Assembly: GCA_007129945.1 (NCBI GenBank)
Contig: SKUN01000020.1
Location: 1 to 46,584, forward strand
Origin: Bacteroidales bacterium
GTDB taxonomy: Bacteria; Bacteroidota; Bacteroidia; Bacteroidales; UBA7960
Reading direction: 5' to 3'
DNA: 46,584 nucleotides
Under the pieces are notes generated by a model. The model was not told the origin of the DNA and did not search any database. It saw nothing but the letters and a program-made list of their open reading frames with translations. Shown here in pieces: positions 1 to 46,584 of this stretch (the first letter of the stretch is position 1; every line of letters begins with the position of its first letter). Both the position numbers and the translations under genes were made by a program.

Positions 1-30
1 AAAAGATTAACCAATACAAAACAAGCACTT

Positions 31-1752
31 ATGAAAAACATTAACTTTAAGCTTTTAGCTGTAGTATTGATTACAGCGGGACTCTTCGCAAGCTGTGGGC
101 TAAACAGGATGGCGAGGAACTATGACGAGGGGATTCGCTATACGCCCGAAACCAACCCACTGGAAAATCATGGGGGACAAGTTGCCGCGAATGTTGACGG
201 ACGGGTTGGTGAAGGCTATTTTCACCGCAATGCTGTGGTGGAACTTACCCCGGTGCTGAAATATCAGGACACCGAAACGGAACTGGAAACTGTCACGCTG
301 CGCGGTAGCAGTACAACTACGACAGGAACCATGGTCAACCGTGACCGGATCACCAACTTCAACATGAATAACGTGGTAGACTACCATCCCGACATGCTTA
401 ACTCAGAGCTTTACATACGCGCGAAACTTTACCGCGAAGGCCGTGAAGACAGGGCAAGGGAACTTCCCGAGAGAAAAGTAGCGGATGGAGTGATCATGAC
501 GTCACAAAGAATCAAAAAGGACCACGAAGGATCACTGGCACCCCATGAGTATGAGGAAGAAGTGATTATTTCCAGGTCTGCGGATATCTATTTTGCTTAC
601 ATGCGTCACAACCTTAACTGGCGCCTTGATCTCAACCGCGCTGACGAAGCTCAGCAAAAAATTGAAGACCTCACAGAATTCATCCTTAGGGGCTGGGAGC
701 TCAAAGCGGTTGACGTAGATGCATGGGCTTCTCCCGAAGGGGAAGTTGCATTTAACCTGGAGCTGTCAGAAGACCGTGCAGAAACCGGTGAAAACTATAT
801 TACCGGGCTTTTTGAGGACAATGAGGTGGAAATGCCCGAACTCAGGGTTGAAGCAAAAGGTGAAGACTTTGATGGTTTTATGGTCAAGCTGGAAGCTTCC
901 AACCTGCCCGACAAGCAGGCGATCGCCAATGTGATCAATTCGCAGATCGCCCCTGCAGAGCGCGAAAGAAGAATTAAGGACATGACGCTGATCTATGAGG
1001 AAATCGAAGAATTACTCGAGCCACTGCGTCGTGCTGAAATTACTGTACATGCCTATGAGCCCAAGCGGACGCACGAAGAGATCTCAGGTCTTGCCCTGAG
1101 CGATCCTTCCCAGCTTGACGAGAAGGAGCTGCTTTTTGCAGCCACACTCACTGACAACCCCCAAACAAAACTGGCCATTTACCGCTCGGCCCAGGAGTTG
1201 TTCCCGAGAAGCCACAAAGGATTCAACAATGCTGCTGTGGTTCTGCTTGAGCAAGGTGATGCAGAACAAGCTGCTGAATACCTGGAAAGAGCCAATCAGC
1301 TTGCCCCGGGCAATGGCCACGTTCAGAATAACATGGGCATCATTGCCGCATGGGAATATGACGATGAAAATGCCATGTCGATGTTCGAAGCAGCCAAGGC
1401 ACAAGGCATTGATGCTGACTACAACATCGGGGTAACCCAGATCAGAAAAGGTGAATACCAGGCTGCCCTGAACTCATTCTCCGGACACACCTGCAAGTTT
1501 AATGTGGCACTGGCCCAACTCATGGCAGGCAATCAGACCCAGGCTGTAAACACCCTGAACTGCGCGCCTGAATGCGCCCAGGTTGCTTACCTGAAAGCAG
1601 TCATTGCTGCAAGAAACAACGATGCCACAGCACTGTATGACAACATGCGCCGGGCCATCGAACTCAACCCTGAGATGGCACAGATCGCCGTCAATGACCT
1701 TGAGTTCCTGGATTTCTTCGGACAAAGTGAGTTCCAGAGCATCGTACTGTAA
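31..1752 (+). CDS. Outer-membrane lipoprotein with OmpA-like segment and C-terminal TPR repeats
   Basis: 573-aa ORF. Lipobox-like LFASC after a hydrophobic signal, OmpA-like 'AWASPEGEVAFNLELSEDRA' segment, TPR-like C-terminal helices (FNNAAVVLLEQGDAEQA...NNMG). Confidence 0.75.
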   Translation: MKNINFKLLAVVLITAGLFASCGLNRMARNYDEGIRYTPETNPLENHGGQVAANVDGRVGEGYFHRNAVVELTPVLKYQDTETELETVTLRGSSTTTTGTMVNRDRITNFNMNNVVDYHPDMLNSELYIRAKLYREGREDRARELPERKVADGVIMTSQRIKKDHEGSLAPHEYEEEVIISRSADIYFAYMRHNLNWRLDLNRADEAQQKIEDLTEFILRGWELKAVDVDAWASPEGEVAFNLELSEDRAETGENYITGLFEDNEVEMPELRVEAKGEDFDGFMVKLEASNLPDKQAIANVINSQIAPAERERRIKDMTLIYEEIEELLEPLRRAEITVHAYEPKRTHEEISGLALSDPSQLDEKELLFAATLTDNPQTKLAIYRSAQELFPRSHKGFNNAAVVLLEQGDAEQAAEYLERANQLAPGNGHVQNNMGIIAAWEYDDENAMSMFEAAKAQGIDADYNIGVTQIRKGEYQAALNSFSGHTCKFNVALAQLMAGNQTQAVNTLNCAPECAQVAYLKAVIAARNNDATALYDNMRRAIELNPEMAQIAVNDLEFLDFFGQSEFQSIVL

Positions 1753-1779
1753 CCACAGGTTTCGAAAAACACAGATCAT

Positions 1780-1814
1780 AAAAAAACGCCCTGGTTCAAG
1801 CCAGGGCGTTTTTT
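1780..1814. terminator. Bidirectional intrinsic terminator
   Basis: AAAAAACGCCCTGG-ttcaag-CCAGGGCGTTTTTT, a perfect stem with A/T tails between convergent genes. Confidence 0.9.
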
Positions 1815-1881
1815 ATTTACAACCAGCGGGGGAGCAACTCCGTTCACCGGTGAATATTCTGAAAACAATCTATCACCACAG

Positions 1882-2520
1882 TCAGGGTAGCGGCCTCACA
1901 GAGCTCATCCCTATGGGGTAATCCCGGTCAATGGCATTCAGTACCATCTCAAGATGGGAAGGATAAGCCACAAAATCAATGGCATTTACATCGAGCACCA
2001 GTATCCGCAACCCTGGTTGCTGCTTCAGGTAATTAAAATAGCTGTCCTGTATCTTTTCCAGGTATTCATCCGGAATCTGCTGTTCATAGGAACGTCCCCT
2101 GGAACGTATGTTCTGCTGCAGCCTGCCGGTAGACACATAAAGGTGTACCAGCAAATCAGGCCGGGGCACATTGGCATTCATTATGTTGAACAGCGTCATG
2201 AACAACTGGTACTCGTCTTCCCCCAGGGTTTTGCGGGCAAAGATCAATGATTTATTCAAAAAGTAATCAGAAATGGTAAAATCAGAAAAAAGGTCCTGTT
2301 CAGACAACTCCCTTTGCAGCTGCTTATACCTTTCGGCGAGAAAGGAAAGTTCCAGGGGAAAGGCATATTTGTCCTGATCCTGGTAGAATTTTTCCAGGAA
2401 AGGATTTTCTTCAAAATGTTCAAGGATCAGTTTTCCGTTATACAGGGATGAAATTTTGCTGGCAAGGGTGGTTTTCCCGGCCCCTATATTCCCTTCAATC
2501 GCAATGTAATTATACCGCAT
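1882..2520 (-). CDS. Deoxynucleoside kinase (dAK/dGK family)
   Basis: IAIEGNIGAGKTT P-loop, ENPFLEKFY and RGRSYE lid motifs. Confidence 0.9.
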   Translation of the reverse strand: MRYNYIAIEGNIGAGKTTLASKISSLYNGKLILEHFEENPFLEKFYQDQDKYAFPLELSFLAERYKQLQRELSEQDLFSDFTISDYFLNKSLIFARKTLGEDEYQLFMTLFNIMNANVPRPDLLVHLYVSTGRLQQNIRSRGRSYEQQIPDEYLEKIQDSYFNYLKQQPGLRILVLDVNAIDFVAYPSHLEMVLNAIDRDYPIGMSSVRPLP

Positions 2521-2539
2521 TTCAATGTGGATTAAATTT

Positions 2540-3055
2540 TCAAAGGGCCGAACCGGTGTCCGGGGGGCCGCTTATTTTAGTTACGCTGGAATTGTCCATG
2601 CAATTTTCCAGCAGTTCTCTCACTGTTTGCTTTAAACGCGGATGCCTCAGCCCCGGATCAATCTCATGGAGGGGGATCAGGGTAAATCGCCTCAGATGCA
2701 AACGAGGGTGAGGGATTGTCAGTTCCGGAGAATCCATTACAAGGTCATCGAAAAAAAGAATATCCAGATCAATAACCCTGGACAACACCTTTCCCGGCTG
2801 TCTTTCCCGGCCCAATTCCTTTTCAATGCCCTGCAAATTCCGGAGCAACTCCAGGGGCGACATCGGGGTTTTTACCAAAACAACCTTATTCAGAAATTCT
2901 GGTTCGTCCGGCCCCATCCCCCAGGGTTCACTTTTATAAAGCGCGCTCTCCCTGACGGTAAAAATCCCTGCTTCCTCCATCATTGAAGAAGCCAGGGAAA
3001 ACGCCCGCTGAACATCTCCCGAATTACCGCCAAATAACAGATATCCCCTGTGCAT
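2540..3055 (-). CDS. folK: 2-amino-4-hydroxy-6-hydroxymethyldihydropteridine pyrophosphokinase
   Basis: SALYKSEPWG, FLN, RVIDLDILFF and LTIPHPRLHLRRF motifs. Start moved to the ATG at 3055 (MHRGYLLFGGN). Confidence 0.92.
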   Translation of the reverse strand: MHRGYLLFGGNSGDVQRAFSLASSMMEEAGIFTVRESALYKSEPWGMGPDEPEFLNKVVLVKTPMSPLELLRNLQGIEKELGRERQPGKVLSRVIDLDILFFDDLVMDSPELTIPHPRLHLRRFTLIPLHEIDPGLRHPRLKQTVRELLENCMDNSSVTKISGPPDTGSAL

Positions 3056-3197
3056 GCCTCTACCGTATAAACCCGGAATAACCCCGGACAAAATTGAATA
3101 AAAAAAACGGCTTATCAAAATTTAGATAATTCCTATCTTTAACCCAATGAATATTTAATACACACCTCCAATTTCAATCCTTTAAAGAGACCAAGCC

Positions 3198-4970
3198 ATG
3201 AAACAATTCTTCAAATTTATGTTCGCCTCCATGCTGGGGTTCTTTCTGACCTTTGTGATTATCCTGTTTTTAATGATCGGGGTCATTGCTTCCATCGCTA
3301 CTTTCTCTTCCAAAGACGATGCACCGGTTCAGTCCGGATCTGTGCTGAAGCTGACGCTCAGCACTGAATTATCGGACCGGGAAGGCCAAAACCCATTTGA
3401 AGCCTTCGATTTTATGACCATGTCACTCCGAAAATCAATCGGGCTCAACGAACTGCTGAAAAATATTGAGAAAGCCAAAGAAGATGAGAACATTGAGGGT
3501 ATTTTCCTGGACCTGACCGTCGTTCCTTCGGGTTGGAGCAGCATCCTTGAAGTAAGGAATGCCCTGAAAGATTTCCGTGAATCAGGAAAATTCATCATCA
3601 GCTACGGTGAAGCCTATATGCAGTCCGCCTACTACCTTGGTTCGGTCGCAGATGAACTGTACCTCCATCCTGAGGGGGCCATTGACTTCAGGGGCATCAA
3701 TTCAGAGCTTGTATTCCTGAAGAATATGCTCGACAAACTGGGCATTGACCCGCAACTGGTACGGCACGGCGAGTACAAAAGTGCCGGGGAGCCCCTTTTC
3801 CGGGAAGATATGAGCCCGGAGAACAGGGAGCAGATCGAATCCTATGTGGGATCCATCTGGAATAACGTGACCGCAGATATTGCGGAGTCACGTGGCTTTT
3901 CCATCAACCACCTGAATATGGTGGCCGATGGATTACTCACAAGGAATGCCCGGATGGCCATGGAGAACGACATGATCGACGGCATTGCCTACAGGGATGA
4001 AATCCTTGAATTGTTGCGTGAAAAAACGAATCTGGAAGAGGATGAGGATGTGAAATTCGTGTCTCTGGAGCGTTACAGGCGCGCTCCCCTGCCACGGCAT
4101 ATGATCACACCACGCAGCAGGGACCGAATTGCCGTGGTCTATGCCAGCGGAGGGATCATTGACGGCAAGGGCGGAGAAAACAGTATCGGATCCATAGATA
4201 TGTCTGCAGCCATCAGGGAAGCCCGGAAAGACGAATCGGTTAAAGCAATTGTATTCCGCATCAACTCTCCGGGTGGAAGTGCCCTGGCCTCGGATGTCAT
4301 ACTCAGGGAGGTTAAACTGGCCGCACAGGAAAAGCCGGTAATTGCCTCCATGGGCGATGTGGCTGCCTCAGGCGGATACTATATAGCCTGTGCAGCAGAT
4401 GAGATCATCGCCCACCCCAATACCATCACCGGGTCGATCGGGGTTTTCGGTATGATCCCCAATATGCAGGAGTTTTTCAATGAAAAGATCGGCCTCACGT
4501 TTGACAACGTGAAAACCAATGAGTTTGCAGATATGGGTTCCCTCACAAGGCCCATGCGACCCGCTGAAAGGCAAATCATTCAGGAAATGATCGGAGAGGT
4601 GTACGACACTTTCATAGGTCATGTGGCTGAGGGTCGCAACATGCCGGAATCTGTGGTGGATGAACTGGGTCGCGGCCGTGTCTGGAGCGGCGCAGAAGCC
4701 AGGCAGCACGGGCTGATCGACGAATTCGGCGGCTTGCGATTTGCCATCGAAAGGGCTGCCTCAATGGCCGAACTTGAAGACTACCACATTGTGGAATACC
4801 CCAAGCGAAAGGATTTTCTGACCCGGATCATGGAAGATTTCGGCGGGATTGAGGAACGCATTATCCAGCGCAGGTTGGGAGACAACTACCGGTATTACAG
4901 GCAAATCAACGATGCCAGTCAAATGACCGGGATCCTGACCAGGATGCCTTACGACATTTATCTGGACTGA
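3198..4970 (+). CDS. sppA: Signal peptide peptidase SppA, 67K type (protease IV)
   Basis: 590 aa, N-terminal TM segment, RINSPGGSALASD, SMGDVAASGGYYIA, TGSIGV and GRVWSG motifs. Confidence 0.95.
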   Translation: MKQFFKFMFASMLGFFLTFVIILFLMIGVIASIATFSSKDDAPVQSGSVLKLTLSTELSDREGQNPFEAFDFMTMSLRKSIGLNELLKNIEKAKEDENIEGIFLDLTVVPSGWSSILEVRNALKDFRESGKFIISYGEAYMQSAYYLGSVADELYLHPEGAIDFRGINSELVFLKNMLDKLGIDPQLVRHGEYKSAGEPLFREDMSPENREQIESYVGSIWNNVTADIAESRGFSINHLNMVADGLLTRNARMAMENDMIDGIAYRDEILELLREKTNLEEDEDVKFVSLERYRRAPLPRHMITPRSRDRIAVVYASGGIIDGKGGENSIGSIDMSAAIREARKDESVKAIVFRINSPGGSALASDVILREVKLAAQEKPVIASMGDVAASGGYYIACAADEIIAHPNTITGSIGVFGMIPNMQEFFNEKIGLTFDNVKTNEFADMGSLTRPMRPAERQIIQEMIGEVYDTFIGHVAEGRNMPESVVDELGRGRVWSGAEARQHGLIDEFGGLRFAIERAASMAELEDYHIVEYPKRKDFLTRIMEDFGGIEERIIQRRLGDNYRYYRQINDASQMTGILTRMPYDIYLD

Positions 4971-4979
4971 GCATGAAGG

Positions 4980-6422
4980 CTATTCATTAAGCCGGTGCAG
5001 CTCTATGTCCGGCCTTCCCCACATCAGGAAGATCGCATTGGCGATATCGGTGTTTTGCAGAAAAGGGCCCCTTACGGGGTCTTTTTCATTGGCAAAAGAG
5101 GCAAAAATCTCTGTACCGGGGCCTTTGGCATAAAAAGGCACAAGCATATTGGTGTGGCTTCCGTAGTTCCATTGAACCTCCGGCATGTTGCCCTGCCCGT
5201 TGTTTACAACCGGATCATTGACCGGTTCCGGATGGTTCGGCCCGGTCAGGTAACCGGTTTCATGGTCGCTGGTCACGATGATCAGGGTCTCATCCCAGCT
5301 GCTGTTTTCCTCTACCCATTCCACAGCGGCTTCAACGGAGTGATTGAAGTCTGTCATCTCCTCAATCAGGCGACCCAGGTGATTGTCGTGCCCGGCCCAG
5401 TCAATTGCTCCGCCCTCTACCATCAGAAAAAAGCCTTCATCATTCTGACTCAGCACATTGATGGAAGCCCGCGTCATCTCTTCCAGGGTCGGCACGTTTT
5501 CATTGAACGGTTGTGCAAAGGGCATCTCTTCTTCCTCTCCTGACCGTCCGTAATTCAGGGTTGAATACACCTTTGGAACACCAAGCACACGCTTGGGGGC
5601 TGATCCGGAGGCAAGGGCCTGAAAATCTTCCCTGTTTTCAATCAGGGTCCACGGGTCACGCTGGCCGTCTCCGTCCACATCCTGTAAGTAAAGCTGTTGT
5701 GTATCATTGGAAAAATCGGTGCGCCCATCATTGGCTGCAAGCTGCTCCCATATCTCATCACTGCCGATATAACGGGCTGACATATCCTCCGGCCGCCCGT
5801 CATTGTTGTAATAGGGGTGACCTGCCCCCATCAGTACATCCAGCCGTGTGTGGAAAAGCATATACTTCCCGATCTCCTCATAATTATGTCTTGCCTCATT
5901 GTGGGCCACAAACCCTGCCGGAGTGGCATGACTCAGAGGCACGCTGACAGCGATCCCCTTGGATTTCCCAAGGGCCTTTGCGGCCTGACTGATATGGGTC
6001 AGGGTATCTCCGTACAACCCGATGCCGATGGATCCGCCAAAGGTCTTCATACCTGTAGACAGTGCTGTGGCTGCAGCCCCGCTGTCGGTGTAATCCGAAG
6101 AAAGATAAGCATCAACTTCCCAGGCGGTGCGTGGGGCATAACCGTTCATAAAAACTGTATCGCCGTTACGGATATCTGCGGCCATATAAGTGGCTTGCGC
6201 CAGCTGAAGCCAGTCATCCTGCTCGTAAACCTGGGCACCGGCTTCCCCGTGCTGGTAATAATTGGCGGACAGCACAGAATTATAGCTCATTCCATCACCT
6301 ACAAAGTATATGATATTTTTGGGATTCGGCAAAGACTCTTCCTGCACATCCGCCTGGCATGACATCAAAAAGCCGGAAGAGATCAATAAAAACATATAAG
6401 ATAAAAACCTCGTCTTTTTCAT
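4980..6422 (-). CDS. phoA: Alkaline phosphatase (PhoA family), probable lipoprotein
   Basis: NIIYFVGDGM, TDSGAAATA (catalytic Ser), HATPA, MVEGGAIDWAGH and TSDHETG motifs. Lipobox-like LMSC. Confidence 0.9.
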   Translation of the reverse strand: MKKTRFLSYMFLLISSGFLMSCQADVQEESLPNPKNIIYFVGDGMSYNSVLSANYYQHGEAGAQVYEQDDWLQLAQATYMAADIRNGDTVFMNGYAPRTAWEVDAYLSSDYTDSGAAATALSTGMKTFGGSIGIGLYGDTLTHISQAAKALGKSKGIAVSVPLSHATPAGFVAHNEARHNYEEIGKYMLFHTRLDVLMGAGHPYYNNDGRPEDMSARYIGSDEIWEQLAANDGRTDFSNDTQQLYLQDVDGDGQRDPWTLIENREDFQALASGSAPKRVLGVPKVYSTLNYGRSGEEEEMPFAQPFNENVPTLEEMTRASINVLSQNDEGFFLMVEGGAIDWAGHDNHLGRLIEEMTDFNHSVEAAVEWVEENSSWDETLIIVTSDHETGYLTGPNHPEPVNDPVVNNGQGNMPEVQWNYGSHTNMLVPFYAKGPGTEIFASFANEKDPVRGPFLQNTDIANAIFLMWGRPDIELHRLNE

Positions 6423-6456
6423 CCTGAAACAAATTTAAATTTAAACAAATGCATTG

Positions 6457-6464
6457 CAAAAGTA
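6457..6464 (-). promoter_or_regulatory. Bacteroidota sigma-A -7 element (TACTTTTG) for the alkaline phosphatase gene
   Basis: Reverse complement of CAAAAGTA matches TAnnTTTG, ~35 nt upstream of the start codon. Confidence 0.55.
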
Positions 6465-6586
6465 CCTGTTAATACAACATTGCCTGAAGCAAAAAGTTTG
6501 TCGGTTATTTCATACAAACAAAACAGGTTGACCCCGGTACCGTGTCAGTTGGCCCCGTTACCCAGTCAACGCTACTTTAGCCGCCA

Positions 6587-7645
6587 CTAAGCAATAAACC
6601 GCACAGCAGAAGCCTTAAAGGTGATCCAGATGGATTTTCCGGGTCGGAGGCCCATTTTTTCGACAGACTGCCTGCTCACCGACACGACAAACTCCGCCCC
6701 GGCTTCCACCACCACTTCCATACCGGCCCCGGAAAGATAGACTTCCCTGATAAGCCCCCGGTAACTGTTCACGGCGGAGGTCTCGAGGGGTGATTCCGAA
6801 ATGATGATGTCTTCCTGGGGAATCATCACATATCCCACATTTTTCCCGTTATCCGACAGGAACCCGATGGAAAGCTCACTGCCGACAATTGCATGATGCA
6901 TCCCGTTCTGTTCTTTGCTTTGCTCAACCCGGCATCGGAATAAGTTTTTAATGCCACTGAATCGTGCCACAAATTCCGTTTTCGGATGCCTGAAAACCTG
7001 GTCAGGTGTTCCGAACTGAACCAGTCTCCCCTTTTCAATCACTGCCACCTTATTGGCCAGGGTGGCGGCCTCCATATAATCATGCGTCACATGGATCACC
7101 ATTTTCCCCTGCTCATGAATCCGCCGCAGGAGGGCACGCAACCCCGTCTTTAATTTTACATCCAGGTTCGCCAAAGGCTCGTCAAGCAACAACACGTCAG
7201 GATCGGAAGCCAGGGTCCGGGCAAGTGCCACCCGCTGACCCTCCCCGCCTGACAAGGTTCCCGGATAACGGTCCAGCAGATGTTCCACGCCGGTTTCCCG
7301 GGCCAGTTGCCTGACCTTTTCCTGCAACTCCTGCTTTGTATATTTTTTGTTGCGTAACGGATAGGCTATGTTGGCGGCCACCTTCAGGTGAGGGAAAAGG
7401 GACAGGTCCTGATACACCAGGCCGATCCGCCTGTGCTGGATCTTCCTGGAGGTGATATTCTCCCCGTTCAGAAGGATTTCCCCGCCGGCCGGTTTCAGCA
7501 ATCCTGCCAGCACCTCCAGCAACACCGTTTTCCCGGCACCCGAAACCCCAAGCAATGCGAGGTAATCGTTTTTTCCCAGCTCAAGGTTCACTCCCTCCAG
7601 CACAAACGAATCAAGACGTACACTTATGTTTTTTAGTTCCAGCAT
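6587..7645 (-). CDS. wtpC: Tungstate/molybdate ABC transporter ATP-binding subunit with C-terminal TOBE domain (WtpC/ModC-like)
   Basis: GVSGAGKT Walker A, LSGGEGQR signature, LLLDEP Walker B, HVTHD; TOBE-like tail (TSAVNSYRGLI...GLRPGKSIWITFKASAV). Adjacent to Moco genes. Confidence 0.75.
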   Translation of the reverse strand: MLELKNISVRLDSFVLEGVNLELGKNDYLALLGVSGAGKTVLLEVLAGLLKPAGGEILLNGENITSRKIQHRRIGLVYQDLSLFPHLKVAANIAYPLRNKKYTKQELQEKVRQLARETGVEHLLDRYPGTLSGGEGQRVALARTLASDPDVLLLDEPLANLDVKLKTGLRALLRRIHEQGKMVIHVTHDYMEAATLANKVAVIEKGRLVQFGTPDQVFRHPKTEFVARFSGIKNLFRCRVEQSKEQNGMHHAIVGSELSIGFLSDNGKNVGYVMIPQEDIIISESPLETSAVNSYRGLIREVYLSGAGMEVVVEAGAEFVVSVSRQSVEKMGLRPGKSIWITFKASAVRFIA

Positions 7646-7681
7646 GAACCGGTATGTAATTGCGAATTTTTCCTCTTCAGT

Positions 7682-8476
7682 TTATCTTTGTTTCATTCCT
7701 TTGCTTGAGGCCCCTGCCAGCAGGCGCATCCCTGTGAATATAATCAGGCATACCACGACAAAAACAGCTGCAACCGGCCTGGCATAGGCCAGCCCGAATG
7801 AGGCAAACCGCTCCCAGATCAATACCGGAGTTACCATAGGGTGATAGGCGATGATCACCACAGCGCCGAATTCACTCAGTCCCCTGGCCCACATCATGGT
7901 AAGCCCTGTCAGGACCTGGCGCCTGGCCAGTGGAAGCGAAATGGTAAAAAACACCCGCCAGGGGGAGGCCCCCAGATTCAGGGCCGCTTTTTCCAGTTTC
8001 TCCGGAACGGCTTCAAAACCATCCCGTGCGGCATTGATCAGAAAAGGGATACTTACAAAAGCCATGGCTACAATAATGCCGGCTACCCCCCCCACAAACT
8101 GTATCCCGACAGCTTCCCCGGCCTGACCGACCAGGGTGCCGCGACTGACAATCCCCAGGATGGCGATTCCTGCAGCAGAATGAGGGATTACTACAGGTAG
8201 GTCGATCAAACCGTTAACAAATCCTTTCCCGGGAAAGGATTTTCGCGCCAGCACATAAGCAAGGGGTATGGCCGCAATGCCAAATATCATTACACCTGCC
8301 AGTGATGCCAGCAATGTAAGCCGGATGCTTTCCCTCACCTGGGAATCAGCCAGGGTTTCCAGGTACTGAGATCCGGAAGTCTGCAGAAACATCCCGGCCA
8401 ATGGAGCCACAATGAACAGTAGTATAAACCCGCTCAGGAATAAAAAAACCAGGCCTGTTTTCCAGTTTTTCAGCAT
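7682..8476 (-). CDS. wtpB: Tungstate/molybdate ABC transporter permease (WtpB/ModB-like)
   Basis: IDLPVVIPHSAAGIA, EAA-like LEKAALNLGASPWRVFFTISLP and WARGLSEFGAV motifs. Start taken at ATG 8476. Confidence 0.75.
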   Translation of the reverse strand: MLKNWKTGLVFLFLSGFILLFIVAPLAGMFLQTSGSQYLETLADSQVRESIRLTLLASLAGVMIFGIAAIPLAYVLARKSFPGKGFVNGLIDLPVVIPHSAAGIAILGIVSRGTLVGQAGEAVGIQFVGGVAGIIVAMAFVSIPFLINAARDGFEAVPEKLEKAALNLGASPWRVFFTISLPLARRQVLTGLTMMWARGLSEFGAVVIIAYHPMVTPVLIWERFASFGLAYARPVAAVFVVVCLIIFTGMRLLAGASSKGMKQR

Positions 8477-8651
8477 AGTCCCCGTTATAATATTAACAAC
8501 CTGCTGCACTTTTAAGCGTGTAAAGTACAAACTTACCGAATATTTTCCTTCAGGCGGAAATATGCCGCCGGCAAATTGCCTGTGGCCGTGAAAGGCAATT
8601 GGTATACGGGTTTTTTGTAACTTCGTACGTTCAAAACCAGGAGGAAGAAAT

Positions 8652-9344
8652 ATGACGAATTTGTCGGAGCGCTATATCCGCAATGAACAGATGCTCAGTG
8701 CAGAAGAAAACAAGAAGCTGAGGGATTTCAACATCGCGGTGGTGGGTTGCGGAGGACTCGGCGGGCACATAATTGAAATGCTTGCCCGGTTAGGAATTGG
8801 CCGCTTGACCCTTATTGACGGGGATGTGTTTGAACCATCCAACCTGAACCGGCAGTTGCTGGCCACCCCTGACAATATGGGGCAACCCAAGGCGAAAGAA
8901 GCAGAAAAAAGGGTAAGGCTGATCAACCCGGATGTTCGTGTGGTATCAAAGCAGACAAGGCTTGATACGAATAATGCGGAAGAATTACTTCAGGGCCACG
9001 ATCTGATTTGCGATGCCCTGGACAACATCCCCACCCGCCTTATTATCGAGGGCACTGCAGCAAAATTGAAGATTCCGATGGTGTTCGGTGCCATTGCCGG
9101 CTGGTACGCCCAGATCGGAAGTATTATGCCGGGTGATCGCCTCCTGGAAAAGCTTTACCTGGACAGTGAAGTGGAAAAGGGGTCAGAAGTTCATTTGGGA
9201 AATCCCTCATTCACACCAGCCCTGGCAGCATCTTTGCAGGTAGCTGAGGTAGTCAAGATACTGCTCGGCAAAAAGGGTGTATTGCAAAACAAGCTGCTGA
9301 TGATCGACACCCTGAAGCATGAATACCATGTGATCGACATGTAA
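8652..9344 (+). CDS. moeB: MoeB/ThiF/HesA family E1-like adenylyltransferase
   Basis: ERYIRN, VVGCGGLG, IDGDVFEPSNLNRQ and DALDN motifs. First gene of the Moco operon. Confidence 0.8.
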   Translation: MTNLSERYIRNEQMLSAEENKKLRDFNIAVVGCGGLGGHIIEMLARLGIGRLTLIDGDVFEPSNLNRQLLATPDNMGQPKAKEAEKRVRLINPDVRVVSKQTRLDTNNAEELLQGHDLICDALDNIPTRLIIEGTAAKLKIPMVFGAIAGWYAQIGSIMPGDRLLEKLYLDSEVEKGSEVHLGNPSFTPALAASLQVAEVVKILLGKKGVLQNKLLMIDTLKHEYHVIDM

Positions 9345-9392
9345 ATGTGGTTGATTTACAAAACCGCCATTGACAACAAAGACACAAACACA

Positions 9393-10568
9393 ATGATCCC
9401 TTTTGAAGAAGCCATGGCCATTACCCTGGAAACACCCATTCGGACAGGCACCGAAAGGGTTGACTTTAATAATGCACTTTACAGGATACTGGCAGAAGAT
9501 ATCCTTTCAGATGTGGACATGCCTCCCTTCCATAAGGCTGCCATGGACGGTTATGCCTGCAGGAAGGCGGACCTGGACAAAGAACTGAAGGTGCTTGAAG
9601 TGCTGGCGGCGGGAGATATCCCCACCGCCTTCGTCGGGCCGGGGCAATGCAGTAAGATCATGACGGGAGCCATGGTGCCCGGGGGGGCCGATACCGTGAT
9701 CATGGTGGAGCACACAGAAGAATGCACCCCCGGACATATCCGTTTCACGGGTGAGAAAACAGCTTCAAATATTGCCCGTAAAGCCGAGGACGTCAGGGCC
9801 GGAGACAGGGTGCTCGACCAGGGAACACTGATCCTTCCCCAGCATACACCCATCCTGGCATCGGTCGGATGCACCAGCCCGCTGGTATCCAAAAAGGTGC
9901 GGGTTGGAATTCTCTCCACCGGCGACGAGCTGGTTGAACCACATATTACGCCCGGCCCCGGAAAAATAAGGAACAGCAATGGGTTCCAGCTCATTGCCCA
10001 GGTAAGGGCAGCACATTGTGAGCCCAATTACCTGGGCATCATACCGGACAATGAAGAAGACACCGATCGTGCCATTGGCAAAGCCCTTGCTGAGAACAAT
10101 GTGGTGATACTCACAGGAGGCGTGTCTGCCGGTGACTTTGATTTTGTCCCGAAGATCATGCGCAAAAACGGGGTAGATATCCGGTTTCAGAAAGTGGCCG
10201 TAAAACCAGGGCGGCCCACCGTGTTTGGAACAACGGAAAACGCAGCGATTTTCGGCCTTCCCGGTAACCCGGTTTCATCCTTTGTGAATTTTGAGGTATT
10301 TGTCAAGCCTTTATTGTTTAAAATGATGGGGCACCAATACCTGCCGCTGGTTCTGAAAATGCCCCTGGACACGCACTACAAGAGAAAGAAAGCCGACAGG
10401 GTGGAATTCATTCCGGCACACATCAGCCAGGAGGGCACAGTGGTGCCGGCGCGTTATCACGGGTCTGCACACATACACGCCATGAGCCTGGCCAACGGGA
10501 TCATGCGCATCCCCAAAGGCACATTTGAACTGAAAAAAGGAGATTATACGGATGTTAGACCAATATAA
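9393..10568 (+). CDS. moeA: Molybdopterin molybdotransferase MoeA
   Basis: PPFHKAAMDGYA, IMTGAMVPGGADTVIMVE, STGDEL, GGVSAGDFD, KPGRP and GLPGNPVS motifs. Start taken at ATG 9393. Confidence 0.95.
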   Translation: MIPFEEAMAITLETPIRTGTERVDFNNALYRILAEDILSDVDMPPFHKAAMDGYACRKADLDKELKVLEVLAAGDIPTAFVGPGQCSKIMTGAMVPGGADTVIMVEHTEECTPGHIRFTGEKTASNIARKAEDVRAGDRVLDQGTLILPQHTPILASVGCTSPLVSKKVRVGILSTGDELVEPHITPGPGKIRNSNGFQLIAQVRAAHCEPNYLGIIPDNEEDTDRAIGKALAENNVVILTGGVSAGDFDFVPKIMRKNGVDIRFQKVAVKPGRPTVFGTTENAAIFGLPGNPVSSFVNFEVFVKPLLFKMMGHQYLPLVLKMPLDTHYKRKKADRVEFIPAHISQEGTVVPARYHGSAHIHAMSLANGIMRIPKGTFELKKGDYTDVRPI

Positions 10569-11352
10569 ACGCCCCATCAATTACCTCCGCATCTCGGTGA
10601 CAGACCGCTGTAACCTGCGATGCAGGTATTGCATGCCAGAGAACGACCCATGCCTGCTAAGCCATGAAGACATTCTCTCTTTTGAGGAGATCCGGGATGT
10701 GGTGGCCGTGGCTGTTTCCATGGGCATTGACAAAGTAAGGCTTACCGGAGGGGAACCGCTGGTGCGCAAGGATATTGTTGATCTTGTGAAGATGATCTCC
10801 GGGATTCAGGGCGTCAGGGATCTGTCCATGACAACCAATGCCACCCTGCTTACCCGCTTTGCAGCTCCGCTGGCCGAGGCCGGATTACATAGGGTGAATA
10901 TCAGCCTGGACACCCTGGATCCTGACAAATTCAGGATATTAACCCGCGGCGGGGATATTCGCAAAGTATTTGCCGGAGTTGAGGCTGCGAAGGAAGCAGG
11001 GCTCTCACCCATCAAGGTCAACTGTGTGCTGGGCGAAAAAGATGACAGCCGGGACGCGCAGGATTTAAAAACCTACTGCCGTGAAAACGGGTTGCAGGTC
11101 AGGTTCATCAAACAAATGGACCTGCAAACCGGACATTTCGGCATTGTGGAAGGAGGCAGCGGTGGCGACTGCAAACAGTGTAACCGCCTGCGGCTGACCA
11201 GCGATGGCAAAGTCAAACCCTGCCTCTTCAGTGACCTCGCGTACGATATTCGTGTGGCTGGCATCCGGGAAGCACTGGAATTGGCACTGGGGAATAAACC
11301 GGAAAAAGGCACCGTAAGCTTCAGCAATTGTTTCCACAACATTGGCGGCTGA
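10552..11352 (+). CDS. moaA: GTP 3',8-cyclase MoaA (short form)
   Basis: YLRISVTDRCNLRCRYCMP (CxxxCxxC), RLTGGEPL, CKQCNRLRLTSDGKVKPCL and C-terminal IGG. Confidence 0.93.
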   Translation: MLDQYKRPINYLRISVTDRCNLRCRYCMPENDPCLLSHEDILSFEEIRDVVAVAVSMGIDKVRLTGGEPLVRKDIVDLVKMISGIQGVRDLSMTTNATLLTRFAAPLAEAGLHRVNISLDTLDPDKFRILTRGGDIRKVFAGVEAAKEAGLSPIKVNCVLGEKDDSRDAQDLKTYCRENGLQVRFIKQMDLQTGHFGIVEGGSGGDCKQCNRLRLTSDGKVKPCLFSDLAYDIRVAGIREALELALGNKPEKGTVSFSNCFHNIGG

Positions 11353-11400
11353 CAGCAACCAAGGCTGAATTGCCGGGAATAGTTATAGTTGATATAGCAC

Positions 11401-13509
11401 ATGGGTAACGCGCAAAACACAAAACTTAAAAAATCGCTCGGACTGTTTGACCTGTTTGCAATCAGCACGGGCGCAATGTTCAGTTCAGGGTTTTTCCTGC
11501 TTCCCGGGCTGGCATATGCCCAGGCAGGTCCCGCCGTTGTACTGGCCTATTTACTGAGCGGGCTGCTCATGGTGCCGGCCATGTTCAGCATCGCCGAACT
11601 GGCTACTGCACTGCCCAAGGCTGGTGGCTCTTACTACTTCATTGACCGCAGCCTGGGCCCAATGGCAGGCAATCTGGGGGGGTTCGGTGTATATTCTTCC
11701 CTGGTATTGAAAACATCCTTTACCCTTGTGGGCCTGGGAGCCTACACCAGCATTTTCCTGGATCTGCCCATCAAAGTGGTGGCCCTGAGTCTTACCATCG
11801 TGTTTATGCTCCTTAATCTCATAGGGGCAAAACAAAGCTCCGGCCTGCAGAAAATACTGGTCGTTACACTTATTGTTATCCTTACATTCTTTGTGGTCCA
11901 GGGATTCATTTTCATATTCGGAGACATGGGTACCACCCAGCTGAAAGACACATACACTCCCGTGTTGCCTTTCGGGCCAATGGGCCTGCTGACCACCATC
12001 GGGTTTGTCTTCATTTCCTACGCCGGGCTGACCAAGATCGAAAGCGTGGCCGAGGAGGTGAAAAACCCGGAAAGGAACATTCCGCTGGGCATGATTCTCT
12101 CCCTGCTGGCAACCATGGCCATTTATACCCTCGGCGTATTTGTTGTGGTTGCAGTGCTTGACCACACTGCATTAAAAGAAGACTTGACTCCCATTGCAAC
12201 AGCCGGTGAAGCATTCATGAGCTGGTTGCCGGGTGAATCCGGGTTGCTTATTCTGGTAATTGCGGCATTTGCTGCTTTCGCCTCCACAGGAAATGCAGGC
12301 ATCATGTCGGCTTCGCGCTATCCCCTTGCCATGGCAAGAGACAGGCTGCTCCCCCAGACATTTGCCAAAATCAACCGTTTTTACACCCCTGGAGTGTCCA
12401 TCATAACCACCTCAGCCATTGTCGCATTTTTTATCCTGGTACTGGCCGCCGATGAAATCGCCAAGATGGCAAGTACCGTCCACCTGGTCATCATGCTATT
12501 GGTCAACGTGTCGGTAATTGTTATGCGAAACAGCAAGATCCCTTCATACGACCCGGGATTCAGGTCTCCGCTGTTTCCTTACGTTCAGTATTTCGGGATT
12601 GCCGTTTACGGTGTACTGATTATTTATATGGGGGCGCTCCCTCTGGCGCTTGGTGCAGGTGTTTTTCTCCTTGCACATATATGGTACAGATGGTACGGCA
12701 GGAAAAACACCCGCCGGGAAGGGGCAATTTTTCACTGGTTCGCCAGGATGGGGAAATACCAGGATCCCGGACTTGAATGGGAGTTTATTGAGCTGCTGAA
12801 GGAAAAAGGCCTGCGGGAAGATGACCCCTTTGACCACCTGATCATAGAAACCGATATCCTGATCAAAACCCGCTTCCTTGACAACTTCGATAAACTCCTG
12901 ACCCAGGTGTCAAAAAGCTTTTCAAAAGAGCTCGAAAAGGACCCTGAAAAGATCGAAGCTGCATTCCGGCAGAAATCCCCCATTGATCCAAGTCTGCTGC
13001 ATCCCCAGGTATCATTATTGCATGGTCAGCTTGAGCAGATTCAGACACCGAAACTGAAAATTGTCCTGTCCAAAAAAGGGATCAGGAGGAAGGTGGAAAA
13101 AGGAGGCATACATTCGACCGACACAATCCATGTATTCTTCTTCCTGGTTAGTCCGGCCGGCGATCAGCGCCAGCATCTGCGATTGCTGGTGCGCATTTCC
13201 GATATCCTTGAAAGGGACAACTTTGTAAAAAAAATGCTGGAATGCAAAGACGAGCAGCGTGTTAAAGAATATTTGCTGCACCATGAGCGTTATATTTCCC
13301 TGGACCTTGTTTCTGACTCCCCCGCCGGAGCATTTATCGGCCATAAAACAGGGGAACTCGACCTTCCTGCTGATACCCTGCCTGTATTGATGAGAAGAAA
13401 GAATAAAGTGTTTACACCCGACAAACACACCACATTGAAGGAAGGAGACTCCCTGACCATCATCGGCGACCCCAAAAGCATTGATCAATTGTACAAAAAA
13501 TATAAATAG
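11401..13509 (+). CDS. APC-superfamily permease fused to a PTS EIIA-like domain and a TrkA-C (RCK_C) domain
   Basis: N-terminal ~430 aa with ~12 TMs (STGAMFSSGFFLLPG, AEEVKNPERNIP, SRYPLAMARD). EIIA-like segment (VSLLHG...FFFLVSP...QHLRLLVRIS). RCK_C-like tail (SPAGAFIG...LP...MRRKNKVFTP...TLKEGDSLTIIG). Confidence 0.75.
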   Translation: MGNAQNTKLKKSLGLFDLFAISTGAMFSSGFFLLPGLAYAQAGPAVVLAYLLSGLLMVPAMFSIAELATALPKAGGSYYFIDRSLGPMAGNLGGFGVYSSLVLKTSFTLVGLGAYTSIFLDLPIKVVALSLTIVFMLLNLIGAKQSSGLQKILVVTLIVILTFFVVQGFIFIFGDMGTTQLKDTYTPVLPFGPMGLLTTIGFVFISYAGLTKIESVAEEVKNPERNIPLGMILSLLATMAIYTLGVFVVVAVLDHTALKEDLTPIATAGEAFMSWLPGESGLLILVIAAFAAFASTGNAGIMSASRYPLAMARDRLLPQTFAKINRFYTPGVSIITTSAIVAFFILVLAADEIAKMASTVHLVIMLLVNVSVIVMRNSKIPSYDPGFRSPLFPYVQYFGIAVYGVLIIYMGALPLALGAGVFLLAHIWYRWYGRKNTRREGAIFHWFARMGKYQDPGLEWEFIELLKEKGLREDDPFDHLIIETDILIKTRFLDNFDKLLTQVSKSFSKELEKDPEKIEAAFRQKSPIDPSLLHPQVSLLHGQLEQIQTPKLKIVLSKKGIRRKVEKGGIHSTDTIHVFFFLVSPAGDQRQHLRLLVRISDILERDNFVKKMLECKDEQRVKEYLLHHERYISLDLVSDSPAGAFIGHKTGELDLPADTLPVLMRRKNKVFTPDKHTTLKEGDSLTIIGDPKSIDQLYKKYK

Positions 13510-13511
13510 TC

Positions 13512-13970
13512 ATGTCATCATTTTCTCACATCGACAAAGACGGGAAAGCCAACATGGTGGATGTCGGAAGCAAGGCCGTGCAGCAAAGAACCGCCATTGC
13601 ATCCGGATTCATCAGCCTGGAACCCGGCACCATCTCCCTCATCAAAGAGAACCAAATCAAAAAAGGCGACGTACTTACGGTGGCTGAGGTAGCAGGCATT
13701 CAGGCAGCCAAACAAACCTCCGTCCTGATCCCCCTCTGCCACCCGCTCCAAATCACCAAAGCGGACGTAAACACAGAGATCGTTGACGAGGCCAACAACC
13801 GGGGCGTCAGGGTAAAAGCCCGGGTAAAATGCAACGGTCAGACCGGCGTGGAGATGGAAGCCCTTACTGCAGTCAGTACCGCCCTGCTTACCATATATGA
13901 CATGTGTAAAGCAGTGGACAACCAAATGGTAATCACAAACATCCATTTATTGGAAAAAGAAAAGATCTGA
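13512..13970 (+). CDS. moaC: Cyclic pyranopterin monophosphate synthase MoaC
   Basis: FSHID...MVDV, KKGDVL, LIPLCHPL, TGVEMEALT and TIYDMCKAVD motifs. Confidence 0.97.
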   Translation: MSSFSHIDKDGKANMVDVGSKAVQQRTAIASGFISLEPGTISLIKENQIKKGDVLTVAEVAGIQAAKQTSVLIPLCHPLQITKADVNTEIVDEANNRGVRVKARVKCNGQTGVEMEALTAVSTALLTIYDMCKAVDNQMVITNIHLLEKEKI

Positions 13971-13974
13971 ATTT

Positions 13975-14904
13975 ATGGAACTGAAAATTTTATCCGTCAA
14001 TATATCCAAAGAGAAAGGGACCATCAAAGAACCCGTTGAGGAAATTACACTGAACCATCATGGCGTAATGGATGATGCTCACTCAGGCCCCTGGCACCGG
14101 CAGGTAAGCTTGCTTGGCAAAGAAAGCGTCGACCGTTTCTCCGGGCAGGCCGGCAGACCTATCGCACCGGGAGAGTTTGCCGAGAACATTACCACAGAAG
14201 GTGTGGAACTGGTAAAAACTTCGCCCCTCGACCGTTTCTCCGGTGAAAACGTGGAACTGGAAGTTACCCAGATCGGAAAATCCTGCCACGGTTCTGCCTG
14301 TGCCATTTTCCGGGAAGTAGGCAACTGCGTCATGCCAAAAGAAGGGATCTTTGCCCGGGTGATTCGCCAGGGCTCATTAAAACCGGGGGATGTGCTGACC
14401 TATCATCCAAGGCGGTTCCGGTTCCACGTGGTTACCCTTAGCGACAGGGCGAGCAAGGGAGAATATGCCGATCGCAGTGGCCCGCGTATCATTGAGATTC
14501 TCAATGAGCATTATAATGAGCTTCCGCGCGACATTGAGGTCGCCCACACCATTATCCCGGATGACGCTTCCAGTCTGAGCGTCCTGATAGAGAAAACCAC
14601 TTATGATGAGGTAGATGTGATCATTACCACAGGTGGTACGGGCATCGGACCCCGGGACGTTACCGTGGAAACCGTTCGCCCCATGCTCGACAAGGAAATT
14701 CCCGGAATCATGGAAATGATACGGGTAAAATACGGCAAAGACAAGCCCAATGCCTTGCTCAGTCGCGGTGTGGCCGGTCTGATCGGGGAAACGTTGATCT
14801 ACACACTGCCCGGGAGTGTAAAAGCGGTGAATGAGTATATGGAAGAGATCCTGAAAACCCTGGAACATTTGATTTATATGCGCCACGGGCTGGATGTTCA
14901 CTGA
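13975..14904 (+). CDS. MOSC domain - MogA/MoaB (molybdopterin adenylyltransferase) fusion protein
   Basis: N-half MOSC/YiiM-like (DAHSGPWHRQVSLL, GEFAENITT, QIGKSCH...C...C.MPKEGIFARV). C-half MogA (TLSDRASKGEYADRSGP, TTGGTGIGPRDVT, LSRGVAG, LPGSVKAV). Confidence 0.88.
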   Translation: MELKILSVNISKEKGTIKEPVEEITLNHHGVMDDAHSGPWHRQVSLLGKESVDRFSGQAGRPIAPGEFAENITTEGVELVKTSPLDRFSGENVELEVTQIGKSCHGSACAIFREVGNCVMPKEGIFARVIRQGSLKPGDVLTYHPRRFRFHVVTLSDRASKGEYADRSGPRIIEILNEHYNELPRDIEVAHTIIPDDASSLSVLIEKTTYDEVDVIITTGGTGIGPRDVTVETVRPMLDKEIPGIMEMIRVKYGKDKPNALLSRGVAGLIGETLIYTLPGSVKAVNEYMEEILKTLEHLIYMRHGLDVH

Positions 14905-14932
14905 TCAGAAATGGATGTTCACTGACCGGAAA
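14891..14932 (+). repeat. 21-bp tandem duplication spanning the MOSC-MogA stop codon
   Basis: TGGATGTTCACTGATCAGAAA followed directly by TGGATGTTCACTGACCGGAAA (2 mismatches). Confidence 0.85.
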
Positions 14933-14967
14933 TGAAACGGCTTACATCCATAATCTGCCTCCCTTAA

Positions 14968-16185
14968 CTATTTGGGTACCAAAACCCCCTCTTCGTATTT
15001 CACCACAAAGGCATCGCTGACGCCGGCAGCCCACAGCTTACGCATGTGAACAATGGCGGCCTCCAGTGTATCAAAGCTGCCTGAAATATATTTATGCCAG
15101 CCATCGATGTAGTATTTCCGGAGCCGGTCATTGATACCAAGGTACGCGCCGGCCTCTTCAAGGCTCAGGTCTTTTTTGTGAGCCATCACCTGGACGGCAT
15201 AAAAGGTCTCGGGTGTTTCCTCCGGTTCTTCCTCCTTCTCCTCCATCTTGCGTTCAATGTCATCCAAAGCTTCCCTGAGCGTTTCATAATGACGCAGTAA
15301 TTCAATCTGCGCCTGGGTGAGTTCACCCACTTCATCCGTTACCGCCTGCATGTCCCGGTCATGCTTCTCCCCAACTCCCGTGAGATCATCTTCCACGGAA
15401 TCCATGCGCGAGGCAAGATGGTTCAACCTGTCCACATCACCCGGATACATCGCACGCTCAATGGGTGCCCAGTCTTTTGAATTGGTATTGCTCCCAAGCC
15501 TGAAAGTGAAACCAACACTTGTATAGTTATACATGTCTTTTCTGCTGCCTGTGACGACTCTGGCATCCAGCTCATCCGTCATCGCGTACTGAAAAGAAGA
15601 CTTCACCCCAATATCAACCCGGTCTGACACCCTGAAGTTCACACCCAAACCGAATGGGATTACCCAGGCGTAGTGGGTCTCTCCCTCCTGGGTTTCGTCA
15701 TAAGGATACCGAAGCACATTGCCGGTTTGCAGCTCCATCAGCCTGGATTCGAAAGCAACAGCACCCAGCCCGGTAAACCCGTAAAGATTCATCCAGCGGT
15801 TGGTACTGCTGCGCGGGGCCAGCAACCCGTTTAAACTCACATTGGCCGTAAGGGATGCGTGCATCATTTCCGTTTCAAACTTCCGGTTATCATCCGTACT
15901 GATACCCGTCATTTCCCCGAAGAGAAAATTGGTTTGTAATGTCAGAACCGGCGATACATGATAATTGAGCATCAGTCCTGCCCCAAAACCATCTTCGCCG
16001 GAGGCAGGCATGAAATTCTGCTCTTTCACATCAGTGAAAGGGATCAGCAGGCCTCCGCTGATTCCGAAAGAGAAACGGTTATAGTCATCAGTTGTCTCCG
16101 GTACTTCTTCCGCACCAATGGCCGGTACGCCCAGCCACACAAATAAAAGAAAAAAAGCAAGGCAACTTGTTGTTGTCTGTCTCAT
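14968..16185 (-). CDS. Outer-membrane beta-barrel protein with coiled-coil linker and C-terminal SPOR-like domain
   Basis: Signal peptide; amphipathic beta-strands (PFGLGVNFRVSDRVDIG...YTSVGFTFRLG); heptad-rich acidic helix; tail FYAVQVMA...KYISGSF...A...G.SDAFVV. Start taken at ATG 16185. Confidence 0.65.
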   Translation of the reverse strand: MRQTTTSCLAFFLLFVWLGVPAIGAEEVPETTDDYNRFSFGISGGLLIPFTDVKEQNFMPASGEDGFGAGLMLNYHVSPVLTLQTNFLFGEMTGISTDDNRKFETEMMHASLTANVSLNGLLAPRSSTNRWMNLYGFTGLGAVAFESRLMELQTGNVLRYPYDETQEGETHYAWVIPFGLGVNFRVSDRVDIGVKSSFQYAMTDELDARVVTGSRKDMYNYTSVGFTFRLGSNTNSKDWAPIERAMYPGDVDRLNHLASRMDSVEDDLTGVGEKHDRDMQAVTDEVGELTQAQIELLRHYETLREALDDIERKMEEKEEEPEETPETFYAVQVMAHKKDLSLEEAGAYLGINDRLRKYYIDGWHKYISGSFDTLEAAIVHMRKLWAAGVSDAFVVKYEEGVLVPK

Positions 16186-16288
16186 AATTATCAGTAAAAT
16201 CAATTCTACACCAGTTCCGTATATCTGAATTATACTGATAATTGAACAAAAGGTTACAGAAACCGGTATTTTCCGGCAATGTCACTTG

Positions 16289-17959
16289 TCAGAACAAGCC
16301 TGAAATATTGCCGTCATTGTCAATGTCAATATTCTCCGCCGATGGCTGTGACGGCAGGCCGGGCATACGCATAATGGTTCCGGCAATGGGCACGAGGAAT
16401 CCGGCACCCGATGCCACTTCGAATTCCCGGATCTTGACGGTGAAGTTCTTTGGACGACCAATTTTATAGGGGTCATCAGAAAGGGACTTTTGCGTCTTTG
16501 CCACACAAACAGGCAGTTTATCCAGGCCGAGACGCTCGAACTGGGCGATCTGGGATTTTGCTTTCACCGTGTATTCCACATGATCAGCCCCGTAAAGTTT
16601 GGTCGCAATGGTATGAAGTTTTTTCTCAATGCTCCAGTCAAAATCATACAGGGGGGTAAAACATGTGGTACAGCTGTCGGCTGCCTCCTTCACCAATTTT
16701 GCCAGCTCCAGGGCGCCCTCACCTCCTTTTTCCCATCCTTCATAAATGGCCACCCTTATTCCCAGGTCTTCACAACGCTTTTTCACAATGGCAATTTCCT
16801 CATCGGTATCCGTATAGAACTTATTAATGGCCACCACAGGCTTCAGGTTGAAATGCTGAATGTTCTCTATGTGTTTTTCCAGGTTTTCCAGGCCTTTGGT
16901 AACAGCCTCAGGATTGGGTTCTTTGAGCGATGGCAGCTTGACCCCGCCGTGATACTTCAGGGCCCGGATGGTGGCTACGATCACCGAAGCATTGGGCGTC
17001 AGCCCACCATACTGGGATTTGATATCCAGGAATTTCTCCGCTCCCAGTTCGGAAGCAAAACCAGCCTCGGTAACGACGTAATCAGACAAGGACAACCCCA
17101 TCCTGGTAGCAATGAGGGTATTGGTGCCCTGCGCAATGTTCGCAAAGGGACCCCCGTGCACAATCGCAGGATTGCCTTCGATGCTTTGTACCAGGTTGGG
17201 CATGATGGCATATTTCATCAGGGCCGCCATGGCACCCTCAGCTTTGAACTCTTTGGCATACACAGGCTCATCGTCATAGGTAAAACCAACCAGGATATTT
17301 CCGAACTTTTCTTTCAGGTCTTCCAGGTCTTTGGCCAGACACAATGCCGCCATCACCTCTGATGCTGCCGTAATGTCAAAACCCGTTTCACGGGGAACAC
17401 CCTGTTTTCTTCCTCCAAGACCTATGATGATGTTTCGCAGGGCCCTTTCATTCATGTCAATCACCCGCTTCCAGACAATTTTCCGCGGGTCAAGCTTCAA
17501 AAAGTTATTCTTGCTTTGCAGATGATTATCGACCAGTGCTGAAAGGAGGTTATGCGTTTTTTCCACGGCCCCCAGGTCCCCGGTGAAATGCAGGTTGATG
17601 TCTTCCATGGGAAGCACCTGGGCGCGTCCGCCGCCGGCAGCTCCCCCCTTGATCCCGAAAACAGGGCCCAGTGAAGGCTCCCGGATCACGACGGTGGACT
17701 TCACCCCCATCTTATTCAGTCCTTCAGAAAGACCAATAGAGGTGGTGGTCTTTCCTTCACCGGCCGGAGTCGGGGTAATGGCGGTGACCAGCACCAGTTT
17801 CTTTTTGGATGCGGCCTTTTCATCAATCAGTTTAAGGGGCAGTTTGGCCATGTATCTTCCTATCTGGTAGAGATCAGCCTCTTCCACACCCAGCTTGGCC
17901 GCCACTTCCGTAATTGGGCGCATCTCAGCCTCCCTGGCAATGTCAAGATCGGTTTTCAT
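16289..17959 (-). CDS. fhs: Formate--tetrahydrofolate ligase
   Basis: TAITPTPAGEGKTT, REPSLGPVFGIKGGAAGGG, HGGPFANIA, TEAGF and MRMPGLP motifs. Confidence 0.97.
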   Translation of the reverse strand: MKTDLDIAREAEMRPITEVAAKLGVEEADLYQIGRYMAKLPLKLIDEKAASKKKLVLVTAITPTPAGEGKTTTSIGLSEGLNKMGVKSTVVIREPSLGPVFGIKGGAAGGGRAQVLPMEDINLHFTGDLGAVEKTHNLLSALVDNHLQSKNNFLKLDPRKIVWKRVIDMNERALRNIIIGLGGRKQGVPRETGFDITAASEVMAALCLAKDLEDLKEKFGNILVGFTYDDEPVYAKEFKAEGAMAALMKYAIMPNLVQSIEGNPAIVHGGPFANIAQGTNTLIATRMGLSLSDYVVTEAGFASELGAEKFLDIKSQYGGLTPNASVIVATIRALKYHGGVKLPSLKEPNPEAVTKGLENLEKHIENIQHFNLKPVVAINKFYTDTDEEIAIVKKRCEDLGIRVAIYEGWEKGGEGALELAKLVKEAADSCTTCFTPLYDFDWSIEKKLHTIATKLYGADHVEYTVKAKSQIAQFERLGLDKLPVCVAKTQKSLSDDPYKIGRPKNFTVKIREFEVASGAGFLVPIAGTIMRMPGLPSQPSAENIDIDNDGNISGLF

Positions 17960-18098
17960 AATCGTCCGTTTTTAGTTGAATGAATATACTGTTAAGATAA
18001 ACAATTTTATTGTTAAGTAAAACCGGGAAGGATTCATTTTGTTTTATTTACCAGGTAATTTCTCTGTATATTCGTGCAGACCAACATTATACCATCCC

Positions 18099-20405
18099 AT
18101 GCGAATTGTTCTCTTTCCGGTACTTTTTGTCCTTGCAATGGCATTATTTTGCACATCCTGCCTGAACAACCAGAGCCGGCTCCCCGAGAAAGGAGTCAGC
18201 CAGGAACTTGCCCGCCAGAGATATAATCAGATTTCCCGGCCGGCCTATGAACTTTCTTTTCACATCCCGGCCACAAAAGCTGAACCGGTTGCAGGAACAG
18301 CCACCATCACTTTTACCCACGAAGACCCGCCCAATGATGTCATCCTGGATTTCGATGGAGGCAGTGACCATATTCACCAGGTCAAAATCAACGGTGAAGC
18401 GGCTGATTACGACATGGTGAACGGCCACCTGCTGCTTTCCCGGTCGTTCATCCGGCAGGGACACAACAGGGTGTATGTGGAGTTTACCTCCGGTGAACAG
18501 GCCATGAACCGGTCAGAGGAGTTTTTATACACCCTGGTGGTTCCGGATCGTGCTTCAACTGTGTTCCCTTGTTTTGACCAACCCGACCTGAAGGCCGTTT
18601 TTTCACTGAATCTGGAGCTGCCTGAAACATGGACGGCCATTGCCAACGGTGAACTGACCCTGGAACAACAGCAAAACGGACGCCGCACCATGTTTTTTTC
18701 ACCGGATCAGCCCATTCCCACTTACCTGTTCGCTTTTGCTGCCGGGGTTTTTCAAACTGAATCCATGACAAGGGGAAACAGAACCATCACCCTCTTCCAC
18801 CGGGAAGACAGAGACGACCGTTTACAAACCAACCTGGATGACATTTTTGAATTGCATTTCAGTGCCCTGGACTGGCTGGAAACCTACACGGGCATCCCCT
18901 ATCCCTTTTTAAAGTTTGAGATGGCACTGCTGCCGGGGTTTCAGTACAGCGGAATGGAGCATCCGGGTGCCATATGGTACCGCGACAACAGGCTGATCCT
19001 TGACGAAGAGCCGGCCAGGACGGAGGCCTTGTCAAGGGCTGCGTTGATCGCCCATGAGACGGCCCATATGTGGTTTGGCAACCTGGTGACCATGGAATGG
19101 TTCGATGATGTATGGCTGAAAGAAGTGTTTGCCGGATTCATGGCCGACAAAATCACCCATCCGCAATACCCGGAAATTAACCATGAACTTGAATTTTTCC
19201 TGACCCATTACCCCAGGGCTCTTGCCGTAGACCGAAGCCAGGGCACGCATCCCATCAAGCAGGAGCTGGAAAATCTGAAGCTGGCCGGCACCTTGTACGG
19301 AGCCATTATATACAACAAAGCACCCATTGTATTCCGCAACCTTGAAGAAATTATGGGACAGGAGAGTTTTCGCCTGGCGGTACAGGAATATCTCCGCACT
19401 TATGCCATGGACAATGCCGACTGGGACGACCTGGCGGAAATCTTTGACCGCCACAGCAAACAGGATCTCGAACAATGGAGTGAACGCTGGATCTATGGAA
19501 CAGGGATGCCGGAGATATCCACGGAAGGGATGGATGAGGAAACCGCCAGGGCGGCCCGTTACCTGAAGATGCACGAAAGGTTCCTGGACGGAGAGGGGGA
19601 TGTCTATACATATTTCCGGGAGCTGAAAGCACAGATCAGGCGGGAAGAAAGCCACAGAATTGCCACTTACCTCCTGCACAACCTGGATGAAGTTTTCTGG
19701 CGGTTTTTTGATCAGGATGCCAGGATGCGCCATGCGGCGGCACTGGAAAGTTTATTGTGGGACAGAGTGCAGCAAAGCCCGGCATCTGAGAAAAACAGCT
19801 ACCTTGGGTATTATGCCTCCGTGGTTCTCACCGACAGCGGTACCAACAGGCTGGTAGCCCTCCTGGAAGGGTCCCCGGAAATACCCGGACATTCATTACC
19901 GGAAGAAAGACGGTTCAACCTGATTGCAGCCCTGAAACTGAGAGACCACCCGGAGGCACCCCGGCTGTTGCAGGAGCTGAAAGAGCATACCGCCAGTGCG
20001 GACCGCCAAAGGCGTATTGCCTTTGTACAACCGGCGCTGTCATCTGACCCGTCTGTGCGGGAAGCATTTTTTTATGGTCTTGCCAACCCTGACAACCGGC
20101 GGCCTGAACCCTGGGCAATTGAAGGTCTCGGCTATTTCCATCACCCACTGAGGCATTCGCACAGTGTGAAATTCATAACCCCGGGCCTCGAACTGCTGGA
20201 AGAAGTTCAGGAAACAGGTGATATCTTTTTCCCCTTACGCTGGCTTGAGGCCACATTCAGGGGCTATGGCTGCCGGGAGAGCGTTACGGCTACCTGGGAA
20301 TTTCTTGAGCAAGACACTGATTTACACCCAAACCTTCGTCTGAAAACCCTTCAGGCCGCAGACCTGATGTTCCGTGCAGCTTCGCGCAGCCCGGAACCGG
20401 GTTGA
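18099..20405 (+). CDS. M1 family aminopeptidase (PepN-like), probable lipoprotein
   Basis: FPCFDQPDLKA, SGMEHPG (GAMEN-like), AHETAHMWFGNLVT...WLKE (HExxH-x18-E) and IIYNK motifs. Lipobox-like CTSC. Start taken at ATG 18099. Confidence 0.9.
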   Translation: MRIVLFPVLFVLAMALFCTSCLNNQSRLPEKGVSQELARQRYNQISRPAYELSFHIPATKAEPVAGTATITFTHEDPPNDVILDFDGGSDHIHQVKINGEAADYDMVNGHLLLSRSFIRQGHNRVYVEFTSGEQAMNRSEEFLYTLVVPDRASTVFPCFDQPDLKAVFSLNLELPETWTAIANGELTLEQQQNGRRTMFFSPDQPIPTYLFAFAAGVFQTESMTRGNRTITLFHREDRDDRLQTNLDDIFELHFSALDWLETYTGIPYPFLKFEMALLPGFQYSGMEHPGAIWYRDNRLILDEEPARTEALSRAALIAHETAHMWFGNLVTMEWFDDVWLKEVFAGFMADKITHPQYPEINHELEFFLTHYPRALAVDRSQGTHPIKQELENLKLAGTLYGAIIYNKAPIVFRNLEEIMGQESFRLAVQEYLRTYAMDNADWDDLAEIFDRHSKQDLEQWSERWIYGTGMPEISTEGMDEETARAARYLKMHERFLDGEGDVYTYFRELKAQIRREESHRIATYLLHNLDEVFWRFFDQDARMRHAAALESLLWDRVQQSPASEKNSYLGYYASVVLTDSGTNRLVALLEGSPEIPGHSLPEERRFNLIAALKLRDHPEAPRLLQELKEHTASADRQRRIAFVQPALSSDPSVREAFFYGLANPDNRRPEPWAIEGLGYFHHPLRHSHSVKFITPGLELLEEVQETGDIFFPLRWLEATFRGYGCRESVTATWEFLEQDTDLHPNLRLKTLQAADLMFRAASRSPEPG

Positions 20406-20406
20406 T

Positions 20407-20973
20407 CTACAGGCTGACATCAACCCCTACGCGGAAAAACGGGTTGTCCATATAGGCCTGGCTGTTTTCATTGAAGTTATAAAGGAGCAACAGGTTCAGT
20501 CGTGCCCGATGCGAAAGATGCAGTGCATAGCCGGCCCCAAGGAGAAAATTGTCTTCACGGATGGAGGGCCTGTCTTCTTCCCCGACTACCCCTGTTGGAA
20601 GCGGGCGGCGCGACTCAAGCCATAACCTCTCATATTCTCCGTGCAGAAAAAGATTGGAAACCGTCCGCAGGCGTGCAAATACATTGGCCCCGTAGGTATG
20701 AGAAGAATAATTGTCTACCCCCCAGCTATCGTGGGTATACTGATAAACTCCGCCGATACCTGCAGAAAAGCGGTTTGTAATACGATAACCGGCATGCAGA
20801 TGCACCCCGATGGAGGTAAAAGTCCCGAACTGCAACCCCACAAATCCTCCCACAAACACGCGCTCACGCGGGGAGAGCTCATCCACGCTGCGTTCATCGG
20901 CATACAACCGGGACGGTGTCCACACCATCAGGGCAGCAAAAAAAACCACCACAAATAACTTTCTCATATTCAT
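20407..20973 (-). CDS. Hypothetical small outer-membrane beta-barrel protein
   Basis: Signal peptide (MRKLFVVVFFAALMVW...A) and alternating aromatic/Gly beta-strands ending FFRVGVDVSL. Confidence 0.6.
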   Translation of the reverse strand: MNMRKLFVVVFFAALMVWTPSRLYADERSVDELSPRERVFVGGFVGLQFGTFTSIGVHLHAGYRITNRFSAGIGGVYQYTHDSWGVDNYSSHTYGANVFARLRTVSNLFLHGEYERLWLESRRPLPTGVVGEEDRPSIREDNFLLGAGYALHLSHRARLNLLLLYNFNENSQAYMDNPFFRVGVDVSL

Positions 20974-20987
20974 CAATTGATAAGGTT

Positions 20988-22289
20988 TTAGCCCAGTACA
21001 GCCCTGGCCTTCAGCAGACATTCCTCATATTCCCTTTCCGGCACAGAGGCTGCAGTGATGGCACCACCGGCCATATAGCCAAGATACGCATTTTTCGCAT
21101 TATACTGCAAGCTGCGGATGACCACATTGAAGTCAAAGTCTTTTTCCGGGCTGATGTACCCGACAGATCCGGAATACAACCCCCTGCGGGTGTCTTCATA
21201 TTGCTCAATGAGCTCCATGGCCCTGACTTTCGGGGCCCCCGTCATCGACCCCATGGGAAATGCATAGCGGATGGCATCGAGGTAATGGCAGGACGGATCC
21301 AGGCGGGAGACAATCGTAGAAATCATCTGATGCACATGACTGAAAGAATAAATCCCGAAAAGCTCCTCCACTTTCACGCTGTCTCTTTGTGCAGAACGTG
21401 ACAGGTCGTTACGCACCAGGTCAACGATCATCACGTTCTCACTTCTCTCCTTGGGGTCTTCAAACAATTTCTGGCGACTCCTGGTATCTTCAGCCATATT
21501 GTCGCCGCGGGCACTGGTCCCTTTGATAGGCTGTGCTATCAGTCGCTCTCCCTGCTTCTTCATAAAACGTTCGGGGCTGGCACACATGAGGTATTTCTCA
21601 TCCAGCATATAGAAACAGGAGAAGGGTGTTGGCGAGGAGCGATTGAGCCAGTCGTAAAAAACCAGCGGATCCACGTTTATGTTCTCCCGGAAAAATTCCA
21701 CGCAATAGTTAAGTTCATAAATGTCTCCCGCCTGGATATGAGCTTTAATGGCGTGAAGCTGACGAAGGTAACGGGCCCTGGAAACACGGGGCTGGAGACC
21801 AGGAACACCCGGATGAACCAGGTGGTTCTCCTCTGCCGACATCAGGGCATTATAGACATATTCAGGATCCGACAGTTTACCAAAGCCAGGGAGGCAACCG
21901 ATGCGGCATCCACCCCTTTTACCGGGGAGTACCACAACCACCGGGCGAAAAAAATGGGCAGGAGGCATTCCCATCGGATCCGGGTTCTCTGAATTCAGGT
22001 TCTCCAGCTGGTTTTTCAATTCGTAGGATAAAAAGCCGAACAGCCAGTCGTTATGGCTGTCGGCAAAATCCCTCAGCTCCTGAAAAGTATTGCGAAAAGG
22101 ACCCGCAAAGAGATCGGCTGCACCAAAAGCGAACGCCCAGGGCAAACCGGAATATTGATCATGACCATATCCGTTGGAATTCAAAAAAACAGCAGTCCCG
22201 GTATGCCTGCGGATCCACTGCAGCACCTTACCGTATGCTTTTCCGAAATCAGGAGAGTCACGGAACTCACTGTAAAATCTTTCGCTCAT
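20988..22289 (-). CDS. pabB: Aminodeoxychorismate synthase component I (chorismate-binding)
   Basis: GDIYELN, ASPERF, QPIKGT (PabB-type Lys), KERSENVMIVDLVRNDL and FPMGSMTGAPK motifs. Confidence 0.88.
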   Translation of the reverse strand: MSERFYSEFRDSPDFGKAYGKVLQWIRRHTGTAVFLNSNGYGHDQYSGLPWAFAFGAADLFAGPFRNTFQELRDFADSHNDWLFGFLSYELKNQLENLNSENPDPMGMPPAHFFRPVVVVLPGKRGGCRIGCLPGFGKLSDPEYVYNALMSAEENHLVHPGVPGLQPRVSRARYLRQLHAIKAHIQAGDIYELNYCVEFFRENINVDPLVFYDWLNRSSPTPFSCFYMLDEKYLMCASPERFMKKQGERLIAQPIKGTSARGDNMAEDTRSRQKLFEDPKERSENVMIVDLVRNDLSRSAQRDSVKVEELFGIYSFSHVHQMISTIVSRLDPSCHYLDAIRYAFPMGSMTGAPKVRAMELIEQYEDTRRGLYSGSVGYISPEKDFDFNVVIRSLQYNAKNAYLGYMAGGAITAASVPEREYEECLLKARAVLG

Positions 22290-22311
22290 GATCTTGTTAA
22301 TTAGAAGGGTG

Positions 22312-22355
22312 CAAAGGTACGGCTTTTGATTTTACTGAAGGAATCCTTACATTTG
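22312..22355. promoter_or_regulatory. Divergent -7 elements (TACCTTTG on -, 22312-22319; TACATTTG on +, 22348-22355)
   Basis: Both match TAnnTTTG and point toward pabB and the 22436 gene respectively. Confidence 0.55.
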
Positions 22356-22435
22356 ATTAAACAACAACGTGCCAGAAACGTTTTGCACATTTCAATCTGC
22401 TTCGCTTCAGTCTTACAAACCAAAAAGGATGAATT

Positions 22436-23284
22436 ATGAAGAAACACTTAACAAAATGGGCTTTGACCCTGATGATCTCCGGCCTGTCGTTTGGCATGGC
22501 CATTCCGGCGCTGGCCCAGCCGGCCGACACCAGGGCAGCTGAGATACTGCAAACTGTCCGGCAGGAATACGAACGTTCCATTGAAAACATTGATGATTAC
22601 AAGGTGGTATCCGACATGTACACCACCTATTACAAAAAAGCATATGAGAATGGACGTCCCTATTTCAGGTCGCGCACAGAAACTGATGTTCTGGGCGGAG
22701 TGGAAAGCACTTCCAGTGTGTCTGATGCGGAACTTTTTTCTCCCGAGACTTTTGAAGTCCTTCAGAACAATGCCATTTTCGAGGGCACCGAAACAATTGA
22801 CGGCTACGAAGTCCACATCATTTACATTGAAGAGATCGAGGGCCTTTTGGAAGACGAGGATGACCTGGATGAAACCCTGACAGACATGCGTATTTTTATC
22901 GACACCCAGAGCTGGGTGATGCGGCAAATGGCTTTTTCTGTGCAGGCCGCCATGGAAGACGGAATGGTGCGTGAGGTAGAACCGGTCATCCGGTTCAGAG
23001 ACTATCGCAATCACGAGGGAATGCTGATCCCCTGGGAAACAGTGACCATCATCTCAGGGCTGGACGATGCGCTTTCTGATGAAGAAAGGCAGGAAGCAGA
23101 AGCAGGCCTCAGGGAAATGGAACGGGAACTGGAGAATATGCCGGAAGCACAACGCGACATGGTGAAACGGATGATGGGTGACCAGCTGGAGCAACTCAGG
23201 AACATCCTGGCCGGCGACCAGATGGAATTTATCACCCGTGTGCATGAAGTAGCGGTTAATATCGGGGTGGAGGGCTTTGATTAA
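22436..23284 (+). CDS. Secreted acidic hypothetical protein, possibly LolA-like fold
   Basis: Sec signal ending PALA-Q; 'EGTETIDGYEVHII' and 'FRDYRNHEGMLIPW' recall LolA-like lipoprotein-sorting proteins; very D/E-rich. Confidence 0.55.
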   Translation: MKKHLTKWALTLMISGLSFGMAIPALAQPADTRAAEILQTVRQEYERSIENIDDYKVVSDMYTTYYKKAYENGRPYFRSRTETDVLGGVESTSSVSDAELFSPETFEVLQNNAIFEGTETIDGYEVHIIYIEEIEGLLEDEDDLDETLTDMRIFIDTQSWVMRQMAFSVQAAMEDGMVREVEPVIRFRDYRNHEGMLIPWETVTIISGLDDALSDEERQEAEAGLREMERELENMPEAQRDMVKRMMGDQLEQLRNILAGDQMEFITRVHEVAVNIGVEGFD

Positions 23285-23293
23285 CCCCCTGGT

Positions 23294-24160
23294 TCACCAC
23301 TTGATCAGGTAATAGGGGTCTGCTTTTACTTTTTCTGTCACAAAGTGATACAACTCCAGCATGCTGAATGCATAAAGCAGCACACCACCGGCTTTATGTG
23401 TCCGGACAATGCGTGTTTTTGCAAGATCCCGCTTCAGACGGATCTTGTTCCACCACACAAAGCCCTTGACTGAATAAGCGGGACGGTTTGCGTGGATGGG
23501 ATAAGATAGTAAGGTGTCCTGACCTTTTTCCCGGATGATGTATTCATCATCATAAAAATCCAGGTACGGCACGCGTTGCTCATATTCAACAAGGTGGATC
23601 AGGCTGCAGGTCACGAAATCCAGGCCGATATTCAGACAATAAAAATTTTGATCTGCCATCTGGCGAAAAACAGCCCCCCGCGAAAAAGAGAGGTCCCCCT
23701 TTTTAAAATCACAGGCCCCGCGGGCCATGACCGAATAACAGGGATCGTGGTTCCTGAATTGGCTGTCGCGGAAAAACTGCCGGGCAAAAGCACCATAAGC
23801 CGGAATTTCCCTTTCAGGATCAAATACTTTTGTTTTTCTGACCTTTGGTGTAAATGCCTGTGAAACGACCAGCGAAAAACGATCTTGCAGAAGGTTGCGC
23901 AGGTAATTGTACACATCCGGACCAGGGGTGAAACTGCGCACCGCTGAAAGTGACACATGCACAAAGACCTTGTCTGAAGGGATCTCTTTGATGAACCGCT
24001 CAAAGGCAATCCCTGCTTTTTTGTCGTAGGTCCATTTTTTCCGCAAGGCGGGGTGTTGTTTAATCATCCGCCTGAGGTAAAAATACCCGACAGTACTGTA
24101 CACGCTAATTTTTCTGATTAAATATCGGACCATCAATCCCGGTGTGGTTTCATCCAACAA
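23294..24160 (-). CDS. AAC(3)/YokD-family N-acetyltransferase-like protein
   Basis: VFVHVSLS, FRNHDPCYSVMARG and LNIGLDFVTCSLIHLVE recall the Antibiotic_NAT motifs (vHsSl; R..hP..S..a.G; ll.G......T..H..E). Start codon uncertain. Confidence 0.6.
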   Translation of the reverse strand: MLDETTPGLMVRYLIRKISVYSTVGYFYLRRMIKQHPALRKKWTYDKKAGIAFERFIKEIPSDKVFVHVSLSAVRSFTPGPDVYNYLRNLLQDRFSLVVSQAFTPKVRKTKVFDPEREIPAYGAFARQFFRDSQFRNHDPCYSVMARGACDFKKGDLSFSRGAVFRQMADQNFYCLNIGLDFVTCSLIHLVEYEQRVPYLDFYDDEYIIREKGQDTLLSYPIHANRPAYSVKGFVWWNKIRLKRDLAKTRIVRTHKAGGVLLYAFSMLELYHFVTEKVKADPYYLIKW

Positions 24161-24163
24161 TAA

Positions 24164-25660
24164 TTACTGCCTGAAATAGTCAGCAATCTGTATTACAAGT
24201 TTACGTGCCCATAAATTCAGGTCCTGTGATATCCCGAGCACCCAGACCGGCCAAAGGAAAAGCACAATCGTAATCAATGAACGCAGGACAAGATCTGCGA
24301 AAACATTCGGACCCATGCCGGTTTGCCACGAGGCGGCCATGATGACCACCATCAGGCCGGGCACCCATAACTGCCGCTTTTCAAAGGGTTGTATCCCGAA
24401 ATGTACATAAATAAAGATCAGGCGAACAAGATTGAATAACACAAGGGTCAGCATGCTGGCGAAAGCAGCACCTTCAGCCCCCCAGAGGGGGATAAAAAGC
24501 AAGTTGGCCACAATGGCAAACCCGACCATCCCAAGGGTAAAATACAGGTCATACCTGTACTTTTTGGAGGTGGTCAGAATGGTGGCGTTCAGCCCGGCAC
24601 TCATGTCAAACAACTTCCCGATCCCCAGTAAAAGAAAAATATAACGACCTGCCTGATACTCATCCGGCATAAAGTAAAAAATGGCATCCAGGTTCACCCA
24701 CAGCAGCAGAAAGAGCAGCCCCCCCACCACCAGGTTGCCTGCGGTAGCCTTACGGTAAACCTCCTCCATGTGCCCCATGGCGCGTGTTTTCCAATAAGCC
24801 GCGATCAGAGGGGCAGAAACTTTGACCATAGACCGGTAAGGGATCAGCATCACCGACGTCATAAAGATCATGGTGGTATACACCCCGGCAACCCCCAGGT
24901 TGATCATACCGGCCACCATAAGGGAGTCAACGCTGATCAGGAGGAAAGTACTCAGGTTATTCAGCAGGGAGTATAACCCGTATACAAACATTATTTTACC
25001 CAGACGCCTGAGCAGCGGCGGCCACGCAGGCCGTACCTGAAGCCAGCCCTTTGCGGCGGTATATCCGATGAGGATCACCGCGGGCAGGCAATAGGCAACC
25101 ACATACACCACCACAAAGCCCGGAAAAGAGATCACTCCCAGCGCAAAAAGGCTGATGGAAACCGTTACCAGCAAACGCAGTACCACCTCATGCGTCACTG
25201 ACGGGATGACGTTCTTGTAGAGGCAACGCAAATACGACTCAAACAGGTTGAAAAACAGGGTGGCCAGACCGAGCGGGATCAGGTACAACGCATAATCCAC
25301 CAGCAGGGGGCTGGAGTCACCATAAAGCATGACAAATGGCCGCTGAAAAACCAGGAAGAGCAATGTGGCCAGGGTAAATCCTGCAAGCGACAAAGCCAAG
25401 ACACCGAAAAGAAAACCATGATGCTGATTTTTCGGGTCGTTGAAGAAGGGGAAAAACCGGAGAATAATGTTTCTGGACCCCAGGGCCGCCACTTGCGCAT
25501 AGATCAGCGATATGGTGATCATCAGATTTGCAAGCCCCACCTGCTCAGTGGTCAGGAAATTGGTAAACAAAAAAAGCTTATTCAGGTACCCGATCACGGC
25601 ACCTGCATAAGCAATCAGGGAAATGCGAAAACTGTCACGCTGAACGATGCCCATGGCCAT
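24164..25660 (-). CDS. Polysaccharide biosynthesis / Wzx-like oligosaccharide flippase (MOP superfamily)
   Basis: 498 aa, ~14 TMs, DSLMV...AGVY and NLLFIPLWGAEGAAFAS motifs. Confidence 0.8.
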   Translation of the reverse strand: MAMGIVQRDSFRISLIAYAGAVIGYLNKLFLFTNFLTTEQVGLANLMITISLIYAQVAALGSRNIILRFFPFFNDPKNQHHGFLFGVLALSLAGFTLATLLFLVFQRPFVMLYGDSSPLLVDYALYLIPLGLATLFFNLFESYLRCLYKNVIPSVTHEVVLRLLVTVSISLFALGVISFPGFVVVYVVAYCLPAVILIGYTAAKGWLQVRPAWPPLLRRLGKIMFVYGLYSLLNNLSTFLLISVDSLMVAGMINLGVAGVYTTMIFMTSVMLIPYRSMVKVSAPLIAAYWKTRAMGHMEEVYRKATAGNLVVGGLLFLLLWVNLDAIFYFMPDEYQAGRYIFLLLGIGKLFDMSAGLNATILTTSKKYRYDLYFTLGMVGFAIVANLLFIPLWGAEGAAFASMLTLVLFNLVRLIFIYVHFGIQPFEKRQLWVPGLMVVIMAASWQTGMGPNVFADLVLRSLITIVLFLWPVWVLGISQDLNLWARKLVIQIADYFRQ

Positions 25661-25764
25661 TGTTTATCCAAACAAATGTACACGAAATTTATTTGATGTG
25701 TCTCCTCTAAGTAAAATGAGGAAGGCCGTGCGGGACAAGTTAAAAACCATCCGGCCGGAAAGCA

Positions 25765-26718
25765 TTAACCGGGAATCAGGTCATCTGCATTGCGGTAAAA
25801 AATATTCTTCAGTTTTTCTGCGGGGAGCTGCAGGGAGCGGATCAGGCTCTCATGGTCAAAACTTGTATTGTCCGTTCCGAAAAGAATTTTCCGGTGATGT
25901 TTTTCCAAAAACATTCTTGCCTTGGAGGGATCGCGCCGCATGGCATTGTAGCCGCTCTTTCCTGAAATATCACAGTAAAGGTTGTCATAGGCGGAAAGCA
26001 GGCGTTCAATGATTCCAAACCGGTCAATGCGCCCTTTTTCATGAAATAAAATTCCCGAGCGCTCTGAAGCAATGTTATTCCAAAAGTGAGGGCCGTGTGC
26101 AATGAATACCTGATCGGGAAATTGTTTCAGCCGTTTTTCAAGTCCGGCAAAATCAAATAAATAACCGGGAAAATAGGTTAAATGATCTTCAATATGATCT
26201 TTCAGGATGGATGATTTTTTTGAAAACCGGAGCAACAGGTTTTTGACAACCCCGTTCAGGGCCCCGTTTAACAACACATTCAACGTTTTTTCAGTCACCC
26301 CCTGGTCATCGGGCACATAATGCATTCTAGGTTCTTCCATATGAAAAAGCAGGGGAAGCTGATGCCTGTGAATTACTTTCAGATATGTACCCAGTCGCTG
26401 ATCTTCCCACTGATGGGTCACTTTCAGCTCCCCGCAACCCTTCAGGCCATGTTCCTTGCCCCTGATGATTTTCTGCTCCAGCCGATCGGCTTTCGGATCC
26501 GGGGCGTAAAAGGGAACTACACGGTCAGGGTATTTCTCGTAAGCGGCAAACACTTCTTCAGGAGGAAGATGTTGGTACAATCTTTCAATTGGTGATTCTT
26601 CTTCTTCCCAGGTAAGCAACCAGCACCTTTCAATCCTGTGATTGTCCATGTAGGTGATCAGCCGGTCGGCATCCATCCCCTCCAGGTCAACGTGTAAATG
26701 TGCATCAATTTTCCGCAT
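25765..26718 (-). CDS. Amidohydrolase_2 family metal-dependent hydrolase
   Basis: IDAHLH, GCGELK, LPLLFH, FIAHG, NLYCDISG and ILFGTD motifs. Start taken at ATG 26718. Confidence 0.8.
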   Translation of the reverse strand: MRKIDAHLHVDLEGMDADRLITYMDNHRIERCWLLTWEEEESPIERLYQHLPPEEVFAAYEKYPDRVVPFYAPDPKADRLEQKIIRGKEHGLKGCGELKVTHQWEDQRLGTYLKVIHRHQLPLLFHMEEPRMHYVPDDQGVTEKTLNVLLNGALNGVVKNLLLRFSKKSSILKDHIEDHLTYFPGYLFDFAGLEKRLKQFPDQVFIAHGPHFWNNIASERSGILFHEKGRIDRFGIIERLLSAYDNLYCDISGKSGYNAMRRDPSKARMFLEKHHRKILFGTDNTSFDHESLIRSLQLPAEKLKNIFYRNADDLIPG

Positions 26719-26732
26719 ACATCCCCAAAGAT

Positions 26733-26779
26733 ACAAAAACAGCCGTTGACCCGGGTATTGGACCCGGGTCAACGACTGT
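26733..26779 (-). terminator. Intrinsic terminator downstream of korB
   Basis: On the minus strand ACAGTCGTTGACCCGGGT-ccaat-ACCCGGGTCAACGGCTGT is followed by TTTTGT. Confidence 0.75.
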
Positions 26780-26797
26780 CAGCTGAACAGCTGTCTG

Positions 26798-27835
26798 TTA
26801 CTTAATCTCCCAGGTATTACCGCTGTGAAGCAGGTCATTCACTGTCTGAATGTCCGAGGTCTTTTTAGCGGTTTCAATCTGCATCTGGGTCAGCTCATCA
26901 TAAGTGTCGGCCGGGGCTGAGCGGATCACACCCATAGCCACCGGAAAGTCAGGTGCCTTCATGCGGCCGATCATCCGATGGATACTGGGATCCGTATCGT
27001 ATTGATCGTGAACCAGCAGGTCATCTTCGGTGATTCCGTCCTTGCCGATCTCCACAACTTCCAGCCGGTTGCCCCGCAACATGATTCCCTTGTCCCGGTT
27101 CTTTCCGAAAATCAGGGGCTCTCCGTGCCTGAGGAACAACTGCCTGTCGTCACGGGTCTGGCGGTTGGTGATCTCTCCATGAATATCGTCCGCAAAAATG
27201 ACACAATTCTGGAGGATTTCCACCACAGATGTTCCGTCATGTTTGGCGGCCTCATACATTACTTCTGACATTAACTTGATGTTGTTGTCAGGAACACGTG
27301 CAAAGAATGTCCCCTGGGCGCCCATCACCAGGCCGGATACCGTGAAAGGATGTTCGATTGTACCGTGCGGTGAGGTTTTCGTCACTGAACCCATGGGGGT
27401 GGTGGGGGAAAACTGACCCTTGGTCAACCCATAAATCCTGTTGTTGAACAACATGATATTGATGTCGATATTACGCCGCAGCACATGAATGAAATGGTTC
27501 CCGCCAATTGCCATGGAGTCGCCATCACCGGTGGCTACCCAAACACTGAGACCCGGGTTCGCTATCTTAACTCCGCTGGCGATGGCTGCTGCACGCCCGT
27601 GAATCCCGTGAAAACCGAATGTATCCACATAATATGGAAATCTTGAAGAACATCCGATCCCCGAGATCATGGCGAAATTTTCCTTGCGGTAACCGATCCT
27701 GGGAAAAACGTTTGCTACTGCAGCCAGGATGGCATGTGCGCCGCAGCCGGGGCACCATTTTACCATCTGGTCACTCACAAAATCCTGCTTGGTCAGTTCT
27801 ACTGGAGACTTGGATACTTTTTTATTTTCTAACAT
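26798..27835 (-). CDS. korB: 2-oxoacid:ferredoxin oxidoreductase beta subunit
   Basis: WCPGCG, SGIGCSSR, HGIHGR, GDGD TPP motif and NNRIYGLTKGQFSPT. The real start is probably ATG 27835, just after the korA stop; the ORF-track extension overlaps korA. Confidence 0.92.
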   Translation of the reverse strand: MLENKKVSKSPVELTKQDFVSDQMVKWCPGCGAHAILAAVANVFPRIGYRKENFAMISGIGCSSRFPYYVDTFGFHGIHGRAAAIASGVKIANPGLSVWVATGDGDSMAIGGNHFIHVLRRNIDINIMLFNNRIYGLTKGQFSPTTPMGSVTKTSPHGTIEHPFTVSGLVMGAQGTFFARVPDNNIKLMSEVMYEAAKHDGTSVVEILQNCVIFADDIHGEITNRQTRDDRQLFLRHGEPLIFGKNRDKGIMLRGNRLEVVEIGKDGITEDDLLVHDQYDTDPSIHRMIGRMKAPDFPVAMGVIRSAPADTYDELTQMQIETAKKTSDIQTVNDLLHSGNTWEIK

Positions 27836-27836
27836 A

Positions 27837-29684
27837 TTATTTCTCCTCCAATAATTTAGTGAATGTTTCTGTGAGTTCCTGAACGTGGAAGGGCAGCCCC
27901 TGCACCTTATTGAATTGGTGATAATTAAATTCGGGATAAAGCATACGCAGGTAATTGACAAACTGCCCGCTGTTGAGCTCACAAACCACAATATTCTTGA
28001 ATCCTGCAAACAACTCCCTGGTATTTTTGGGAAGCGGCTTGATATAATTGAATTGTGCATGGCTGACCTTATGTCCCTCTGCCTGCATACGATTCACCGT
28101 TGATCGCAGGGCGCCTTCAGTACCTCCCCAGCCTACGACAAGCAAATCTCCGGTAGTATCTCCGCTCACTTCCTGGAGGGGTATATAATCAGCAATGCGA
28201 TTTACTTTCTCTTCCCTGATGTTAACCATCAGCTGGTGGTTTAACGGATCAGTGGACACATTTCCGTCAATGTTTGTTTTTTCCAGTCCGCCGATACGAT
28301 GCCTCAGACCTTCCATTCCCGGGAGTGCCCATTTACGCACCAGGGTTTTTTCATCCCTGCGGTACGGCTTGAAATTTGGATCATTGGGATCGGCCATCGG
28401 AGGTTTGATCCGGGGCATTTGATTCACATCCGGGATATGAAACAGTTCGGAACCAAATCCCAGGTACCCGTCTGTAAGCAAGATTACCGGTGTCATGTGC
28501 TCCATGGAATATTTGGATGCCAGATAAGCATATTCAAAGCAGTTCGCCGAACTGGAGGCAGCCATAACCATGAGCGGACTCTCCCCGTTGCGGCCGAATA
28601 ACGCCTGCATGAGGTCGGATTGCTCACTTTTTGTGGGCAACCCGGTTGAAGGGCCTCCCCGCTGCACGTTGACAATAACCAGTGGCAATTCGGTGATCAC
28701 CGCCAGGCCGAGGGCTTCGCTTTTCAACGACAGTCCGGGACCGGAAGTGGTCGTTACTGCCATAGACCCGGTAAAACTGGCTCCAATCGATGAACAGATC
28801 CCTGCGATCTCATCTTCTGCCTGAAACACTTTTGCACCAAGAGACTTGTGCTTGGATAACTCCATCAATATTTCCGTGGCGGGCGTAATGGGATAGGATC
28901 CGAGGAAGAGCGGACGTCCGCTCCTTTCGGAAGCGGCCAGCAAACCCCAGGCCGTGGCAACGTTCCCGGTAATATTCCGGTACCAGCCCTTTTTCATGGG
29001 TGCCGGATCTACCTTGAATACATATTTGATATCTTCGGCTTTCGCTCCGTAATCATAGCCTGCCTGCATGGCTGTTTCGTTGGCCTTGATCACGTCCGAT
29101 TTACCTGCAAACTTTTCCCTGAGAAACGCCCTGGGTTTATCCAGCTCACGGCCGAACAAAAAGAACATCAGCCCGAGCACAAACATATTTTTCGTGCGCG
29201 CTGCCATCCGCTTGTCAATTCCCATTTCAGTCAGACTTTCTTTGGTGAGATCCGCAATGGGGGCTTTAATCACGCGATAATCATCAAGTGATCCGTCCTC
29301 CAGGGGGTTCTCCATATAGCCGGCCTTCTCAATCGCTTTTCCTTCAAATGAGGAAGAATCAATAACAAGCGTGGCTCCCGGTTTTGCCCATTTCAAATTG
29401 GCACGAAGGGAAGCCGGATTCATGGCGACAATCACATCACACATATCGCCGGAAGTATAAATTTTCCTTTTCCCCATATGCATCTGGAACCCGCTCACAC
29501 CGGCGATGGTATTATGAGGGGCCCTGATTTCTGCGGGAAAATCAGGGAAAGTGGCCAGGTCATTGCCTGACAAGGCAGCCACGTCGGAAAAAATGGTGCC
29601 AGTCAGCTGCATTCCGTCACCGGAGTCGCCCACAAATTTGACCACCACATCCTCTAATTCTCTTACATCATGATTTTTTACCAT
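27837..29684 (-). CDS. korA: 2-oxoacid:acceptor oxidoreductase alpha subunit
   Basis: GDSGDGMQLTG, YPITPAT, QAEDEIA, TTTSGPG and QRGGPSTGLPT motifs. Confidence 0.93.
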   Translation of the reverse strand: MVKNHDVRELEDVVVKFVGDSGDGMQLTGTIFSDVAALSGNDLATFPDFPAEIRAPHNTIAGVSGFQMHMGKRKIYTSGDMCDVIVAMNPASLRANLKWAKPGATLVIDSSSFEGKAIEKAGYMENPLEDGSLDDYRVIKAPIADLTKESLTEMGIDKRMAARTKNMFVLGLMFFLFGRELDKPRAFLREKFAGKSDVIKANETAMQAGYDYGAKAEDIKYVFKVDPAPMKKGWYRNITGNVATAWGLLAASERSGRPLFLGSYPITPATEILMELSKHKSLGAKVFQAEDEIAGICSSIGASFTGSMAVTTTSGPGLSLKSEALGLAVITELPLVIVNVQRGGPSTGLPTKSEQSDLMQALFGRNGESPLMVMAASSSANCFEYAYLASKYSMEHMTPVILLTDGYLGFGSELFHIPDVNQMPRIKPPMADPNDPNFKPYRRDEKTLVRKWALPGMEGLRHRIGGLEKTNIDGNVSTDPLNHQLMVNIREEKVNRIADYIPLQEVSGDTTGDLLVVGWGGTEGALRSTVNRMQAEGHKVSHAQFNYIKPLPKNTRELFAGFKNIVVCELNSGQFVNYLRMLYPEFNYHQFNKVQGLPFHVQELTETFTKLLEEK

Positions 29685-29914
29685 AACGAACAACTGTTTT
29701 TTATAGATAAGAAGCTGAAAGGTTTTAAACCTAAACCGTTTATAAGCAATTAATTCTGCGAATTTACATGATTCTTACATATTCGCTTAGAAAAATCGGC
29801 ACTTTTTTTCTTTCTTCAGAGGGATGTAACATGCTGTTATCAGTAATTTTATTTAAATCAATTTCAAATTAAAGTCCAGAGGGAAAATTATGTAAAACCA
29901 TTTATGAAAGCCCG

Positions 29915-29922
29915 TATATTTG
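29915..29922 (+). promoter_or_regulatory. -7 element (TATATTTG) for the ferredoxin gene
   Basis: TAnnTTTG match ~44 nt upstream of the ATG at 29966. Confidence 0.55.
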
Positions 29923-29965
29923 TGGTGGAAATTAACTGATTTTAGAAACCAAAAAAAACAAAGAG

Positions 29966-30133
29966 ATGGCTTATATTATCAATGAAGATTGCACTGCATG
30001 CGGCAGTTGCATTGACGAATGCCCGGTTGATGCTATTTCTGAGGGTGATATCTACAAAATTGATCCTGACGTATGCACTGACTGCGGTGCTTGTGCAGAC
30101 GTCTGCCCCGTAGAAGCAATCCACCCCGCATAA
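29966..30133 (+). CDS. 2[4Fe-4S] ferredoxin (55 aa; not in ORF track)
   Basis: Manual translation MAYIINEDCTACGSCIDECPVDAISEGDIYKIDPDVCTDCGACADVCPVEAIHPA*, with two CxxCxxCxxxCP motifs. Confidence 0.96.
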   Translation: MAYIINEDCTACGSCIDECPVDAISEGDIYKIDPDVCTDCGACADVCPVEAIHPA

Positions 30134-30168
30134 GACCCGTCTGACCGGGTCTTCCCGGGTCAGAACAG

Positions 30169-30205
30169 AAAAAAGCCTGCATCATTCAATGTGCAGGCTT
30201 TTTTT
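30169..30205 (+). terminator. Intrinsic terminator after ferredoxin
   Basis: AAAAAAGCCTGCA...TGCAGGCTTTTTTT stem with U-tract. Confidence 0.85.
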
Positions 30206-30252
30206 ATGTAATTTGATGCCCGTAATCAGGTACCCTTATACATAAAGCAACT

Positions 30253-31086
30253 TTGACGCCCAGGGATCATACATATCAGAAGCCCCCGGACGGCACCATG
30301 ACCTTCTGGAGCCACCTGGAAGAGCTGCGCGGCCACCTGATCCGGTCCGCCATAGCCGTTGTGGTATTTGCCATTGCAGCCTTTGCAGCCAAGGACTTTC
30401 TTTTCAACAACATTATTCTCGCCCCCAAAGAACCTTACTTTCTCACCAACAAGGTTTTTTGCTGGCTGTCACAGCAATTGTCCATTCCAGCCTTATGCAT
30501 CAACGCAGACCCTGTGCAGCTGATCAATATTGACCTCGCCGGGCAGTTCACCACCCATGTGGTGGTTTCCCTGATCGTGGGGATCATCATTTCCATCCCC
30601 TACATCGTCTTTGAAATATGGCGCTTTATCCGGCCGGGACTGAATCCGGCTGAGAAAGCCAACTCACGATGGGCTGTGGTGGTTATCTCCGGGCTATTTC
30701 TTACCGGTGTGCTTTTTGCCTATTTTTTAATTGTGCCTTTGTCCATTAACTTCCTGGGGTCATACCAGGTAAGCGGGCTGGTCAGTAACCAGATCGCACT
30801 CCGGTCATTCATCACCACGGTTACCACTATCACTCTGGCCACCGGAATATTGTTTGAACTTCCCGTATTCGTTTTCTTCCTCAGCAAGGCAGGAATTCTC
30901 ACCCCCGAAACCATGCGGAAGAACCGAAAACTTGCCTTTGTGATCATCATTGCCCTTGCCGCCCTGATCACCCCTCCTGATGTATTCAGCCAGATCATGG
31001 TCGGTCTTCCGTTATTCGCACTGTACGAAGTGAGCATCCGCATCTCTCATCGCGTGGCCGTCAAAGAAGCAGAAGAAAGCATCTGA
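30253..31086 (+). CDS. tatC: Twin-arginine translocase subunit TatC
   Basis: MTFWSHLEELR, WRFIRPGL...E, FELP, ALITPPD and LYEVSI motifs. Start may be ATG 30298. Confidence 0.93.
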   Translation: MTPRDHTYQKPPDGTMTFWSHLEELRGHLIRSAIAVVVFAIAAFAAKDFLFNNIILAPKEPYFLTNKVFCWLSQQLSIPALCINADPVQLINIDLAGQFTTHVVVSLIVGIIISIPYIVFEIWRFIRPGLNPAEKANSRWAVVVISGLFLTGVLFAYFLIVPLSINFLGSYQVSGLVSNQIALRSFITTVTTITLATGILFELPVFVFFLSKAGILTPETMRKNRKLAFVIIIALAALITPPDVFSQIMVGLPLFALYEVSIRISHRVAVKEAEESI

Positions 31087-31164
31087 GCACATTGACATTC
31101 TGGCATTTAATCGGTATATTTGTTTGTAAAGGCATATTTATACAAACATTTAAACATTATATAT

Positions 31165-32817
31165 ATGAATAATGCACAATTCTATTACACCCGGCCAAAC
31201 AATGAACCAATTTATGAATACAGACCCGACACACCCGAGCGCAATGCCCTTGAGGCAGAACTGCAGCGACAAAGTGAACTGGAGCTGGAAATTCCGCTGA
31301 TCATTGGCGGCAAAGAGGTCCGCACCGGAGATACAGGCAAGGTGGTAATGCCACACAACCACCAGCACGTACTCGCCACCTATCACAAGGCTGGCAAAAA
31401 AGAAGTCAAAATGGCCATTGATGCGGCCCTGAAGGCCCACCGCGAATGGGCCGAGATGTCGTGGGTGGATCGGACGTCCATTGCCCTGAAAGTGGCTGGC
31501 CTGATCGCGGAAAAATACCGTGCCCTGATGAATGCATCCACCATGCTGGGGCAAGGAAAAAATGCCTATCAGTCGGAAATTGAGGCCGTTTGTGAAACCG
31601 TTGATTTCCTTCGTTTCAATGCGCATTATGTATCCGAAATTTATGACGATCAGCCTCATTCAGAGATTGGCAACCTTAACCGCATCGAATATCGGCCCCT
31701 TGAGGGTTTCGTGTTCGCCGTGACACCATTCAATTTCACCGCCATTGCATCCAACCTGGCCATGGCACCCGCCATCCTGGGGAATACAGTGGTCTGGAAG
31801 CCGGCCACAACCGCCCTGTTGTCCAATTATTACCTGATGCAGATTTACAGGGAAGCAGGAATGCCTGACGGGGTGATCAATTTTATACCCGGGAAAGGCA
31901 GTACGGTCGGAGACGTCGCCCTGAACGATGAGAACCTCGGCGGACTGCACTTTACCGGCTCTGAGCCCACCTTCAACCACTTGTGGAAAACCGTTGGTGA
32001 CAATATTGACAAGTACAAAACCTATCCCAGGGTGGTGGGAGAAACCGGAGGCAAGGACTTCCTGGTGATGCACAACTCCGCAGACCTGGACGAGGTGGCC
32101 ACGGCACTGGTTCGCGGTGCATTCGAATACCAGGGGCAGAAATGCTCGGCCGCTTCCAGGGCTTATATCCCGGCCTCCAAATGGCCGGACCTTGAGAAAA
32201 AGCTCAAGAACAATATCGCCATGATCAAAAAGGGAGATGTGCGCAATTTCTGCAATTTCGTCAATGCCGTGATCGACGAAAAGGCTTATGACAAGATCAT
32301 GGGCTATATCCAAAAAGCAAAGGACTCCCCGGAGGCGGAAATTATTGCCGGAGGCAACGGGGATAAATCGAAGGGATACTTCATTGATCCTACAATAGTC
32401 CTTACTTCCGACCCGCATTTTACCACCATGGAGGAAGAGATATTCGGCCCTGTACTGACTATATACATCTATGAAGACGAGGATTACGAAAAGACCCTGC
32501 ACCTTTGCGACGAAACATCGCCTTACGGGCTGACCGGGGCCATTTTCTCCAAAGACCGGACGGCCTTTGTCCGGGCCTGCCGCATCCTGAGATATGCCGC
32601 GGGTAACTTATACTATAATGACAAGCCGACCGGTTCCGTTGTGGGTCAGCAGCCATTCGGCGGGGCAAGGCGGTCAGGCACAAACGACAAAGCTGGAAGT
32701 TACATGAATCTGCTGCGCTGGATCAACCCGCGCTCAATCAAGGAAACATTCAATCCGCCAACCGACTTCAGGTATCCTTTCATGCATGAAGAACCGTGCT
32801 ACAGGGAAGAGGATTAA
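31165..32817 (+). CDS. pruA: L-glutamate gamma-semialdehyde (P5C) dehydrogenase
   Basis: RPLEGFVFAVTPFNFT, GETGGKDF, AFEYQGQKCSA, EEIFGPV and QQPFGGAR motifs. Start taken at ATG 31165; -7 box TATATTTG at 31115-31122. Confidence 0.93.
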   Translation: MNNAQFYYTRPNNEPIYEYRPDTPERNALEAELQRQSELELEIPLIIGGKEVRTGDTGKVVMPHNHQHVLATYHKAGKKEVKMAIDAALKAHREWAEMSWVDRTSIALKVAGLIAEKYRALMNASTMLGQGKNAYQSEIEAVCETVDFLRFNAHYVSEIYDDQPHSEIGNLNRIEYRPLEGFVFAVTPFNFTAIASNLAMAPAILGNTVVWKPATTALLSNYYLMQIYREAGMPDGVINFIPGKGSTVGDVALNDENLGGLHFTGSEPTFNHLWKTVGDNIDKYKTYPRVVGETGGKDFLVMHNSADLDEVATALVRGAFEYQGQKCSAASRAYIPASKWPDLEKKLKNNIAMIKKGDVRNFCNFVNAVIDEKAYDKIMGYIQKAKDSPEAEIIAGGNGDKSKGYFIDPTIVLTSDPHFTTMEEEIFGPVLTIYIYEDEDYEKTLHLCDETSPYGLTGAIFSKDRTAFVRACRILRYAAGNLYYNDKPTGSVVGQQPFGGARRSGTNDKAGSYMNLLRWINPRSIKETFNPPTDFRYPFMHEEPCYREED

Positions 32818-33845
32818 TGGATACGCAGTTCCCCCCGCAAGGGTTTTTGCAAATATTCCCTTAGACGATCAGAGGTATATCCGTTGCCAAGCAAATACAT
32901 CAGCTTGGTAACGGCAGCCTCGGTGGTCATGTCGTATCCGCTGACAACGCCGATATTAACCAGCCATGCACTGGTCTCATACTTCCCCTGATCCACTGAT
33001 CCTCCGCGGCACTGGCTTATGTTGCATACCAACAACCCCCGTGCAATGGCATTTTTCAGTTCTTCCCTGAACCAGTCGAGATGAGGCGCGTTCCCTGCCC
33101 CATAAGTTTCCATCACTACGGCTTTCAACCCGTCGATCGACAAGATCGCAGACACCACTGAACGACTGATTCCGGGAAACAGCTTCAGTACGGCAATGTT
33201 GTTGTCAAGCTGGGTATACACCCGGAGCTTATCACCTGAGGCTTGCCCGATGGCAACTTCATTGTATTTGATGTGCACACCGGCACGAGCCAGAACCGGA
33301 TAATTCACCGATAAAAAGGCTTCAAAGTGCTCCGCATTGTGTTTGTGGGTGCGGTTCCCACGATACAGCTGAGATTCGAAGAAAATACAGACCTCCGGCA
33401 CCACGGCTCTTCCCCCCTTTTTTGCTGCTGCAATCTCCAGGGCGGTGATAAAGTTCTCTTTCCCGTCAGTACGGATCATTCCGATGGGGAGCTGAGACCC
33501 GGTGAACACCACAGGTTTTGACAGGTTCTCCAGCATAAAACTCAGGGCAGAAGCCGAATAAGACATGGTATCTGATCCGTGTAATACCACAAAGCCGTCA
33601 TATGCATCATAATGGGCTTCGATCATCCTGGCAAGCCGGATCCAGATCGACGGTTCCATGTTCGAAGAGTCGATTACAGGGTCAAACGAAATACTGTCAA
33701 TCTGATAATTGAACCGTTTGATCTCCGGGATCTGATCGGTCAGATGCTCAAAATCAAATGGATTCAGGACGCCGGTGACAGGATCTTCCACCATACCAAT
33801 GGTGCCGCCTGTGTAAATGACAAGTATGCGAGGTTTTGGATTCAT
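32814..33845 (-). CDS. ansA: L-asparaginase type I
   Basis: IYTGGTIGM, DSSNM, HGSDTMSY, TGSQLP and DMTTEAAVTKL motifs. Confidence 0.93.
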   Translation of the reverse strand: MNPKPRILVIYTGGTIGMVEDPVTGVLNPFDFEHLTDQIPEIKRFNYQIDSISFDPVIDSSNMEPSIWIRLARMIEAHYDAYDGFVVLHGSDTMSYSASALSFMLENLSKPVVFTGSQLPIGMIRTDGKENFITALEIAAAKKGGRAVVPEVCIFFESQLYRGNRTHKHNAEHFEAFLSVNYPVLARAGVHIKYNEVAIGQASGDKLRVYTQLDNNIAVLKLFPGISRSVVSAILSIDGLKAVVMETYGAGNAPHLDWFREELKNAIARGLLVCNISQCRGGSVDQGKYETSAWLVNIGVVSGYDMTTEAAVTKLMYLLGNGYTSDRLREYLQKPLRGELRIH

Positions 33846-33856
33846 TTGGTCAATTG

Positions 33857-34070
33857 GTTAGTCGGAGGCTTCGCCTCCTCCAGTTAGTCGGGGCTATCGC
33901 CCCTCCAGTTAGTCGGCGCTGCGCGCCTCCAGTTGTTAGTTTGTCGAGGGCTGCCGCCCTCTCCAGTTGTTGGTTCCGGCGCTTCGCGCCTGTTAGTTGT
34001 TAGTTTGTCGAGGGCTGCCGCCCTCTCCAGTTGTTAGTTCCGGCGCTTCGCGCCTGTTAGTTGTTAGTTT
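33857..34070. repeat. Array of 7 GC-rich mini-hairpins in GTTAGTT-type linkers, including a 64-bp tandem duplication
   Basis: Hairpins at 33864-33878, 33890-33903, 33915-33927, 33946-33961, 33978-33990, 34010-34025 and 34042-34054. Linker TCCAGTTAGTC at 33879-33889 and 33904-33914. 33931-33994 equals 33995-34058 with 1 mismatch. Confidence 0.9.
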
Positions 34071-34075
34071 CCATG

Positions 34076-34318
34076 GCCCGTACAACCAACAACCAACTAA
34101 CAACCACCTGAGCCGTTTACCAGTCTATTGGCAGCTTCCCCTTCACTTCGCCCATGAGAACCAACAACCAACAACCTGACAGCTTCGTCCAGTGTTTTTG
34201 GGCAACCCCTACCGTTCCCAGCCCATGAGAACCAACAACCAACTAACAACCACCTGAGCCGTTTACCAGTCTATTGGCAGCTTCCCCTCAACTCCGCCCA
34301 TGAGAACCAACAACCAAC
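34076..34318. repeat. ~71-75-bp-period repeat module (GCCCATGAGAACCAACAACCAAC) overlapping the tatD 3' end
   Basis: Exact 23-mer at 34150-34172, 34221-34243 and 34296-34318, degenerate copy at 34076-34097. 34084-34172 equals 34230-34318 with 3 mismatches. Confidence 0.9.
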
Positions 34319-35079
34319 CCAAACATCCTCCGTGCATTGGCAGTGGTCACCTCAGCCACTTCCTCCACATCAACTCCTTTAATCTCTGCGATCCGCTCTG
34401 CGATATAGGACAGGTAGGCACTCTCATTTCTTTTTCCCCGGTAAGGAACGGGTGAAAGGAAGGGGGCATCCGTTTCCAGAATAAGATGCTTTAAATCCAC
34501 CGCTTCAACCACCTCTGCCATCAGGCTGTTCTTATAAGTGACCACACCACCGATCCCCAGCATGAACCCCATGTCTGTCACTTTCCCGGCCTGTGCTGCA
34601 TTTCCGGGAAAACAATGAAACACACCCGTCAGTGCAGGATCCTGCCTCGGAATGAGCACATCAAACAATTCATCCAGGGAGTTACGTGAATGCAGGATAA
34701 GGGGCAACGAATACTTTTTGGCCCAGTGAATATGGTGTTCCAGTGATTCCTTCTGCTCGGCGGCATAGGTTTTGTCCCAATACAGGTCAATGCCGGTTTC
34801 ACCGACGGCAACAAATTCTCCTTTTTCCAGCCACTTTTCGATATTGGCCAGTTCAGTTTTATAGGTGGTCTTCACGGAGGTTGGATGAAGCCCCATCATG
34901 GGCAGGCATTTCCCCGGGAACTGCCGGGCGGCGGCCATCATCGACACCACCGTGTGGCTGTCAATATTGGGCATGAGCAGGTGGCTGACCTGCGCCTTTT
35001 CCGCACGGTCAACCACCTCTGCCCTGTCATGATCAAACTGTTCCAGGTAAATATGCGTATGGGTGTCGATCAGTTCCAA
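34288..35079 (-). CDS. tatD: TatD family DNase/hydrolase
   Basis: IDTHTH, GLHP, AVGETGID, LHSR, GVFHCF and LETDAPFL motifs. TTG start. Confidence 0.92.
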   Translation of the reverse strand: MELIDTHTHIYLEQFDHDRAEVVDRAEKAQVSHLLMPNIDSHTVVSMMAAARQFPGKCLPMMGLHPTSVKTTYKTELANIEKWLEKGEFVAVGETGIDLYWDKTYAAEQKESLEHHIHWAKKYSLPLILHSRNSLDELFDVLIPRQDPALTGVFHCFPGNAAQAGKVTDMGFMLGIGGVVTYKNSLMAEVVEAVDLKHLILETDAPFLSPVPYRGKRNESAYLSYIAERIAEIKGVDVEEVAEVTTANARRMFGLVVGSHGRS

Positions 35080-35087
35080 AACACACC

Positions 35088-36278
35088 TTACTTAAGTACC
35101 TTCAGTTCTTTTCCGATTTTAATAAAGGCTTCCACACACTGGTCAAGGTGCGCTGTTTCATGGGCCGCAGAAACCTGTACGCGGATTCGCGCCTGCCCCT
35201 TGGGTACAACCGGATAGTAGAAACCGATCACATAGATGCCTTCCTCCAGCAATTTGGCTGCAAATTCCTGTGACAGCGGAGCGTCATACAACATTACGGC
35301 TACGATGGCAGATTGTGTAGGCTTCAGGTCAAACCCGGCATTCTGCATTTTTTCCATGAAGTATTCGGTATTGCGGTGCAACTTGTCCTGCAATTCATGG
35401 GTTTCCGCCATCATATCAAACATCTTGATTCCTGCATTCACCACACCCGGGGGCAGTGAATTGGAAAAGAGATATGGCCTGGAACGCTGACGCAGCAATT
35501 CAATGATTTCTTTACGACCGGTGGTGAATCCGCCAATGGCGCCGCCGAATGCCTTACCCAGTGTACCGGTGATTATGTCCACTTTGCCACGGATATCAAA
35601 CAATTCCGTTACGCCGCGTCCTGTCTTTCCAACCACGCCGGCAGAGTGGCATTCATCCACCATCACCATGGCATCATACTTCTCAGCAAGGGCAACGATC
35701 TTGTCCATCGGAGCTGCATTGCCATCCATGGAAAACACCCCGTCGGTCACAATGATGCGGAAACGCTGTGCCTGTGCTTCCTTGAGTTTGGCCTCCAGGT
35801 CTTCCATGTCCGCATTCTTATAACGATAACGTGCAGCTTTGCAAAGCCTCACCCCGTCAATGATCGAAGCATGGTTCAGTGAGTCGGAAATAATCGCATC
35901 CTCGTCGGTGAGCACGGGCTCAAACACCCCGCCATTGGCATCAAAACATGCTGCGTAAAGAATGGTGTCTTCGGTGCCAAAATACTCAGCAATTTTCTTT
36001 TCCAAAATTTTGTGATAATCCTGGGTGCCGCAGATGAACCGCACAGACGACATTCCGAAACCCCTTTCATCCATTCCCTCTTTGGCTGCCTGTATCAGTG
36101 CCGGATGGTTGGAAAGGCCCAGGTAGTTGTTCGCACAGAAGTTCAGCACTTCCTGCCCCGACTCCACCTTGATCTTTGCATCCTGCGGTGTTACAATAAT
36201 CCGCTCTTCCTTATATAACCCGGCGTCCCGGATACCCTTCAATTCCTGCTGAAGATGTTCCTTGATTTTTCCGTACAT
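35088..36278 (-). CDS. kbl: 2-amino-3-ketobutyrate CoA ligase (glycine C-acetyltransferase)
   Basis: NFCANNYLGL, SSVRFICGTQ, LNHASIIDG, TGTLGKAFGG and RQRSRPYLFSN motifs. Start taken at ATG 36278. Confidence 0.95.
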   Translation of the reverse strand: MYGKIKEHLQQELKGIRDAGLYKEERIIVTPQDAKIKVESGQEVLNFCANNYLGLSNHPALIQAAKEGMDERGFGMSSVRFICGTQDYHKILEKKIAEYFGTEDTILYAACFDANGGVFEPVLTDEDAIISDSLNHASIIDGVRLCKAARYRYKNADMEDLEAKLKEAQAQRFRIIVTDGVFSMDGNAAPMDKIVALAEKYDAMVMVDECHSAGVVGKTGRGVTELFDIRGKVDIITGTLGKAFGGAIGGFTTGRKEIIELLRQRSRPYLFSNSLPPGVVNAGIKMFDMMAETHELQDKLHRNTEYFMEKMQNAGFDLKPTQSAIVAVMLYDAPLSQEFAAKLLEEGIYVIGFYYPVVPKGQARIRVQVSAAHETAHLDQCVEAFIKIGKELKVLK

Positions 36279-36328
36279 ATCAGTAATTCGCTTTTGGTGT
36301 ATAAAATGAAACAATTATTAGTCAGAGG

Positions 36329-36421
36329 CAAAGATATTGTTTTTGATAATAAATGCACGTAAACAACACCCGAACCTGGTAGTTAATCACTTAAAAAAAT
36401 CAATAAAAATCGTTACATTTG
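36329..36421. promoter_or_regulatory. Divergent -7 elements for kbl (TATCTTTG on -, 36329-36336) and tdh (TACATTTG on +, 36414-36421)
   Basis: Both match the Bacteroidota TAnnTTTG consensus. Confidence 0.55.
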
Positions 36422-36472
36422 CGCCCAACCGCGTAATAATCTATTTTATAAACGATTAAACTTTAAAACAGC

Positions 36473-37435
36473 ATGAAAAATATTTTGGTTGTCGGATCAG
36501 CTGGTCAGATTGGCTCAGAGCTCACACTTGCTTTGCGCGAAATTTACGGAGGCGACAATGTGGTTGCCGGTGTACGAAAAACCAAACCCTCGGAAAAGCT
36601 TTCCGGCACGGGCCCCTGCGAAGTGGTCGACGCGCTGGATAAAAATAACCTGAAAGAGGTGGTTGACAAATATAAAATTGATGCGATTATCAACATGGCC
36701 GCTATCCTCTCAGGCACAGGAGAAAAAAACCCCATGCTGGCCTGGGACGTCAATATGAACGGACTGATCAACATTCTGGAACTGGCAAGGGAATACAAGA
36801 TGAAGCAGGTACTGGTACCCAGCTCCATCGCTGTGTTTGGTCCCACCACTCCGGTCGAAAATACCCCCCAGGAAACCATCCTGAAACCCACCACCATTTA
36901 TGGGGTGACCAAGGTTGCCGGGGAGCTGCTTGGCGACTATTATGTAAAAAAATACGGCCTTGATGTCAGGGGGTTGAGGTATCCCGGCATCATCAGCCAT
37001 GAAACCGAGCCGGGTGGCGGCACCACCGACTATGCCGTGGCCATTTATTACGAAGCCATCAAAAACAAAAAATACACCTGCTTCGTCAATGAGAATACAC
37101 GCTTGCCGATGATGTATATGCCCGACTGCCTGAAGGCCACCATCGACCTGATGCAGGCCGACTTTTCCAGCCTGAATCATCACTGCGACTACAACGTAGG
37201 CGCCATGGACTTCACGGTGGCGGAAATGGCAGAATCGATCAGGAAACACATTCCTGAATTTGAGATCAGTTATGAACCGGACTTCCGCCAGGAAATTGCC
37301 GATTCATGGCCAAACTCCGTGGATGACAGCCCGGCACGCAAGGACTGGGGATGGCAGCATGACTTCGACCTGGACAAAATGACAGCCGATATGCTGAAAG
37401 CCATCGGAGAAAAACACGAAAAAGGCCTGATTTAA
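36473..37435 (+). CDS. tdh: L-threonine 3-dehydrogenase (SDR/NAD-dependent epimerase type)
   Basis: GSAGQIG Rossmann motif, PSSIAVFG, YGVTK, PGGGTTDYAV and LPMMYMPD. Divergent from kbl. Confidence 0.85.
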   Translation: MKNILVVGSAGQIGSELTLALREIYGGDNVVAGVRKTKPSEKLSGTGPCEVVDALDKNNLKEVVDKYKIDAIINMAAILSGTGEKNPMLAWDVNMNGLINILELAREYKMKQVLVPSSIAVFGPTTPVENTPQETILKPTTIYGVTKVAGELLGDYYVKKYGLDVRGLRYPGIISHETEPGGGTTDYAVAIYYEAIKNKKYTCFVNENTRLPMMYMPDCLKATIDLMQADFSSLNHHCDYNVGAMDFTVAEMAESIRKHIPEFEISYEPDFRQEIADSWPNSVDDSPARKDWGWQHDFDLDKMTADMLKAIGEKHEKGLI

Positions 37436-37445
37436 GGGCACCCAA

Positions 37446-37485
37446 AAAAATCCCGGCAGCACTGGATTTTGCTGCCGGGATTTTT
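37446..37485 (+). terminator. Intrinsic terminator after tdh
   Basis: AAAAATCCCGGCAGCA...TGCTGCCGGGATTTTT. Confidence 0.88.
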
Positions 37486-37525
37486 ATACCCGTGATTTTA
37501 TAAAAAGATGTAGCTTTGCAGTGAG

Positions 37526-38644
37526 ATGGACCAGTTTATCGTTTCCGCACGCAAATACCGGCCGGCCACCTTTGACATGGTGGTGGGGCAGCAATCCATA
37601 ACCAACACCCTGAAAAATGCCATCAGGAACAATCACCTGGCCCAGGCATTTTTGTTTTGCGGACCCAGGGGTGTGGGCAAAACGACTTGTGCACGCATCC
37701 TGGCGAAGACCATCAATTGCGAAAACATTACGGAAAATATTGAGGCTTGCAATGAGTGTGAATCATGCCGGTCATTCAACCAAAGCCACTCCTTTAACGT
37801 GCACGAACTGGATGCGGCGTCCAATAATTCAGTGGACGGCATTCGGGCCCTGGTGGATCAGGTGAGAATCCCCCCACAGGTAGGCACATACAAGGTTTAC
37901 ATCATTGATGAGGTTCATATGTTGTCACAACAGGCATTCAACGCCTTTCTTAAAACACTGGAAGAACCTCCTGCCTACGCCAAATTCATTTTGGCTACCA
38001 CTGAAAAGCACAAGATCATCCCTACCATACTCTCACGTTGCCAGATCTTCGACTTTGCCAGGATTACCGTGAAGGATATTTCCGAACAGCTTGCCTGGGT
38101 GGCCCGGCAGGAATCGATACAGGCCGACCCCAATGCCCTGCATATCGTCAGCCAGAAAGCGGATGGCGCCATGCGGGATGCGTTGTCGATATTCGATCAG
38201 CTGGTCAGCTTCACGGGCAATACCATTACGTATGAACAAGTCATTGAAAACCTCAATGTACTGGATTACGATTATTTCTTCAGGATGACCGACCTGATCC
38301 TGGAAGAAAAACCCTCAGAAATCCTGCTGCTGGTTAACGAAGTATTGCAAAAAGGCTTTGAGGGGGCGGATTTTATCACCGGCTACAGTGCTCACCTGCG
38401 CGATCTGCTGGTCTGCAAAGATCCTGCAACGGCAAAGCTGGTGGAAGCCAGTGATGATATCCGGGCAAAATATGTGACGCAGGCAGAAAAATGTTCCAGG
38501 GAACTTTTACTGCAGGCCCTTGAAATTAACAACCAGGCTGACGTTCAATACAAAGCCAGCAGCAACAAACGGTTGTTGCTGGAATTATCGCTGCTGCAAG
38601 TGGCATCCCTGGTAAAAAAAAAAGCCCTGACGAAACAACAGTAA
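37526..38644 (+). CDS. dnaX: DNA polymerase III subunit gamma/tau, zero-frame (gamma-like, 372 aa) product
   Basis: SARKYRP, GPRGVGKTT, ELDAASNNSVD, IIDEVHML and TILSRCQ motifs. -7 box TAGCTTTG at 37511-37518. Confidence 0.95.
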   Translation: MDQFIVSARKYRPATFDMVVGQQSITNTLKNAIRNNHLAQAFLFCGPRGVGKTTCARILAKTINCENITENIEACNECESCRSFNQSHSFNVHELDAASNNSVDGIRALVDQVRIPPQVGTYKVYIIDEVHMLSQQAFNAFLKTLEEPPAYAKFILATTEKHKIIPTILSRCQIFDFARITVKDISEQLAWVARQESIQADPNALHIVSQKADGAMRDALSIFDQLVSFTGNTITYEQVIENLNVLDYDYFFRMTDLILEEKPSEILLLVNEVLQKGFEGADFITGYSAHLRDLLVCKDPATAKLVEASDDIRAKYVTQAEKCSRELLLQALEINNQADVQYKASSNKRLLLELSLLQVASLVKKKALTKQQ

Positions 38645-39345
38645 GACCACCGCAGCAACTGATCGCCCCCGAAAAGACAATCACTCCCTCCGTTACTGTA
38701 AAAAAAACCGGCAAGGCTCCCGCTGATTCTGAGTCGGGTGAGGCAAACCGGCCTGAGCAGGTAACCGGATCAGGAAATAAGCCGGAAAGCCGGCGCCCGC
38801 CCCAAACAAAAGAGGAAGACCACAAGGATCAGGCGGAACAAACCCGGACGACGAAACAACCCACTGCGTCTTCAAAAAGGGTTAGTCCGATCAGTAAACT
38901 AAGCCTGAAAATCAACGAAGATAAAAAGGTAGCAAAGCAAGCCATTCCAGGCTCCGGGGAGTCCGGCGAGAGACCAGTAACCACCTTTTCCAGGGAAGAA
39001 TTCATGCAGGCATGGAATAAGCTTGCTGCTTCGCATAAGAAAGGAAGCCCGGCTCTATATATGGCCATGACAGGTCACCAGCCAAAGTTGTTACCGGACA
39101 ATGCCATCCTTCTGCCGCTGGACAACACCATTCAGGAAGACCTGATCAACGACAATAAACCGGCGCTGCTCAGTATGCTGCATAAAGAGCTCAGGAACTA
39201 TGCCATTGAGATCCACACGGAAATCATCAAAAATCAAAGAAGCCGGAAGGCCTACCTGCCCAAAGACAAATTGCAGAAGCTGATGGAAAAAAACCCGGAT
39301 ATCCGGCGCCTGCAAAAGGAAATGGGGCTCGACCTCCTTTATTAA
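38623..39345 (+). CDS. dnaX: C-terminal (tau-specific) portion of DnaX in the -1 frame, reached via the A10 run
   Basis: The -1 frame is open without stops from the A10 run (38614-38623) to TAA at 39343-39345. It encodes a Pro/Lys/Ser-rich linker and then ...LHKELRNYAI...AYLPKDKLQKLMEKNPDIRRLQKEMGLDL. Confidence 0.75.
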   Translation, partial: SPDETTVRPPQQLIAPEKTITPSVTVKKTGKAPADSESGEANRPEQVTGSGNKPESRRPPQTKEEDHKDQAEQTRTTKQPTASSKRVSPISKLSLKINEDKKVAKQAIPGSGESGERPVTTFSREEFMQAWNKLAASHKKGSPALYMAMTGHQPKLLPDNAILLPLDNTIQEDLINDNKPALLSMLHKELRNYAIEIHTEIIKNQRSRKAYLPKDKLQKLMEKNPDIRRLQKEMGLDLLY

Positions 39346-39507
39346 GCCACGATTCACCATTTATTTGCAATAATTAACATTCATTGCGTGAATCGCTGCA
39401 GCGGCCCTGAGATTATTTTGTACATTTGTTTTCCTTTGTAGTCAGGGGAATCCTGCCTTTAATCGAATTTGCCAGATAATATTTGATAACCTCTAAAATT
39501 ATTACCC

Positions 39508-40833
39508 ATGAAGTTTTCACTGAAGCTTTTCATTGTATCCGTGTGCATTTTACTGACCGGGCCTGCACAAGCCTCGGAGCAGCGGATTGCATTTACGGAA
39601 TACAAACTGGACAACGGACTGCATGTAATTTTACATGAAGACAACACCACACCGAATGTGGTGGTGAACATCATGTACCATGTAGGCGCCAAAAATGAGC
39701 ACCCGGAACGCACGGGTTTTGCCCACTTTTTTGAACACCTGATGTTCGAGGGTTCAGAAAACATCGGACGGGGCGAGTTTGCCGAGATTGTGGAAAAAGC
39801 GGGTGGTTCGCTGAATGCCTTTACCAGTTTCGATGTAACCAATTATTTTGTGCTGCTTCCTTCCAACCAGCTGGAGCTGGGCCTCTGGCTCGAGTCTGAG
39901 CGTCTGCTTCACCCGGTAATTGACTCCATCGGAATTGCCACACAAAAAGATGTGGTGACCGAGGAAATGAAACAAACACGTGACAACCAACCCTATGGAC
40001 GTGTACTTACAGAAACGATCAAGCGGGCATATACGGTACATCCCTACCGGACTGACGTGCTGGGCAAGGATGAACACATCCGCAATGCTACCTATGACGA
40101 CATCACCTCTTTCCATGATATGTTTTATGTTCCCAATAATGCGGTTCTGGTGGTATCCGGAGACATCGATGTGGATGAGACCAAAGAGTTGGTGGAAAAA
40201 TATTTCGGAGAAATTCCGGGGGGAAAAGAAGAGATCCGCCGGCCGGACGTGCAGGAGCCTGAAAGAATGACTGAGGTGAGGGACACGGTCTATGACAACA
40301 TACAGTTGCCTGCCCTGATCCAGGCATATCACATCCCGGCCATGGGAACAGAAGAGTATTATGCCATGCAGATGCTGGGCACATTGCTTTCGCAGGGACA
40401 AAGCAGCAGGCTCTACAGGCGGCTTGTGGTGGAAGACCAGACGGCCATGCAGGTGCAGGCCATGCCGTTGGGCCTTGAAGATCCCGGATTGACCATAGTA
40501 CTTGCCATCCCCAACATCGGCACAGACCCCCGGGTGCTGGAAACCACGATCAATGAAGAACTCGGGCGGGTACGCGAAGAGCTGATCTCTGAAGAAGAGA
40601 TGCAAAAACTCCGCAACCAGGTGGAAAGCCGGATGGTCAACAGCAATACCACCATCGCCAGCAGGACGACCAATCTGGCCAATTACCACCTGATCTACAA
40701 TAATGCCAACCTGATCAATACAGAGATAGACAGGTTTATGGCTGTTTCCAGGGAAGATATCAGGGATGCTGCCCGTAAATATCTGCGTGAAAACAACAGG
40801 GTGGTATTGTATTACCTGCCCGAACAACAATAA
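39508..40833 (+). CDS. M16 (pitrilysin/insulinase) zinc peptidase, active subunit
   Basis: Signal peptide; LDNGL, TGFAHFFEHLMF (HxxEH), NAFTS and YVPNNA motifs. -7 box TACATTTG at 39421-39428. Confidence 0.92.
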   Translation: MKFSLKLFIVSVCILLTGPAQASEQRIAFTEYKLDNGLHVILHEDNTTPNVVVNIMYHVGAKNEHPERTGFAHFFEHLMFEGSENIGRGEFAEIVEKAGGSLNAFTSFDVTNYFVLLPSNQLELGLWLESERLLHPVIDSIGIATQKDVVTEEMKQTRDNQPYGRVLTETIKRAYTVHPYRTDVLGKDEHIRNATYDDITSFHDMFYVPNNAVLVVSGDIDVDETKELVEKYFGEIPGGKEEIRRPDVQEPERMTEVRDTVYDNIQLPALIQAYHIPAMGTEEYYAMQMLGTLLSQGQSSRLYRRLVVEDQTAMQVQAMPLGLEDPGLTIVLAIPNIGTDPRVLETTINEELGRVREELISEEEMQKLRNQVESRMVNSNTTIASRTTNLANYHLIYNNANLINTEIDRFMAVSREDIRDAARKYLRENNRVVLYYLPEQQ

Positions 40834-40865
40834 TCACCCGATCGTTAACAGAAAAAAACTGAGTC

Positions 40866-42929
40866 ATGAGAAAGCTATTGATAGTATTCCTAATAAGCGT
40901 TTTTACCTTTTATTCAGCCGATGCACAGGTTGACCGGAGCCAGCCACCGGAGCCGGGTCCGGCACCGGTAATTCAGATCGGAGATTTTGAGTCTTTTGAA
41001 ATGGACAACGGGATGACCGTGATCGTGGTCGAAAACCGCCAGGTACCCGTGGTCTCCTTCCAGCTCAGCCTGGATATAGATCCTGTTTTGGAAGGGGAGG
41101 CAAAAGGTTACGTAAGCCTTGCAGGATCTTTGTTGCGCGAGGGTACAACCAATCGCACAAAAAAAGAGATTGACGAAACCATTGATTTCATCGGGGCCAG
41201 TTTGTCCACCTCTTCCAGCGGCATATTTGCTTCTTCACTGACCCGGCACAGGGAAACGCTGCTGGAGCTTATGTCGGATATTCTTATGAACCCATCCTTT
41301 CCCGAAGAAGAACTGGAACGGCTGATGAACCAGACACGGTCAGGACTCGCCACCACCCGCAACGATGCAGGCTCCATGGTAGCCAATGTCTCCCGTGCGG
41401 TTGTTTACGGAGAGGATCATCCTTACGGTGAGGTAACCACAGAGGAAAGCCTGGACAATGTGCAACGCGATATGCTCAGGCAATACTACGAAGATCATTT
41501 CAAGCCCAATGTGGCTTATATGGTTATTGTCGGGGATATCAGCCTGGATGAAGCCCGGGAGGTTACTGAGACCTATTTTGGGAGCTGGGAGCCCGGTGAA
41601 GTTCCAACCAGAACCTACCCAACGCCTGCTCCTCCGGACGGAAGACGGGTGGCGTTGGCTGACCGCCGTGGTGCAGTCCAGAGCCTGGTAACCGTAACAC
41701 ATCCTGTTGAGCTGCAGCCCGGGCATGAAGATGCAATCAAGGCCAATGTGATGAACTCGATTCTCGGGGGTGGCGCCTTTTCAGGCCGGCTGATGCAAAA
41801 CCTTCGTGAAGACAAAGGTTATACTTATGGCGCACGCTCCAACCTCTCATCCGACCGCCTCGTGGGCAGGTTCAACGCCAGGGCTGAGGTACGAAATGCC
41901 GTAACCGACAGCACCGTAACGGAAATTCTCTATGAGATGGAGCGAATGATGCAGGAACCCGTGGAGGAAAGCAATCTCGAGCTGACCAGAAATTTTATGA
42001 CCGGAAGCTTTGCCCGATCCCTGGAAAGCCCCAGAACCATTGCCAACTTTGCCCTGAATACCATCCGCTATGATTTGCCGGATGATTATTACAGGACTTA
42101 CCTGGAGAGGTTGAATGAAGTAAGTGTGGAAGATGTACACGAAATGGCCAACAAATACCTGAACCCGGACAATGCGTATATCGTGGTGGCAGGCAGCAGG
42201 GAAGAAGTGATGGAAAGCCTGCGTCCTTTCAGTGCCACAGGAATGGTCGAACTGTATGATGCCTTCGGAAGACCTGTGGAAGAAGAGGAACTCCGCCCGG
42301 TACCCGAAGGATATACCGCCGAAACAGTAATTGAGCAGTATATTGAAGCAATCGGAGGCCGTGAAAGGCTGGAAAATATCCGGGACATCAGGCAGGAAAT
42401 GACAGGCCGGCTTATGGGGCAGGAGGTGCAAATGACCATCTATAAGAAAGATCCCCACTTCCTGCTTCAGAAAACATCCATGGGCGGCATGACCCTTTCA
42501 CAGCAGCTGTTTGACGGGGAAAAAGGTGTGGTTGTATCCCAGATGGGACGTCAGGAGTTCACAGAAGGAGCTGAATTTGAACAGTTTAAGATGGAGTCTG
42601 CCATCATCCCTGAACTCACATACAAAAATCTGGGCATTGAGAAGGAACTGCTTGGCATTGAAATCATTGAGGGTCAGGCATCTTTCAAGGTTAAAGACAC
42701 TTATCCCGGTGGAAACACCGCACTTAATTACTATTGCACAGCAAGCGGATTAAAGGTTAAGACAGAAAGTAACGGGGGAATCTCGATTTATGACGAGTAC
42801 AAAGAGGTGGACGGTTTTGTCATTCCCTTTTCCATCACCCAGGAAGTGGGGCCCCAGACCATAGAGGTTACCATTGACAAGGTTGAGATCAACACCGGAA
42901 TGGATGAGACCATCTTTGTGGTCGACTAA
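40866..42929 (+). CDS. M16 peptidase-like inactive partner subunit with C-terminal LolA-like extension
   Basis: Signal peptide; M16 segments without HxxEH; RLMQNLREDKGYTYGA (R/Y pair); extra ~200-aa C-terminal domain (TAETVIEQYIEAIGG...YKEVDGFVIPF...EIN). Confidence 0.85.
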   Translation: MRKLLIVFLISVFTFYSADAQVDRSQPPEPGPAPVIQIGDFESFEMDNGMTVIVVENRQVPVVSFQLSLDIDPVLEGEAKGYVSLAGSLLREGTTNRTKKEIDETIDFIGASLSTSSSGIFASSLTRHRETLLELMSDILMNPSFPEEELERLMNQTRSGLATTRNDAGSMVANVSRAVVYGEDHPYGEVTTEESLDNVQRDMLRQYYEDHFKPNVAYMVIVGDISLDEAREVTETYFGSWEPGEVPTRTYPTPAPPDGRRVALADRRGAVQSLVTVTHPVELQPGHEDAIKANVMNSILGGGAFSGRLMQNLREDKGYTYGARSNLSSDRLVGRFNARAEVRNAVTDSTVTEILYEMERMMQEPVEESNLELTRNFMTGSFARSLESPRTIANFALNTIRYDLPDDYYRTYLERLNEVSVEDVHEMANKYLNPDNAYIVVAGSREEVMESLRPFSATGMVELYDAFGRPVEEEELRPVPEGYTAETVIEQYIEAIGGRERLENIRDIRQEMTGRLMGQEVQMTIYKKDPHFLLQKTSMGGMTLSQQLFDGEKGVVVSQMGRQEFTEGAEFEQFKMESAIIPELTYKNLGIEKELLGIEIIEGQASFKVKDTYPGGNTALNYYCTASGLKVKTESNGGISIYDEYKEVDGFVIPFSITQEVGPQTIEVTIDKVEINTGMDETIFVVD

Positions 42930-42946
42930 ATCACTCTTCCCTTACT

Positions 42947-42987
42947 AAAAGAGGCTGTCTCCGGTACACGAGGCAGTCTCTTTTTTT
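42947..42987 (+). terminator. Intrinsic terminator after M16 pair
   Basis: AAAAGAGGCTGTCT...AGGCAGTCTCTTTTTTT, a stem with two G-U pairs and a U-tract. Confidence 0.75.
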
Positions 42988-43037
42988 GTAAATTTGGGAC
43001 AAACCATCGCATTATTCATCCTTGTCTCCCCGCGACC

Positions 43038-44372
43038 ATGAAGAAAAAAATCTCTGCTTACAAGCGTTATACAAGGAAAGCGACCCGCTTTCTCAAAACA
43101 GATATCTGGCGGGTTTCCCTGAAAGAGCTGTCGCCTCGCGACAGTTTTCTGGTCAAACAACTGCGTGTCCTTATCCTGGCATTGCGCGGAGTTCGTGAAG
43201 ACAATATCCTGCTCAGGGCCCCTGCCCTGACCTTTTATTCCATGTTCAGTATTGTTCCGGTTGTGGCCCTCGCGTTTGGCATTGCCAAGGGTTTCGGCCT
43301 GGAAATGTATGTGGAAAGACAAGTGGAAGCTGCGCTGGCCGGACGTGAAGAGGTTTTCAACTGGGTGATGGAAATTGTAGACACTTTCTTCCGGGAAACG
43401 CACGGAGGAACTGTGGCGGCCGTAGGTCTGGCCATTTTGTTGTACACCATCACCATGTTGCTGGTCAATATTGAAGAGTCTTTCAACCGCATCTGGCAAG
43501 TACATAAATCCCGTCCCTGGTCACGCCGGTTCAGCGATTATTTTGCCATGATGTTCCTGGCACCGCTTTTCTTTATCATGGCAAGTGCGGCAACCGTATT
43601 TTTGAACACACAGATACAACAGGCAGATAACGGGCTTCTCAACCCGGTAATGCTGGGTTTTGTCCGCCTGATCCCTTACCTGCTGATATGGACCATCTTT
43701 ACCCTTCTGTACATTATCATGCCCAACACCAATGTCCGCATTTCTTCGGCGGCCATTGCCGGAGTTATAGCGGGCACCATATTCCAACTGGTGCAATGGG
43801 CCTATATTGCCTTCCAGATCGGAGCTGCGAAATATGGTGCCATTTACGGATCCTTCGCTGCTGTGCCCCTCCTGCTTTTGTGGATGCAGGTGAGCTGGAT
43901 CGTTGTACTATTCGGTGCCGAACTTTCCTTTGCCAGTCAACACGTCAAAAATTATGAGTTTGAAGCGGAAACCAAAAACATCTCACTGCTGAACAAAAGA
44001 ATATTGGCTGTGTATATCCTTCAACAAATTGTAAAAAACTTTCAGAAAGGCGAAAAACCAATGAACTCAGACCAGTTATCTGAGGCTCTCCATATACCCA
44101 ACAGCATCACAAGAAACATTCTGAATGACCTTGAGGATACAGGCCTTGTTTCTGCAACAGAAACATCTCACTTAAAGGAAAATGCCTTTCAACCCGCAGT
44201 TGACACACATACCATCAGCATCAGAATGATCATTGAACGTCTGGACAAGAAAGGGATGAATGTATTGATCGCCAAACCCACACCTGCTCTGGAACAGATT
44301 AAGGCTGCGCTGTTCAAATTTTACAATATTCTTGAAAACGCCGATGAAAACCGGTTGCTGAAAGATTTGTAG
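43038..44372 (+). CDS. YihY/virulence factor BrkB family membrane protein with C-terminal HTH
   Basis: ALTFYSMFSIVP, IEESFNRIW, YIIMPNT, YGAIYGSFAAVP and VLFGAE motifs; Rrf2-like HTH tail. Confidence 0.88.
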   Translation: MKKKISAYKRYTRKATRFLKTDIWRVSLKELSPRDSFLVKQLRVLILALRGVREDNILLRAPALTFYSMFSIVPVVALAFGIAKGFGLEMYVERQVEAALAGREEVFNWVMEIVDTFFRETHGGTVAAVGLAILLYTITMLLVNIEESFNRIWQVHKSRPWSRRFSDYFAMMFLAPLFFIMASAATVFLNTQIQQADNGLLNPVMLGFVRLIPYLLIWTIFTLLYIIMPNTNVRISSAAIAGVIAGTIFQLVQWAYIAFQIGAAKYGAIYGSFAAVPLLLLWMQVSWIVVLFGAELSFASQHVKNYEFEAETKNISLLNKRILAVYILQQIVKNFQKGEKPMNSDQLSEALHIPNSITRNILNDLEDTGLVSATETSHLKENAFQPAVDTHTISIRMIIERLDKKGMNVLIAKPTPALEQIKAALFKFYNILENADENRLLKDL

Positions 44373-44385
44373 TCATGACCTTGTA

Positions 44386-44419
44386 AACAGGTCAGCCTCC
44401 ACTGAACAGGTCAGCCTCC
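44386..44419 (+). repeat. 15-bp direct repeat AACAGGTCAGCCTCC x2
   Basis: Identical copies at 44386-44400 and 44405-44419, between convergent genes. Confidence 0.7.
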
Positions 44420-44452
44420 TTCTTTTCCGTCCCGGTTTATTCCGGGTGTTTG

Positions 44453-45394
44453 TTACGGCAAACCCGATGCAGTTCCCGCCGGCTGTTGCCGGTCACGCCC
44501 GGAGTACCACGCCAGCATTCTGAAAAACACCACAACCAGTACAAGGCTGATCAATGCCAGAAGGAAGCCGAAACTCTGGCTCCCCACCGCCTCGGGATCC
44601 ATCTCTGTATAATTGTGGACTATAAAAAAAGTAATCACTGCAGCTGCATTGTTAAAAAAGTGACCCATCACAGGCACCCAGATATTTCCGGTGGTTACCA
44701 TCATATATCCCAGCACCAATCCGAGCACAAAGCGTGGCAGAAATCCGTAAAACTGAAAATGGATGGCACTGAAAATAAGGGCTGAAATGATCACCGCCAC
44801 GTGCGCATTGCGACTCCACTGATGAAAAATCCGCTGCAGGGCGCCCCGGAAGATAAACTCCTCCCCAACGGCCGGCACAATGGCAATAAGGAAAATATTG
44901 AACAGCAAACCCTGATAAGTTGTAACCTGCAGAAAACGCTCAGTCATCACCTGGGCCGCATCTTCAGCCTGACGCATCCATTCTTCCAGGGTACGCAGTG
45001 ATTCCGGCAAGGACATCTGCTGGTTCAGCTCCATCACATAGTTGACCAGGGGCAGCGCAGCCAGCATAATGAGCACCGATATCAACATGCCAGATGCGAG
45101 GGGTTTTTTATGTGCCTGCAGATAATAAAACGGACGGCCGCCGACCAGCAGCCCGAATACTATGGATGACACAACAAACATTCCGATATGACTCAACAAC
45201 TGAAGGTAGCGAAGCTGGTTCAGGTCACCAACCCCTGTCATGTCCATCCCCTGCAGCAGGCCCTCCCCCCAGAACGGCAGTGCAATGATGAACCCGATTA
45301 AGAAAACCACAAGGGTGCTGACCAGCATAACCATCACCAGAAGCAATAGTTTAATGGCGGGATGCAGGCCTCCCAGAATTCCCTGATCTTTCAT
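44453..45394 (-). CDS. CPBP family intramembrane metalloprotease (CAAX/Abi)
   Basis: PAVGEEFIFRG (EExxxR), FSAIH and GHFFNN motifs; multiple TMs. Confidence 0.9.
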   Translation of the reverse strand: MKDQGILGGLHPAIKLLLLVMVMLVSTLVVFLIGFIIALPFWGEGLLQGMDMTGVGDLNQLRYLQLLSHIGMFVVSSIVFGLLVGGRPFYYLQAHKKPLASGMLISVLIMLAALPLVNYVMELNQQMSLPESLRTLEEWMRQAEDAAQVMTERFLQVTTYQGLLFNIFLIAIVPAVGEEFIFRGALQRIFHQWSRNAHVAVIISALIFSAIHFQFYGFLPRFVLGLVLGYMMVTTGNIWVPVMGHFFNNAAAVITFFIVHNYTEMDPEAVGSQSFGFLLALISLVLVVVFFRMLAWYSGRDRQQPAGTASGLP

Positions 45395-45457
45395 ATGAAG
45401 CATTTGTTATATTTTTGTAGTGGAAATTATCAAAAATACAAATTCTTTTCAATCGTC

Positions 45458-46477
45458 GTGGGCACTATCGAAACAGGGATTCACAGGCAAAGCATTCGCA
45501 TAGGGAAGGTTACCTTTTCTCAGCTGCCTTTGATACTGGCACCCATGGAAGACATTACAGATCCGCCTTTCCGGCAGTTATGCAAGGAGATGGGGGCTGA
45601 CTGGGTGTACACGGAGTTTATCTCTGCCGACGGGCTGATCAGGGATTCGGACAAAAGCCTGCATAAGCTGGACATTTACCCGGAGGAACGACCTGTCTCC
45701 ATCCAGCTTTTCGGCGCCCATACTGATGCAATGGTCGGGGCCGCAATGGCCGCAGAGGAAGCAGCCCCAGATTTTATTGACATTAATTTCGGATGCCCTG
45801 TTCGCAAGGTGGCCTCCAAAGGGGCCGGATCGGGGATTATGAATGACATCCCCAAAATGGAAGAAATGACCCGCAGGATTGTCAAAGCCGTTGACCTGCC
45901 CGTGACCGTAAAGACCCGCCTGGGGTATGACCGTGAGCGTCAACAGATTGTTGAGATCGCTGAGCGGCTGCAGGACTGCGGCATTGCCGCCCTGGCCATT
46001 CACGGGCGTACACGCTGCCAGATGTACCGGGGAACGGCTGACTGGAAATTAATAGGGGATGTCAAAAACAATGCGCGGATGCACATCCCCATCATCGGCA
46101 ACGGCGATATCTGTGACGGACCAGCTACGTTTGAAGCCTTTGAAAAGTACCAGGTGGACGGAGTGATGATCGGGAGGGCCTGCATTGGCAACCCATGGAT
46201 ATTCAGGGAGATCAGACACTATCTCTCTACCGGTGAACAGTTGCCTCCACCGGGACTAAAGGAGCGACTTGAAGTATGCCGCCGGCACATTGACCTTTCT
46301 GTAAAATGGAAGGGAGAAAAGACCGCACTGTACGAAATGCGCAAACATTACAGCAATTATTTCAGGGGAATCCCCGGCTTCAAGCCTTATCGTGTCAGGC
46401 TGGTAACCGCCGGTTCGCTGGATGAATTGCACCAGGTATTGAATGACATTGAACATGCATTTGTGCCAAACCAATGA
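45458..46477 (+). CDS. dusB: tRNA dihydrouridine synthase DusB
   Basis: LAPMEDIT, IQLFG, DINFGCP, PVTVKTRLG, IHGRT, IGNGD and GVMIGR motifs. Start uncertain (in-frame GTG at 45458). Confidence 0.92.
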   Translation: MGTIETGIHRQSIRIGKVTFSQLPLILAPMEDITDPPFRQLCKEMGADWVYTEFISADGLIRDSDKSLHKLDIYPEERPVSIQLFGAHTDAMVGAAMAAEEAAPDFIDINFGCPVRKVASKGAGSGIMNDIPKMEEMTRRIVKAVDLPVTVKTRLGYDRERQQIVEIAERLQDCGIAALAIHGRTRCQMYRGTADWKLIGDVKNNARMHIPIIGNGDICDGPATFEAFEKYQVDGVMIGRACIGNPWIFREIRHYLSTGEQLPPPGLKERLEVCRRHIDLSVKWKGEKTALYEMRKHYSNYFRGIPGFKPYRVRLVTAGSLDELHQVLNDIEHAFVPNQ

Positions 46478-46584
46478 CCTTTCGGACTCATTCGCTGCCT
46501 GCTTCTATGGTGGGTTCAGAAATCAATAAAGGCAAGTGTAGAATTCATCATGCACGGCAACCCGCATCCTTTATCAGGCCTTTA

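Follow-up and report, generated by a model that had tools for sequence, protein, structure and literature searches.

The seven perfect hairpins lying just upstream of ansA in the window (by which we mean the whole 46,584-nt contig analyzed, SKUN01000020.1) belong, in the reading we modestly favor, to an interspersed repeat that is modular, non-coding and specific to one lineage; in this reading they make up the 3' arm of a single copy, and the repeat would turn over as DNA, through the folding of single strands. The repeat is comparable to REP/BIME, BOX or NIME elements and is best read as a REP/BIME-like mosaic. It accounts for 198 hairpin units in 78 arrays across this 2.4 Mb metagenome-assembled genome (MAG) of an uncultured soda-lake Bacteroidales, and the core of its units equals the consensus of an experimentally defined DNA mini-hairpin.

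The composite between tatD and ansA

Seven perfect 5-6 bp GC hairpins with conserved linkers between them occupy positions 33864-34054 (Table 1). Their minus-strand stems and loops, the conservation of the plus-strand linkers and the 18 nt separating the first hairpin from the ansA start codon are all exactly as described in the original prediction. GC-rich perfect hairpins (stem of at least 5 bp, loop of 3-5 nt) number 1949 in 2.41 Mb, and about 0.15 would be expected per 190 nt with the copies of the repeat family counted in. Folding of a 235-nt stretch of the minus strand gave z scores of -5.1 as DNA and -6.5 as RNA, with 0/200 shuffles as good. Two of the seven units are not independent because a tandem duplication of 64 nt copied them recently (33931-33994 and 33995-34058, 98% identical). 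The hairpins are thus real, but the span first assigned to the element covers only one arm of a composite of about 470 nt (33846-34318). It had also been stated that no enzyme gene is adjacent; tatD, a nuclease-family gene, in fact adjoins the array, most likely by coincidence since about 90 loci carry the repeat family.

Table 1. Features of the composite repeat and its flanking genes in the window
Positions	Strand	Feature	Basis
32814-33845	-	ansA (asparaginase), directly downstream of the hairpin arm, same strand	Pfam Asparaginase domains
33846-34059	-	Whole hairpin arm, reaching from the junction to within 18 nt of the ansA start codon; A/C-rich linkers of GACTAAC, AACTAAC and AACAAC words	
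33864-33878	-	Hairpin unit nearest ansA: stem GGAGGC, loop GAA	
33890-33903	-	Hairpin unit: stem GGGGC, loop GATA	
33915-33927	-	Hairpin unit: stem GGCGC, loop GCA	
33931-34058		Tandem pair of 64-nt, two-unit blocks, 98% identical; array expanded locally	Repeat comparison, period 64
33946-33961	-	Hairpin unit: stem GAGGGC, loop GGCA	
33978-33990	-	Hairpin unit: stem GGCGC, loop GAA; second linker type (..ACA before, GGAAC after)	
34010-34025	-	Hairpin unit: stem GAGGGC, loop GGCA; product of the 64-nt duplication	
34042-34054	-	Hairpin unit: stem GGCGC, loop GAA; product of the 64-nt duplication	
34056-34097		Near-palindromic 5'-to-5' junction between the hairpin arm, running leftward, and the L-module arm, running rightward; minus-strand head at 34060-34077	Inverted repeats
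34098-34168	+	L module, type X; terminal 18-nt head CCCATGAGAACCAACAAC at 34151-34168	
34169-34239	+	L module, type Y; head at 34222-34239	
34240-34318	+	L module, type X; head at 34297-34314; runs into the 3' end of tatD, whose last codons and stop it provides	
34288-35079	-	tatD-family gene, upstream of the hairpin arm, same strand	

Contigs from three DNA runs agreed exactly with both array edges (32900-33886 and 34259-35000) and with several inner pieces, and the runs reproducing these without differences are dated 2012 and 2019. The whole repeat is not covered by a single contig in any of four runs, and the number of 64-nt copies is as assembled. That gap, along with the 36 of 418 contig ends that fall within 300 nt of a repeat-family region, would speak for the array being an assembly artefact of the metagenome bin. 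We consider this exceedingly improbable, as the edges and inner pieces are identical between runs, related arrays stand at the tatD-ansA site of two other MAGs and three further species genomes contain the family. The family accounts for part of the fragmentation of these soda-lake MAGs.

Read in its own orientation, a composite comprises an optional S hairpin, then L modules of 64-80 nt and finally head-to-tail hairpin (H) units, the parts being linked by A/C-rich heptamers of the AACCAAC type; the hairpin arrays are the 3'-terminal part of this larger modular repeat. Units of one array, up to 12 of them, all point in the same direction, and the loop polarity of the S hairpins is mostly opposite to theirs. 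Wherever two composites meet they do so 5'-to-5' (19/19 two-orientation regions), and in divergent composites both outer ends bear hairpin units in inverted orientation. The spacers between genes are filled by composites as far as the adjacent start or stop codons. As for the L modules, a coding role was rejected by inspection, their periods of 64, 70, 71, 75, 78 and 82 nt keeping no frame; each L head contains ATGA, in which a start and a stop overlap, and no consensus RNA structure of the modules was found on either strand. The central segments inspected for a core gene between divergent arms yielded nothing more than an ordinary gene of 136 aa and additional short modules. A comparison of filled and empty sites at two loci (C79 and C95) revealed no clear target-site duplication, the old spacer being too diverged to tell.

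A structural rule shared across the genome

Similar units are found elsewhere in the genome and in relatives, and they form a genome-wide family. Besides the hairpin units we counted 172 L heads, and the repeats are spread over 90 regions (about 90 intergenic gaps) amounting to 15.2 kb in all. No array of the 78 falls within the body of a confidently called gene. The structural rule was tested on 159 units picked by linker context alone, of which 146 are perfect palindromes; when the 3' arms were shuffled 1000 times, perfect units averaged 57 and never exceeded 75. The pairing of different stems that had been noticed in the window thus extends to the whole family. All stems are 5-6 bp long and start with G, loops measure 3-4 nt, and at least 8 stem types are combined with at least 13 loop types. 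Perfect units sampled in the other carriers were also frequent (G019, 24/25; G021, 19/20; L001, 5/6; G003, 4/6).

The strand-specific loop rule of the original prediction, beginning with G and ending with A inside a C-G pair, held up as well. Among the 146 perfect units the closing pair is always C-G, the last loop base is always A, and the first is G in 133; the other 13 loops are TTTA (11), ACA (1) and ATCA (1). Stems of perfect units end in GC, rarely in CC. A pyrimidine (C or T) stands at position 3 in 63 of the 66 G..A tetraloops, the remaining three being GCAA, which places them outside the GNRA rule as had been claimed. Mispairs are few (21 in 841 stem pairs) and include 4 G.T and 4 A.C, which indicates no wobble tolerance on either strand. 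Flanking positions are conserved too: the bases after the stem are GACT (about 100 units), GACA (13) or GACC (9), so that the other strand reads AGTC, TGTC or GGTC; the tail is TCCA or TCCG. On the T..C strand the letters GTC are conserved immediately ahead of the stem, with TCC as a tail behind it. Unit spacing is regular at 24-34 nt.

Perfect dyad symmetry, regular spacing and the position of arrays next to gene starts would also suit double-stranded DNA sites for a nucleoid or regulatory protein, with hairpin potential as a by-product of the symmetry. Such a protein would have to be blind to the dyad sequence, given the at least eight stem sequences; the conserved G and A of the loop are asymmetric and non-palindromic, the strand asymmetry of the linkers would be useless in a duplex site, and the arrays are absent from non-carrier congeners. 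We therefore regard this explanation as very unlikely.

Mini-hairpins have been studied for forty years, mostly as oligonucleotides and in a few phage origins. On the A/C-rich linker strand, the core of our units is GC-GNA-GC or GC-GNNA-GC. This core equals the consensus GCGNAGC / GCGNNAGC, confirming a match proposed earlier, and the molecules d(GCGNAGC) and d(GCGNNAGC) define by experiment an extraordinarily stable DNA mini-hairpin (PMC13037366). According to the same source, only GNA loops formed the mini-hairpin among all 64 GCNNNGC fragments, a GC/GC or CC/GG closing stem is needed, the Tm is 76.5 C for DNA versus 39 C for r(GCGAAAGC), and SSB binds such structures poorly (PMC13037366). 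Judged by their letters, the A/C-strand cores share with the motif the closing stem, the G..A loop ends and the free middle bases; 133 of the 146 perfect units combine a GC or CC closing stem with a GNA or GNNA loop. The difference lies in organization: the motif has been described as single sites in phage and plasmid single-strand origins and in one phage promoter (PMC13037366), whereas here it forms a chromosomal repeat family. No chromosomal repeat family built on the mini-hairpin was found in the literature searched. With about 200 natural units keeping the experimentally essential positions and varying the rest, the role of the motif in vivo becomes testable.

Distribution, turnover and known repeat systems

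Carriers make up 4 of the 25 species genomes of the genus, and none of 36 further relatives; the hairpin-linker pattern and the L head each point to the same 4 of 61 genomes. Three orthologous sites were compared with non-carriers: where the repeat is missing, about 55 nt separate tatD from ansA (L003), and the spacers at the other two sites measure about 22 nt (G002). The unit content of orthologous arrays is not the same in the window as in two other genomes, L001 (97% AnsA identity) and L002 (93%), and it also differs at the C79 locus. Runs of identical units are present in other arrays of the genome. The family is young, being of recent origin and carried by 4 of 25 congeners, and its turnover continues. 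Across 400 other Bacteroidota genomes the commonest unit core reached maxima of 22, 15 and 12 copies, versus 52 in this genome. Viral contigs were searched as well: the L head matched 5 loci and the hairpin-linker pattern 6, which we read as chance or terminator matches because they are single, contain at most one linker word and form no arrays.

The family shares several properties with the REP/BIME elements of E. coli and Pseudomonas as described in two papers: both are abundant extragenic GC-rich palindromes in mosaics with other short motifs, both lie between genes and inside operons, and in both subfamilies differ by compensatory stem changes (PMC2817692, PMC3333891). High copy number is part of this likeness, as more than 100 extragenic palindromes per genome are typical of REPs and 198 units in 78 arrays occur here. 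The palindromes here are 13-16 nt long and stand head-to-tail, up to 12 in a row, whereas the REPs described for BIMEs alternate; only whole composites pair in opposite orientation. The GTAG tag of RAYT-associated REPs is missing, and of the CGTC tag only GTC is shared.

Another parallel is offered by CGTC-tagged REPs, which have no known dedicated transposase, count Bacteroidetes among their host phyla and form large clusters in some genera (PMC3733652). These also have ..GTC before the stem, a short C-rich tail and predominantly head-to-head pairing (PMC3733652). They differ in having 8-9 bp stems that start with A/T pairs, loops of 4-5 nt and a CCA tail, as opposed to 5-6 bp G/C stems, 3-4 nt G..A loops, mostly AGTC and heptamer-linked tandem arrays here (PMC3733652). 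The Neisseria repeat dRS3 is CGTC-1 in this scheme (PMC3733652). Small hairpins folded on single-stranded DNA are also a feature of IS200/IS605 ends and their miniature derivatives, which differ from our family in needing TnpA (Y1), not found in the carriers, and in being bounded single elements, not tandem arrays.

Pneumococcal BOX and Neisseria NIME/dRS3 elements are modular intergenic repeats with variable internal tandem modules. To our knowledge they have no transposase, and they affect neighboring genes. Their sequences and hosts are unrelated to those of the window family, their modules are longer and are not known to rest on a 7-8 nt mini-hairpin core.

An enzyme of the RAYT/HUH type had been proposed to act on the hairpins. 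The Pfam Y1_Tnp profile matched none of the four carriers (MAGs with completeness of 92, 95, 77 and 82%) and 9 of 21 non-carrier congeners; the Y1_Tnp control was found in 6 of 14 genomes. Neither IS110 (0/4) nor the TnpB zinc ribbon matched in the carriers. The Y2_Tnp profile also gave 0/4, but its control matched nowhere, so that search was uninformative. A reverse transcriptase (RVT_1) was present in one carrier only, showing no link with carriage, and multi-copy protein families in this assembly did not go beyond pairs. MAGs often lose insertion sequences, and missing transposase genes are therefore weak evidence. The element thus remains REP-like in the broad sense, while the enzyme part of the proposal finds no counterpart in the carrier assemblies. 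That these are classical REPs moved by a RAYT or an IS200/IS605-type Y1 HUH transposase recognizing single-stranded hairpins seems to us improbable. The more than 100 copies of short, GC-rich palindromes outside genes, the GTC and TCC flanks reminiscent of CGTC-tagged REPs and the head-to-head composites speak for it; the Y1_Tnp distribution, the head-to-tail units and the mostly AGTC tag speak against it, as do the stems of 5-6 bp where published families have 6-13 bp.

Transcription, strand and the proposed single-stranded form

Arrays of at least three units lie more often on the sense side of start codons (16 vs 6, binomial p 0.05). The 16 sense arrays stand 8-49 nt before the start codon or overlap a crude ORF call, and the 6 others abut a stop codon; all five arrays of at least seven units are sense. 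In non-carriers the tatD-ansA site and two others are occupied by short spacers within operons, which makes transcription of the insert very likely, and arrays in at least three operon-like spacers must be transcribed. RNA-run contigs cover ansA and the end of tatD, though contigs cannot show transcript ends, strand or expression. Folding the minus strand as RNA gives separate hairpins with a z score of -6.5, compared with -2.3 for the plus strand. These observations would fit arrays that act as RNA, in which the hairpins protect or process mRNA, the A/C-rich linkers form a ribosome loading region and the loop rule reflects RNA structure or an RNA-binding protein.

Several results weigh against a role as RNA, which we take to be possible yet clearly less probable than turnover at the DNA level. 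The family is absent from 21 of 25 congeners, which have plain short spacers at orthologous sites, and unit content shifts between genomes whose AnsA proteins are 97% identical. Arrays of one or two units have no orientation preference (13 vs 15), and unidirectional composites between co-directional genes divide into 14 sense and 9 antisense. The tetraloops break the GNRA rule, G.U-compatible mispairs are not in excess, and a scan of window positions 33000-35000 against Rfam 15 gave zero matches at E up to 1. Taking the GNYA tetraloops, the lack of wobble tolerance and the mixed orientation of composites together, we lean toward DNA over RNA. Nearest-neighbor DNA folding shows a modest preference for the G..A strand (-45.3 vs -41.4 kcal/mol). 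With respect to replication, the G..A strand is the G-rich one in 18 arrays and the C-rich one in 28, and no bias was seen with a weak contig GC-skew proxy that matches gene strand on 47 contigs and opposes it on 31. This lack of replication-strand bias, the merely modest folding preference, the sense lean of long arrays, the transcribed operon-like spacers, the 13 loops that do not begin with G and the opposite loop polarity of S hairpins are counterpoints to the DNA reading, as is the failure of the enzyme searches to turn up an agent of dispersal.

If turnover does proceed on DNA, the constrained form would be the single strand. A transiently single-stranded A/C strand would collapse into a string of very stable mini-hairpins with unpairable linkers between them, and such folding could promote slippage and template switching between linkers, by which arrays would grow, shrink and shuffle their units. 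Selection for folding, intrastrand template-switch correction or the two together may keep the palindromes perfect. Perfect stems could also reflect young copies of a few masters. Candidates for the spread to about 90 sites are a trans-acting enzyme, lost or yet to be named, and ectopic recombination. In a transcribed array, the A/C-rich unstructured 3' linker would probably be a harmless or useful leader, which would explain why the longest arrays are sense and stand just before start codons.

How transposase-less REP-like repeats spread and stay palindromic is a long-standing question, to which this family is well suited: it is young, turning over, RAYT-free in the searched assemblies and faced by empty sites in close relatives. 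A more specific and rather speculative version, to which we give limited credence, is that the mini-hairpin itself is the propagating unit of a chromosomal repeat, folding on transient single-stranded DNA despite SSB and being multiplied, shuffled and corrected, without an HUH transposase, by template switching at forks or by a kind of enzyme new to repeats. If true, this would be the first natural genome-wide selection of the motif and a new route of intergenic DNA growth. The family puts several hundred bases into operon spacers, and at least one gene, tatD, has had its 3' end rewritten by it.

The window array and the repeat it belongs to

All seven perfect 5-6 bp GC-rich hairpins of the original prediction were found in the window, with stems and loops identical to those listed, and reading of the window bore out both the conserved linkers and the distance of 18 nt from the ansA-proximal hairpin to the start codon. 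A genome scan returned 1949 GC-rich perfect hairpins of this kind in 2.41 Mb, and the minus strand of a 235-nt stretch folded with z-scores of -5.1 as DNA and -6.5 as RNA, beating all 200 shuffles; on both counts the array lies well outside chance expectation. A 64-nt tandem duplication, with copies 98% identical, accounts for units 4-5 and 6-7 and leaves five independent units in the window rather than seven. Both array edges and several inner pieces were matched exactly in contigs of three DNA runs, and none of the sequencing-run contigs searched spanned the whole repeat. Alongside, we observed that tatD, the ORF upstream of the array, runs into an L module (34288-34318), which gives its last ~ten codons and TGA stop; in L002, a 93% relative, tatD stops earlier, at its own stop codon.

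Features of the tatD-ansA region, in window coordinates
Feature	Position	Strand	Basis
Perfect hairpin	33864-33878	minus	Window reading and perfect-hairpin scan
Perfect hairpin	33890-33903	minus	Window reading and perfect-hairpin scan
Perfect hairpin	33915-33927	minus	Window reading and perfect-hairpin scan
Perfect hairpin	33946-33961	minus	Window reading and perfect-hairpin scan
Perfect hairpin	33978-33990	minus	Window reading and perfect-hairpin scan
Perfect hairpin	34010-34025	minus	Window reading and perfect-hairpin scan
Perfect hairpin	34042-34054	minus	Window reading and perfect-hairpin scan
ansA ORF	32814-33845	minus	Pfam asparaginase domains
TatD-family ORF, upstream	34288-35079	minus	
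Three L modules	34098-34318	plus	
Junction of two composites	34056-34097		

The window is contig C181 of an assembly (G000; 2.41 Mb, 209 contigs, 92% complete) whose closest relatives with a name are MAGs of uncultured Bacteroidales. Similar units had been anticipated elsewhere in the genome and its relatives, and the search recovered 198 mini-hairpin (H) units in G000, in 78 arrays of 1 to 12 units, and the family in 4 of 61 genomes. Regions with H or L modules number 90 in G000 and cover 15.2 kb. Because many arrays lie at contig ends (36 of 418 ends are no more than 300 nt from a region of the family), the actual total exceeds the count. Inside arrays, the same unit can recur several times in a row, and blocks of several units are repeated as well.

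Read on the A/C-rich linker strand (A/C strand), an H unit has a linker with C(C/T)GGA at its end, then stem, loop and complementary stem, then GAC(T/A/C)AAC followed by 0-2 further AACCAAC-, AACTAAC- or AACAAC-like heptamers. Some GGCGC units stand in linkers of a second type, with ATCA before and GGAAC after. Hairpin arrays make up only the 3' portion of a longer composite with a fixed orientation, in which an optional S hairpin (6-bp stem ending in CC) is followed by one to six L modules and then by the hairpin units. The L modules are 64-80 nt long and of two sequence types, each ending in an 18-nt head, CCCATGAGAACCAACAAC, found 172 times in G000 with up to 3 mismatches allowed; they share no consensus fold on either strand. 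Wherever a region holds both orientations, the composites meet 5'-to-5' at a near-palindromic junction (19/19; convergent or mixed, 0), and the window has this full layout, with three plus-strand L modules, junction and seven minus-strand units. Examples of such regions are window 33864-34314, C187 13404-13723 and C79 8163-8576, never 3'-to-3'.

S hairpins, a second hairpin family with a conserved tag before the stem, also form tandem arrays of their own (G000 C139 ~3240-3430, C173 57868-58270, C189 9424-9470, C87 10659-10730), and in one of these the period is 70 nt; on the A/C-linker strand most of their loops are TTC, the reverse of the H-unit polarity. Bordering some composites is a short repeat that is rich in pyrimidines and made of words resembling CTTCTACCTTC (G000 C53 ~10030-10090, C171 ~3850-3900, C173 ~67800-67880). 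A further short module containing CATTCGTACCTCTGGCT is shared between divergent L arms (C133 ~700-740, C195 ~4700-4720), so module types beyond S, L and H exist.

The hairpin rule and its match to DNA mini-hairpins

To avoid circularity, H units were defined by linker context alone, giving 162 matches, three of which had AT-rich inserts and were excluded as chance (n = 159). Pairing across differing stems, as originally claimed, was upheld: 146 of 159 units are perfect palindromes, against a mean of 57 and a maximum of 75 when 3' arms were shuffled among equal stem lengths (1000 shuffles). The closing pair is C-G and the last loop base A in 146/146 perfect units, and the first loop base is G in 133/146 (exceptions TTTA 11, ACA 1, ATCA 1). 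The stems GGCGC, GGGGC, GAGGGC, GGGGGC, GGGTGC, GTGGC, GGAGGC and GGGCC, together with rarer ones, are combined with at least 13 loops, and the repertoire includes all four GNA triloops and seven kinds of GNNA tetraloop. The predicted one-strand loop rule (G..A, C-G closed) holds family-wide and is strictly bound to the linker strand; no unit has its A/C strand in the T..C form. Among the 13 imperfect units, most show a single mispair or combine arms of two different stem types. At loci sampled in other carriers of the family, perfect units made up 24/25 in G019, 19/20 in G021, 5/6 at L001 and 4/6 in G003. In the first 200 bases of one G003 locus (L121, G003:C82), some GGCGC/GCA hairpins lie in a ..GGTTGAC..-type linker, the hairpin core being unchanged and the linker family different.

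According to the review PMC13037366, among all 64 GCNNNGC fragments the mini-hairpin is formed by GNA loops alone and needs GC/GC or CC/GG stems; GNNA variants including GATA, GACA, GCAA and GTTA melt at ~70-72 C, GCTTTTGC at 33 C and the RNA r(GCGAAAGC) at 39 C, and SSB binds mini-hairpins poorly. The invariant positions of the H unit fit these requirements one for one; they are missing from the complementary strand. The tetraloops indeed fall outside the GNRA rule, with a pyrimidine at position 3 in 63 of 66 G..A tetraloops. Mispairs number 21 among 841 stem pairs, 4 G.T and 4 A.C included, and nothing suggests tolerance of wobble pairs on either strand. Along with the motif match, the non-GNRA tetraloops and the mispair pattern lean, indirectly, toward a constraint at the DNA level. 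Nearest-neighbour DNA folding gives the G..A strand only a modest advantage (-45.3 vs -41.4 kcal/mol).

Distribution, turnover and relation to known elements

The hairpin-linker pattern and the L head each occur in the same four genomes of one genus (32 and 99 matches, respectively, in G000, 31 and 51 in G019, 22 and 60 in G021, 10 and 29 in G003). Neither was found in the other 21 congeners or in 36 genomes of other genera, and reversed-pattern controls gave 0-1 matches in the same searches. At the tatD-ansA site, L003 (79% AnsA identity) has a plain spacer of ~55 nt, and L002 (93%) and L001 (97%) have arrays differing in units and unit number. Two more sites were compared, C79 and C95; there, co-directional genes are separated by ~22 nt in non-carrier G002, and G000 has 440-560 nt of repeat. 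C79 is filled in all three other carriers with differing unit content; at C95, G003 is filled, in G021 the contig ends within the array, and G019 matches at one flank only. These comparisons point to a single origin, in an ancestor shared by a small clade, to inherited sites, and to whole-unit turnover much faster than flanking-gene divergence.

In a sample of the phylum, the 13-nt core GGCGCG(A/C)AGCGCC has 22, 15 and 12 copies in three other Bacteroidota genomes (G455, G368 and G261) and never more than 9 in the rest; the copies in those three may be terminators or belong to a different hairpin family. The family was absent from IMG/VR viral contigs, where 11 loci each gave a single chance match. 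Three viral contigs (L135-L137) have a stop codon and then a GGGGC / GAAA or GCAA / GCCCC hairpin, followed by a T-run in two and, in the remaining one, by a stretch rich in C and T; these are ordinary terminator-like sites matching the hairpin-linker pattern by chance.

The proposed RAYT/HUH enzyme was not borne out, since Pfam Y1_Tnp, which covers RAYT and IS200/IS605 TnpA, matched 0/4 carriers vs 9/21 non-carrier congeners. IS110 was likewise found in 0/4 carriers; both absences are suggestive, the carriers being MAGs, 77-95% complete and prone to insertion-sequence loss. RVT_1 (reverse transcriptase) occurs in one carrier and five non-carriers and the TnpB zinc ribbon in one non-carrier only, Y2_Tnp matched 0/4 carriers with its control also without a match in any genome, and no protein family in the G000 ORF set has more than two members.

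In architecture the family presumably resembles BOX and NIME elements. Its nearest known counterparts are REP/BIME elements, among them CGTC-tagged REPs, from which it differs in tag sequence and in stem length and composition; it also departs from the alternating orientation of REP/BIME and, in the assemblies searched, from the RAYT presence of REP/RAYT. CGTC-tagged REPs have no dedicated transposase, are found in Bacteroidetes and pair head-to-head (PMC3733652). Tandem arrays based on the mini-hairpin consensus were not described in the literature searched, which excluded subscription journals and supplements.

Position relative to genes and a possible mechanism

The 3' end of the hairpin arm nearly always abuts a coding boundary, either shortly before a same-strand start codon or a few nt past the stop codon of an opposite-strand gene. 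By a crude longest-ORF caller, arrays of at least 3 units lie in sense before a start codon in 16 cases, after a stop codon in 6 (binomial p 0.05), at contig ends in 4 and >120 nt away in 3; the corresponding counts for arrays of 1-2 units are 13, 15, 5 and 16. All five arrays of at least 7 units are sense, before a start codon, and of the unidirectional composites that lie between genes of like direction, 14 are sense and 9 antisense. We take this pattern to reflect tolerance more than design: with its A/C-rich, G-poor sequence, the 3' linker would give an unstructured A-rich leader, of the kind Bacteroidota are said to prefer, and the opposite orientation beside a start codon would do harm. 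Function of the arrays as RNA is nevertheless a live alternative.

The repeat is young, lineage-specific, modular and intergenic, with rapid unit-level turnover, and its hairpin module retains the DNA mini-hairpin consensus on one strand. When single-stranded, the A/C strand would fold into separate mini-hairpins, which would drive slippage and template switching between repeated linkers and so may yield tandem duplications, unit shuffling and hybrid-arm units. Selection for folding may maintain the palindromes, as may quasi-palindrome correction, which is a known template-switch process, or the two together. A GC-skew proxy for replication strand, itself weak, divided the arrays 18 vs 28.
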